DNA of 64,000 nucleotides from Ascidiella aspersa (lineage: Eukaryota), in assembly GCA_963924565.1 (NCBI GenBank), contig OZ004611.1, positions 26,412,001 through 26,476,000 on the forward strand. The letters are read 5' to 3'. Numbering within the stretch: position 1 is the stretch's first letter; every line of letters begins with the position of its first letter. Of this stretch, positions 1 through 64,000 are shown in pieces. Made by a program: the position numbers and the translations under genes. The notes under the pieces are model-generated. The model saw only the letters and a list, made by a program, of their open reading frames with translations, did not search any database and was not told where the DNA came from.

Positions 1-155
1 TATAACATTCGACATAAAACTTTTTCTGCGATCGTAAATCCCTACAGTTATCCGGCCCGCGACAGTTAGGGCGTAACAGTTAGGCTATTCGTCCTTTTAT
101 GAAAAAAGTTTCGTGACCGCTAAGTGAAGTCATCACAACACATTAGCACATTTAC

Positions 156-2134
156 CTGCGTGTAATGGCCGCACTTTTTGCCGGCGTCGCACGTTCGTTC
201 GTTGTAGTGAAAATACTTGGTCTCATCAAACCAGAGTTGAACCGCTGTGGAAGGTTGGAACGAAATGAGCGGGCGTCGCGAAACGTATATGTTTTCTCCG
301 ATGCTGAAAAACAATAACTGCCGAATAGTCCCTTTTGCGAGGCAAATAAAACTGATAGATAAAACAAAAAATCTAACATTCGCTCAGCTGTGGGTGATCT
401 AAAAACCGAAGGGCAAAACCGCTAAGGCATAAAGTTACCCGATAAGGAAAAGATAATTTCGCCAGAGTACGTTCAAGGTATTACTAAAATCACGCAAGTT
501 AAGCCCAATTTAGGCACATTTAAACGGTGATAAATTAATTTTAATGATTTTTGGCTGATTTATTTCAGTATCGAGCAGTTTCCAATATTTGGGTGTAGTT
601 TTCAGTCTGGTTCACAAATTACGCACGCCTATTTTTGTTATGAAGTAGTCCTATTATCAAAAAGGTGGCAAAAAAATCTTTAAAAACGACATTTGTATGT
701 AAGTTTTGGCGATGATACTTTATATCCAATTTGCGTCATAGATGCTACATTGCGTAAATACATTTATGTTATACATAATACATCACATTTAGAATCAATT
801 TTGTATTCTTTCTTTTGAACCATACTTCTTTCATTGCAAAGCCAGTAGACTATGGCCATAAAAATATTGCCCCAAACAAAAAGTCTTAATTATATTTATC
901 TATACCTGTTGTGAAACACAGAATGATCTGCTTTTTGGTTGTGCGAAAACTGGCATTTCTGTCCGTAATCCCGCGCGATCTTTGCAAGTTCAGAATCCCA
1001 CGTCTGTCAAAATATGTGGCTTATCATGTTTTAACAAATAAAAGGACTAGGCATGTATTAATCATATAGGTCTACTGAACTTGGGTAACAGAATATGAAT
1101 AAAACGTAAGAAAAATGTCGATTTCAGTGATAGATCTGTTTAATTGGATTTTTTGCTCTGTTGACACATTTTTAGTAAAATTAGCGCCTGTCTTTAAATC
1201 ACCATTTTAACCTGACGACGTCAAAATTGAACACTCCGGTGTTTTAATTAAAAACAATTATCTTGTGGACTTGTAGAGTGAACATTTAATCAAATATGAG
1301 CTAGAATCTATTCAATAATTCTAATACTACTTTTATCAAGGTACGTCACTTATATTATGAAAGTATTGACATGGTTGTAGCTGTAGGTATAGTGGGAAAA
1401 TTATGTCAATTGTCACTCTCTTGGAAGACTTTGGCGTCAGTTGTATTTGAACTGCTACGTATTTTTATTTTATGTTGAGCCTTTGGCATCAGTTGTATTT
1501 CTACTGTAGGTCGGGAAGTTGCTACCTTGCTTTCTACATACATAAACGATCCAAGACTGACTTGTAAATTTTGTGTAGTATTTTACTAAACCCCCTTAAC
1601 AAGTTTCTGCGGATCTGGGTGGTTAAAAATAAGTGATTTTACCAAGTATCTCATGTTGGACGACGATCTTGTAGCACGAAGCGTGTTGTGAGCATCAACA
1701 ATCTCAGTTATCTGATCGTCGGTCAAATGAACCTCCAAGGGGCCGCTGCCTGGTTTTGCCTTCGGGAAGAACAACACTGTTTATTTGCCAATCATGGTAG
1801 CCTACAGGGCAATATTTGCCGAAATATCAAGTTTCAAAGATAGGACTTAGTCTTAATCTGAAACCAATTTGTGGCATAATGTGGTGGTGCAGGGCAATTT
1901 ATAGCTTTAGATTTGAGCCGTAGTTTAGATTTCACAAGTAGTAGAATCCAACTCACACTTTTATTGCCCAAACAAATCAGTTTTTCTTAACGTTTTAGTG
2001 TCGTTAGCGGTGAAAGAATTTTTCGATTTAAACATTTAAAATTAAAGCCTGCTATATCCAGTAATGAATAAACAATATAATAAAACATTAATTGCATTCA
2101 AATAAACTTTACAAAGCCAAACAATTGGAAGCAT
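156..2134 (-). CDS. Secreted CAP-superfamily (SCP/PR-1; PI16/GLIPR1/CRISP-like) protein, 5' part; continues beyond the left edge
   Basis: Phase-compatible GT-AG exons 2134-2113, 1776-1643, 1003-906 and 303-156 give MLPIVWLLLFFPKAKP...IVDAHNTLRA...MRYLTWDSELAKIA...CQFSHN...SIGENIY...WFDETKYFHYNERTCDAGKKCGHYTQ. This has a signal-peptide-like start plus the CAP motifs HN..R, W...LA, GEN and CGHYTQ. A likely 5'UTR exon has its donor near 2333 and acceptor near 2168. Confidence 0.85.
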
Positions 2135-4304
2135 GGATACCACTTTTCGTTTTTTTTAATATGGCGTCTGATATTATTGTCAGAATTACACTCCGAATTT
2201 TGTTGTTATTTATGGGTAAAAGCACACATATTATGAACCACTAGTCTAAATGTACTTTTAAACTTCAACCTCCTTGTCAATTGTCGCATCTCTAAAACTC
2301 GTCATAAATTTAAGACCGACTATAATAACTCACCTTTTGCGCAGTTGTCAGTTGCAAATGGAAACATACCGCAAGAAGGAGTACAATATGACTTTTATAA
2401 CTGGTCGGCGGCATTAAGTATGCTTGCTTGCTTGTTGCAGCGCCTAAATCATGTCAACCCGCTCTATTTCGGTCTGTCTGGACACCTTGAATTCCATGTA
2501 AGCAAATGTGACGGAGAGTCTCTGTACGCCCGTGGATTCAGACTGAATGGGAAACGGAAATGATGTGACGTTGCTTGAAATGTCGTGAACGCCCGACTTC
2601 CCAGGCTTTATAAAGAATTGAGAAAGTTGCCTTTTCGGGCGCTGCAGTTTCTTTTACCTTTCGGCGTTCGGTTCTGTTAATGTATTTGCCAATCGGGCTT
2701 TGATTGCCCCCAATCAACGGCATTAGGGACGCAAATCTTAACTTGAGATCGGTCCTATACTGGTTTAGATTTTTCAACATTTAAATCGCTATGCGATTTT
2801 TTGTTTGCAATGCTTTTGTAGCAAACTGTTAAGCATAAGTCGTTTCAGTTTTGAAAATACGAGTGTTTAATTAATATGTCATCATCAGTGTTACCTTTAA
2901 ACGTACGACCCGACGCAGGAAAATGACCTGTCGCGCTGTTGCAGAACTAGCCATTTATCAAGATTCTTAATAGAGCTAGACAACTCGTATAAATTCTTAA
3001 AAAGAACGAAACAAGAAAAAAATCTGTAAATTGAATGCTTACTTTTGTCGTACTCCTAAACTGAATGCCTACTTTCTTACTTCTTCTTATATAGTTGCTT
3101 TCATCCACAAAGTTTGTAATTTATTACAGACTCTGCTAAACTCCGGTCGTTATTTACCGTTCCTAAACAAGAGGCTTAAAAATGATTATGCCCACAGCCA
3201 CATTTAGCGCTGTATGCAAATGTTGTTAATAATATCCTATCTCGCCACCCAAACTATTTCTTTTCTCTTTCTTTATTTTCTGGCAAATACGCCTAAACAC
3301 TAATATCAATTTCTGAAGTTGATTACAATATTTTCTCCTCTGGGAAATGGCCTTTAGGGTAGACGCATCTCGTCCTAGTGAAGTAAAGCAATTTTACGTC
3401 TTGATCGAAAAATAAGTTAATCGCGCAGGTAAGTCGCTTCAGTGGTTAAGCGGCACTTATCCGTTTAGAGTAGACCTATTTTGAATACCGGTAGGCCTAC
3501 GCTCTTTGTGGTCCTATATTGGGCTAACTCTTGGTGCTCGTTGGCTATAGGCCTAGACACGTCAAGGTTTCGTGGTCATATTTAAAGTATAAAATTAAGC
3601 TATTTGATAGTTTAAACGTAAAACTTTTAAAAAAATTCATAACGTACGGAAAGGTGACCAATAGGCCTACGTTGCGCAGGTTTATGTCACATTTCACCAA
3701 CTGTAGTGAATTCGGTGCAAAGTGTGTATGACGTAAACTGATTTTTTTGTTCAGTTTCACCAAACTGATCTCTATTTCGGTTACCAGTTTCCAATTGGTC
3801 ATGTTTTCTGATATGTGATTGTCATTTGTGGTATACTACTTGCGATATAATTAAGTCCTTAATTTTACCAAAAAAACTTTTAATTTTTGGTCACAATTTT
3901 CTTATTTTAGTGATTTGTGATAATTTTAAAGGAAACACCACTTTTCTCAATCCTGGTATGTATCCTGTTAAAAGTTCTTTCACGGTAAGGTTGCGTTATT
4001 TGCCATAGATGTGAATTATAATTCGTTTCGGTACCAGTTGCTAATTTTTATGTAGTGAAAAAGGAAAACTTTAGCTTATGTCTTTTGAGGTGCTTGTTTC
4101 AACAGATGACGTTTAGCACATGGTTGTACTCTGCAGGACGGAGCTGATTTCTAGGATTAATATCCTAGTTGGCAAAAAAGATCACAAAAAAATAAAGCGC
4201 AGCGCAGGTCACCGAACAGTGTTTGATTAGGAAGCGTGCTAACATTTCGTTATTAACATATTGCCTAAGTTTATTGAAATGTAGGTTGTTTCTAGTGTTA
4301 TCAG

Positions 4305-5088
4305 TAGGGATGTTCAAAGTAGAATACCAAGGTATTCTAGAATAATAGGTTTCGAATCTAGAATAACGAATCCAGAATAGCGAATCCTAGTATATTTTTA
4401 TTAAATTATTTAACCTCGATTTTGTTTGGGGAAGGAATTAATCTTAATCTATCCTACAGGGCCCAGAATCACAGCAATAAATTGCCCAAACAATTTGCTA
4501 ACATGTGTACATTATAATGAAATAATCTCCCATATGTTTAACATTCTTAACAATTGTCATTTGAAGCAGTTCTGTAAACTGTAATATATTAACTGTCCAG
4601 GTTGTTGCCAAAACTTATATTTATGCCAGTAGTGAGTACAATGAAACCCTGCACACAGAACTTTTTAGCAATTCAGTCCTGTTTTTTAAAACATTGTTGG
4701 GTCTTAGTGCTTCTTTTTAGACTAACATGATCTGTTATGCAGTCAAATAATGTACTGCAAAGAATATAAAGTTACTATTGACATAATTAATACTTGACAA
4801 ATACGCTGTGCATAACTGCATAACCTCTCTTAATATTGGCCTAAAGTTGACCTTAAGTAACCCTATAGCGCATTTTGTGAACGGCCAGCACGTTTTACAA
4901 TGTAATTTTACTTTTGCAACGTAACGCATTTAGGGAAATTGGGAACACCGCACCTGACATTACACGTTAGTCGCTTGCCCAATAACGCCTGATTGACACT
5001 TAATTATTAGACGAACATTATCGTGAGACGTGGTAAGAAAAAACGCTGACACTGCACTACCAGGTTACATTTAAAGCAAGCACTATAA
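4305..5088 (+). mobile_element. hAT-type MITE, 3'-truncated copy of the element at 15831-16561
   Basis: Starts with the same TAGGGATGTTCAAAGTAGAAT terminus and is colinear with 15831-16382. It has an extra ~200 bp internal segment and no right TIR. Confidence 0.8.
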
Positions 5089-6269
5089 AGAAACAAAACA
5101 AATATGAAATCAAAAGTTGCATGTTTGTGCTGAAAGTTACATGTTTTCTAAACATCTAAAAGTAAATCTATAGTTTTGTCTGTTACGTTGCAGTCGTAAA
5201 TGTAGGTTAACATGCTATTTTTGCATGCCAGAAACTTTTTTTTTAAATGATGTTTAATATGGTCTTTAAAAAATGTTTTTATGCAATTAGAAATCAGGTA
5301 ATCAACGTAAAAATAGACATTTTAACTGGAATAAAAACAACTACAAGCAACACATGCAGAATCGTTGATGTATAAAAGTGCTAAATTTAGTTTTAATGTA
5401 AAGCCAAAAGATTGTTTAAACTCGATTTGCGTAAGATTTAATATCATAGTCCTGTTGATGTTTAATGTTCTCATTAAGTTTTTTGAAAAGTGTTGTTTAT
5501 AATTTTATATGTCACAAGAAAATATCTATGCTACACAATTTAATTATCTTGATTTAACAAGAATAAAATGTGGCTTGTTCATTATAAAAAGCTTAATACT
5601 AAAAATAAATCTATGTTTTTTACTAATAGTCACCTAAAAGTTAGCAATTTGACACAAAATTTTATAACAATTCTAAAAAAATCTTGCAATACCACTTTGT
5701 TTCCAAGTATAATGAAAAAGCCCATCTTTGTGACAGGTCATATTTACTTATATTTTGCAGTATCCCACTCTATGATGTTTCATTTTTAACAGTAATGTGT
5801 TTTATAGCATGCTTCAACTACATTCAATACTTTGTTGACACAAAGATTTATGCCATTTTATTCTTACTGTAAAATTATATAATGCCTGTGCAAGAAAGGA
5901 AACTTTATATTGTAAAATCACCATGCTGGGGACAATTTTCACATATAATATTGCTGACCCAGATATCGAGAAGGGATATACACCGAAGATCCGTTGCACG
6001 TTGTTTATAGACAAATTTTGGGTTCCTGCAGACACAGTATAAGACCAGTCTGCAATTCATGGCATTTCAATTGAAATCGGGTGGTCTATGCCACATGGTG
6101 CAAAAGTGTGCAACTTTATTTAAAAACACCTTGAGTTGGTACCTGTCATGTAAACGCAGATTGGGTCAAAAAAAAATTTCTCTGATTTCAGATTACTGCT
6201 TAAGGATTAAAAAGCGTTAGGTAATTTAGTGTTTGCCCCTAAATATTGCAAACTCTCAGGAGTGCTAAA

Positions 6270-10306
<4,037 letters not shown>

Positions 10307-12074
10307 GAGAACCTAAAGTCCGTGACATCCCCCTTGACCAAGAAAAATAACTTACTATACTGTCTATGCTTGTACTCAGTTACATTTATTCAATGTGCAC
10401 CTAACTGTTGCTAGACATGCGCTAGTCTCGTTGTAGCAGAGCATTTATAAGGTTAGGTATGTATTTTTAAGTGAGACTATTCTCATTGTTGTTGTAACCA
10501 TTGCTTTACTCATTATTTGGTGCTGCATCCATCCTTGTACAAAGGCTATGTGGGTTTGCGTTGCGTTTTGCCCATCCTTTTGTAAAGTAGGCATTGCTGA
10601 CATAGACAACAAAGGAAATAATTTTGATATAGCATGTAGGAATTCTTTGTGCAATATATTTTGTCAGTGCAACTGTTACTAAGCATCATCTTTCAAATTT
10701 TAAATTAATATTCATACACATTGAACAGCTACACTTGGTTGTCATCCATTTAATTCTGCCATCTTTACTCTGAGGCCCAACATTTGAAAATTGTTTGGAA
10801 GTAAATCGGTAATTTGATGTCATTTATGGTTATAGTGGTAATGAAAGGAAAATATGTTATCTGATCAGTTGTATCTCAGAAAAATGTCTGTTTGCCATTT
10901 GTAAAATTTATAATTATAACTCAATTTATGTAATAACAATTTCTTTACGATCGTCTTTTTTATTGTTGAATGACAGTCGGTACTGAGTTCCTTAAGTTTT
11001 CTGTGATGTTAAGATGCTTGTAGGCATTATACAAATACAAGTTGACAGACACATGTAGTATAGCCTGGGGCAGTTTTAACTGGCTTGTCTAGTTCTGTTT
11101 CCAGAGTGTTTAACTCTTTTACTCTGTTACACTACTATGAATAATATAGTTTGCTTTTTGTTTCGAACAGTAAATGCCGAACCTTAGGATTGCTAATGAA
11201 ATTTTGTGTGCATACAAAAATGTATTATTGATTGTATTTAACTAACAGCGATTTATAGTCTATCGCTAGTTAGAAAATCTTTATTTTGAAATTTTATTTA
11301 TTGTCAATATATATATTGTTGCATCTGTAAAACTTTATACCAACGCTATTTAATACTGAAGCAAATCAAAGCATCATCTACTGCTCATAGACTTAATACC
11401 ACACATTTTTTGTTCAATACAAAATCCCACCTCCCCATGTACCATGTATGTTTTTATATATTGTTGTGTTCAGAAAATATGATTATATTTTCTGTGTTCT
11501 TCGGTGTACATGTATTTAGAACTTACAATTTAGTGCATTTATTTCTGCAAAGGCAATGCTGCCATCACTTGTAGATTGAACCGCTTAATTCGCAAACCAT
11601 GCTATGTAGCATACACATAACATAGGGGGTGCCTATTGTTTCGTCCAAAACTAGGCATTTCAAAAAATGTGTAAATTTCAAAAATGGGGTGTAATTCTGC
11701 GAAAATGTATATGAACATCCCTAGATATGGTTATATAACTCATCTCTGAATTTTTCTTCCTATCAAGTGAACAGATTTTATGTCTTTGAACAGTTTGGCC
11801 TGTTCTAAGCTGTTTATATCTACTCTGAAACAATTTACAGTAAAAAAGTCTTTTATGTTACAACAGAATTCCAACATTAATTTTATTGTCGATTTTAGTC
11901 ATTCTGTTTTTTTCGACACTCCCAAAATATTTTTACTCGCTTTGTTATGACACAATTCTTTTCCTAAAGCTGATTAACATTTTTCAAATTCAATTGGCGA
12001 TCCATTATTATGGATGGCACTATTGTTATTTGCCGTGCCCAATAATCAGTTTATTGTACATAATACCCTGTTGA

Positions 12075-12088
12075 AATAAACAATAAAA
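12075..12088 (+). terminator. Probable GOLPH3 polyadenylation signals
   Basis: Two tandem AATAAA hexamers ~1.8 kb after the stop codon, followed by GT/T-rich sequence. Confidence 0.5.
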
Positions 12089-13050
12089 CAGGATATGCTG
12101 TCTTTCATTGTTTCTGTAGGATTAAGCTCATGCAGGTTATCTTTGTAATACTCCAATGAATGTTATACAAAATGTTAGTTAAAAATGAATTACGTTTTGC
12201 TAAAGTGGATTTTTTAGTTACTGTAGGCTATTAAAAAAAAGTTTCCTCAAGCAGTCATTCCGACCTGCTTGACGTGATGATTTTGGCGAAGACCAAAATT
12301 TTAGTCCATTGAAATGTTTAATAAGGGTTTATGTTATGTTTTTAAATCGTTTGAATGACTTTAATTCAATCAAATCTATTTTGCAATGCTGTGACTTGTA
12401 TTGCGCACTATTTCATTGTTTTTAACGCTGGTAGTTAATTTTATATTTCACCATTTGAAATTACATATCGGGATCTTCTTTTGTGATTTTAGGACCTGGC
12501 ATTACATATTTTAAAGCATATTTTAATGATTGGTAAACCCACAAAAGGGAAGCAAAAACGTGATGCATATGCAAACAATAAAATAGTGAAGTAACGTCAT
12601 CCATGAGGGAAAAATGATGTTAAACAAAACATTTAGTTGTGACATAGGTTTTTTTTTTCTGTGTTTATCACAATTATACCATAGTATTTTAGTAGATAAC
12701 AACGTATCGTAAATCTTTTTGGTTTCGCCAATAACCCCAGCCAAAGTAACTTGTTTAAATCTCATTACCCCAACCAAAATTATTTCAGTTTGATTTTGCA
12801 CGCCTAAACGATTTCTCCGGTGTCACGCATCATCGCATCCATTGTAAACAAGAATTTCACTTGGCGATGTAATTTTATATTCCAAAATGGAATATAATAC
12901 CGTTTGCTCTTGAAAGAAGTAATACAACTACTTCAATTTTATATTTCGTAGTTTTAGTAAAAAAATTGTTCACGTGTTTCACCAGCCACTGATAAACTTT
13001 GTAAACTTATTGGCTTATTCCCTTTTCTATACACGTGTTAGTACTTAGTA

Positions 13051-13255
13051 GGGCGCTCGTCTAGAATCCTACCACAACGTTGAAATTATTATTAAGCAAT
13101 GCATAATATGTGGGTTAGGGTGTCGGTTAGTGTTTGGGTGTGGGTAGGTCAAGTAATATTGTTTAACACTATTACTGGACTCACCCAAACCCAAACGCTA
13201 ACCGGCACCCTAACCCAAATAATGTTCGTTGTGGTAGGATTCTAGACGAGCGCCC
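13051..13255. mobile_element. Fold-back MITE with telomere-like arms, upstream of TEP1
   Basis: Perfect 29-bp TIR GGGCGCTCGTCTAGAATCCTACCACAACG; second internal inverted pair GGGTTAGGGTGTCGGTTAG / CTAACCGGCACCCTAACCC; flanking 6-bp direct repeat TTAGTA. Confidence 0.85.
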
Positions 13256-13514
13256 TTAGTAGTTCTGGCTTTCCTTGGTTCAGTTTAAAAAATATTAATT
13301 AATTTATTTAAAAAAAATGCTATTTTCCAGCCTTTACATAGAAAAAGTTTTAGCATGGATGTTCAAGAAAATCTAGCTGTATTTTCCTTAAATATGCGAC
13401 TTTTTATGACTTATTTACTTTCTTTCCAGAATCAAGTTTTCTGCAAATTTAAATGGTTTATAGGAGTGGACAATCTTCTCATTGAAATAGTTAAGTACTA
13501 CTTTCTTGCTAAAA

Positions 13515-16500
13515 ATGAAGCTGACTAATGATGATCTGCTCAGGAACAATATTCTGCAAGAAAGTCCTTTGGTTTTGTTGCCAAGCAACACAAAGCCAAA
13601 CTGTGTTCTCCAGAGCAGCCTATTGGAATCGGATACAAGAAACCTCTTCCTGGAAAACCATTCACTAGTTTCTCAGCAGACACAACAAGGCAATGTCAAA
13701 TTGCAATCAAATACAAAGGCCAAAGATTTAAAAAACGCATCATTGACATTAAGTCTTACCACGACACCACATCATTTGAGCCTCCAACTAAACAAGTCTT
13801 ACTTATCAAACTTTCTCCTTCAAGATTTCTCTCTAAAAACAAGTCTTAAACCGATGCAAAACACTCAAAATTATCAATTAATGTCTCTCACTTCGAAAAG
13901 CCTGTCTAATCCTTATAAAGATATGCTTGCTTCAAGTTTAAATTCACAACAAAGAAATCCACCACATTCACTCTGTGAAAGCAATGTTCAACATTCAAAG
14001 ACAAGAGGTCTTCATGAATCTAAAAAGTCTGATAATTTCGAAGCCAGTTTGGAAAAGGTATTATTTCGGAATTTTTATGTTTAGATTGTTAGATATGAGG
14101 TCATTAATGCATAGAAATTCAAATTTGAAAATATGTTTACCTGTTTTTCTATATTTATTCAAGTTTAGAAAGTGGTTATTTAACTGGATCATTATTTTAT
14201 GCTTGCCCCAATTGATTATTTATTAATTTGGGTTAGTGTTTTGCTTTGGGTGGTGGTAGTATTGCATTTAACTTTCTAAGTTTTGTATATTTTCAATGTT
14301 TTTCTTTCGTTAGTCATTATATATCAATTTGAACTACTTTGTTGTTGAGGTGAACAGCCTATTCCTTAAATATATGCCTGCTATCTCATAGTTCATGTCG
14401 TAGTTTGATTTATTATATAATATTACTTATTTACGCAGGTTTCAAGAAAGTGGCAATTAGAGAAAGGACTTCTCCTCGAGCAGTACTCTTTAACTCCAAA
14501 TAGCGATCCAGTTCAATTTACCTATCCTGCTTCTCCGTTGTCCGTCAAACTTAATGACTTGAGTCAGGATCCAGTATTCCAACTAAAGGTAATTGCTTTT
14601 GTAGCTGAAATATTGAGTTGGGGCATTATTGCTTACCATCAGTATGGCAGAAAAGCTGGCGACCTGGACTATGTTGGCCGAAGAATCAGACAAAAAAACG
14701 AAGAAATCGGCCAAAAAAAGTTTTTTTTTTTAAATTAATTTTTTTTATTATTTTTTTAAAAGATCAATTTTCCAAAAATAACTTGTGCTTGTTCTATACA
14801 TATTCAATCAAATATATTTTCAAAATGATTTATATATAGGAACATTATGCACTAAAATTGGCAATAATTGATTTTTTTGTGCCATTCTGAAAAAAAGTTA
14901 TGAAAGTATGAAGCACGTTTTTCGCAGGGAAAAGCCAGTGTTATCAAGGATGTACCAGGCCATGCTTCTCCACTTAAGGCTTAAACTATATTTTGAGCTG
15001 TTTTAATTATGTAAACTTAAAAAAATTGCGCTTTGCGCAAACTCCTACCTCTTTTCGCTGTGGTTGTGTCTCTCTCTCCACAATATATATTTTCCAAAAG
15101 GTACAATCCATACTATGGTATGTTGCACTTCACTGTGTGATTCTAATTAAAAAAAAACAATTTCTAATAACTTGGATTATAAATATCGTTCAACAAAACT
15201 CTGTTAGAGTTAAGCAGACATGTGCACCTCTAGTCCCCACTGTACTTTAGCATACCCCTTATGTTTTGCTTTATGTCCCACAAAAATTGCGCAACTTTTT
15301 GCTAATTCATTTACTTGTTAACAGTCTTGTTTATCGTCTAAACATGGCAAGGTTGATAGATTCCTTAGGCGTACACATCATTTAAGTTTAGGGCGCGATA
15401 AAAAAACGAAGAATTTATCCAAAAAATGCATGGTACTGTACTTGGCTTTGTTCAGTTGTTGCAGCATGTCTACTATCTAGTTTATCTAGAGCAGTCGTTA
15501 ATGGATTTATTTTTAAAGTGGCCTATTAATTAAGTAATGATATTTCAAACCCCAATATTAGAATTTGAAAAAGTTATTATATACATTATGAAATGAATGT
15601 TGAATATCACTAGTCTGTAATCTGACCATGTTAAAAGTTTGTTCGGTCTTATTGTGTTTTAATCTTGTTTTAGGCAAAGTTTATTAATATCGTGAGCGCC
15701 TCCCTTATCTCACTTCCCAACTTTTCTTCATTGAATGATGAGAAGTGCTTTGTGATTTACAAGATGGTGGAGGAAATGGCGGAATGCGATCCGGAATTTG
15801 TCCTCAAGGTTAAATCACTTATCTACTGTTTAGGGATGTTCAAAGTAGAATCCCAAGGTATTCTAGAATAATAGGTTTCGAATCTAGAATAACGAATCCA
15901 GAATAGCGAATCCTAGTATATTTTTATTAAATTATTTAACATCGATTTTGTTTGAGGAAGGGATTCATCTTAATCTACCCTACAGGGCCCACAATCACAG
16001 CAAGAAATTGCCCAAGCAATTTGCTAACATGTGTACATTATAATAAAAAAAATCTCAAAGTTGCTATTGACATAACAATACTTGACAATTACATTGTGCA
16101 TAACTGCTTACCCTTGCTGAATATTGGCCTAAAGTTGACCTTAAGTAACCCTATAGCGCACTTTGGGAACGGCCAGCACGTTTTACAATGTAATGTTACT
16201 TTTGCAACTTACGCATTTAGGGAAATTGCAAACTCCGCACCTGGCATTACACGTTAGTCGCTCACCCAATAAGGCTTGATTGACACTTAATTATTAGACG
16301 AACATTATCGCGAGACGTGGTAATTCGCCAGAAAAAACGCTGACACTGCAGTACCAGGTTACATTTAAAGCAAGCACTGTAAATTGGTCGCCGCAGCGAC
16401 ATGTCAACTTACCACACGCGTTTGTACAATTAGGCGTAACAATCGGCGGCAAATCATTAAATTATATCGGTTCCAATTACCCGAAATAAACGGCAGAATT

Positions 16501-19500
16501 GGATCGGAATCCCATCTGGATTCGAATCCAAGGATTCAATATTCTACTTTGAACATCCCTACTACTGTTTTGTTTTAGATCTCCTTTTTTGCAGTTTATT
16601 TCGTTTTGCTAATGTAGTATAACTTGATACTTAAATGAATGTTAATAATTTATGTGGCTTGGGGTAAATAAGCTTCTCATAACATAGCTGTAGAAAACAA
16701 AATAGGCTGTTACGTGTGTATCAACACAGTAAACACCTAAACTTGTTAATTGTCACAAGCATATAATCTCAAAGTTCCACTATCATTAGGAGTTATTACG
16801 AATTGTTAAATAGGTTTTAAGACGGCGATAATTCTTAAGTGTTTTTGTATTTCGAAATTAATGTAGTTATTGTCTGTTTCTTTCTATCTTTTTCAGGTGT
16901 ACATTACCACGACTTTATTTCGGTCATTTAGAGCATACAATGTTAATGTAGCCTGTGCGTGCGAGCGACATTCGCTGCCCGAAGCGATGGCCACTCGGGC
17001 GAGATAAGTGGGCGCCAAGTCCAGTGTACTGTTTATCTTAGCAAATACCTGCTGGCCTAGTCTGCAGGTCTTTGAACGACTGATGGACTTTTTTGTGTTT
17101 CTAAATTTCCAACTTGGCCAGAAATAGAATTGTTAGCATGATGACTTTGCTAAATTGTATTGCATTTTGTGCTATATATTTGAGAACGATTCGGTTCTAA
17201 TATGCCAGTTTTTGATTCGTGGTTATTGCAGTAACATGTTATGATTTGACAATAATATTGTAAGTAGATTTGTGTAATGCCGATATTAATGCTAACTCTT
17301 GTTTGTGATAGTTATTAACGCTCATCTTTTACACTTAACCCAATATATACTAAAGAGATATATTTGTGTTGTTTGATTATTCCTAAGGACAGAATAGAAT
17401 TTATAATTACCCGGATAGAACTCACTTAGCGACTTTAGGTTTTGTTACTTATTAAACGAATATAGGATACTACCATAAGTTTCTCAACATAACCAAAAAG
17501 TCGCTATAGCATTACCTCTGCTAATCCAAAAATGGCTATTTTTTAAATAAACCTCTAAAATTGACAACCAAGCCAAATTTGTATTTATTTATACCAGTGG
17601 TTCTCAACCTGGGCAAAAAAATCGGTAAGCTTCTTGATCCAACTATTTGTGTACGATTAAAGACCATTATATCAAATGACATTTTTCTTAATGTTTTAAG
17701 TTGATTGTGTTGTTGCAGTTCCATTTATAGTAACATATCAGTAAAATACTCAACGAAAATTCCAGTCATGTGCCAAAATCTATTTGTTATTTTTAGGGGT
17801 GCCATAAGCAATAAAAGGTTGAGAGTCACTGATCTATACAAATCAACTTTACTTTTTTTCTTTAGGTTGCTCTCTATACCAGACAAGAGTTAAATGTGAG
17901 AGCAACGGCCAATTTTTTGCTTGCCTGCTCAGCTCATTTCCAACAATGTCGGACGTTTCTAAGCAAATATTATTCTGCTTCTGTGCAATTACCTTCAGAC
18001 TGGATTGACATAGCAGAAAAATATGTGGTGATTTTTGTTTTAATTTGAAGACATATTTATAATTTAGTCCAGTAATTCTCAAACAGTAAGCTGAGACCCC
18101 CTACTGTTTTGTTTTGATTTTTAACCAACTTTGTACAATTATTCCTTTTTTTATCTAAACTTAATTGTGCTAATAAAATGCTAACAGGTATTATTAACCA
18201 CAGGGTTGTCTAAAAATAATCTTTAAGAGTGTTTTAATGTTGTAGTTAATCAGTATGCGGGTTTATGTGTTTAGATTTACACATGTTTGTAAGTAACTGT
18301 CCTATTTGAACAACTTGTGTTTTTCACTTTTATTTAGAAGTGTTTGAACGAAGGGAACAAATCTCTGCCAGCTGCACTGCGCAAAGCAATGGTAAAAAAG
18401 TTTGCAGATTTTGATGAATATCAATTAGGTAAGTCAATTACAAAAATTTAGATTTAGAATATTGCAAAAGAAAGTTTTTAAAGCTTTACAATCTTAAAGT
18501 AATTAAAATGTTTTTGCCATTAAAAGTTGGCCAAATACATATGACAATAAATTGTTTTTGTGTTTATAGCGAAATACAACAAAACAACCAAGAAAGTGAA
18601 AAAGGGCAAGAAGGTTTGTAACACTCTATATAATATTAAGTGTTCAGTTAATTATAGTTCAACATACTCATGGTCATTCCCAAAACAGCTTTTTTAGTTT
18701 CATCTTTTTTTTATTCATATGAATTCATTGCAATTAGTATCACGAATATACAGACGGGCCAGAGTTTATTTCAGTGGGGGTCTTTGTGTTTTAGACAAAA
18801 CTTTTAAGTAGTTTCTTGGCATCCTATATTAAGGAAGAAGAATCTAAGCCGCCTGCTAACAATTTCACCTTGAAGAAGTTGATTGGTCAACTTCACATTA
18901 GTCAACCTTCTTATCATGTCATGTGCTTGCTTGGGAAAAAGTAAGTTTAGCTTTATTTTTGTAATATTGTTAACTGTTAAACAAAAAAATGCAAATCTTC
19001 AAAGTGTGACAAGTTGTTTGCATACAAGTAACTGTTTTTAATGTTTGATCATATTTAAAATAACTAAATGTGCTTTTTTCTTAGCTGACATTATTTCTTA
19101 AATTCTGATTTATTTTCTAATCAAGCAGAACTTCCAGTAATTTTATGAGACTACTGCATTCTGCCCTCATGAACTTGAAATACATCCGAAAACTAAATTT
19201 TGATGAAAATTTCATACAGCTCAGTACAATTTTTATTAAATTGTCATTTATATTTTCTTCGTTTCACAATAATTAAATTGATAAAGTTCAACAAAAAAAA
19301 ATTATTTTTAGCTTGCCAAAGCAATCCAAATCGAAAACAGTGCGAAGATCTTAAAGGGCAAATACCTTTATATTATTATCGCTTAACTAATTCTTTGGTA
19401 AATATAGTAAAGACATTTAAGTAACTTGGGTAAGTTTGGTTTTTATTTTATTGCACAAAATTATCACTGCCTATTTTGAAACATCGTATTTCTTTTACAA

Positions 19501-22500
19501 CAATTTTGAAATGAAAGCTTAGGCACACCACAAACTTTTTGGAATCACTGGTCTGTTGCTAAAATATTTGAATTGTGAAAGTTCAAGCATTGAAAAAAGG
19601 TTGATCACTGTTCCAATGCAGACTTTTTTTACTGTTTTATGAAGGTACCCAGAAAATGTTGATGCTTTCTACAAGAGTGGACTTGAGGGGACCTGGGATA
19701 GCGCAAAAGCCGGCACAAGAATGAAACTTGCAATCCCAAATACTTGGGAGACTCAGGTGTCGCTTAAAGGGAATAAACCAGAAACTTGGGAAAGTCTAAT
19801 TGGTTGGTTGCTCAATGACGTGTTATGGCATAGGAAGTTATTTTGTTTTGTGTTTTGCTGTATGTGTTTCGTTATGCAAATATCTGTGCAATGTCTAATA
19901 AATCATCTAATTCTAAATCGATAATTCCACCCAGTCATAACCCCAATTTAATGTATAGAAAGTAATTCATATTTTGAAAACTGTGATAGTTGGTGTTTCA
20001 AGATATGTTTTTATTGGAGTCCTAACAGAGGCTTTTTACAAATTACTATATGGAAATCAAATCAGTTGTTAGCACAGCTAAAGTGGAGATGTTCAATATC
20101 TGTGATGTCAGTAATATAAAAATGAAAGTGATAGTATGCACATTTACATATGATAACATGGTTGTTCATGATGTGGATTTTCTAACCCAACATTACTTGG
20201 TGCCAAATAAATATTTGAAAGAACCTTGGCAAACAGGTTTTTTGAATACACCCCTTCCGACCCCCAAAACAACCAAAAAAATAGTATATAACTCGTTTTT
20301 TATGCTAGGTCGACTAAACTTCATACAAAGTGTTTTTCCTTTAAACTGCCTTAAATTATTAATCTGCCATTTTTCATTTTGTTGTAGATTCTAAATCGCT
20401 CCCCTATATGGCAACATTGCGCAACATTCGCAACCTGCTGAAAAGTGGAATCAGTCAAAAGCATCGCCAGAATGTTATAAAATATCTCACAAACAAGGTA
20501 CACTGGCATGAATTTAAGATTTTCAAAGTTTATAATATTAAAATATTCATTTTCCCTTTTTTTATTCTATAATATTACAATATTCATTAACCCTATAATA
20601 TTAAAATATTCATTTCCCCCCCCTTTTTTTATAATTGAAATATTTCTTTTAAATTTATTTCTTTAAAGGCACCTATTTTCACTTGAATCAATTCATAGTG
20701 TGTAAAACTAAAGGAAAAAAGAACTGTTGTGATTGATCGAGTTTATGTGCGATGTTTCAAAGAGACAGTATTGCCTAACAGTAACAGCAAAGATATTTTT
20801 TAGAAATCCTATCCTGATCTATTGCGATGGTTTCTGACCATTTGCTGTTAAATTTAAGGCATTGTGAAACAAAACTTTTTATGTTTAATTTTTTTGTTTT
20901 GTAAAAGGCCCATTACTGAAGAAGGATTGAAACTACTGATATAGGGTTTCTCAGCTATATTTTTTATTTTATGACCAGAATGCAGTTGCCAGAAGTCGAC
21001 AGTTTCCCTTTCGATATCTTTCTGCTTACGAAGTTGTCGGAGAATTGCTGGTTGAATTATCAAAACGAGGTAAAACATAATTGCAACCAAATTAAAAAAC
21101 TAACTGAAAGTCCTTGTATATTTACAAAACTGTCGATTGTACATTGTGGTAAATGCTGAATATGACATATCTTGTAGCGATTTTCTTTTTTTTGCAAATG
21201 CTATAAAATCAAAATTCTCTTCTGAACAAAAAATTGGCTTGAATACAAATAGTGAAAAACCAACCATTATGCTTTAAATTTTTAGGTTGTTAAAGTACAC
21301 CACATGTAAAACGACTTTTTTTTTAAATGTATATATGGTTGACGCTCTCATAGGAGATAAATTTATTGATCTCAAATTCCATCTTGGTTTTTAATATTGT
21401 GTCTAGTTAAAGTTAAACACTTTTCCTAAAGTTTTGCTGAACATTACGAGAAGCATAGATCACTCTATATTTTATATATTCTTATCCTATAACTTTTACA
21501 AACTATGACAAAAAAGTGATGTTTTTTTTTGAACCACTTAGAACTTTACAAGAACAAAGGCATCAAGGCGTTTCTTTCCCCTGATTTGCTGGTGTTTCAC
21601 TCTATTAAAACTAAACCATCAACACCAGAAGCTATTGAGGGAAAGAAGAAAATCGCTTCACTAAAGCAGAGATTGAAAAAGTTTGAAAAGTAGGTGGATT
21701 AAGTTAGTCTGATAACAATATATATCAATTATGACGTCAATAGTGTTGATTGTTTAACGAGAACGTCCACACAATAGAATCCTGTTACAACCGACTAAAC
21801 CCTCCGACTATTATAAGATACTAGCGTTTTCCGTTGATCCATAAATCTCCACTTTTTTTTTTTTGCATTTTTGTTTTGATTTTATTTAGTATCTCAAGAT
21901 ACCAGGCTTGGTTTTAAATATTCTAAAAAAGTAATATACTTGTAATATTTATTTTGTTATTTGTAGCGCACATCAGAATCAGACATAAATGCTTTACTTC
22001 ATTTTGTTGATAACTTTAGTATTTCTATTTACGGTTCTTCTTTGCATAAAAAAAATTTCCTCACGAGGCGTGATTTATATTATGCTATTGGAATGATTAA
22101 AGTTGCATAGTTTTTCTACCTTTGTAGCGTCATTCAGAATTATACACAAACAAATTTAATATAAAGTTGTTTTGAGGTTGTTACCATACTGGACATATTT
22201 TAGGAATTCTCTTTGTTTTAATTGCTATAATAGAAATCACAACTTAATCATAGAAAATTAAAAGAAGAGAAGTGTATTTGCAATCGCGGATATATTTGCA
22301 ATACAATTGTTCGTAAAGTGGATTGAACGGTTAAGATTTTGGCGTTCATGTAGAATAGATTGTAGATGCTGTAAAGGAGAAAAAAATACCCTTGTAATCA
22401 AAACTTTTTCTCATGTGATATTTTCTAGAGAGGTACAGTACGACGAAAAGCTGGTGAAGGATTTCCAAACCGCATTGGAAACGTCACTCGACATCGCAAC

Positions 22501-23341
22501 TATGTGCAATTTGACCCCGATAAAAGGTCACACTCTAGTCTTGTGTGAGGCCACTTGTAAAATGAATGCAACATGTGGCGTCATTAGAAAGGGTAAGTAG
22601 CGAGAAAAATTAGAACTGTTGTTATTTATAGAAAAAAGTTTTGACCATTTCATTTTAGGTGATTGCCTCTTTTTCATTGTTGTCTGTTAATAGAATCATA
22701 CCTACCACAACATAGCAGTCTTAACTGCTACCCAAGTGATATTTTCTTCTTTAAACTATGACTTTGTATTTTGTTTAAGGAGCAAACACAAAAAAGGCTA
22801 ACAAACTCGTTTATACCTTTTAATAGTAGTAAAAATGCGGTATTCAAGGATATCACAATCCCAGTTTTTGTAACTTGTTAAGGGTTCAATAGAAAAAAAG
22901 TGATTTCCAAATATAAGAGAAAATAGGCATGTTTTTTTAACTCAATACCACATAAAATTGAAAGCATTTCCCTATAGACTAATAAATTAATAGTCAAAAT
23001 GTTAGCACTAAAACTGTTAAGAAATCTCTATGGCCTTTTTGTACTTCGCTAAACATCTCTGTTACGTTTCATGCTGGAGCAAACATTGTAACGATCATAA
23101 AAAAAAACACTTTTTTGTGCAATAAACTTTACTATATTTTTTAAGTGGCAATTAACATTCAGATTATGTGTTGTCAACAGAAAGCAAACGTTCGATCCTT
23201 GAAATCGGTATCCTTATGGGCTTGATGTGCAGTTCTGCATGTGAGGACTGCTCCTTTTCACTTTACTCTATGGAAAAGATCTATCCTGTGGAACTAGAAA
23301 AAGGAGGTTTGCAAAGTTTTTCTTCTTTTTTCTTTGCAATT

Positions 23342-23377
<36 letters not shown>

Positions 23378-26300
23378 AACATATATACAGGTAAACCATG
23401 CCTAAAGTAAGAATGTATTGCAACCTGCTCTTAAAAATTTCTATACATGTATTTCTATTCAATATCGGTGAGTTTACTTTATTATTAGATCAATGTAATT
23501 CACTCTTCGCAAATTATATGGGTACATGCAATGTTATAAACACGACATTTCAAAATGACCTAACTCCCAGTTAAGTAATTTACAAAATAAGTTAAGTTCA
23601 AATCAAGTCATTTTCAACTGTAATGCTATATCAAGTACCATTCCAAGTCAAGTTATTTGCAAAAAAACAGTTGAAAATAAAACTAAGTTGACGATAAAAT
23701 TATAAACGACTCGGTACTCAGGTCAATTATTTGAAAACATCTGAATTAGCTAAAGTCAAGTAATTGATTTAAGTCATTGCAACAACTAGAGTAGCATATC
23801 AGTGAGCAATAGTAGTTTGACATATCTATTTTTACGGACTGCTTTTAATGTTACAAATATATGTTTTTAAGGAATTCTGTCGAACATGAAAAGCATATTG
23901 AAACTGGCAGAGCTGATTCAGACTCAGTTAGAGGACCCGGACCTGAACATACCGATTGGATATCTCAACAAGTTTGTCCTGGAAAGGCAACATGTCGATA
24001 ATATTGTTTTGCTTACCAAGGGGCTTTCGAACGAAGACAATTCAGTACTGCATGAATTCCTCGAAAGGTTTGTTGCGTTACGCGTTGTTTCAATAACATA
24101 CTTTTAGTAGGGTAACCAGGCGGCACTATATAAAGACAAATTGTATTCTCGACAAGCTTTCGCACAACCGTGCTTCGTCAGGTCAATGTAGTAAAAATTG
24201 TCGTTGTATATTGCTACCTGATTACCCTATTTAGAATAGAAAAACACGACCATTTACAAAGATAATTTTTAGTTTTAAACGTGATGGAACTGGCCTATTA
24301 AATTTACGAAATACAGTGTTGATCACCAGTCGCACTAGCGTCTACTGATTAGCTTTGCCAGGACGAAATAATTCTCTATTGAAAAGAAGGCCCGCTGTAT
24401 TTTCGTTCTACTAATTGTTTTCACTGATGATTTAAACTGTCTTCTATTTTGGTGCTCTTAAATAGTTTGGGTATGACCTTTCTTCATTGTTTTGATGGAC
24501 TTGAATGCGAAGGACGTTTTACGAATTGTGATGCGTTTGATTAAATATGCGTTTTTAGACTTTGCCATCGTGTATCTTTAGTTATTCAGGCAATAATTGA
24601 CCTTCATTATTTGCTGTTTAAGAAACTTTGCCGCAGATCAACAAATAAAGCCAGTAAATATAATAGCAACAACCATTTTTTAACTCCAAATCTTAAACCC
24701 TGCAAATACCACTCATTGGGTGTCTCGTAACCTAATATGTTAAACATTAACTTTGCGAATCTCATGGAAGCTCCATTTAAACCATTTGTTCTCAACCTTT
24801 GGTAGACTTAACACTTGCGGTATGATAACGCTTTACAGGTAGACTTATAGCCTTAAGGGGTCCTAGAAAACGCAAATTATATTTTCACCTTTATAAATCT
24901 GCTTCTAAAATTAAAACCAGTAGGTCTATTTATAAGCTTTTGCCAAAACGTGTTTTCAATAGGCAGGCCGGTCTTTTTTCATGGCAAACGTCCACATTTT
25001 CAGTGATAATCATCTAAAATAAGTCTTTTGTGTTCCAGGTATCGCGCTCATGTGAACAAAAGTATGATGTATTACGAGATTCAACTTTCAGGCAAACATG
25101 CCAAGTTTGAAGACGGTTCAAACAAGCAGAATGTCAAGGTAGTCCATGTTTGATGCTGCGACTTATATCGGCTGTTGCGCAAACAAGTAGTGTTTAAACC
25201 AGTCTTTCTCAACCGTTTATGGCTAACGGCACCGCTGAGAAGTAATAAATAGTTTGCGGCACCCCTACAAGATTTTTTCTGTGGTTAACTCACTATATTC
25301 GCAAATAAACGGAACTGGAACGAAACATTTTAAAACTCTACACAATGTAGTAAAATATAATTTTATTTATTGGAATATAATCTTACGCAAAAAGTTGTAA
25401 GAGTTGAGAAAAATCAGTTTCTTAAAGATTCTAAAATATCTTTCGGTACTCTGATTTGCAGATAAAATAGCTCGTTGTAAGAATGTCGTAAAATGAGCAA
25501 CAAACTGCTTTAAAAAAAGGAAATATTTTAAAATTAACAAATTTAGAGACTACAGATAAAATAGCTTTCGTATATACTGTAGTTAAAACACAGTCTATTT
25601 CATGTGGGCGAATTTTCGTGAAAGATTTTAAAATGTGTATATAAGTCCGTGTTATCGAATATAGGATTCGCAAATAGTCTGAAGAAAATACCTATAAATT
25701 TGTCATTAAGTACTTTAAAATCCATCATTCCAGAAAAACAACTAAAAATTTTAAGTAAGTGGCGAATAAAATAACTTACGGTTTTTTCTGTCTATCAAAA
25801 CCAAAAAAATCGTTATCAACTTTACACTTTATTTGTTATAGGTTTGTGGATTCAGCGATCACATTCTACGCTTCATCGCCGAGGGTGGTGGTGAACAACA
25901 AGTCAATTATGTCGAAACAATCGACAAACGAAGAAATCTCGAACAAAAACATGAGAAGATTCAAACACCGGTCGTCTCCTTGACACAGAAGAAAGAGAAA
26001 CTAGCAGAGCGCGACAATATTCGTGTGTTTGTTTCATCCACACTAAAAGGTTAATATAGTTTTTGATGGACAACACAAGTGACAAAATGCAATATATTTT
26101 TTTAATTTTTAAACAATGACAAAAAGCCGTGGGATCTGATCCTCCTGTGAATTAGTTTAGACTCAGGATGAATTCTAAAGCCTATGCAGAAGAAGGTAGC
26201 ACTTTCTAAACGTTTCGATTATTTTTTTATTTATTTTCAACATGAATGGAAAATGATCGATTACGCCAACACACATTAGTGATTGTACATTGAGTTCTGA

Positions 26301-29300
26301 ATTTTCGTCTTGCGTTCATAGAATTCTTAAAACATTGCATCATTTTTAAGTTAAGTTAAGGGCTAGATTTAGATTTTGGTTTCAGGTGGAGCACGGTTAT
26401 TGATATTAAATTTAATTTTTCAAGTTTTGAATAATTTCCATGATTTCTTCCTAAATCCCAAGTATTTAAATAGTTTGTAAACCGGGTACGCATACACTCA
26501 TTAGTGGTTATGCATTGATTTAAATTTTGTTTACCCGTGTAAAAAGCCTCTTCCATTATAACTCTTTTATCAACATTTCTACCGTAGATATGAAACTTGT
26601 TTTACGACTGAGTGATTAACATACATTTTTGCTCGCTCAACCATAGATAATAATATATTTGCTCAAATAAAAGCTTTTCCGGTACGGACGTTTTGGCTAC
26701 CTATACAGGATGCATTTATTAGGGAGTGTAACAACACCACGCAAATTAAAGCGACACCCAAAAGGGGTTTCTGTCGTTTACTTTGCGTTGTGTTGAACGT
26801 GAAATTGTTGCATTCCCACATGAAGGCATCCTATCGGATAACCTAGATAAGTACCGGAAGAGCTTCTTTGCAGTAAACTATGCCTGGTAGCAACAACATA
26901 TTTATAGATAGTACACCGAAAGCCATCGCGGACTCATCGAATCTGTCGATAAATAAGGCAAGAAAGGCAGGCTAGAAAAACAACTAGCCTGCGGTGAGGT
27001 TCGAACTCACGACCTCCGGTCAAGCCGGGACCGTCGCTTGACCAACTGAGCTATGCAGGCTCACAGAGGAGCGAGTCGAGAAACAACAAACGCCCATGCT
27101 TGATACATTCTGTTACTACAAGCAACTTCACATTAAAGAGGATCTACAGTACCATAACAATATTTATAGATATGCTCGGAGAACGGAACATTCTTAGCAG
27201 CTACGTTTTTCCCGAGTTGCGCCGTAAAGCCGCCGACCTTGATCTTAACGTGACTGAGTGCGACCTCCGATGGGGAATTCCTTTAATGGAAAGGGGAAAG
27301 AACAAGACGGTGGAGGTGTGCTTAAGCGAGGTGGAGAAATGTCAACTCTTCGTTGGTGAGATTGTGTTGTAATTATGTATTGAAGACATGTGTTTTATTT
27401 CAAATTTGGTTCAGTGTTAGAAAAAAAAAATAAGTCACTCAATAAACAAAAAAATGTCTTAATTTTTTCGTTCAAGTTGACTAAACTAAGTCTTAAAAAC
27501 GTCGCCAAAACTGATTGTAAAATCTTTCTGTGTGATATACACAAGAAGTTAAAAAAATTCTAAAAAATACAGAAAAGGGCAACCTTGGTATCTATGTGCC
27601 TTTGTAAGCTAGTCCTATGCATCCTAAATGCTAAAGCCATGATATATGTTTGGAAACATGTTTTGATGGATGTGTAATGCATTTTTCCAGTATATTGAAC
27701 ATTCTGTTTCCTATTTATAATGGCATCATTTTAAAGGATGTATTTGTCTAACTCTAATTAGAAGAATCACAGGTGGCACTGTATAAAGACAAATTGTATT
27801 GAATTCTCGACAAGCTTTCGCATAACCGTGCTTCATCAGGTTAAAGCATAATGGTTGTGCGAAAGCTTATTGAGAATTCAATTGTCTTTTCATATTGCCA
27901 CCTGATCCCTCATTTTAACATGTACATGTACATGTTATTACGAATGAATTAAACAAACACGTTTTTACCACTATTGTTAAGGTATTATTGGTGATCGTTA
28001 TGGTTGGATTCCAAAACCAGGGGATTTTCCCAAAGAACATCAACTTCCCGATGATTTGAAAGGAAAATCCATAACTGAAATTGAAATATACCAGGTTGGA
28101 TTTCAATCACACACTAAAAGCAATATGGGTTTTTTCTAATATTGCAGCTTATAAATTTTTTGTAAACAAATTTTGGTCGTGAACAAGTAGTTGTATTTTA
28201 ACTAAAAAAACGGAATTGAATGTTACTCGAGTAGAATTAAAGGTATTCTCTAATCTCTATATAATCATGACATGTGATTGTTTTTTGTAAAATTCTAAGA
28301 AAATTGATTCTTTTTAAAACAGGGAGCTCTGAATTCACAGGAATCGCCGTTAAACAAGGCGTTTTTCTACATTCGAGATGAAAAATCTGTAAATAAGCTT
28401 TCCAAGAATCAAAGGAAAGAGTTTGCAGAGTCAGATGCCAAGAAGCAAAAACTGAAAGTACGCAGCATTGACCTAAAATAAAATAAACTGACAAAGTTAT
28501 AACCTGATATACTGTATTAAAATTATTTAAAAATGTTTGTCCGGGATATCTTTCTATTCCTGTAATAGCAACGATCAATATGTATTGGTAAATACTACTC
28601 CTTTTTTAAATTAATGGTTAGTTTTAAAATCTTTATGATAGGAATTGAAAGAAAAGTATAGTACTCCTGTTTTAAATTAACATTTTTTTAAATCTTTATA
28701 TTAAGAGTTAAGGAAAAATAAATATTACTACTTTTTTTAACTAACATTTAGTTTTAAAATCTTTATTTTAGGAGTTAAAGGAAAATATCCGAACTTCGCG
28801 CCACAAAGTTTGCGATGGATACGAAACCAATTGGACAAAGTCGCAAGATGGAAAGCTGGTGGCTGATAACTTGAATGAGTTTGCTGAAGCGGTTTTGGAA
28901 GATCTTTCCGGGGCCCTGCGAAGTATAGCAAAGGCGAAGTCCAGACAATCTACGCAAGAAAACATTGTAAGTAGGGTCAATTATTTAACAAATGTAGTTT
29001 ACACGGGAGTATATGTTTGAATCAGTGGTGAAAGAAGCAGGGACTGTCCGGAACGGCGTTCCTTAAAAATATTTTTTACAGATACGCCCTATCGGTGTTT
29101 TTACCAGGCTATCCCGCCATCTCCTTGAATGTATTCAAACGAACACTTCAGTAGCCCTTTTGCAAGAAATCGAATAATAACGAAACGTTTCCTAAGGCCA
29201 CTTTTTAGGTGTCCTATTATGACGTAAATTTATGACGTCATCCCTGAAAGTTTTCATGCGTCCCGCTAAAAAAATTATTCATCTTTCCGGTACGAAAAGT

Positions 29301-32300
29301 CTTCTACTTTCAACATTGGTTTAAATGCAAACAACGGGATCTTTACGTAAAATATTTTTTTTAATTTAAGATATGACTAAACGTGTAAAAAAGCTGGCCA
29401 TTCTTCAACCGGGATTATAGGAAAATAAAACCATAGAAATAGGAAAAGCTTGGCGGTACAATGTGATTGTAAGTTCACCTCTATAACTGTTAAATTAGCG
29501 ATTGCCCATAAACTTAATAACTTTGGCATAGGTAATCTTCATATAGCTTGATAATGAATTTCAAAACCAAGAAGGTCGGGCAGACCGACATCTTCTTGGT
29601 AAAGACGTTTTGAAACTGTATCATTTTCATTAAATGCGACATTAAATTTACTATAAAGCTACATCATTCGTGCATAGTGTATATCTGAACTATTTTCCTA
29701 TTTTGTAGGGTTTAGCATCCCTTGAAGTGTTGGTAAATGCACACACCAAAGAATTTGTCGGTCGTCAGCTCTTATTGGACAAAACCGTCTTGTCGTTGCA
29801 CCTGAAAAACCAGCTGCAAGATTCACAGTTTCTCGCAATACACGGACCCATGGGCTGCGGAAAAACAAGCATCTTGTCCATGTTGATCAACCACTTCGAG
29901 AAACTCCCACAGTAAGTTTAGGTCTTCAAATACATTTCATTTTGCCTATAATTGGGACAAACAAGTACCAAAGCCGATTTTACCAGCAATACCAGGAAAC
30001 TTTATTCACTCTTTGGTCCAAATTTATAGCTTGAATTCTTAGCAGTTTACTGATTTTTTGTTAAAAAATGTAGCCTATACTTATGTTTAATGATATTTAG
30101 ACTGTTAAGTAAAAACAAGTTTATACTAATCATGAGGATGCTTTTTTTATCTGGCGAAATATATATTTCTGTTAATATTAAAAATATATTTTATTTTGTC
30201 TATCTGTTTTTACTGAACAGTCTAACTATCAACTGATTAGAAAGCACGAATCTTTTTATATTTTTATGTACCAAAAACAGGGTATTAGCTTATTTGTTTG
30301 ATAATTTTATTGTTGCTCGTTTGTAATTTATGTTTTATAGATTATTCAATCATTGATTCAGTCATTGATTTTGCGTTTTATAAAAAAAAAAGTTTTTTTT
30401 TAGGTGTTGCGTTGTAAAATGTTTCATTGGATGTTTGTCTCGCAATGACCAAACCTCGAAAGTTTTGCTTGACTCACTGATAGCTCAAATGAAATTTCAG
30501 CTGGATTTGAAAGGTTTGTTGTGAAAAGAAAATGTCCAAACACTTTTAGCTGATATTCGGAAAGCTATTTTTGTTGATTTTTGCTTGGTTTTGTACTAGT
30601 TTCAAATCTCTGTATGTTTAAGTGAAGCTTAAGCTTAATTAAAATCACTTGGTATTCAAATTTTTCTGTTACTTTTTTGTAATCTTTTTGACAGATTACA
30701 CCGCAGAAGGTTCGACATTAAAAGACAGCATGGACATGTTTTGGTACTGTGTTGCCTTGTTAACTAAAGAGCACTCAAGACTCGTTTACATCTTCATCGA
30801 TGATTTGGATGCACTTATGTCATCATCAAGTAAAAACAGCTTGCAAGTAAGTGCCTAATATAATCCACATACTTGATCAGAAATGTTGAAATTACAATAA
30901 TTATTTTTGAATTGTTATTTTTATAATGTTATTAGTTAAATCTGGCTTATATAAGGGCGTCTTAAGCCTACTATGGAGAATTTTTTTAAAACACATACAT
31001 CAATGTACATTTAGTTTTACATATATATTAGGGTTGTTTAAAAATACATTTTTTTGTCAAATTTCAGTGGGGACCCCCTGGAATTGTTAGGTTGCGTCTA
31101 AAAACCCCACAAACCAAATCTGAGCACGTTTGGTTCAGTATTGACCGTGCTACGTCAATTTGAAAATTCAGATTTGGGCTAAAATTTTGAAAAAAATAAA
31201 TTGTCCTCCCCCTAAAAAATTTTTTTTCCATTGCTTTGCAATCGAATAGCCATAAATAAACCTGTTTTGCATTAAAAAAGTGAGTAGTCATGGTACAAAT
31301 GTCACATTTCAACAATATTTGTTAGGCTGTTATGTATGAAAAATGGCTTAAAATTTTAAAATAAAGTAGATGCAGCATACATGACATCAAATTAATAAAA
31401 TAGTGCATTTAGTCTTCACACAATTATATCAATTACTTATCTAAAGTTTAAAAAATGTGCTAAAAAGCCATTTTTCGTAAAAAACAGCCTAACAAATGTT
31501 GTTGAAATGTGACATTTGTACCATGACTATTCACTTTTTTACTGCAAAACATGTTTATTTATGGCTATTCAATTGCAAAGCAATGCAAAAATAGAAGAAA
31601 AAAAATGTTTTAGGGGGAGGACAATTTTTTTTCCCACTGAAATTTGACAAAAAAGTGTTTTTTTGAACAACCCTAATATATATATATATTGTATAAGTGG
31701 ACCGTATTGACTGTAGAACACCGCTAGACCTATTTAAGAAAGTTCACTTCTTAAAAGTTTTTAAATAAATGTCGTATAAAAAAAAAGAATGTAAATTATT
31801 ATGGATTACAATTTTTTGTTTTATTGCAAAGAAACACATTTTGTTTTTTGTAATAACACCCCAAAAGCAAATGTAGAAATCTAATGTTTGTGTTTATTTC
31901 CAGTGGTTACCGGCCAAACTGCCACCAGGCGTTGTTCTAGTCGTGACGTGCACAGAGAAAAGCAATGCTCACTATTTCCTACAACAACAGCACGAAGAAG
32001 TTGTGTTTGTTAAAGTACCACAGTTGAATGGAAGGTAATACTCATCAAACATATTGTAACTTCACTTAAATACAAGGCAAAGTAGGGATTTCCGACACAT
32101 TGGCGATTTATTCCGATTACCATACCCGATATGTTGGACTAACGTATCGTGGTCCGATACGGTACAAAAGTACGTCATTACTGTGCTCAAAAAAGCAAAC
32201 TAAAAGAAATAAAAACGTTTAACCGTATTTTGTACCTGGTTATTAAACCAAAATCTGCTCTAGTATTACTAAGTTTAGTTACCTTCAATTGCTACCCTAC

Positions 32301-35300
32301 TATTTTTAGTTTATACATGTCAACTTAAAATCGCTGTGTTAAATCGCAAATCATTGATCAAACTTCAAATGAAGTTGGTATCGAATCGGTACCGATACTA
32401 GCCTTGTATCGAACTAATACCGATACTATAAATCGACATCAAGTGTAGATTCTGGTCCGATACTATCGGACACCCCTTGTGCATTATTACATTATTAGGC
32501 GTAAGTGTGTTAAATAACCAATAATTGTCAATAAACTTGTTTGTGTTTATTAGAAAATATTTTCGTTGAAGTCCGTTATTTCATCAAGGAGCACACATTA
32601 AAAGACACAAATTTTCAGTTTCAAATTAAATATTAAATTCTCTGTGTTCCTGTACCAATTGTTTTTTTTAATGGTTCTTTAGGGAGTCAGCTATGGTTGT
32701 TCGAAGCTTGTTATCTGCATTCAGTAAATCCCTTGACGAAAATTATTTCAACAATCAGCTGAGATCTTTGCTCTTGAAGAAAGGTTCTTCGAATCCCCTG
32801 TACCTGAAAACTGCCTGCGACTACATAAGGTAAGCACATTGTTTGAGTTGCCAACAGGTTACCACAGTCTTTGAATGTCTTTAATATAATTTTATTATTG
32901 AATGTTAAAAAAAACAATGTTTTCTCAAAAGTCTTATTTATTTTATGTCCAGCTTAAGTTATGTGCTTTTTTAAAGTGTCGTTAACATGCTTTTTAAAAT
33001 GCGTTTACCATGGCGTTTATACTGTTTTGGTATTAATAAAAGTGACACATTTTAGGTCGTGGAAAACCTGCAAATTTTCTTTGAAAAGCCTTTTAAATGC
33101 GTTTGAATTTCTTTCATAAAATTGTGTGGCAACCCTGTGTAACGTATTGTAACAAACATCCAATTTATAGTGGTAAACTATCAGAAAATAATTGGCCAGG
33201 AATAAGTAAGGTTTTACCCAAAAATGCGCTTTATATATTTTTTTGGGGGGCAAAACATCAAAAAAGGTAGGAGCGATCGCCACGGTAACGCTTGGCTATA
33301 CCAAGTTGCATAAAAAAATTAAATGCATGTTTAACCAGGTTGTTGATTCAGGTTTGTCAATTTTTACCATCAAGTTTTTAAATACCGTGGTATAAGGTGC
33401 ATGGCCTACATTAAAATGCCCCACAGTCCACTAGTTAAAGCCTGATACACGTGTCGCAAACTTGAAAAAAAAATGATAAAAAACAACAAAGATGAAATAA
33501 TTTATAATCACTTTTTCGTTTCAGGATGTTTGCTGACTTTTCAACTCTAGACGAGGAGCTTTACAAGATGCCGCACACACTCACAGAGCTGCTACAGTTC
33601 TGGCTCCACAAACTGGAAAGGTTCTTGGGCAAATCCTCGCTAATTGCGATGTTCCTCTCCGTCATATATTGTTCTCCTGGCGGAATTCAAGAGGAGTTTC
33701 TTTACCAAGTATTATGCCAAGGAAACAGGTGGGCGCCTAAATGAAAATTTTGTCTATGACTTTAATCAAACGATATACCAATCTGAAGTAGGAGTGTTCC
33801 ATACTTGACATTTTAATCCGATTACGATTCCCTATATTTTTAACAAAAACCATCGCGATCCGATGCGATTTCAATGACGTCATTACTGCTTAAACAAACA
33901 AACTAGTTTAATTACAAACTTTCAAGGAATTTTTTTTCTCAGGTTATTCTGACAAAAAATTCCATAATTTTTGTCAGTTTAATTACCATCAGTTGTTAAC
34001 CTATTGTTTTCTACATAATAAACCTTTCAAAGTAGAAATTGCTGTATAGGGACAAATCATGGTTAAAAACTATTTTAAATTAGGATCGTATCGGCACCGA
34101 GACCGCCCTAGTATCGGACGAGTACCAATACTAACACTTGGCATCTGGTATCGGCTGGCTACGATCAGATATTATCAGACTTTCCTGCTCTAATATAATT
34201 TTACCTTCTAAGAGCTTAATCTATGTTTGGTTTTATCGGTAACAAATTGTTAATTACCATATGGCAGGCAAAATACATTTTTGACTGAGGTTATGGATTT
34301 AAAACCACATTTATATTTGTTACAAGATATATTTAAGCAAATAAGTTTGTTTATAATGAAGTTTAGCACAGTATCAATTTTGTTTAATTTGTTTGTTTTT
34401 TTAACTTTGCACTTTTTTGTTTTAGGATATTCTCCAATTCGGAATTAGAAAGATCTGTGTTTTGTCAAGTTCTTCACCTTCTCGGTGGATTCCTGTTTAA
34501 ATCGACAGAGGAAGGTGGAAAGATATATTTCAATCATGAAATATATGCTGATGCGGTGTTTAATAGGTAATTTGCATGCATTCTCAACACAATATAAAAT
34601 AGTCTTCCATTTGGTGTTTGTGTGTTTATATAATATTGTATAAAAATCTTGAACGTTAAACTTTGATAAAATCTATTCGTGAACGTAAATTGAGCCATTT
34701 CTGCGCACTATGGCAAATATAAAAATACTTTATCAAGTTTGTAGAGCTCTTCTGGCAAATGTAATTTTTATTCCGAAGTTTCGACGTCCTATACAGGTCG
34801 TCTTCATCAGGGTAAATAACACTGAATGCGACTAGTACGGTGCACGATAAACAAAGGAAAAAAAAGAAAAAAAATTTGATGAGGACGACCTGTATAGGAC
34901 GTCGAAACGTCGGAATAAAAGTTACATTTGCCAGAAGAGCTCTACAAACTTGATATTATGCCTGGCAGCAATAGCTTATATATAAACAAACTATAATCTG
35001 TGTACAGTAAATATTACCAATCTTGTAAATGGCCGTATTTGTCTAATTTTAAATAGGGTAAATAGGTGGTATTATATAAAGACAAATTGTATTTGATCTT
35101 TATATATAAAGACAAATTGTATTTAATAAAGACAAATTTTATACCTAATGTGCACAAGCTTGTCAAGATTCCAATACAATTTGTCGTTATATAGTGCCAC
35201 CTAATTAGCCTAGTAAATATTACATAACATGAAAAAGTCGAAGTATACGGTTGCTGTAATTATGTCTGATTTCTGCGGTGTTGGTTTGAATGCTAATTCT

Positions 35301-38300
35301 CAAAATATTTGCCTCGATGATATTTAGGCGTCACATTTTGGTAACTTTGTAAAATAACCGATTTGTATTAAAATACGCAAGCAAGTAAACATGCCAGGCA
35401 ATTCATTAAAAAAAGACAATATTACGACTTGCCAAGCCTGCCGTGTATTAACGGCGATTGGGATTTTCATATTTTGATATTTGGTTTTGAAACAAAGCCT
35501 AATCTGACCAGGCAAGTATTTAAACCAACATTGCAGAGGCCCTATTTTAAGTGATCAATCTCTGGTAGGTACCTGTCGACTGACAACCGTAGGCAGGAAG
35601 CTTGTCACGAGCTTCTAGCCTTTATGCATCTATCTTCGCTCGCCAGCCGGCAACATTTTTCCTCGAGTGATTTCTCATTGGCCCTACTTCCGTACCACAT
35701 AAAAATGTCAGGTAAAAAATCACCTTAGGTTAGGAGATAGCTGGTCTTTCTTGTGATTTATCAGATGGTTATGTGAAATGATTCTGTACGTATAAGTTTT
35801 GTAAATTCAGGTCAACCAAAAAAAAATAGTTAAAATAAGGCAAAACTCATTTTTTAAATGAATGTTTATTAAATCTTTTTAAAATTAATTTGATTGTGTA
35901 ATTTTAGTGACATTCCAATTATGGCAGACATTTGGTGGGGGTTATACCGGTATTATTTTAGAATTGCTAACGTTTTTTTTACAAGGAGATTGTAGTTGCG
36001 CTATCTTCAAAGTAGATAACCCAAACAATTAATAAAAACAGAAAAAAATAAAATTTTAACTGACTGTTCACTCTATATATTAATATTTTCCAAATCACTA
36101 TTATTTTGTTAATTTAGTTACATTACAGTTACGGCAGTTTTGCCTACTTAAAAAGTTGCATAATTCTTTTCACAGGCGACTCTTCATTTCTGGTCGACCT
36201 GCTTTGCTCTTTTAAGTTTGTTGAATCGAAATGTTTCGCAAAGTTATCTTGGCAGTTGGGAGGCGATTTTGAACTTGTGGAAAACGATCAATACTTTAAT
36301 TGGTAACTTTCTCTCTGTTTTCATATTTTCAGTTAAATAGTATGCAACGAAAAAGTCAAAACATATTTAAATGTGCCTGTTTGAACGATTCGTTCAAGTT
36401 ACGTATACCAACACCCTTAACAGCAGAACTTCTTCCGCCCGGGCAACAATATACTGCACCCCTTTCAACTCACCAAACAATTCTCACAAGTCCTTTTAGA
36501 ATTTCTTAAATACCACAACCAGTGTTTTTCCCCCAAATTTCTCCAGCGGTTTCCCAAATTTTTGATTTGCAACATTTTGGTATTTAAATGAAAAACTTGC
36601 GGTCTCTTAAAACTACTTAGCGGTCACCCAAACCAAACCTTAAAAAAAAACCTGGCCACAACCACTGTAATTTTATTTTTTACAGGGAACTAATAACACA
36701 GTAAAATAATGCCATTTGTGAGTTTACATTTAACTGAGCAACAAGCCAAAATCACCCCTGCTGGGTTTCTTAACCAGGGGTCCGAGAACTGTTCCTAGGG
36801 GGTGTCGGGGTGCTTCAGACATAGAAAATGTATTACGGTTGCCTCCAAGTATTTGAATCTTTGAAAATGTTTTTTAATTGATTTGCACATTACAATTATT
36901 TTAAAAACCCTTGTTTTATTCCAAAGTCTTTGAATAGCCTTTTAATTTATATTATATGCCGCTTAAGTCATGTGTTTGGAAACTGCCAGTAGAAAAAACA
37001 ATTGAACAACTATTTTTAGTTGTGTTCAACAAGACATTCATACTGTTTTATTTTTGAAGTATGTTAAAAAAACCTCGAACCATTCAATTTAAGGTCTTAA
37101 AAAAAACTACGAATTTTGTTGGAAAAGTCTTTAAATGTCTTTAAATTAGATTGATGAATATGGCATTCCATCTTTAGTGACTGTCTTTTGAGTTTGGAGT
37201 TTTCGCACAGCGGTCATGGAATTATTAAAAATTGCATTATTTTTAAGGTAGTTTGGGTTCGGGTGGTCTCAGGGTCAGGATTAATAAATCTATTTTTCCA
37301 AGTTGAATTGCTTCATGATTTATTGCCAATCGAGTCAAATTACTTAGATAGCTGCGTGATGGGTACACATATGTAACTATTGGTTTTGTATTTAATTAAA
37401 TTAGTTTGGCAAACAGCTTCTTTCTTAAAAACCTTTTTAGTTAAGATTCCACTTCTGCTGTTATTTTGATTTATTATAAATATCTGAGCACCATTTTCAC
37501 TGACCCGGGTAATGAACAGAAAACTATAACCCAACAAACATTGAACTTTAAAAATCGTTTTTTTTGTGCAGCGACACTTTAAGAATGTTGAAATCTTGCC
37601 TGGCCCCTTCCCTATCACTCATTGAAGAACATCCAACAATGATATACCAGTCTTTGTGTGATCACGATCTGGACTGGATGATCCAGCAAAAGGATTCTGT
37701 TAACATGGGTATGCAATTGTTTAATTATAAAGCATGTTGAGACTTTTTCACAGTTACACCTTAGCTAAAGTTATTGCAGTAAAAAATGTAGTTAATATTA
37801 TTGTTTCTACAATTATTTTTTTCGAAACTTTTTATATTCGAAATGTTTTTTTTTTCGAAAAAATAATGTTTATTATTTTTAAGAATGTAAAAAAAAAATA
37901 ATTTTAGACCCACAAGGCTAGTTTCTGTTGCTAAAATATATTTTTGATATTCATTTCGTTTCATTAACTCATTTGCTTTTTATCTGTTTTTTTTTACATT
38001 CGTATTGGTTTTATTTGTGGTGTCAATTTTCAGGGCCTGACAAGGGTGACAATCACGTGTTCTTCAAGCCCGTGTGCAAACCCCCTTTGAGCATGGAAAA
38101 CACAAGAGTGCTGAAAGACATGTCAACAATGCAACCAACTTGCCTGGCTGTATCCCCCAAGTAAACTCATACCATATTTTCTACATCAAGCTTTATTTTC
38201 AATATAATTCATTGAGCTTCGTTCTTTGGCCACAAACTTTTTTTAAAATCGATTTTAAGTAATAATCACAGTACTTGCTAGGGATATCCAAGACTTGACA

Positions 38301-41300
38301 TTTATTACTGTTGCGATACCCGATATTGACTCCAAATAGTATCGCAATCCGATATAATACCATTTGATGTAGATGTAGCAAAATACATCAATTCAAACAA
38401 AAAATTAGAGGTTATTACGCCAAATTTGGTTTAGCGTTAGACGTTTAGTTACCACCAGTTGGTGGCCTACTATTTTGTTAATAAACATAACTTTCAAGGT
38501 AAAATTTTTGCGATGAATCGCAAATTATGGCCTAAATTCCTGTATTATTTTGATATCGAAACGACGCCGAATATCACATGGTATCGGCTATTGGCTCCGT
38601 CCGATATTATTGAACATCTTTAATACTTGTATTAAAGGGCGTATCTTGATGGAGTCCAAAATCATTTGCAGCAGATTTCTGCTTTTCGGTCACTGTTCCG
38701 CTCACGCGTATACTAACAATCAAACTCAAAGTTTGAAAACCCGAAAAACTAGGGTCAGACAATATTTAAAGGAATATACATTATCCTATACTGGCATCGT
38801 TAGTTCCTCAATTCGAATGCTTGAATGATATATCGGAATTAAGGAACTGACGATAGCAGTATAGGCAAAATATATATTACTTTGAAAAATACCTAATCCT
38901 GGTTTACTCGGGATAATATACTAACATATGAGTGGATAGAAACTGTCAACCCCCTATCATTATATTGATGTGTTGCAGCAATCAAAAACTGGCTTGTGGC
39001 TCGGACAAAGGAATTCTCATTGCATTTGACGCAAGTACGGGAGAACGACGTCAAGTGTTCAACGCTACGTCAGCCATTAAGGAAGTATTGTACGTCACTG
39101 ACAACCTTGTTGTTACCGGCCACGTAAATGGAAAGATTATGGTCTGGAATGACGAAGGTGTGAGACATTATAGTTTGCTTTCTACTGGCAATGTTTTTAG
39201 TTTATGTTTTAATTGGTTTAACTTTAGCCATAGGCTTTTATCAGTAACAATTACAATAAAAAATGTTAAAGCCAAAACGTTAGATAAATAATAATTATTT
39301 AATTGTTCGATTATAATAATTATTTTTAAATAACTAAGTACTTGTATCGTGTTCCAAAGTGACAACTCGTTTCAAACTTATTTTTTTGGCAGATCCCAAT
39401 TTTGAAATTGGTTTAGACAACGGTATATATGGTATCGAAAACGTAGTTTTTAAAATTGCACCCTTGAATAGTAATACAGTGTTTTCTTTACAAAATTCGT
39501 TATGTTTTTCCAATTTTACTTGCCTTTGCCAGGTCTTCGATAATCACTAAATTAAATCGTTTTCCTGTTCTTTTTTTAAATTGGTTTGTTAACATGATAT
39601 TTTTACAAACGTAGCTTTTAAGTTTGCAGTTTCAAATCATGTTTTTTTAATGGCTTTTTAAAGAACTTGGAAAAATGAAATGTAGTTAGTTTTATCGGCC
39701 TCTGCACGATCTTAGATATTCACTAAATTTCACAACTATCTTTCTTATCTAGACGGCTATTTGATCTCCGAAATCAACGCGCACAGAAAATCCTTGACCG
39801 GCCTGGCCCTCCACGCAAACTTCGCCTACATTCTGAGCACCGGGCTCGATCGTCAAGTGCACATATGGCAAGTATCCGCCAACAAGGAGCAACAACCGAT
39901 CGGTCCGAGCCCGACCCGCTCGATCGACCTGGAGAAAATGACGCCCAGCTGCGTGGAGGCCCACCCCCATCAACGGCACCTTGCTCTTGGAATGTGGAAC
40001 TCTACGATTCAAGTCTGGGACTTCGTCGAACTGAAGAGAATTGCCGTGATGCGCGGTAGCAGAAATTCGGTAATTGATATAGCCAAAAATGACGCCCGTG
40101 CTTGCACCCAAATTTTGGGGTCAGCTCCTAATTTGCTATAACTACGGTTTAGGTAGAAGTTTGTTCCAACTTTTATTTAATAATTTGCTACATCTGTACA
40201 TTGTGTAATTTGATAATATACAGGCTGATAACAAGAAAAAGTTTTTTTCTGCTTATGATTTCGTTGATGATTTTATTGGTATTCAATGCTAAGATTTTTT
40301 ATTCACCAAACAAATTTTCCCGCTTTTTTATTCAATTAAATTAAAACCTATACAGACCTGCGTGATTCTTGTGTAACTGTTTTTTTTTTGTATATTCAAG
40401 TCTGTGACTTTGTCGTTCTGAAGAGAATTGCCGTGATGCGCGGCAGCAGAAATTCGGTAATTGATACGTAGCCAAAAATGATTTCGTATTTGCACCTGGA
40501 ATTTGGGTCAGCTCATTTTTATGTTAACCCTGTCCACCTGCTAATTTGCTATAACTACGGTTAAGGCAGAAGTTTATGGCAACATTTATTTCGTGATTTT
40601 ACTAATTGTTTACATGGTGTAAATTGGACACATATAACTTGAAATCAAGTGTTAAAATTTTGTTGTTACGTTCTTACTGCTGATGATTTTAAGTGGTACT
40701 CTTATTGGTATTCAATGCTAAGATTTTTTATTAACCAAACAAATTTTACCCTGTTTTTTATTTAATTGAATTAAAACTTATTTAGAACTGCGTGGTCCTT
40801 GTGTAACAGTTTTCTATTGCCATGATTTACAAAATTATTTTAAAAAATTTGGGTACATAAAAATTAGGAATTTTTTTAAAACTTTTGCAAAAAAATATCT
40901 TTCTATTAAAACCTATATCAACTATATATTTTTATGTTTCCTAATTGTCAGCACTTTTTTGCAGGTAACAACTCTAAAGTACTCAACCAACGGGGATTAC
41001 ATCTTCTCGGTGTCGTTAAATACGGTTGGAGTCAACATTTGGTCTTCAGCCACTGGCCACCTTATTGGGACCATGGGAACCAACACCGTAGTCAGCTCAA
41101 TTCAATATCTTTCCGATCTCGATTATGTTATCAGTGCTGGAAATAGCAAAGGCAATCTTTCGGATGGGGTAATTGAAATTTGGAAATCAAGCCTGGGAAA
41201 GAAGATTGCCACCTTTGAATCTAGCACCGAAGAGGTCAGTAAAGCAACCATAGGCGCCCAACTTTCGAAATTCAAGGGCGTTATTTTCTAGGCAGTGCAA

Positions 41301-44300
41301 AATTGCTTTTTATTTAAAATTTTTTTCCTATTATCACTCAACCAATTTCACCTTTTAAAACCTTATTTTCGCACCTTTCGGCCAAACTTAACAATAATTT
41401 GAAATCTAATTGCATAAAATACAAAGTTTGGGATTCTATGGAATCCTGTCTGTATGGTAATTCAGGAAAGTTTTAAACAGTTTTGGCTAACCAAGACGGC
41501 GCTACAGAAATTATTTGACGTATAGTTATTGATAAATTGGTCGAATTCCAGGACGTTTTGACGCCCTATGAGAAACCAGGGCGCCTAAAAACACTCTGCC
41601 TACCCACTTTCGGCGCCTATGAAAGTAACTAATAACCTAATAATGAATTGTATGGATCCTTGTAACTTAAAAATTGTACTGTGTGCAAACTGACAATAGC
41701 AGCTTTTTAAAACATTGACAACGGCATGCTCTAACATATTTCTAAGTTCTTTCAAACTGTATGTTAACATATCTTCAGGTTTTTTCAAGCAGTATATGTT
41801 GTAAATATAGTATAACATAATATTATATTTTAGAAAAGGCTGTTGTGGCAAAATTAAAGTCACCGACACAGAAAACCACGGGGTTATACTGCAGTTCTTC
41901 TAAACCAGATACAAAGTACATTATTTGATAGTACACCTAAACCGGCTTATGTTTCATATTGGATAAACTCAACCTTAGACAATTATGTATGATTGTGGTT
42001 TAATTTCTGTTCCGCCCTGCTGTATTTTCTAATTAGCCAGAATAGTATTGTGGGATTGCAGAGTTTTAATAGTAAATTATTTTCATCAACGAAACTAAAA
42101 CTTGATCAATGAAACTTATCTGAAATGTGTTTGCTTTATAAGGTGGAGTCTTTATGCTGCACCTTTTTTGAGGATCACTCCAAATTGGCGGTTGGATACG
42201 ACAATGGCCAATTATCCATTTTTAATACTGTTACAAATGAAGTCGTTGGGTCAAGCAATGTACACGATGGTCAAGTCAGGTACCTAAACACCCTTTATTG
42301 ACAGTGCAAGATAATTATGGAAACTATATATATAATATGAACTTTGAAAAATATGTTTTTTTTTCAAAAAAACCTTGGCTTGGTAACTGTTACTTAATAT
42401 TTTCGGGAATTTTTTTAAATTACAAAATGTAAAACATAACTGTGTTTCTCTTTGGGACACGGAATCTGTTTTTTCTTTTCAAAATCTGACCTAATTTTTG
42501 TGTTTAGACAACAAAATTTACCCAAATTAAAGTATTTTGTGAACGCTAACACAGATTACACTGTATTTAGGTGCATTTTGTTTGTGGAATTCGAAATACG
42601 AGGATCAAGTGAGACAGTGGAAGTTATTTTGACTGGTTCCGATGATCGGATGATAAATGTGTTTTGTCCCACAACTCTCAAAACACTAAACAAGCTTGAA
42701 GCACACAAAGGTAATTAAACTAACTTACCTATTAACAAAACTATTCTTGGCTTGATGAGAAGTTCCAAATTGACAGTGGAATAGCCACCATAAAAGCAAT
42801 ACCTTGCACGCATTTTATTTGCTGTTTTTAATTTTTTTAATATATTTTGCCGTTTAGTGTATTTAAAAACCGAAATATTTAGTGTACTAAGTGACCAAAA
42901 CACTACAAAACCGAAGTATGATGATTTTACAAGAAATTTAACAAAATGGGGTTAAAGCCCGCAGCCGTTTTTGTTTGGAAAAATGGGAAAAATATTTAAC
43001 CTTTTTCATGTTTGTGCATTAAAAAGTGCTCAAAGCTAACATTATGCACTTAAAAAAAATATTTATGTAAATACAGCCAAAAGTGTAATGATCAACTGCT
43101 AAGATTAAGTAGAGTATATTTCTAATTTCAGCAAAAAAATGAAAAAAATCCAAGAAATGACGCTGTTTTATTGTATTAGTAAAACTAAAGTTAAAAGTGG
43201 TTTGTGCAACAAAACAGTGATAATGACTTTCAAAGCCAAAAAGGTCAAGTAGTATCATGCAAGTTCGTATCGAAACGTCTCAATCAAGATAATGTCGATC
43301 TACTCGACCTTTTTGACTTTTTATATTATCAAGCTATTACCGATCCGTGCATAGTGTACACAATACAGTGAAACTGTCCTGAACCAGGCTGACAGAATCT
43401 TGCCAGATTTCTGGCGACAAGCGTTTTTGGCCTAAATTCTCTTCGTTTTTTTGGTCGCGTCCCTAGCCTTAAATTATGTGTTCGCCTAAGATCTCAACCT
43501 TTCCATGTTTAGGCGATGAACAAGGCTCTTATGAATTAAATTAGTTAACAAACAGTAAAATTTGTTGTGACATAAACAAATACATATATATGGGGTATAC
43601 TAAAGTAAAACTTTTTTTTTTTTTTTTTCCCAATTTCTTCGGTTTTCTGGCTCATTCTCCGGCCGACATAGTCGCCAAGTCGCCAGCATTCTACCATGCT
43701 GTCCTGAACTATCAAGATCCTTTTTTGATCAAATCTGTTTCCTTTCAGGTGCGGTTGTGGCCTTGGCTAGCAACGGGAAGTTCCTCGCGTCCGCTTCAGA
43801 GGACTTGACCATTTTACTTTGGTGTCGTTTGCTTAAAACCAGTGACGAGTTAGTTCCGAACTATATACTAAGGTCGCACACAGCGACGCCAACATGCCTT
43901 GCTTTCAATGGTATTGGAAGCTTTATGGTGTCAGGTAAAACCTGAAAATCTTTGTAAGAGTATATTGGATTGAGTCTTCAGCAAGTTTTATGGCCCCCTA
44001 AAATTAAATCTCTATCTATTATTCCAGTTTTAGAGCACAATGGTTGGAGGTTTAGTAAGAATTTTAAAGCTGATACAGAAGTAGGCATCATTTTTAAGGT
44101 TTCAAATGTATCTTTATTTATTTTAAATAATAGTGTTGAAAAAAACTTGTATATGGGCTTTGATATTCTTACTTTTCCACTTTTCTTTTTTTAATTCAAG
44201 GCATTATCTAACTCTTTGCATTTTATCAGCTGGTTCCCAGCAACTCTTATCGTACTCTCCTGAAACACAGTTCTGCACATTACAATATATTTCTTAAAAC

Positions 44301-47300
44301 ATTGTTGCGGTTGTATAATGTTTTAAACACAACTTGTTAGCGAGATCTCTTTCCTTACTGGACACACGCATATCTACCCTTGCTAGATAATTTTTCCAAT
44401 TTACAACGACCCCTCATAAAGGTTATTTTTTAGCTTGTGGCACTGCATTAAATCTTAACTAAAAGTTGATGACTACCCGAGTCTTTATCAGTAAGCAGTC
44501 AATAAACACAATGGTGGTTACAAAACTTAGTTTCTTATTTAAATAGATTGAATTTAATATTATCAAATTTACCAACACTAAAAATTAACAAAAAATAAAT
44601 ATGAAACTTATAGTTGCACAGCACTAAAACACAGCTGATAACACTAACAAAGTCTCGCCTGAAATGAAGGACACGAATGAGACACGTTTCTGCTCGAGGC
44701 AAAACGCCACTATAGGAGCAGTGTTTAATAAAATAAAACACTAAAAGGTTAACAATAGCAAGGCCGTTACGTATTTTTTGTGCAATTAATGTTTTTTTTG
44801 GAAAACAGGTGGGAAGGATAAATCTCTGGTCTACTGGAAAACGCCAAACCTGTACATCGTGAGAAAATCTAACTTGTCACCCCACTTTGTACACGACAAG
44901 GCACACATGGACTGGATTACTTGCTGTGCTTACTCCTCAACCAACGTTGTTGTAAGTTAAGGGTTACTATTTTGCTTACTTAATTGTATGCACAAAACTT
45001 GGTTTGGTTTGCTAAAAATGTGACTCCTACAGTGGTAAAGGTGAGCTTTTTATAGTGCCTCGTTGTAACGGGCGATTTCTGCAAACATTTTATGAAAATA
45101 TTTTAACATCTAGGCAATAATATGTGAAATAATATAGTTGCTCAGTAATTCTTAAACTCGTGTCAATTTTCCGTGTGTGGAAGGCGAAGTTTGTAACTAT
45201 AAGGTGTTGTTTCGAAGGTTTATACGCCACTGTGAAATAAAAACTCTGTTTGAATTAGAAGTAAATGCATTCGATATTAATTTTGGAAAGAAATTTAACT
45301 GTATTACGAAGTATTGCGAATTTTCGCATGGAATTTTCGCAACGTTATAAGTTTACAGATGCCGCCACCACCTTTTAAGTAATCTTTCTCGCTTTTCATT
45401 TCTTGTAGTTTCATCAGGCCACAAATGCAGAAACCCACAAGCCAAACGTCGCCCTTTAATCTCACTGATCCCCTGACTCAGTTTTACTTTTAAGAATATC
45501 CCCGTTTATCACAAATTTCCTGACTCGACACGACAATTACTTTACAGTACACTTAAGGCACAGGCGACGGCCTCCATAGGTTATGCCAAAACGTAAAAAA
45601 AATGTAAACCAATAACATTCTTGGTAAAATAATTTGCGATTTAAATAAATTGGTTGCAGATAATTGAAAGAAATTTTAGTCCAAATTAAGAATTCGGTAA
45701 TTCTAATAATAGTCTAATTTGAGAAAACTCAAATGCTCTAATTCTAATTCTAATTTAATTTTGAAAAGCTAAAATAAATCTAGTTATCCAAGTCTGCTTT
45801 GAAGCCCATCGGCCTCTTGACTCAATTTTACCTTCCAGAATAACCCTGTTTAACTCAAATAACCTGAATCGGCTTGAAAATGACCTCACACTTGGCGATG
45901 CGATTTAAATTAAATTTGTCGTTAATAATAATTAAAATAAATTTTAGTTTAAATTCGTTGTTTTAAGAATTCGGTAATTCTAACTCTATTTCTAAGTTGA
46001 GAAAACTCAAATGATCAATTCTAATTCTAAACTAATGCGACAAAACTCAAATGCTCTAATTCTAACTTAATTTTAAAAGCTAAAAAAAGTCTAGAAGTCT
46101 ACTTTAAGTCCATCGGTCCGTTATCTCAGTTTTACATTCAAGAATAACCCTGTTTATCACAAATAACCTGACTCGACAATTACTTTACACTTATTACACA
46201 GGCGACGGGCTCCAACGACTGCAGCGTTAAGCTGTGGTCCCAGGGCCAGCTACTTCATCAGTTCTCCGGTCACCAGGGCTTCCTAACCAGCCTCAACTTC
46301 GCGCACGATTTCGTGGTTTCTACCGATAAGGCCGGAAAGATGCTGCTCTGGTCTCAAAGCGGAGTTCAGATTTCTTCGATCGAGTGCGGTGGCCAAGTAA
46401 ACGCAAGCGACGTTGCGGTGAAATTGATGGAAGTTGAAAAGGAGAGCGAAGATCCGACAGACGAACTACAATTTCACGGCAAGTTATGAGCTTTGGGACG
46501 AAAAAAATACACTAAAATTTACCAATAAACCGTTGGGAATCGAACAGTGACACAATTGCTTTGAAGTGGAACTGTACGTAATCCCAATTTTCGAAAAAGT
46601 AATATCTTGATGATTTCGTTAAAAAAACTTTTTTTGCCACCATTATCGCATTTTCGTGATGAAAGGCTGGAACTGTTGCGAATGCCCAAAAATTACCAAA
46701 ATAGAACTTTTTTTTTACCGAACAGCAGCTTAACACAATTGCTTAAGGTGGAACTGTACCTAATCCAAATTTTGAAAATAGGTAACAACTTATGTCGTTT
46801 AAAAAATAGCTATAATTTTTTCGCCTTCATAATTTTCGTAATGAAATACTGGATCTATTGTCAACTCTTAAAAATTAGCAATGGACCTTTACTTATCGAA
46901 CAGCATATTAACATAATTGCTTTGAAGAAAAAAAGGTGCCTAATCAAAATTTTGAAAAGAGTAACAACAAAGATCTCGTTAAAAATACTTTTTACGCCAC
47001 TATTATCGCATTTTTGTAATAAAAGTGCTCTAACATTCGCGAATGCTAAAGCGGTTGCTTTCATTTGCAGCATATTACAAAGCTGTATTGGGTGTTTTTA
47101 GTTGTTTTTTTTATTTTAAGCAAATCAAATTTCATTAAATATAGCTATTAATAACTGTTTGTCAGAATTTTATTTGGGTGATAATGGTTCAAATACCGAA
47201 AACCAGTATAATGTGTTATGCTACTAAGTTGTTCGGGTGTAGAGAAAAAAAACTATGTCTATCTTTTAAGAAATAAACTATTTTTTGGATTTTTTAATAG

Positions 47301-50300
47301 CTTGTCAATTTTTTATTCATTATACACTTTTCTAAGAATGGAAACTATTTTTAGATTTGTTACTATTATAGGTTTAAATTTTTATCAAAACTGCTCATTT
47401 CTTTCAGATAAGTATAACATATCTTTGTTGTCAGATTGGGATGACCAGGTCGAATATGAAAACTGGAAAAAGGAACACGACGCCGCCGTTTTGCAGAAAA
47501 CCAGGAAGAAAAACGCCCTTGGTTTGGAAAAAGTGGATTCAATAGTGGTTATTACTGCGCAGAGTGCAACCGTACAAATGTGGAATCCATTAGAGGTAGG
47601 TCAATTAAAAAAGCAAGTAAAAAAAGGTCTAAACCTATAAATTAATAGGCAAAAGGCTTCCCTGGTTGTATGTTAGCAGTTTTCAGCTCTTATGCGGAAT
47701 AAGTTATATTCCTACTTCTATTACATTCAACCTGGGATAAAAATCTGTGGCGCTATGGAGCGAGTTTTTTCGATTATTTTATAGGATTTGAAAAACACAA
47801 AAATTTTTTTTGGTACGCAGGTCAGAAAAACGCCCAAAGTTGTACGCAGTCAGAAAAGTGATTTGTATCATTATGTCCTATTTTATCGAGAAAAATTTGA
47901 CGAAAACCTATTTTCTCTTTTACCATTAAAAAACTAGGTTGTGATTAAGGGTGTAAAACCGAAAATAGGAAATAAAAGTAAAGTTGGTCTTGCTGTCACA
48001 TAAAAAGCTTTCGATAGTTTTGTTTTGTATTTACAAAAAAAAGTAAACTGTTTTTGTCAGTGACCTTAATGCCTGATATAAATTCTGTGTCTTACTTGAT
48101 TTTAACGTTATTTTAAGAGTGAGAATGTGGCGCAAATCACTGGCCACACTGACGTAATAACCTCGGTACGTCACAACGCAAGCAAGATATTTTCTTGTGG
48201 TCGGGATGGCGTCATCAACTTCTGGAACCTTCCACAAGAACAAAGTCCTAACAAGGGCAACTTTATTGGGTAAAAAACTTGTTACCTGTTTTTATTTGTT
48301 GTGCTTTTTGTTTATATTGATTGTTGTGAAACGTTACCTGTAGGCCGTAGGGTGATTGACTCGACAAAAAAAGTCAAAACTTTGTAAAATTTGCACGTTA
48401 ATTTGTCAAAAATATGTAAGTCTAAATCGAATGAACAAATATCCTCTAAGTAAGACATTAAAATCAAGTGATCAACGACCAAGCCACTGATGCAGTACTT
48501 TATACAGCAATGCATTTTTTTTAAATTAATGCACTCCTCATAGGTCAAAAAAAATTTTTTTTTTTTAACGGTGACTTGATGTTAGTGAGAAAAATACTTA
48601 ATATCATACGAAACCTCGCATTTCTAGATATACTTAACATAAAAAAACGTTTCGTATATTATAACCTCTGCTAATAAGTTTCCAAGGCATTTGTGCTGTT
48701 ATTTCTTAACCTTAAATCCGCAATGACATTTTTGCAGTCATGAAAAAGAGATTACTGCAATGGTCCGAACCGGCAAGTACGTTGCATCTGGTTGTATGGA
48801 TGGAATCATTAAAGTCTGGTCAAACGTACCAAGCGGATTGTTGCTTGTTTGTTCTACTAAGGTTGGTCTGGGATTCTTTTTTTTTTCTTTTGAAATGTAA
48901 ACTGAGCATTTAACGCTTACATTTGTTAATGTTTATTATTGTCTAGAGTCACATTTTTCGTCTTGCCTCACTTGATAAACTATAGGTCAATTTTGCAAGA
49001 TAATAAAAATATCACCAAATTATTCGCAGCACACTTTCTTCATAACCAAATTTTTATAACTTTTACGTGACAGGGAAATACGCAACTGTCTTGATATAAT
49101 CATTTTTAAATTGGCAATGTGCATTCAAGTCTTGCGTATTGCTTGCCTTGTCATTTCTAAAACAAAAAACGCTACATCCTTAAAATTTCGAGGCACACTG
49201 ATTACTTTACATTGTCTTGTCTATTCACAAAAGAATTTCATGTATACGATAACTTAGTAAAGGTAATTACTAATATATGTATTTAGGGGCAGTGTTCCCG
49301 CTAAGCACATATTTATGCGGAAGTGTCCCACTTTTACTTCAGTAAAGTTTAAAAAATTTGGTCACTTTTACGTTTGATAATTTGTGGACTTTGCCCACTG
49401 ATTGTGGCTCTCGCGCAAAGTTATAGGCACTTGTGCACGTGGTAAAAAATAGAGGAAACACTGCAATCGGGGTATATTGCAGTGTTGTAATGACTTAAGT
49501 TATTGACTTCACTAAAGTACACTTAAATCACTGATTTCCAAAGACTTTGACCTGACTTAAGTCAAATGGGAAAAATGACTCGACTTGACTTTGGTTCGGG
49601 TAAATGACTTGGGTTGCAATAAAGTGTTTTTTTAGGTAGTTTTTTAGAAAATTGAGCTATTTATCAAAATTTGCACATAAAACAATTTTCTTGCTGGACG
49701 TTGTTTTTCTTATTGTTTAGTTCAGTTATTGCTTATAAAATCGTACGAGTTTAACCATCTAATAGTTTAATATTTTATTTTTATGACAAGGACATGGCTT
49801 AAAGTTGACTTGCTCTGATTATGACCTGACTGGGACTTGGCTTGCGCAACTGATGACTTTGACTGGGTCAAAAAGATTTGAGTTGGAATTAAGTTATTTT
49901 ACAAACGACTTGACTGGGACTCAAGTCACTTTTAAATGACTTGTTTACAACACTGGTATATTGAGAACGAAACCAATTAAAAAAAAGTGTGTAACTCTGT
50001 GTGCTTTCAGGCTCACACCAAACAACTCTCTGGAATTTCAGTCATCGGCCAAGTCGGCGCCAACATTTTCTTGGCCACTTCTTCGTTCGACGGTTTTGTC
50101 AAAACATGGCAAGCGAAGACGGACAGCAATGAACTCATGTGAGCGAATTCTCTGCTTTAAGTAAACTTTGATTTAAAATAACATTTTTTTACACGATTTG
50201 ATTACTAGCTGTAGACAGTCCTACTACTTTATCTAAACATTTATTTAATTGTTTGTGGCGATATTTTAAAGTATAATCAATAGAAAACACCTTTAAGTTT

Positions 50301-53300
50301 AAAGATAAATGTGGCTAATCGATGTAAGATATATTAAAACATTAAAGAGTTTTTGGGGTTACACGTGATCTCGATATTTAAATTACCCTGGTTTGCGGCA
50401 AAACCTAATGTAAAGGCATACAACACCTTTGACCGAAAGTAGTAGAATGCTTATAGTACACAATTAAATCGGCCATAAAATACTTACATTGAGCAAGGTT
50501 AACACTTTTCAATGGCATTCCTATTATGTTAGCAATTCAGGTGGGTATCCAGAAATCCAACACTAAGGTTTCCGAAATTGAACTTAGGGAATTCTAATAT
50601 CTTTAGTCTGACGTTACTGAATAGGGATGTCATTACTTCACGCAAAAAACTAAACAAAGACCGTGAAATATTTGCGACTGATTTTAGTAGAATCATGTTT
50701 CGACCATCAGCAGCGCAGTTTCCTAAGTTCCATGTACGTTACTAGTTACTACCCCTTCCCCCATGCAATATTACACAGAAAGCAATATTTGTAGTGGAAG
50801 AGTCATCTGTCTGAAAGATTTGGGTGGATAACCAAGCGAAAGGTTGTCAACGGTGAATTACAAAAAAAAACTTATGTCGTTTCACAGAGAACTGGACAAG
50901 GCTGATCTGAGCAGTGCCGTGACTCTACTTCATTGCAAGGACAGTTTGCTCACATGTGCCACTTCGGATGGAAAATCCTGGGAACTGACATTGAAAAAGA
51001 ACCTAAAATTCCAGCTGCCAAAAACAAGACAAAAAAGGTACGTGACGTAACAATATCTTCTAGAATTGCATTGTTCTACATTGAATAAAGTGTACTGTAT
51101 ATTTTCCTACAATTAAACTGTTGAAATAAGGAGCTCTAGATGAAGATAACCGGCTTAGCTTTTTAGGAATAAACGAATTTGCATAAATGCTCCCTTTTTT
51201 GTATTTGTATACCTAATTAGTACGCAATTTGTTTTGTGTTTGTGCTTTTTTTTACGTAGCCTAAATATGACAACAAATAATCAGTGGTATTTTTCCTTTA
51301 TATTTTGTTTGAATTTTTCTTTTCTTACAGTGAAACCGCAAAGGTCTCGTGGTTTTCTTTGTATGTCAACGACCAACTTCTCACAGACCAGGCTATCTCA
51401 CCGTCTGGCCCAAGTATGTGTTCTACTTTTTTGTGAGCAATGTCAATTCAATTCAAAAACCAAAATCAGTTAAAGCACTTTCATTCATAAAAAATACCTA
51501 AAAGCCCTTGTAATAGCTTAAGAAGTGCACTGTGAAAATAAATCTGTTAACAAGGTCTAAAACTTTTAATGTAAATATGCAATTTCGCCATTTAAAAAAA
51601 TGGCATCATCTGTTTATCTGTACAAATAAATTGTAAAAAAATTTAAAGTTTTACAAATGTAAAATAAGTATTATTATAGCACAGAGTAACTGGATTGTTT
51701 GAGGTATTTTGAATTATAGGTAGATAAATATTTATCTACGTTTAACATTGTTGCTCTTCGAATTAAAATAAACCTTTTTTAAATCTGAAAACAAGTGGCA
51801 CTTTTAACAAGTTGTGTTTAATGATTGTTGACAAGCTTTCGCGCAACCGTGCTTAAGGTTTGACCTGATGAAGCACGGTTGTATGAAACGCTCGACAACA
51901 GTGAAATGCAAAGTGCAAATTGTTTTCAATTTTCGAATAAAACAAATACGGTTATCAACCATTTTTTCCAGATGTTGTTGCTTGCGCTTCTGGCGCATTT
52001 ATCTCCTGCATGAATTTTATTGACGAAGGGAGTGCACTTGCATTTGGAGACAATCTCGGAAACATTTACCCCCTTAAGAAAACCTTAAGAAGGGTACAGT
52101 ATTTCTTGGGAGACAAACCTTTATTTATATTAATGTTTTGCTAGTGTAATCTACTTTCAATGGTTTGAGTTTCTAAACAAAGCATATTTTTATATATAAT
52201 TAAAGGTATTTTTTATGCTGTAATTTTCTATTTGCTGTGCTGTAAATGTATATGTATTTATGCTATGTTCTATGCTGTAATTGTATTTTTTCTTTTCTGT
52301 AAATTTGTATATAGTTAATTAATATTCATGGTGTGCTGTAATTTTTAACCATTCTCTTCTATGTACTTTTTTTAGATCCACGCTGATAAAATCACTTCCA
52401 TCAATTCCTGGCGTCAATATGTGGTCACTACTTCTTTCGATCGTATGGTCAAGGTGTGGAGAAAAGATAATTTCAAACAGGTTTGTTAAATGGAAACTTT
52501 ATTTAAGTGTTACGGTTCTTTACGAAATTAATAAAGCCTAATTTGTTTATTTTAATACATTGTATTGCAAAGATGTTGTGGGCGGTATATGGAGACCTGA
52601 TTTTTAGGGTGATTAAAAGTTAATGTTATTATAATTGGTACACCGAAAGCCATCGCCGAGATAACCGAACCTGTCGATTAAATGATGCAACTAAACAAAG
52701 ACTAAACAAAGATCAAGGCAGGCTCGAAAAATAACTATAGCCTGCAGTGAGGTTCGAACTCACGACCTCCGGCCATACCGGCCTGTTAATTCAAACTTTT
52801 AAATGTCTAATTGAATGACAATCGTTTTTTAGTTGAAATTTGTCTTTCTTTAGACAATTGCTTGATGTTTTATTGTCGTTAGCTCGTTGGCTTTAAATTA
52901 CAATTTTTTTTTCATGAAGGTTTCACCTGCAATCAAATATTTAATAGACAACAGAAGAATGACCAATAATTTGCATTCATAAAACATAAATTTAAAACTT
53001 CAAGGGCTATATCCAGGGTTACCATCTGCTCAGACCAAAAAATAAGCACGCTACACCAAAAAATAAGCACGCTACTAAAGATCAGGGACAGATCCAGGAC
53101 TTCGGGGGTGATATCCAAGCTTTCAGAAATAACGTTATAAAATAAAATATAAACCTAAAACACCTATTTTTGTATGCGCAAAACGTAGCTTAATCCCACG
53201 AAGCGTGAAAATAATGCGTTTATTTGATCGAAGTTGGTAAAACCTTTTATTAAGAGACCAGGCGGCGCCAAACCAGCATTAAGGGCGTTTATAAAATGTT

Positions 53301-55167
53301 ATCTATTACTAATTATATACTATGTAAATCACGCTACAGTTAAAGCTTTTTTAGTTCACAAGAGTCACACATAACAAATTGACAACGACTTAGGCAAGTT
53401 GTACTGAGCAGTGACCACTATGGGCCGACATAAGAAGGGTGAAGCCCAAGGCCCACCACAACAACGTAACATGACCAACCGAAGTTATCTATCTAAAAAA
53501 AAATTAAGATAAAATCTGTCTACAGATATAACCGCTGGTGCCAAACTATTTTAATTTCTTAGAGTAAAATTTACATAGTGTTTATTTTGTGAACATAATC
53601 TTGTGTCCGTTAAGTTCACAATACAATGCGAAGACAAGCTTTGCTTTGTCTAAAGCAGGGGCGTGCAACTGTTTATCGCAGAGGGCTATAATGTATAATT
53701 ATGTTGGTGGTGCGGGCCGGACAATCGAACAACAGATATATATTTTAGACAATTTTTTTATTGGAAAACCGTGTAGAATCAAGTTACTCCTTAAGCGATT
53801 AATGAGATGTGTGATATCTTTTCTCACCAGAGATCTTGTTAGTTTTGGCAGAAGTGCCAACTCGAAGATCACTTAACAAGTGCTCATCTGTGAGCTGATT
53901 CTGAATTTTGTCTTGAACAGGCTTTCCTTTTTTGGCAATTGCTGTCGATAACTTATAGCCAGCCCAGTTTTATAACAAGCTCAACGTCTTTCTTATAACA
54001 ATGAAATACCTCTTGTTGTTTGCTCAAAGACTTTTCAATTGCAGCATTTTATCAACCCGCAATTGACCTACAACGCTATCATAATTAGCAGAGTGTTTTT
54101 AACTATGGTGTCCCTTAGAAATTATACTCTTTTATTACTGATATAACGTTTTGACAAAGCAGGCAAACTACATCTTGCTTGAATTTCCACCTATAATAAT
54201 CAACCTTTCTTTTTTGCCAGCAAAACAAGGCAGTTTTACTACAATGCACACTATGACGCAATATTGGAGGTTCGGACAGTGTGACGTAATACAAATTGAT
54301 AAATGCCAATTATTCCGTTACAAATAACTTCTTAAACAGTGAAAATTTTTAAAAAACAATGGGCTACTTGACGAAGTCTGTGCGGGCCACGTAAATAGGT
54401 CTCGCGGGCCGTGCTGTGGCCCGCGGGCCGTATGATGCACGCCTCTGGTCTAAAGCTAAAAAACATGATGAATTAGTTTGAAAAATAAATAAAGCAATGT
54501 TATTTAATGTGAACTGTGGTTGGAACAATAAACAGAATGAAAACACTCCAATAGGCCTCTGATTACCATACAGCCCCACGTCCATGTAAACCTTAATCCC
54601 TCCCTGGTCCATGGTTGTCTAAGCCTGTAGCTCTGCACAATATCGCTTTATGAACGCGTAAAAGTGATTACCAGCTTACTACTTTCACAATCCATTGTTA
54701 TTATGTAATAATAATGCATTGTTTTACAATCTGGGTCAAAAAACTCATATATAAATAAATAAAGTTTTTCACACCTCTGTCAAAGTGAAATAATTGATAA
54801 AAAACACTTTTAGAAACTTTTAGAAACTAAAATAAGACAAAGCCCACAACTCTAAAATAAGCACGTTTCTTAGAAATAAGCGCAATCGTGTTTTCTAAGA
54901 CACTGCACCCAAACAAATCTTAGAAATAAGCATGGTATGGCAACCCTGGCTATATCTAAATACAAAATTTAACCACTGCATTTATGTTTCGCGTTTGTTA
55001 TTTGTTTTGTTTTTTATTTGGTTCAATCAATCTTTTGTTTTCAGGTCGGATACTACATGGCACCGTCATCAATCACCCATTGTTGCGTCAACGCCGATGA
55101 CGACACAGTCGTAATTGCCGACATCGGTGGTCGTCTGCACGTCATCAAAATTACGACGTCACTCTAG
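13515..55167 (+). CDS. TEP1: Telomerase protein component 1 / vault TEP1, complete, ~48 coding exons
   Basis: Exons (approx.): 13515-14057, 14439-14588, 15674-15808, 17866-~18027, 18338-18428, 18570-18613, 18834-18940, 19645-19802, 20388-20497, 20979-21069, 21542-21689, 22429-22592, 23181-23306, 23872-24067, 25039-25138, 25842-26049, 27170-27355, 27982-28094, 28323-28457, 28772-28966, 29709-29911, 30404-30513, 30695-30846, 31904-32034, 32683-32829, 33525-33728, 34426-34566, 35569-35711, 36176-36302, 37572-37708, 38034-38160, 38979-39157, 39753-40069, 40965-41234, 42143-42279, 42571-42710, 43749-43934, 44809-44951, 46202-46478, 47435-47595, 48118-48269, 48738-48861, 50011-50138, 50888-51037, 51331-51412, 51972-52093, 52376-52480, 55045-55167 (TAG). 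The domain order TROVE, vWA-like, DUF4062, NACHT, multiple WD40 is diagnostic. The start codon is less certain than the rest. Confidence 0.93.
15674..22592 (+). CDS. TEP1: TEP1 TROVE (Ro60-like RNA-binding) domain exons
   Basis: DPEFVLKVALYTRQELNVRATANFLLA...SVQLPSDW; LPAALRKAMVKKFADFDEYQLAKYN; FTLKKLIGQLHI; GTRMKLAIPNTWETQVSLKGNKPETWESLI; LPYMATLRNIRNLL; SRQFPFRYLSAY. Confidence 0.92.
15831..16561. mobile_element. Full-length non-autonomous hAT MITE
   Basis: 21-bp TIR TAGGGATGTTCAAAGTAGAAT / ATTCTACTTTGAACATCCCTA; 8-bp TSD CTACTGTT; second copy at 4305. Confidence 0.9.
16951..17094 (+). ncRNA. Candidate structured RNA (unassigned), in TEP1 intron 3
   Basis: GC-rich island with four consecutive hairpins, a loop AAGTCCA complementary to a downstream TGGACTT, and a terminal T6. 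No family recognised. Confidence 0.3.
23342..23388. repeat. (TA)n microsatellite
   Basis: Imperfect TA run directly visible. Confidence 0.9.
24108..24229 (-). mobile_element. Fold-back element (family B) carrying an intact minimal hammerhead ribozyme on the minus strand (24149-24186)
   Basis: Termini TAGGGTAACCAGG / CCTGATTACCCTA. Minus strand reads UUGAC-CUGACGA-A-GCAC-GGUU-GUGC-GAAA-GCUU-GUCGA. Confidence 0.75.
25842..28457 (+). CDS. TEP1: TEP1 DUF4062 domain exons
   Basis: IRVFVSSTLKDMLGERNILSSYVFPELR...DLRWGI...[24 protein letters not shown]...SITEIEIYQGAL...AFFYIRD. Confidence 0.9.
26670..26906. mobile_element. Degenerate fold-back element related to the hammerhead element at 34731
   Basis: Long imperfect palindrome. 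It shares CCTGTATAGG, a decayed core (CTAATAA...CAAAACGTC on minus) and the tail GAAGAGC...TATGCCTGGYAGCAA with 34731-34984. Confidence 0.6.
26911..27061 (-). mobile_element. tRNA-derived SINE (tRNA-like head 27060-26986)
   Basis: Minus strand GCCTGCATAGCTCAGTTGGTCAAGC...GTGAGTTCGAACCTCACCGCAGGC has an A box, B box and cloverleaf, but an abnormal anticodon loop. Its body is shared with 52637-52783. Confidence 0.75.
27766..27910. mobile_element. Fold-back element family B with near-intact minus-strand hammerhead core
   Basis: CAGGTGGCACTGTATAAAGACAAATTG...CAATTGTCTTTTCATATTGCCACCTG. Minus strand has CUGAUGA-A-GCAC-GGUU-AUGC-GAAA-GCUU; the plus arm lacks CUGA. Confidence 0.7.
28596..28790 (+). 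repeat. Three ~65-bp tandem units covering a TEP1 3' splice site
   Basis: Units TACTCC...TTTTAAAATCTTTAT..AG GARTT.AARGAAAA; the third contains the real acceptor (exon starts at 28772). Confidence 0.75.
29709..34566 (+). CDS. TEP1: TEP1 NACHT/STAND NTPase exons
   Basis: FVGR motif, Walker A GPMGCGKT, Walker B YIFIDDLD, WLPAKLPPGVVLVVT and the GSSNPLYL (GxP-type) motif. Confidence 0.9.
31028..31676. mobile_element. Long fold-back MITE inserted in TA repeat
   Basis: Termini TTAGGGTTGTT...GTCAAATTTCAGTGGG / CCCACTGAAATTTGAC...AACAACCCTAA, plus ~160-bp inner inverted arms (31200-31350 vs 31465-31625); TA-dinucleotide flanks. Confidence 0.85.
32084..32478. mobile_element. Degraded MITE rich in CCGATA motifs (related copies ~33789-34190, ~38279-38621, ~57320-57493)
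   Basis: TAGGGATTTCCGA...TCGGACACCCCT-like ends and repeated CCGATA/TATCGG motifs shared among the copies. Confidence 0.55.
34731..34984. mobile_element. Penelope-like fold-back element (family A): ~80-bp inverted arms, each with a minimal hammerhead core
   Basis: Arms 34731-34810 and 34876-34955 are near-perfect inverted repeats. Core (C/T)TGATGA-R-GACG-ACCTGTATAGGA-CGTC-GAAAC(G/T)TC is followed by AATAAA; unpaired 3' tail to ~34984. Confidence 0.75.
35054..35212. mobile_element. Fold-back element family B, internally deleted
   Basis: TAGGGTAAATAGGTGG...TATATAAAGACAAATTGTATT / AATACAATTTGTCGTTATATAGTGCCACCTAATTAGCCTA; the ribozyme core is largely lost. Confidence 0.7.
36520..36654. mobile_element. 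Short hAT-like MITE; inverted copy at ~57108-57221
   Basis: ~115 bp nearly identical in reverse complement to 57108-57221; CAGTGTTTTTC start; flanks ACCACAAC / GCCACAAC. Confidence 0.7.
38034..55167 (+). CDS. TEP1: TEP1 WD40 repeat exons
   Basis: Repeated GH/AH...S/TG..D..V.xW units, e.g. LSTGLDRQVHIW, LASASEDLTILLW, ATGSNDCSVKLW, FSCGRDGVINFW, VTTSFDRMVKVW. Confidence 0.9.
38729..38912. mobile_element. Imperfect palindromic MITE
   Basis: CCTATACTGGCATCGTTAGTTCCTCAATTC pairs with GAATTAAGGAACTGACGATAGCAGTATAGG; pairing extends outward imperfectly. Confidence 0.6.
40007..40812 (+). repeat. ~390-bp tandem duplication including the 3' end and donor of a TEP1 exon
   Basis: 40007-40393 is colinear with 40394-40812; both contain CTGAAGAGAATTGCCGTGATGCGCGGYAGCAGAAATTCG|GTAATTGATA. 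Confidence 0.9.
41249..41621. mobile_element. hAT-type MITE
   Basis: TIR CATAGGCGCC / GGCGCCTATG; flanks AAAGCAAC / AAAGTAAC (7 of 8 matching). Confidence 0.75.
45474..46214 (+). repeat. ~320-bp tandem units that duplicate a TEP1 acceptor
   Basis: Repeated CTCAGTTTTAC...AGAATAACCCTGTTTATCACAAAT..CCTGACTCGAC blocks; CACAG|GCGACGG occurs at ~45563 (decoy) and 46201 (real). Confidence 0.8.
46552..47045 (+). repeat. Three diverged ~185-bp tandem units
   Basis: ACAATTGCTT..AGTGGAACTGTAC.TAATCC.AATTTT.GAAAA recurs at ~46552, ~46736 and ~46914. Confidence 0.7.
49480..49955. mobile_element. hAT MITE rich in TGACTT motifs (related decayed copies ~23560-23788, ~55861-56152)
   Basis: TIR CAGTGTTGTAA / TTACAACACTG; perfect 8-bp TSD GTATATTG. 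A smaller CAGTGTT...AACACTG element lies adjacent at 49290-49463. Confidence 0.85.
51825..51900. mobile_element. Central remnant of family B fold-back with two decayed hammerhead arms
   Basis: GACAAGCTTTCGCGCAACCGTGCTT (minus arm) followed by TTGAC-CTGATGA-A-GCAC-GGTT-GTAT-GAAA-CGCT (plus arm). Confidence 0.65.
52637..52783 (-). mobile_element. 5'-truncated copy of the tRNA-derived SINE
   Basis: Shares GTACACCGAAAGCCATCGC...TAGCCTGCRGTGAGGTTCGAACTCACGACCTCCGG with 26911-27020. Confidence 0.75.
53656..54447 (-). mobile_element. Internally deleted hAT-Charlie/SPIN-like transposon with transposase N-terminal relic
   Basis: TIR CAGGGGCGTGCA / TGCACGCCTCTG; perfect TSD GTCTAAAG. Minus strand reads KRKVD...VCLLCQNVISVIKEYNF*GHH, resembling the BED-type zinc finger of Charlie/GTF2IRD2-like transposases, with stops. 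Confidence 0.85.
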
Positions 55168-58100
55168 AATGTACGTCATTGTTCTTAAACGCAATCTATA
55201 TATTTAGTTTTTGTAAAAAAATATAACTTTCAGAAAACTGTAAAACTCAACGCCCATATAAAAAGGCCACAGCGCTAGTTTTAGATTTATTATCTATTGT
55301 ATTTTTTTTTATTGATTATTATAATACGCGATTTGATTTTCTGTGCTCTGTAACAAATCTTGTTATATCCCTATTTCTGCAGCGGTTTGCAGTACATAAA
55401 TCTACCTAAAAATTTAAATTTACCAGCTGTACACCTTCTATGCATGACGTTTTTACTAAATTATCAACATTTGTACTTTTTCGTTGAAAATCAATGTGGC
55501 CGTAGTACACTCCTGTTTGTTGCGATTGATTAAATGTGTAGCTTTTGTTTAGCCGTTATTTTAGCTTTGTTGTTGTCATAGATTTATCCGTTAGAGTTTC
55601 GCACAGTTCATGCAAATTCGTTTTTCGCACTTTTTTCACCTTTTCATGATCACCGTCGATTTTGTGAATGAACACTCTCATGTGAATCACCACGTTTGTT
55701 TTGTTTAAAAAGCTTCCACACAGTTTTGGATTTGAACCAGTTGAAAGGCTTTGTTTTCTGTTAGAGATTCAGGCCACAAAAATTGGCTACAAGAAAAGTT
55801 AAAATTAGGAGCTGTTTGTGGTGGCAATTTAATCAAAAAAATATTTATGATACTATTCATCAGTGTTGTAAACAAGTCATTATTGAAAGAGCTGTCCAAA
55901 GTCAAGTAATTTTGAATAAAGAAACAGTCCCAGTCATATCATTATTAGAGTAAGTCAATTTTCAAGTCCTTGTAAAAAACATTTGAACGTTAAACTTTAA
56001 AATTAGTAGCAAACTTAAGATAAATAGCTCAGTTTTGTGGTGTAAAATGCGTAATAATTTTTTTTTATTTCAAAGTCATTTGTCGAAAAGATTCGAGTCA
56101 ATTCAAGCTATTTGAAAACCGTGACTAAAGTGCACTTAATTTACAACAGCTGATGGCATTCATAAACACGAAGCCTTTTTCCGTTGCGAATGTAATACAC
56201 TAAACAAAAAAGAGCCAACTTGGTTTTTAAAAGTAGGCAAAAATAACTGTTGTTTTAGCTTAGCTTAACCCAGGATTTAACCAAGATTGTTAGCATGTGG
56301 GGCTACAATATTATTTACCTATTGTCTGTGGGCCACATGCTGTAGTGTAGGCTAGTAACTCAAGAGCTAAAAAAATACCTTGCCTGTTGTATATTGTAGG
56401 ATGTTTTGTTTTAAATCGTACACAGTACAAAAGCTGGCCCAAAACCAAAAAAAAGTTGTTTTAATCACTAAATAAAACCGTATTCTGCGAGTGACAAAAT
56501 AATATTGGTTAGAACCACCCTGAATCAACAACGCCAATTACATTTCATACGATTTATTCCTAAAAGAACAATTTATATTTATTATTCAGTAGGTTTTTCA
56601 GGATTTCGGTGGTACGAAAAAACTATACGAAACCCTAAAAGTATTAGAATAATAGAATTAAACAATATTGGGCGGGCGAAAATAATATACTGTTGGGCAA
56701 GAATTTTCCACCCTTGCTTCAAAAACGCCAAATTAATTTACAAAAAGTATTTAAAAAACATGATATCATGCATCTAACATTTCTTTAACGATTTGCACAT
56801 GTCATATCTCAACCCGGCGAGTAAATAATCCGTCAACTCGGGTGCGACTTTCCGTAGGCAACTCAAATCCGTCGTGTTTGCGTTGCAAATATTGTGACCA
56901 CAACCCTCCAAATGATATACCTTTCATGGCCAGGTGCTAAGTTAATATTTGAACGGCACAATGTACTGAAAACGTTTGGTCGAAGAAAATATTTAATGTC
57001 GAAGTGTGCCTACTCGTTTTCTTTTATCGGGTGGCACACATCAATTAGCACCCTGGTAACTGCTGTTAAGGCCAATCTTCGATTTACTAGTTCACCGTGT
57101 TCCTTCCCAGGTTTTTTTTTAAGGTTTGGTTTGGGTGACCGCTAAGTAGTTTTAAAAGACCGCAAGTGTTTCATTTAAATACCAAAAAGTTGCAAAATTT
57201 GGGAAACCGCTGGAGAAATTTGAAAAAAAAAAAATTCAAAACACCTTCCTACGGGTGCCTGATATGATTTGCGATCCAAAACAAAGTTAAATTTGTCAAA
57301 AAATCTGTACATATAGTTGATGCCAAACTTTTGTAGCAAATTGTGACCGAATAACCAGGAAAAAATACCTAATTTTAATTTCCTAACTTGTGCATGTTTG
57401 ATCATATTACTGACGTCATTTGTTATTGTAGCATGATATTTTTGTATAAAATATCGGGTATCGGTATAGGAATAACAAGAATCGGACGCCTCTATTCATC
57501 ACTATCAATGCTCAAATGCTTTTTATGTCTATAGCTCCAGGTATATTTTGTACCGAGCTTAAGAAATTATTTTCAGAATAGCACAGAAAGTCGGTTACTG
57601 CCTAAAGTGCATTTTGGATTGAAAATTTCACCACTTTATTTTGTTAAAATGATGCCGAAGTTAAATTTTTGTGGTCAGTTCAGGTATATGTAGTGCTAAG
57701 ATTTAAATCATAATTATAATAAAAAAATCGTACAAAAAAATGTAACTGCCTCTGGTTGTTTTTGATTAAAAGAAACCTCGGTTTTAGGCTGCAGTGATAC
57801 ATGAGGATTAAGCCATTAGGGAAAATTATTAAAACTAATCCAACGAAATGTGGATACATGCACGAGGTTAACTTTCGATTAAAAAAGGCACTACTTGTTC
57901 AAGTAAAATATTGCTAAAGTTATGATTGTTTACTCACCGACGAAGTGATATGTTGTAGCCTACCCAACTTTTTGGCATTGAAATGACAAGCAATTTGTAT
58001 AATAACCTAATTAAGTAATGATTCAATAAACTCTAACAAAATTCCTAGCTAGAAACTGCTGCGCAAGTCATCACCACAACAGCTTCCAGCAAACGCTCAT

Positions 58101-58254
58101 TTTTACCATTGCGCCTAGTGATACCGCCGGTTTATTTCGAGCCCTGCAAGTCTCGCGGGGAGCGCCGACGTATCAATGGTTAACAAAGCGAGGGGAGCGA
58201 AACACGAAACAATGCGCGGCTATTCGAGGGCCATTATACTCATTGTGTCCGCCT

Positions 58255-58268
58255 GTAGCTATAGCAAC
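58255..58268. promoter_or_regulatory. RFX X-box in the GC-rich upstream region of the EF-hand gene
   Basis: GTAGCTATAGCAAC fits GTHNYY-AT-RRNAAC. It lies in a CpG-rich patch followed by a plausible 5'UTR donor (GTG|GTAAGG, ~58729) and acceptor (~60162). Confidence 0.5.
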
Positions 58269-60402
58269 ATGGATTTCTGAACCTAGGCGTTTCGACACAC
58301 AGGGCCAGGCAGATAGGTATGGCAGTCAGGCTCGGGACAATGCGTTCTGTGGGCATTGTGCGCGCCGAATATATGCCAAATTTGTTACAAATATCAATAT
58401 GCGAAGTTTGGCCGGCAAATATTGTGGCCTCCATAGTACGTGACCTGTTGTTTGGCAGCGGCATTTAAACTACTGGAGTTACAGGTTTTAGCTGCGAGCC
58501 GGGCACGCTGTGTGATTTGAGGACACCTTTGGATACTGTTTGCGATGAGTTTGTGCTGTATTTTTTTGTAATATTTAGGATCCTGACAGCAATATTTGTT
58601 GTTTTAATTGAAATATGGCAGTTAATTATGACAAATGAAACTCGGATTGGCCGATTAAAGTTTGCATAAGAGTTCCCTTTGCGGCCCTCAAATCGTTATG
58701 ATTTATGCGAAAAAGATAATTCGGATGTGGTAAGGTTTGGTTAAAAATATCTCCCACAGCGATTATTGCAGCTTAGCGACGTCTAAAAGTATAGTTTGGT
58801 GTAAATGTATCTCTTTTTACCTTTCATTGGTTTTACTCATATATTACTATTGTAACGTAATTTATTGTTATGTTCGTCAATGGAAGATTTAGTTGTTGTA
58901 GAAATATTTTCACAGCGTCCCACGATAGTTCAGTCTACAGACCAAAACTGGCCTAATTATGCCATTTCCCAATTGATGATAGTTCGTTGGAGAGCATTTG
59001 TAAAGGCTTCGTTTTATCCCTATACAACGTTTAGCGGTTGGTTGATGAATATTTAAACTAGAAATTGTGTATGTGTATTTATAATCTAATAACATCAATA
59101 TCTTCTGCTAACCATAACGTTATTTAAAGACTATAGTTAGTTGATAAGTGTCAGGCTTAATACCGAGGTTCAAATGCTAGAAAGCATAACTTATAGGACA
59201 ACCAAATATTGCTTTTGGTGGCATCCCTAACGTAATTTTAATTGGCTACGCGGGGCGTCAAACTAATCCTCGTCTAGACGAACTTTTCTGTAAATAACAT
59301 CTCCGCGGGGGTAACCTTGGATTTCAACCTTCGCCTTGCTTTTGACGCGGTTCTAGTCTCAGAGAGTGTTTTATGTTGGTTAGTTCCAGCATCACTTCAA
59401 ACAGTGTAAGGCCCATAGACGGACGCTCGTGAGTGGCGGTACTAAGCGGCGATAGTTGTTGGACATTCAAGTGTTCTTTAAAATCCAAATAATGTCCCAC
59501 TTTACCTGTTAATCAAAGCAAAAAATGCATCAATTTGCGCTGTGGCAGAGAAAAATAATCAACAGCGTTGATAAATGCCAAGTTTAATTTCCACTTCTGG
59601 CCAATCACCCAACAAATTCGAACGATATACTGAAAATTATTGAACATAACAATCAAATTACCCTCAAAGATAGGGAAGTAGCAGCCGTCGAGTATTAAAG
59701 CAGCTTATGAAATATTGTGACTCAGGTAGCTTTTACAGGTAGACGACGTGACAGAAACGTATAAAAATAAGACTTTTTCGATAAAAAAATATAATCAAGA
59801 CTTTTTTCGACGTTTAAACTTTTAAACCAGAAAAAAACAGCAACAACACGGAAATCCGTTTTTTGTGAAAGATAAATAAGTTTCACGCAAATGGGAGCAT
59901 TTTGATCGTATACCTACACAAATGCATTTAGCGTTACAAATTTATAAACTTACTGTATTTTCCATCTTATTATCTTTAGCTTGATTGCTCATTATAAAAT
60001 GAAACCTATATACTTCAAACGTATACCAACTTGACCCACGTTGCGTGTTCTCTACAAAGAAACAAGTTGCTTCTATTGAAAGTGAAATTTATATTTTATT
60101 TTTAAACTAAATTATTTGGGTCCCTAAGTATTTTGGGTTATAATGTTTTTAACGTGTTGCAGGTGGCATACTCACGTGAAAACAACCACGCTTTGTGCCA
60201 CATAACTTAGTTAAATCGCATTAACTTGTCTTTGAGTGTTGCATATTTACTTTGAAACAAGATGCTATACGGGAAGTGACATCTCTAAACTATATAATAA
60301 TTATTATATATGAAACCTCATTATTCGTGCTCCATGTTCTGAACAGTCAGATAAATGTTATACCGAAATGTCGCAGGTTGCATATTCACTTAGAAACCAG
60401 TC

Positions 60403-63400
60403 ATGTCGCATACTGTAATGAGCGGTGGCCACGGTTCCGGCGCCGGTCTCCTGCCGCGAATCGAGCACCCCCTGTCCCGGCTGGACCGGCCCGAGACCAT
60501 GTCGGTTCGGGGCATGAGCCGAGCCAGGAGCCGGACCGGTAATGACTTCACAGCGGAAGTAAAGCGAATGAGCCGCGCCCGGTCGGTGACCATGAGCCCG
60601 CGAAGAAAGGACCTGGATCCAAAGATGCCGGTTCCAGCCATTCCCGAAGGTGTTGAAGTTGTGCGTTCGGCAGACCAGAGCAAACCAACGCTGCCCGTGT
60701 TCGGTATGTCGATTTGTATGTTGTTCTTTTTCGTTTTTTGGAAGAATCAATGACGTATATTTTGTACTAATTTAAGGTTCCAGCAGCGACCTATCCTTTT
60801 CTAGTACGTGGCTTGGCATTGAGATCATGTTTTAATTCGGCAAAGCTCAAACAACTTACATAGCTTTTTCTATCTTGCTTCTTGTTCTTTTCGCATTCCT
60901 TTACGGCTTTTTAACGCAAAACGATCTTAACAATGTTAGAAATAAATAAGTGAAGGACGCTGACGTTCAATCCTTTGGCCCAAACAGTTAACGACGAAAT
61001 CGATTTGAGTTTTTTGATTTGTTTATCTTATTTAAGATTTGCAAACGCTTGTTAAATAACGAACGAAGTTTATTTTTGTCTGTTTAACCTATGGTCATGG
61101 CCTTGTACACATTCCTACCTTGTTTAGAAATGTCAATGCGCAACTGAAATTGTAAGCATCAGTCGTGAACTAAGCTTTAATTTGTAGTATAGGCGTTATG
61201 AATAACGTATGAAGTATCGTTTCAAGTTGCACTTAAACTAAATTATTCTATAAACCAGAGACTGATTTTACTTTATATAACATATGCCTAACCAATACCG
61301 TTTTCGACTTCTTAGCAGCCTACAAGGATCAGTCAGGTAACATTAAGTCATTTCATTAACATCTGTATCAATGTATAGAAAAACTAAATGCATGTCCATA
61401 GGTGTATTGTATCATGTCATTCCCCTTCTAATAATAGACGTATGCCTATATAACGGTGAAACTCAAATACCAAACTGCATGATGTATTAGAATGACAATT
61501 TATGCGTATAGGTCTAACTCTAATACTTTTTTGTTATTTACATTATTTTACATGGTAAGGTGTGGACTTTTGCAATTTATACCCACCTGGTAACATGTGT
61601 ATATATAGTTATTGACCAATTGTAAATAAAATAACTTCTAAATAGAGAACCAAATTATCTTGCAGATAATTTGGATAGTGTTTGGTATCAATTTAGTTGG
61701 CCTATAGCCACTGTAATGCCGCATTTCGCATTTATTTCTGTGTTATGTTTATGAAAGTAAGATGGCCGCAACTTGGTCTTGCAATATAAATGAATTTTGT
61801 AAATCAGACGCTTTTATAAAAGCAAGTTTATTACTAAAAACTGTTTGGTTTAAGATTTTAAGGGATGAGAAAAGTCAGAAGTATTTGTACTCAACAAAAA
61901 GCAAAGGCGCCGTTTTCCTATCAAATAAGTGTTATTTGTTGCGTTTTTCGAACGTTCGTTGTTTTTACCCAATCCAATGTATTTAATTATCCTTCAACTC
62001 GTTTGAACTCGTAGGCAATCGAGCAGTGATGAGTCGGGCTGAGTCGCGTGCGAGTAATACGAGTAAGATGTCGGCTTTGTCGAGACCCGGAACTCAAGCT
62101 CGGATCGAAGTTGATGAGGTATGTTTATTGTTATTTAAACTGTTGACAAAGCACCGTAATCATTTAATCTCACAGTGAAATCAAATCCAAAGCTCTTTTT
62201 CACTATTTGGAAAAAGTGACGTATATTTGTATTCGAGCAAACTTTAAACCATGAACACCCAGCATCCGTAATAATGTGATACAACCGGTATGTGGTTCGT
62301 CTAAATCTGTGGTTCCCAACCAGGGGGGGATTTTGTAATTTGTAGGGGGGAATTTGTGTCACAATATTAATCAAATAGGGTACAAAGAGGCACAAAGAGG
62401 AATATTAGAAGGTATAAAGCTTAAAATCGAGAGATTAATTTCTGTTCTAAGAATTACATTAAAATTATAATGTAAACGATATTTATAAAACTAAATTTCT
62501 ATGGTTATTAGAAAGTCCGACATAAATGTAAAATACCTACATAGAAAAAGCAAGTGTGTTTAAGGACCGGGGCATTTTTTTGTAAAACGGTAAAAAGTAT
62601 AGATGAAGCACGGCTGGAAACATTTCAACTTTATTTAACCTCCGCAGCTTGAAATGGCGCTCCGTAACAAGATACGCACCGGAGGATACTTCGCCATTCG
62701 TCAAGCGTTTAAGAACAACGACCCCGAAGGAAAGGGCAACGTAACACGGGAAGCATTGCTTCACATCATTTCCACATTTCTCGGCAAAATGATCCCGTCA
62801 AAGCTATTCCATCTTCTGCTAAAAAGGTAAGTCTTGTTGTGGTAAAACGAATACGGGAGTATCTTAACTTTAAGCGCAATTTTCAATTATATACTCAACA
62901 GGTTTCTAAGGGTTTTAAAACTACTTTTAACGTGTCTAGGTTAAAACAAGACTGTGATTAATTCCATATTAAACATATTTATTTGCAGTTTGTAAGTTGA
63001 AAGGTAGGCCTGTCACGCCAAAATTGGTCCGGCCAAAACTGGTCCGGTCGGATCGATTTTGGCGTTGGAACAGCCGCTAAAACAGGTCTGGCTAGGGTTA
63101 GGGTTAGGCCGGACCAGTTTTGGCCTAGCCGGACCTGTTTTAGCGACTGTTCCAACGGCAAAATTGATCCGACTTTTAGTTCAAAACGGTCTATGAAGGT
63201 TCGAATATATACAAAATAGACAAACGTCTTTAACCGTACTTCTAAGCCTGTTTTGTTTTGATACGTCGCAGATTGCATTTGGAAAATCAGAGCATCGTCA
63301 AATTTGACGAATTCTACGCCCAGTTTCGCGAGAGCGTGTCTTCAGAATATCCGAGATGGTTGGATCCAATTGCGCGGATGCAAGCTGAACGATCAACCAT

Positions 63401-63413
63401 GTCAGCTAGCCAG
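60403..63413 (+). CDS. EFCAB6: EF-hand calcium-binding domain protein, probably EFCAB6-like; 5' part, continues beyond window
   Basis: Phase-compatible exons 60403-60703, 62015-62118, 62648-62826 and 63272-63413. An S/R-rich N-terminus is followed by IRQAFKNNDPEGKGNVTREAL (EF-hand loop) and IVKFDEFYAQF (second helix-loop-helix). The exon structure is firm; the symbol is from recall and is tentative. Confidence 0.6.
63006..63172. mobile_element. Fold-back element with TTAGGG repeats in its spacer
   Basis: ~49-bp arms TCGGATCGATTTTGGCGTTGGAACAGCCGCTAAAACAGGTCTGGCTAGG / CCTAGCCGGACCTGTTTTAGCGACTGTTCCAACGGCAAAATTGATCCGA around GGGTTAGGGTTAGG. Confidence 0.7.
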
Positions 63414-64000
63414 GTAATGCTGGTGTATACGAATGCAGTTTATTGTCGATATTTTAATTTAATTGTTTTAAAAGGTTTGATTAGTTGTATTTCGAATTGG
63501 TCGAAATTGTCTCCGGCTACGAATTTTTGGTTTCAAAATATTAAGCCAAGATGTATCGTGCATGGATTTTTAACCGTGGCCCTCGCCCCGATGGGGGAAC
63601 GGAGTAGATTTCATGGCCCCAGCATATAATATTTCAAAACACTAGTCAGTTAAATCAAAATTGATGTTTTATTTTAATTATTATTTCTACTGTGACGTGG
63701 CGTATGTTTTTGAAACGTGAATATGGTGGCGGGATAAAATGTTCAGCACACATTAAAGAGGCTACCATCCTCAAAAGGACGAGTAGCCACTAGTGTAGTG
63801 GAGCCCGTACGGATTTGAAATATTTTTGTATTAAATTTATTATGACATATTTTTCTTTGTTGATTTCGCGCCAAGGGACACTCAAACATTTCGATTGCGC
63901 ACAGCATTTCCCGATTCAGCACATATATAATCCACGAATTAAAATGATATATATCGTTAATAGATATTTAATGTGCATTAATAATAGGCCGCTCAAATGT

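Follow-up and report, generated by a model that had tools for sequence, protein, structure and literature searches.

A short hammerhead-bearing fold-back in Ascidiella aspersa, probably assembled from two Penelope-like element fragments

The 64,000 nucleotides of Ascidiella aspersa DNA analysed here (the window) contain a short fold-back sequence near position 24,100 whose minus strand carries a minimal hammerhead motif. Sequences of this kind could move as fixed hairpin units, possibly as MITEs, which are non-autonomous class II elements, or could be left behind by a Penelope-like element (PLE), as remnants of its pseudo-LTR (pLTR). We asked which of these origins the letters at the locus, its relatives in the window and the family in the rest of the genome favour.

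The insertion and its relatives in the window

Positions in the pLTR arms are counted on the natural young copies L111 or L113, with the A of the AUG in the CUGAUGA core as +1 (L numbers are our labels for genomic loci). The features are collected in Table 1.

Table 1. The insertion, its relatives in the window and a tandem copy elsewhere (window positions unless a locus is named)
Feature	Position	Strand	Basis or remark
Entire insertion: two 3'-end fragments of a PLE pseudo-LTR, arranged head-to-head	24108..24263		alignment to L111, L113
Untailed arm, about -16 to +76, carrying the hammerhead	24108..24195	-	85% identity to L111
Minimal type I hammerhead: 5-bp stem I, core, extra A, 4-bp stem II, AGCU palindrome, CUU triplet	24149..24186	-	sequence and folds
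Inverted arm, from about +39, without ribozyme	24192..24229	+	alignment
34-nt PLE tail restricted to this arm, about +79 to +112	24230..24263	+	end point common to many genomic copies
Candidate target-site duplication, left copy	24100..24108	+	9 bp, one mismatch vs 24265-24273; weak alone
Candidate target-site duplication, right copy	24265..24273	+	pairs with 24100-24108
Second copy: left arm carries the tail and the ribozyme core (minus), right arm starts at about +10	27735..27909		11-bp duplication, one mismatch
Third copy, with small internal repeats and without core: tailed left arm starting at +33, right arm at about +20 (or +13)	35018..35211		
Perfect 12-bp duplication of the third copy	35006-35017 / 35212-35223		
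Decayed fourth copy: left arm starting at +4, right arm starting at -9 and carrying a damaged ribozyme	51787..51911		
Tandem 46-nt ribozyme insertion	L067:786-1044 and 8771-9029; also L070, L153, L009, L236		

A sequence-only reading of the window had ended the element at 24229, with symmetric TAGGGTAA termini and with TTTAG as a duplication on both flanks. Homology of the right arm runs on to 24263, so the element is asymmetric: the right-hand TTTAG (24230-24234) is element sequence, being the first five letters of the tail, and of two end points the TAGGGTAA terminus is the shorter, terminal on one arm and internal on the other. The quoted hammerhead and the three relatives survive from that observation; the ends, the TTTAG duplication and the palindrome with two ribozymes do not. 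By alignment the arms span about -16 to +76 and about +39 to +113, with terminal inverted repeats of about 38 bp, and the copy is an older one, 77-85% identical to young copies. A TATA-like word at 24127-24134 (plus strand) lies in the pLTR antisense to the ribozyme and is altered in the young subfamily.

Relatives of the fold-back are present at all three other loci named in the sequence-only reading. Their two arms span -15 to the tail and +10 to +80 (27735-27909), +33 to +108 and +20 to +70 (35018-35211), and +4 to +72 and -9 to +43 (51787-51911); at the last of these no target duplication was found. The ancestral element had been pictured as a palindrome with a ribozyme on each arm; in the window, not one of the four copies has both ribozymes intact. 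The second has the core in its left arm only and the third in neither, while in the fourth one arm lacks CUGAUG of the core and in the other stem II and the palindrome are broken. Against these four copies in 64 kb, 150 kb of DNA sampled nearby and at arbitrary places contained none, which makes the window richer in them than the average.

At 34731-34982 lies a second PLE fold-back, unrelated to the first, which carries a minimal hammerhead of its own on the minus strand (core at 34810). The parent frame of this family (at L262) encodes reverse transcriptase (RT) and GIY-YIG domains without the CX4CXXC linker described below, and would be of the Penelope/Poseidon type. The protein has 25% identity over 458 columns to that of the first family, and the hammerhead motif differs in stem II and reads CG where the first family's palindrome has GC; the two are separate lineages. 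The family's 29-nt pattern has 122 exact copies, and it too has two 3' end points, near +76 and +105.

Plus-strand pieces that look like exons match TROVE at 19646-19921 (E 1.9e-17), WD40 and, weakly, DUF4062 (E 0.015, below the cut-off). From 19646 to 47640 this strand is likely one gene, which hosts copies one to three of the family along with the second PLE; presumably it is TEP1-like, a name we take from the TROVE/WD40 domain order. The insertion at 24108-24263 likely lies in an intron of this gene with its ribozyme on the opposite strand, and since it points against the gene, the ribozyme would not cut the TEP1-like pre-mRNA.

Elsewhere in the window, GPP34/GOLPH3-like exons lie at 6596-10306 on the plus strand (domain match for 9863-10303). 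A tRNA-Ala-like sequence at 26985-27061 (minus strand), within a repeat of at least 250 bp with 3317 first-look candidates about 87% identical, is likely a tRNA-derived SINE. Long inverted repeats without a ribozyme core at 13050-13256, 31193-31632 and 63047-63173, the last with a GGGTTA-like loop, are better MITE candidates.

The hammerhead motif and the parent element

The letters at 24186-24149 of the minus strand are exactly those quoted in the sequence-only reading, and the sequence and folds place the predicted cut between 24154 and 24153. Both for the motif alone and for the whole hairpin, where the motif sits in the loop, the predicted fold contains stems I and II, with pair probabilities of 0.99. 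A strict hammerhead descriptor matched once in the window and in none of 200 doublet shuffles. The 45-nt motif alone folds no more stably than its shuffles (z -0.87), Rfam at its gathering score gave no hammerhead match at the locus, and the predicted dimer fold is a duplex other than a double hammerhead. Where both arms carry the ribozyme, folding back destroys its stems (predicted probability 0.0 in L064); the stems are predicted to be kept in the locus studied here and in a single arm.

Among 129 distinct motif copies the core is intact in 90. Across the 129, stem changes on both sides are absent, and a single one-sided change, U-G/U-A, occurs in 22, a pattern expected of copies decaying from a few masters. 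According to portions of PMC4209133, a single minimal motif from a PLE gave no cleavage and dimers gave low cleavage. One genomic insertion of the family has two or three tandem 46-nt ribozyme units (Table 1); it lies inside the 4-kb inverted arms of an 8-10 kb element, has been copied with that larger element, and is a natural construct for dimer cleavage.

The 28-nt core pattern has 376 exact copies in the 308.6-Mb genome (control 0), and the 27-nt pattern downstream of it has 421; a 29-nt pattern just upstream has 71 and is specific to the young subfamily. First-look candidates numbered 1602, of which 40 were scored. Longer copies extend upstream of the ribozyme into a 3' UTR and then a GIY-YIG frame, and their interiors, where identified, are PLE sequence in every case; no sequence common to the copies was seen beyond the tail. 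The clearest parent frame, at L112, is a single one of 488 aa with RVT_1 (Pfam E 3e-10) and GIY-YIG (Pfam E 2.3e-7) domains, both above cut-offs. Its 3' UTR leads into the ribozyme, and it is flanked by an inverted 168-bp tailed arm at the 5' end and by a 13-bp duplication.

The sequence-only reading had proposed a minimal, dimer-type hammerhead from a PLE pseudo-LTR. The RT and GIY-YIG frame directly upstream in the longer copies bears out the pLTR origin and points to the same assignment for the motif. That reading had also suggested looking for an autonomous PLE with the same terminus: a frame with both domains exists in L112, and an intact full-length element was not found among the 10 candidates reaching the N-terminal RT region, a search that gives a lower bound. 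The best of these is 5'-truncated and frameshifted, and no partial tandem of pLTR, ORF and pLTR occurs among the same 10, again as a lower bound.

In translation, the linker before GIY-YIG reads CX4CXXC. A CX2-5CxxC linker before the endonuclease marks Neptune and Nematis in the sections of Craig et al. (2021; PMC8557442) drawn on here. By this linker the parent would be a PLE of Neptune/Nematis type, the motif being unable to tell Neptune from Nematis. The family is apparently unnamed, one more representative of the known EN+ PLE layout.

The 3' UTR of L113 (6319-6399) has ten A-to-G differences in RNA run X6, in about a quarter to two thirds of the reads. Six of these sites follow T, and of 40 distinct genomic arms 0-2 have G at any one of them. 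The cluster, seen in few reads from both mate directions, would fit A-to-I editing of fold-back RNA.

Insertion ends and the origin of the fold-back

Ends were surveyed in the first 100 of the 376 listed exact cores (contigs C1-C3), which represent 90 insertions: 53 inverted, 36 with a single arm and one other. Their outer ends cluster at about +70 to +85 and about +105 to +113, so that the family has fixed 3' end points about 35 nt apart. A long and a short end are combined in 44 of the inverted insertions, nine have two short ends and none has two long ones; there are 45 distinct pairs of arm starts among the 53. The arms begin anywhere from beyond -1000 to +44, and neither the greater length nor the tail is tied to a particular arm. 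Duplications, called at 10 bp or more with one mismatch allowed, flank 34 of the 53 (median 12 bp), against a rate of 3.2% in 600 mismatched pairs of flanks; among the single arms they flank 18 of 36 (control 4.2%). The other 19 inverted insertions have none of that length.

A wider set, comprising the loci to L237 and the window, is enriched for ribozyme-bearing and fold-back copies, and its counts apply among the matches listed. It holds 99 distinct inverted insertions of 60-1596 bp, many of them at 125-240 bp, and again no long end is paired with another (86 long and short, 13 short and short). Both arms span the ribozyme in 31 of the 99, one arm in 60 and neither in 8.

We put a probability of about 0.93 on the reading that the locus consists of two head-to-head 3' fragments of a PLE, one tailed and one with the hammerhead, likely co-inserted by the RT and endonuclease of the element and not moved as a DNA hairpin. 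In the parts of Frangieh et al. (2024; PMC11167929) used here, a lizard PLE protein cuts and extends both strands of AT-rich DNA in vitro, and two internal RT start sites bound the tail. On that model, the ascidian protein would place two nicks, one per strand, about 12 bp from each other in AT-rich DNA; one cDNA would be primed at each nick from internal start sites at about +78 and about +112, and both cDNAs would stop early and then be joined at their inner ends. By this analogy we infer twin priming in the family. The ribozyme is probably a passenger of the pseudo-LTR.

The sequence-only reading had joined a PLE pseudo-LTR origin, which stands, to amplification as a fixed hairpin unit, possibly a DNA MITE, which does not. 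A PLE-derived hairpin of fixed form, spread by a DNA transposase or by re-retrotransposition of the whole fold-back, would account for the real terminal inverted repeats at the locus and for the many copies of similar short length. It would also suit the four of 24 pairs with near-identical centres (enriched set, among the matches listed) that do not share flanks. The best of these, L074 against L080/L174 (the latter two being one duplicated site), has near-identical centres (46/50, a one-letter difference) in unrelated flanks; nothing else in these sequences hints seriously at re-use of a hairpin. The remaining 20 pairs do share flanks and so were copied passively within larger repeats. In the genomic insertions surveyed, the ends are variable and of PLE type, the outcome that the earlier reading had itself set against MITE-like mobilisation. 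The MITE reading fails on the asymmetric ends, on centres, lengths and roughly 12-bp duplications that vary from copy to copy, and on single arms making up 36/90 of the insertions; amplification as a fixed unit by either route is very improbable.

Much the same low standing belongs to a non-LTR retrozyme, in which ribozyme-cut, circularised RNA monomers would be reverse-transcribed. The ribozyme is of the minimal type I, a three-unit 46-nt array exists at L067/L070, and retrozymes are reported as PLE derivatives in the portion of 10.64898/2026.07.22.740005 drawn on here. The arrays that were found share flanks and hence descend from one insertion, however, while most copies are head-to-head or single and those in the window are not tandem. 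A start at the cut site (+23 to +29) is seen in just 1 of 100 arms (first 100 of the 421 listed downstream-pattern matches), and ribozyme cleavage does not appear to set the insertion ends. The choice between routes within the PLE machinery is closer, though we still consider it unlikely that the fold-back arose by self-priming or a template switch of one cDNA onto the antisense strand instead of by two primings on sense RNA. Such self-priming has been proposed for head-to-head PLE insertions in Adineta (in the part of PMC3846280 consulted), several fold-back centres have small palindromes and extra letters, and the TATA-like word of the locus points antisense. Against it stand the two separate fixed end points of the arms and the fact that the tail, or the greater length, can fall to either arm, a pattern that fits the use of two start sites on two nicks.

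A further regularity concerns the upstream ends of the arms. From 100 downstream-pattern arms we kept the 76 that were non-duplicate and at least 96% identical to a young copy, dropping 24. Of the 56 young arms reaching -9, 30 end between -9 and -20, or 6.1% per base, as against 0.3-0.9% in other bins, including the adjoining -21 to -50 (2/26); the excess has p about 1e-12, for a bin picked after the data were seen. Several single arms that stop here are bounded by duplications, so these ends are real. The stop point suggests the 5' end of a template. We offer tentatively, at somewhat less than even odds, that most short copies are run-off products and not random truncations. The RNA would start 9-20 nt upstream of the ribozyme AUG, and RT primed at +78 or +112 of the 5'-most pLTR would copy to the template end, giving a ribozyme-headed, strong-stop-like mini-element of 90-130 nt.

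In D. virilis, by the part of PMC2377424 used here, a start site lies inside the pLTR. The stop-point stretch is 83% A+T, and microhomology joining to AT-rich targets, with chance extension of alignments, could contribute to the pile; a smaller pile at +32 to +44 is AT-rich too, and the stop-point ends are spread across 12 nt. RNA read starts on L113 form no pile at the cut site or the stop point in one run (433 reads, about 6% of the run), from a standard paired library that may lose ends. The second PLE family has no such stop point (1 of 19 arms at risk). As its cause in the first family, an upstream exon common to these copies or a spliced leader was considered and rejected: by eye, the flanks upstream of the arms that stop there share nothing. 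The literature searched, outside of which lie subscription papers, Repbase, Dfam and supplements that may hold the idea or the family, contained no text joining Penelope or the pLTR to 'strong-stop' in the PLE sense and none on ascidians, Penelope and hammerheads together. If the run-off reading is true, it would account for many lone minimal hammerheads against few full PLEs in genomes, and the template 5' end would have been mapped from DNA alone. Were that point the 5' end of the transcript, the excess of solo minimal hammerheads that animal genomes contain would have a simple explanation.

Comparison with known systems

The PLE layout described in the available parts of PMC8557442 and PMC3846280, an inverted 5'-truncated copy with a 30-40 bp tail at one end, recurs in the ascidian family. 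As in canonical EN+ PLEs, including Adineta Pen2/Pen2a, 3' fragments lie head-to-head, the tail of that length is confined to one end, the duplication is variable, RT is followed by GIY-YIG with cysteines between GIY and YIG, and the ribozyme lies in the pLTR. The differences are in scale and target: most insertions here are shorter than 300 bp, their targets are AT-rich with no (TA)n targeting by eye, and duplications are about 12 bp where those of Adineta are 8-10 bp. The CX4CXXC linker upstream of GIY-YIG is shared with Neptune/Nematis PLEs, unlike the second family of the window, which is without it.

All features of the minimal hammerheads of metazoan PLEs, as given in the sections of Cervera and De la Pena (2014; PMC4209133) used here, are present: an extra base after A9 (between 9 and 10.1), G10.1-C11.1, a palindromic 15.2-16.2 and a short closing stem I of 4-5 bp. 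As there, motifs are mostly single ones from truncated PLEs, with opposite-strand pairs 100-700 bp apart. The ascidian motif differs in its stem II (4 bp, against 7-8 bp in Schistosoma), its CUU triplet and its little within-family variety. Retrozyme work, by contrast, treats tandem arrays in the part of 10.64898/2026.07.22.740005 seen.

The closest mechanistic parallel is with Poseidon PAc of Anolis, a PLE of another clade. In the portions of PMC11167929 that bear on this, its ORF begins at an ATG in the ribozyme core, the cut site lies 26 nt downstream of that ATG, and cleavage is unnecessary for insertion. The ascidian family likewise has an ATG in the core, a predicted cut at +25/+26, a tail between two start sites and an outer end near +112; it differs in that the frame from this ATG meets a stop near +80 in copies read by eye. 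Its insertion ends avoid the ribozyme cut site, which agrees with the in vitro finding that insertion does not need cleavage, and the family offers a clean genomic record of two start sites, each used once per insertion.

The insertions resemble MITEs in being short and non-coding, with inverted terminal repeats and hundreds of copies. They differ from them in having no fixed ends, size or duplication, and in being derived from and co-linear with a retrotransposon. Short PLE fold-backs of this kind look enough like MITEs to be at risk of being misfiled as DNA transposons.
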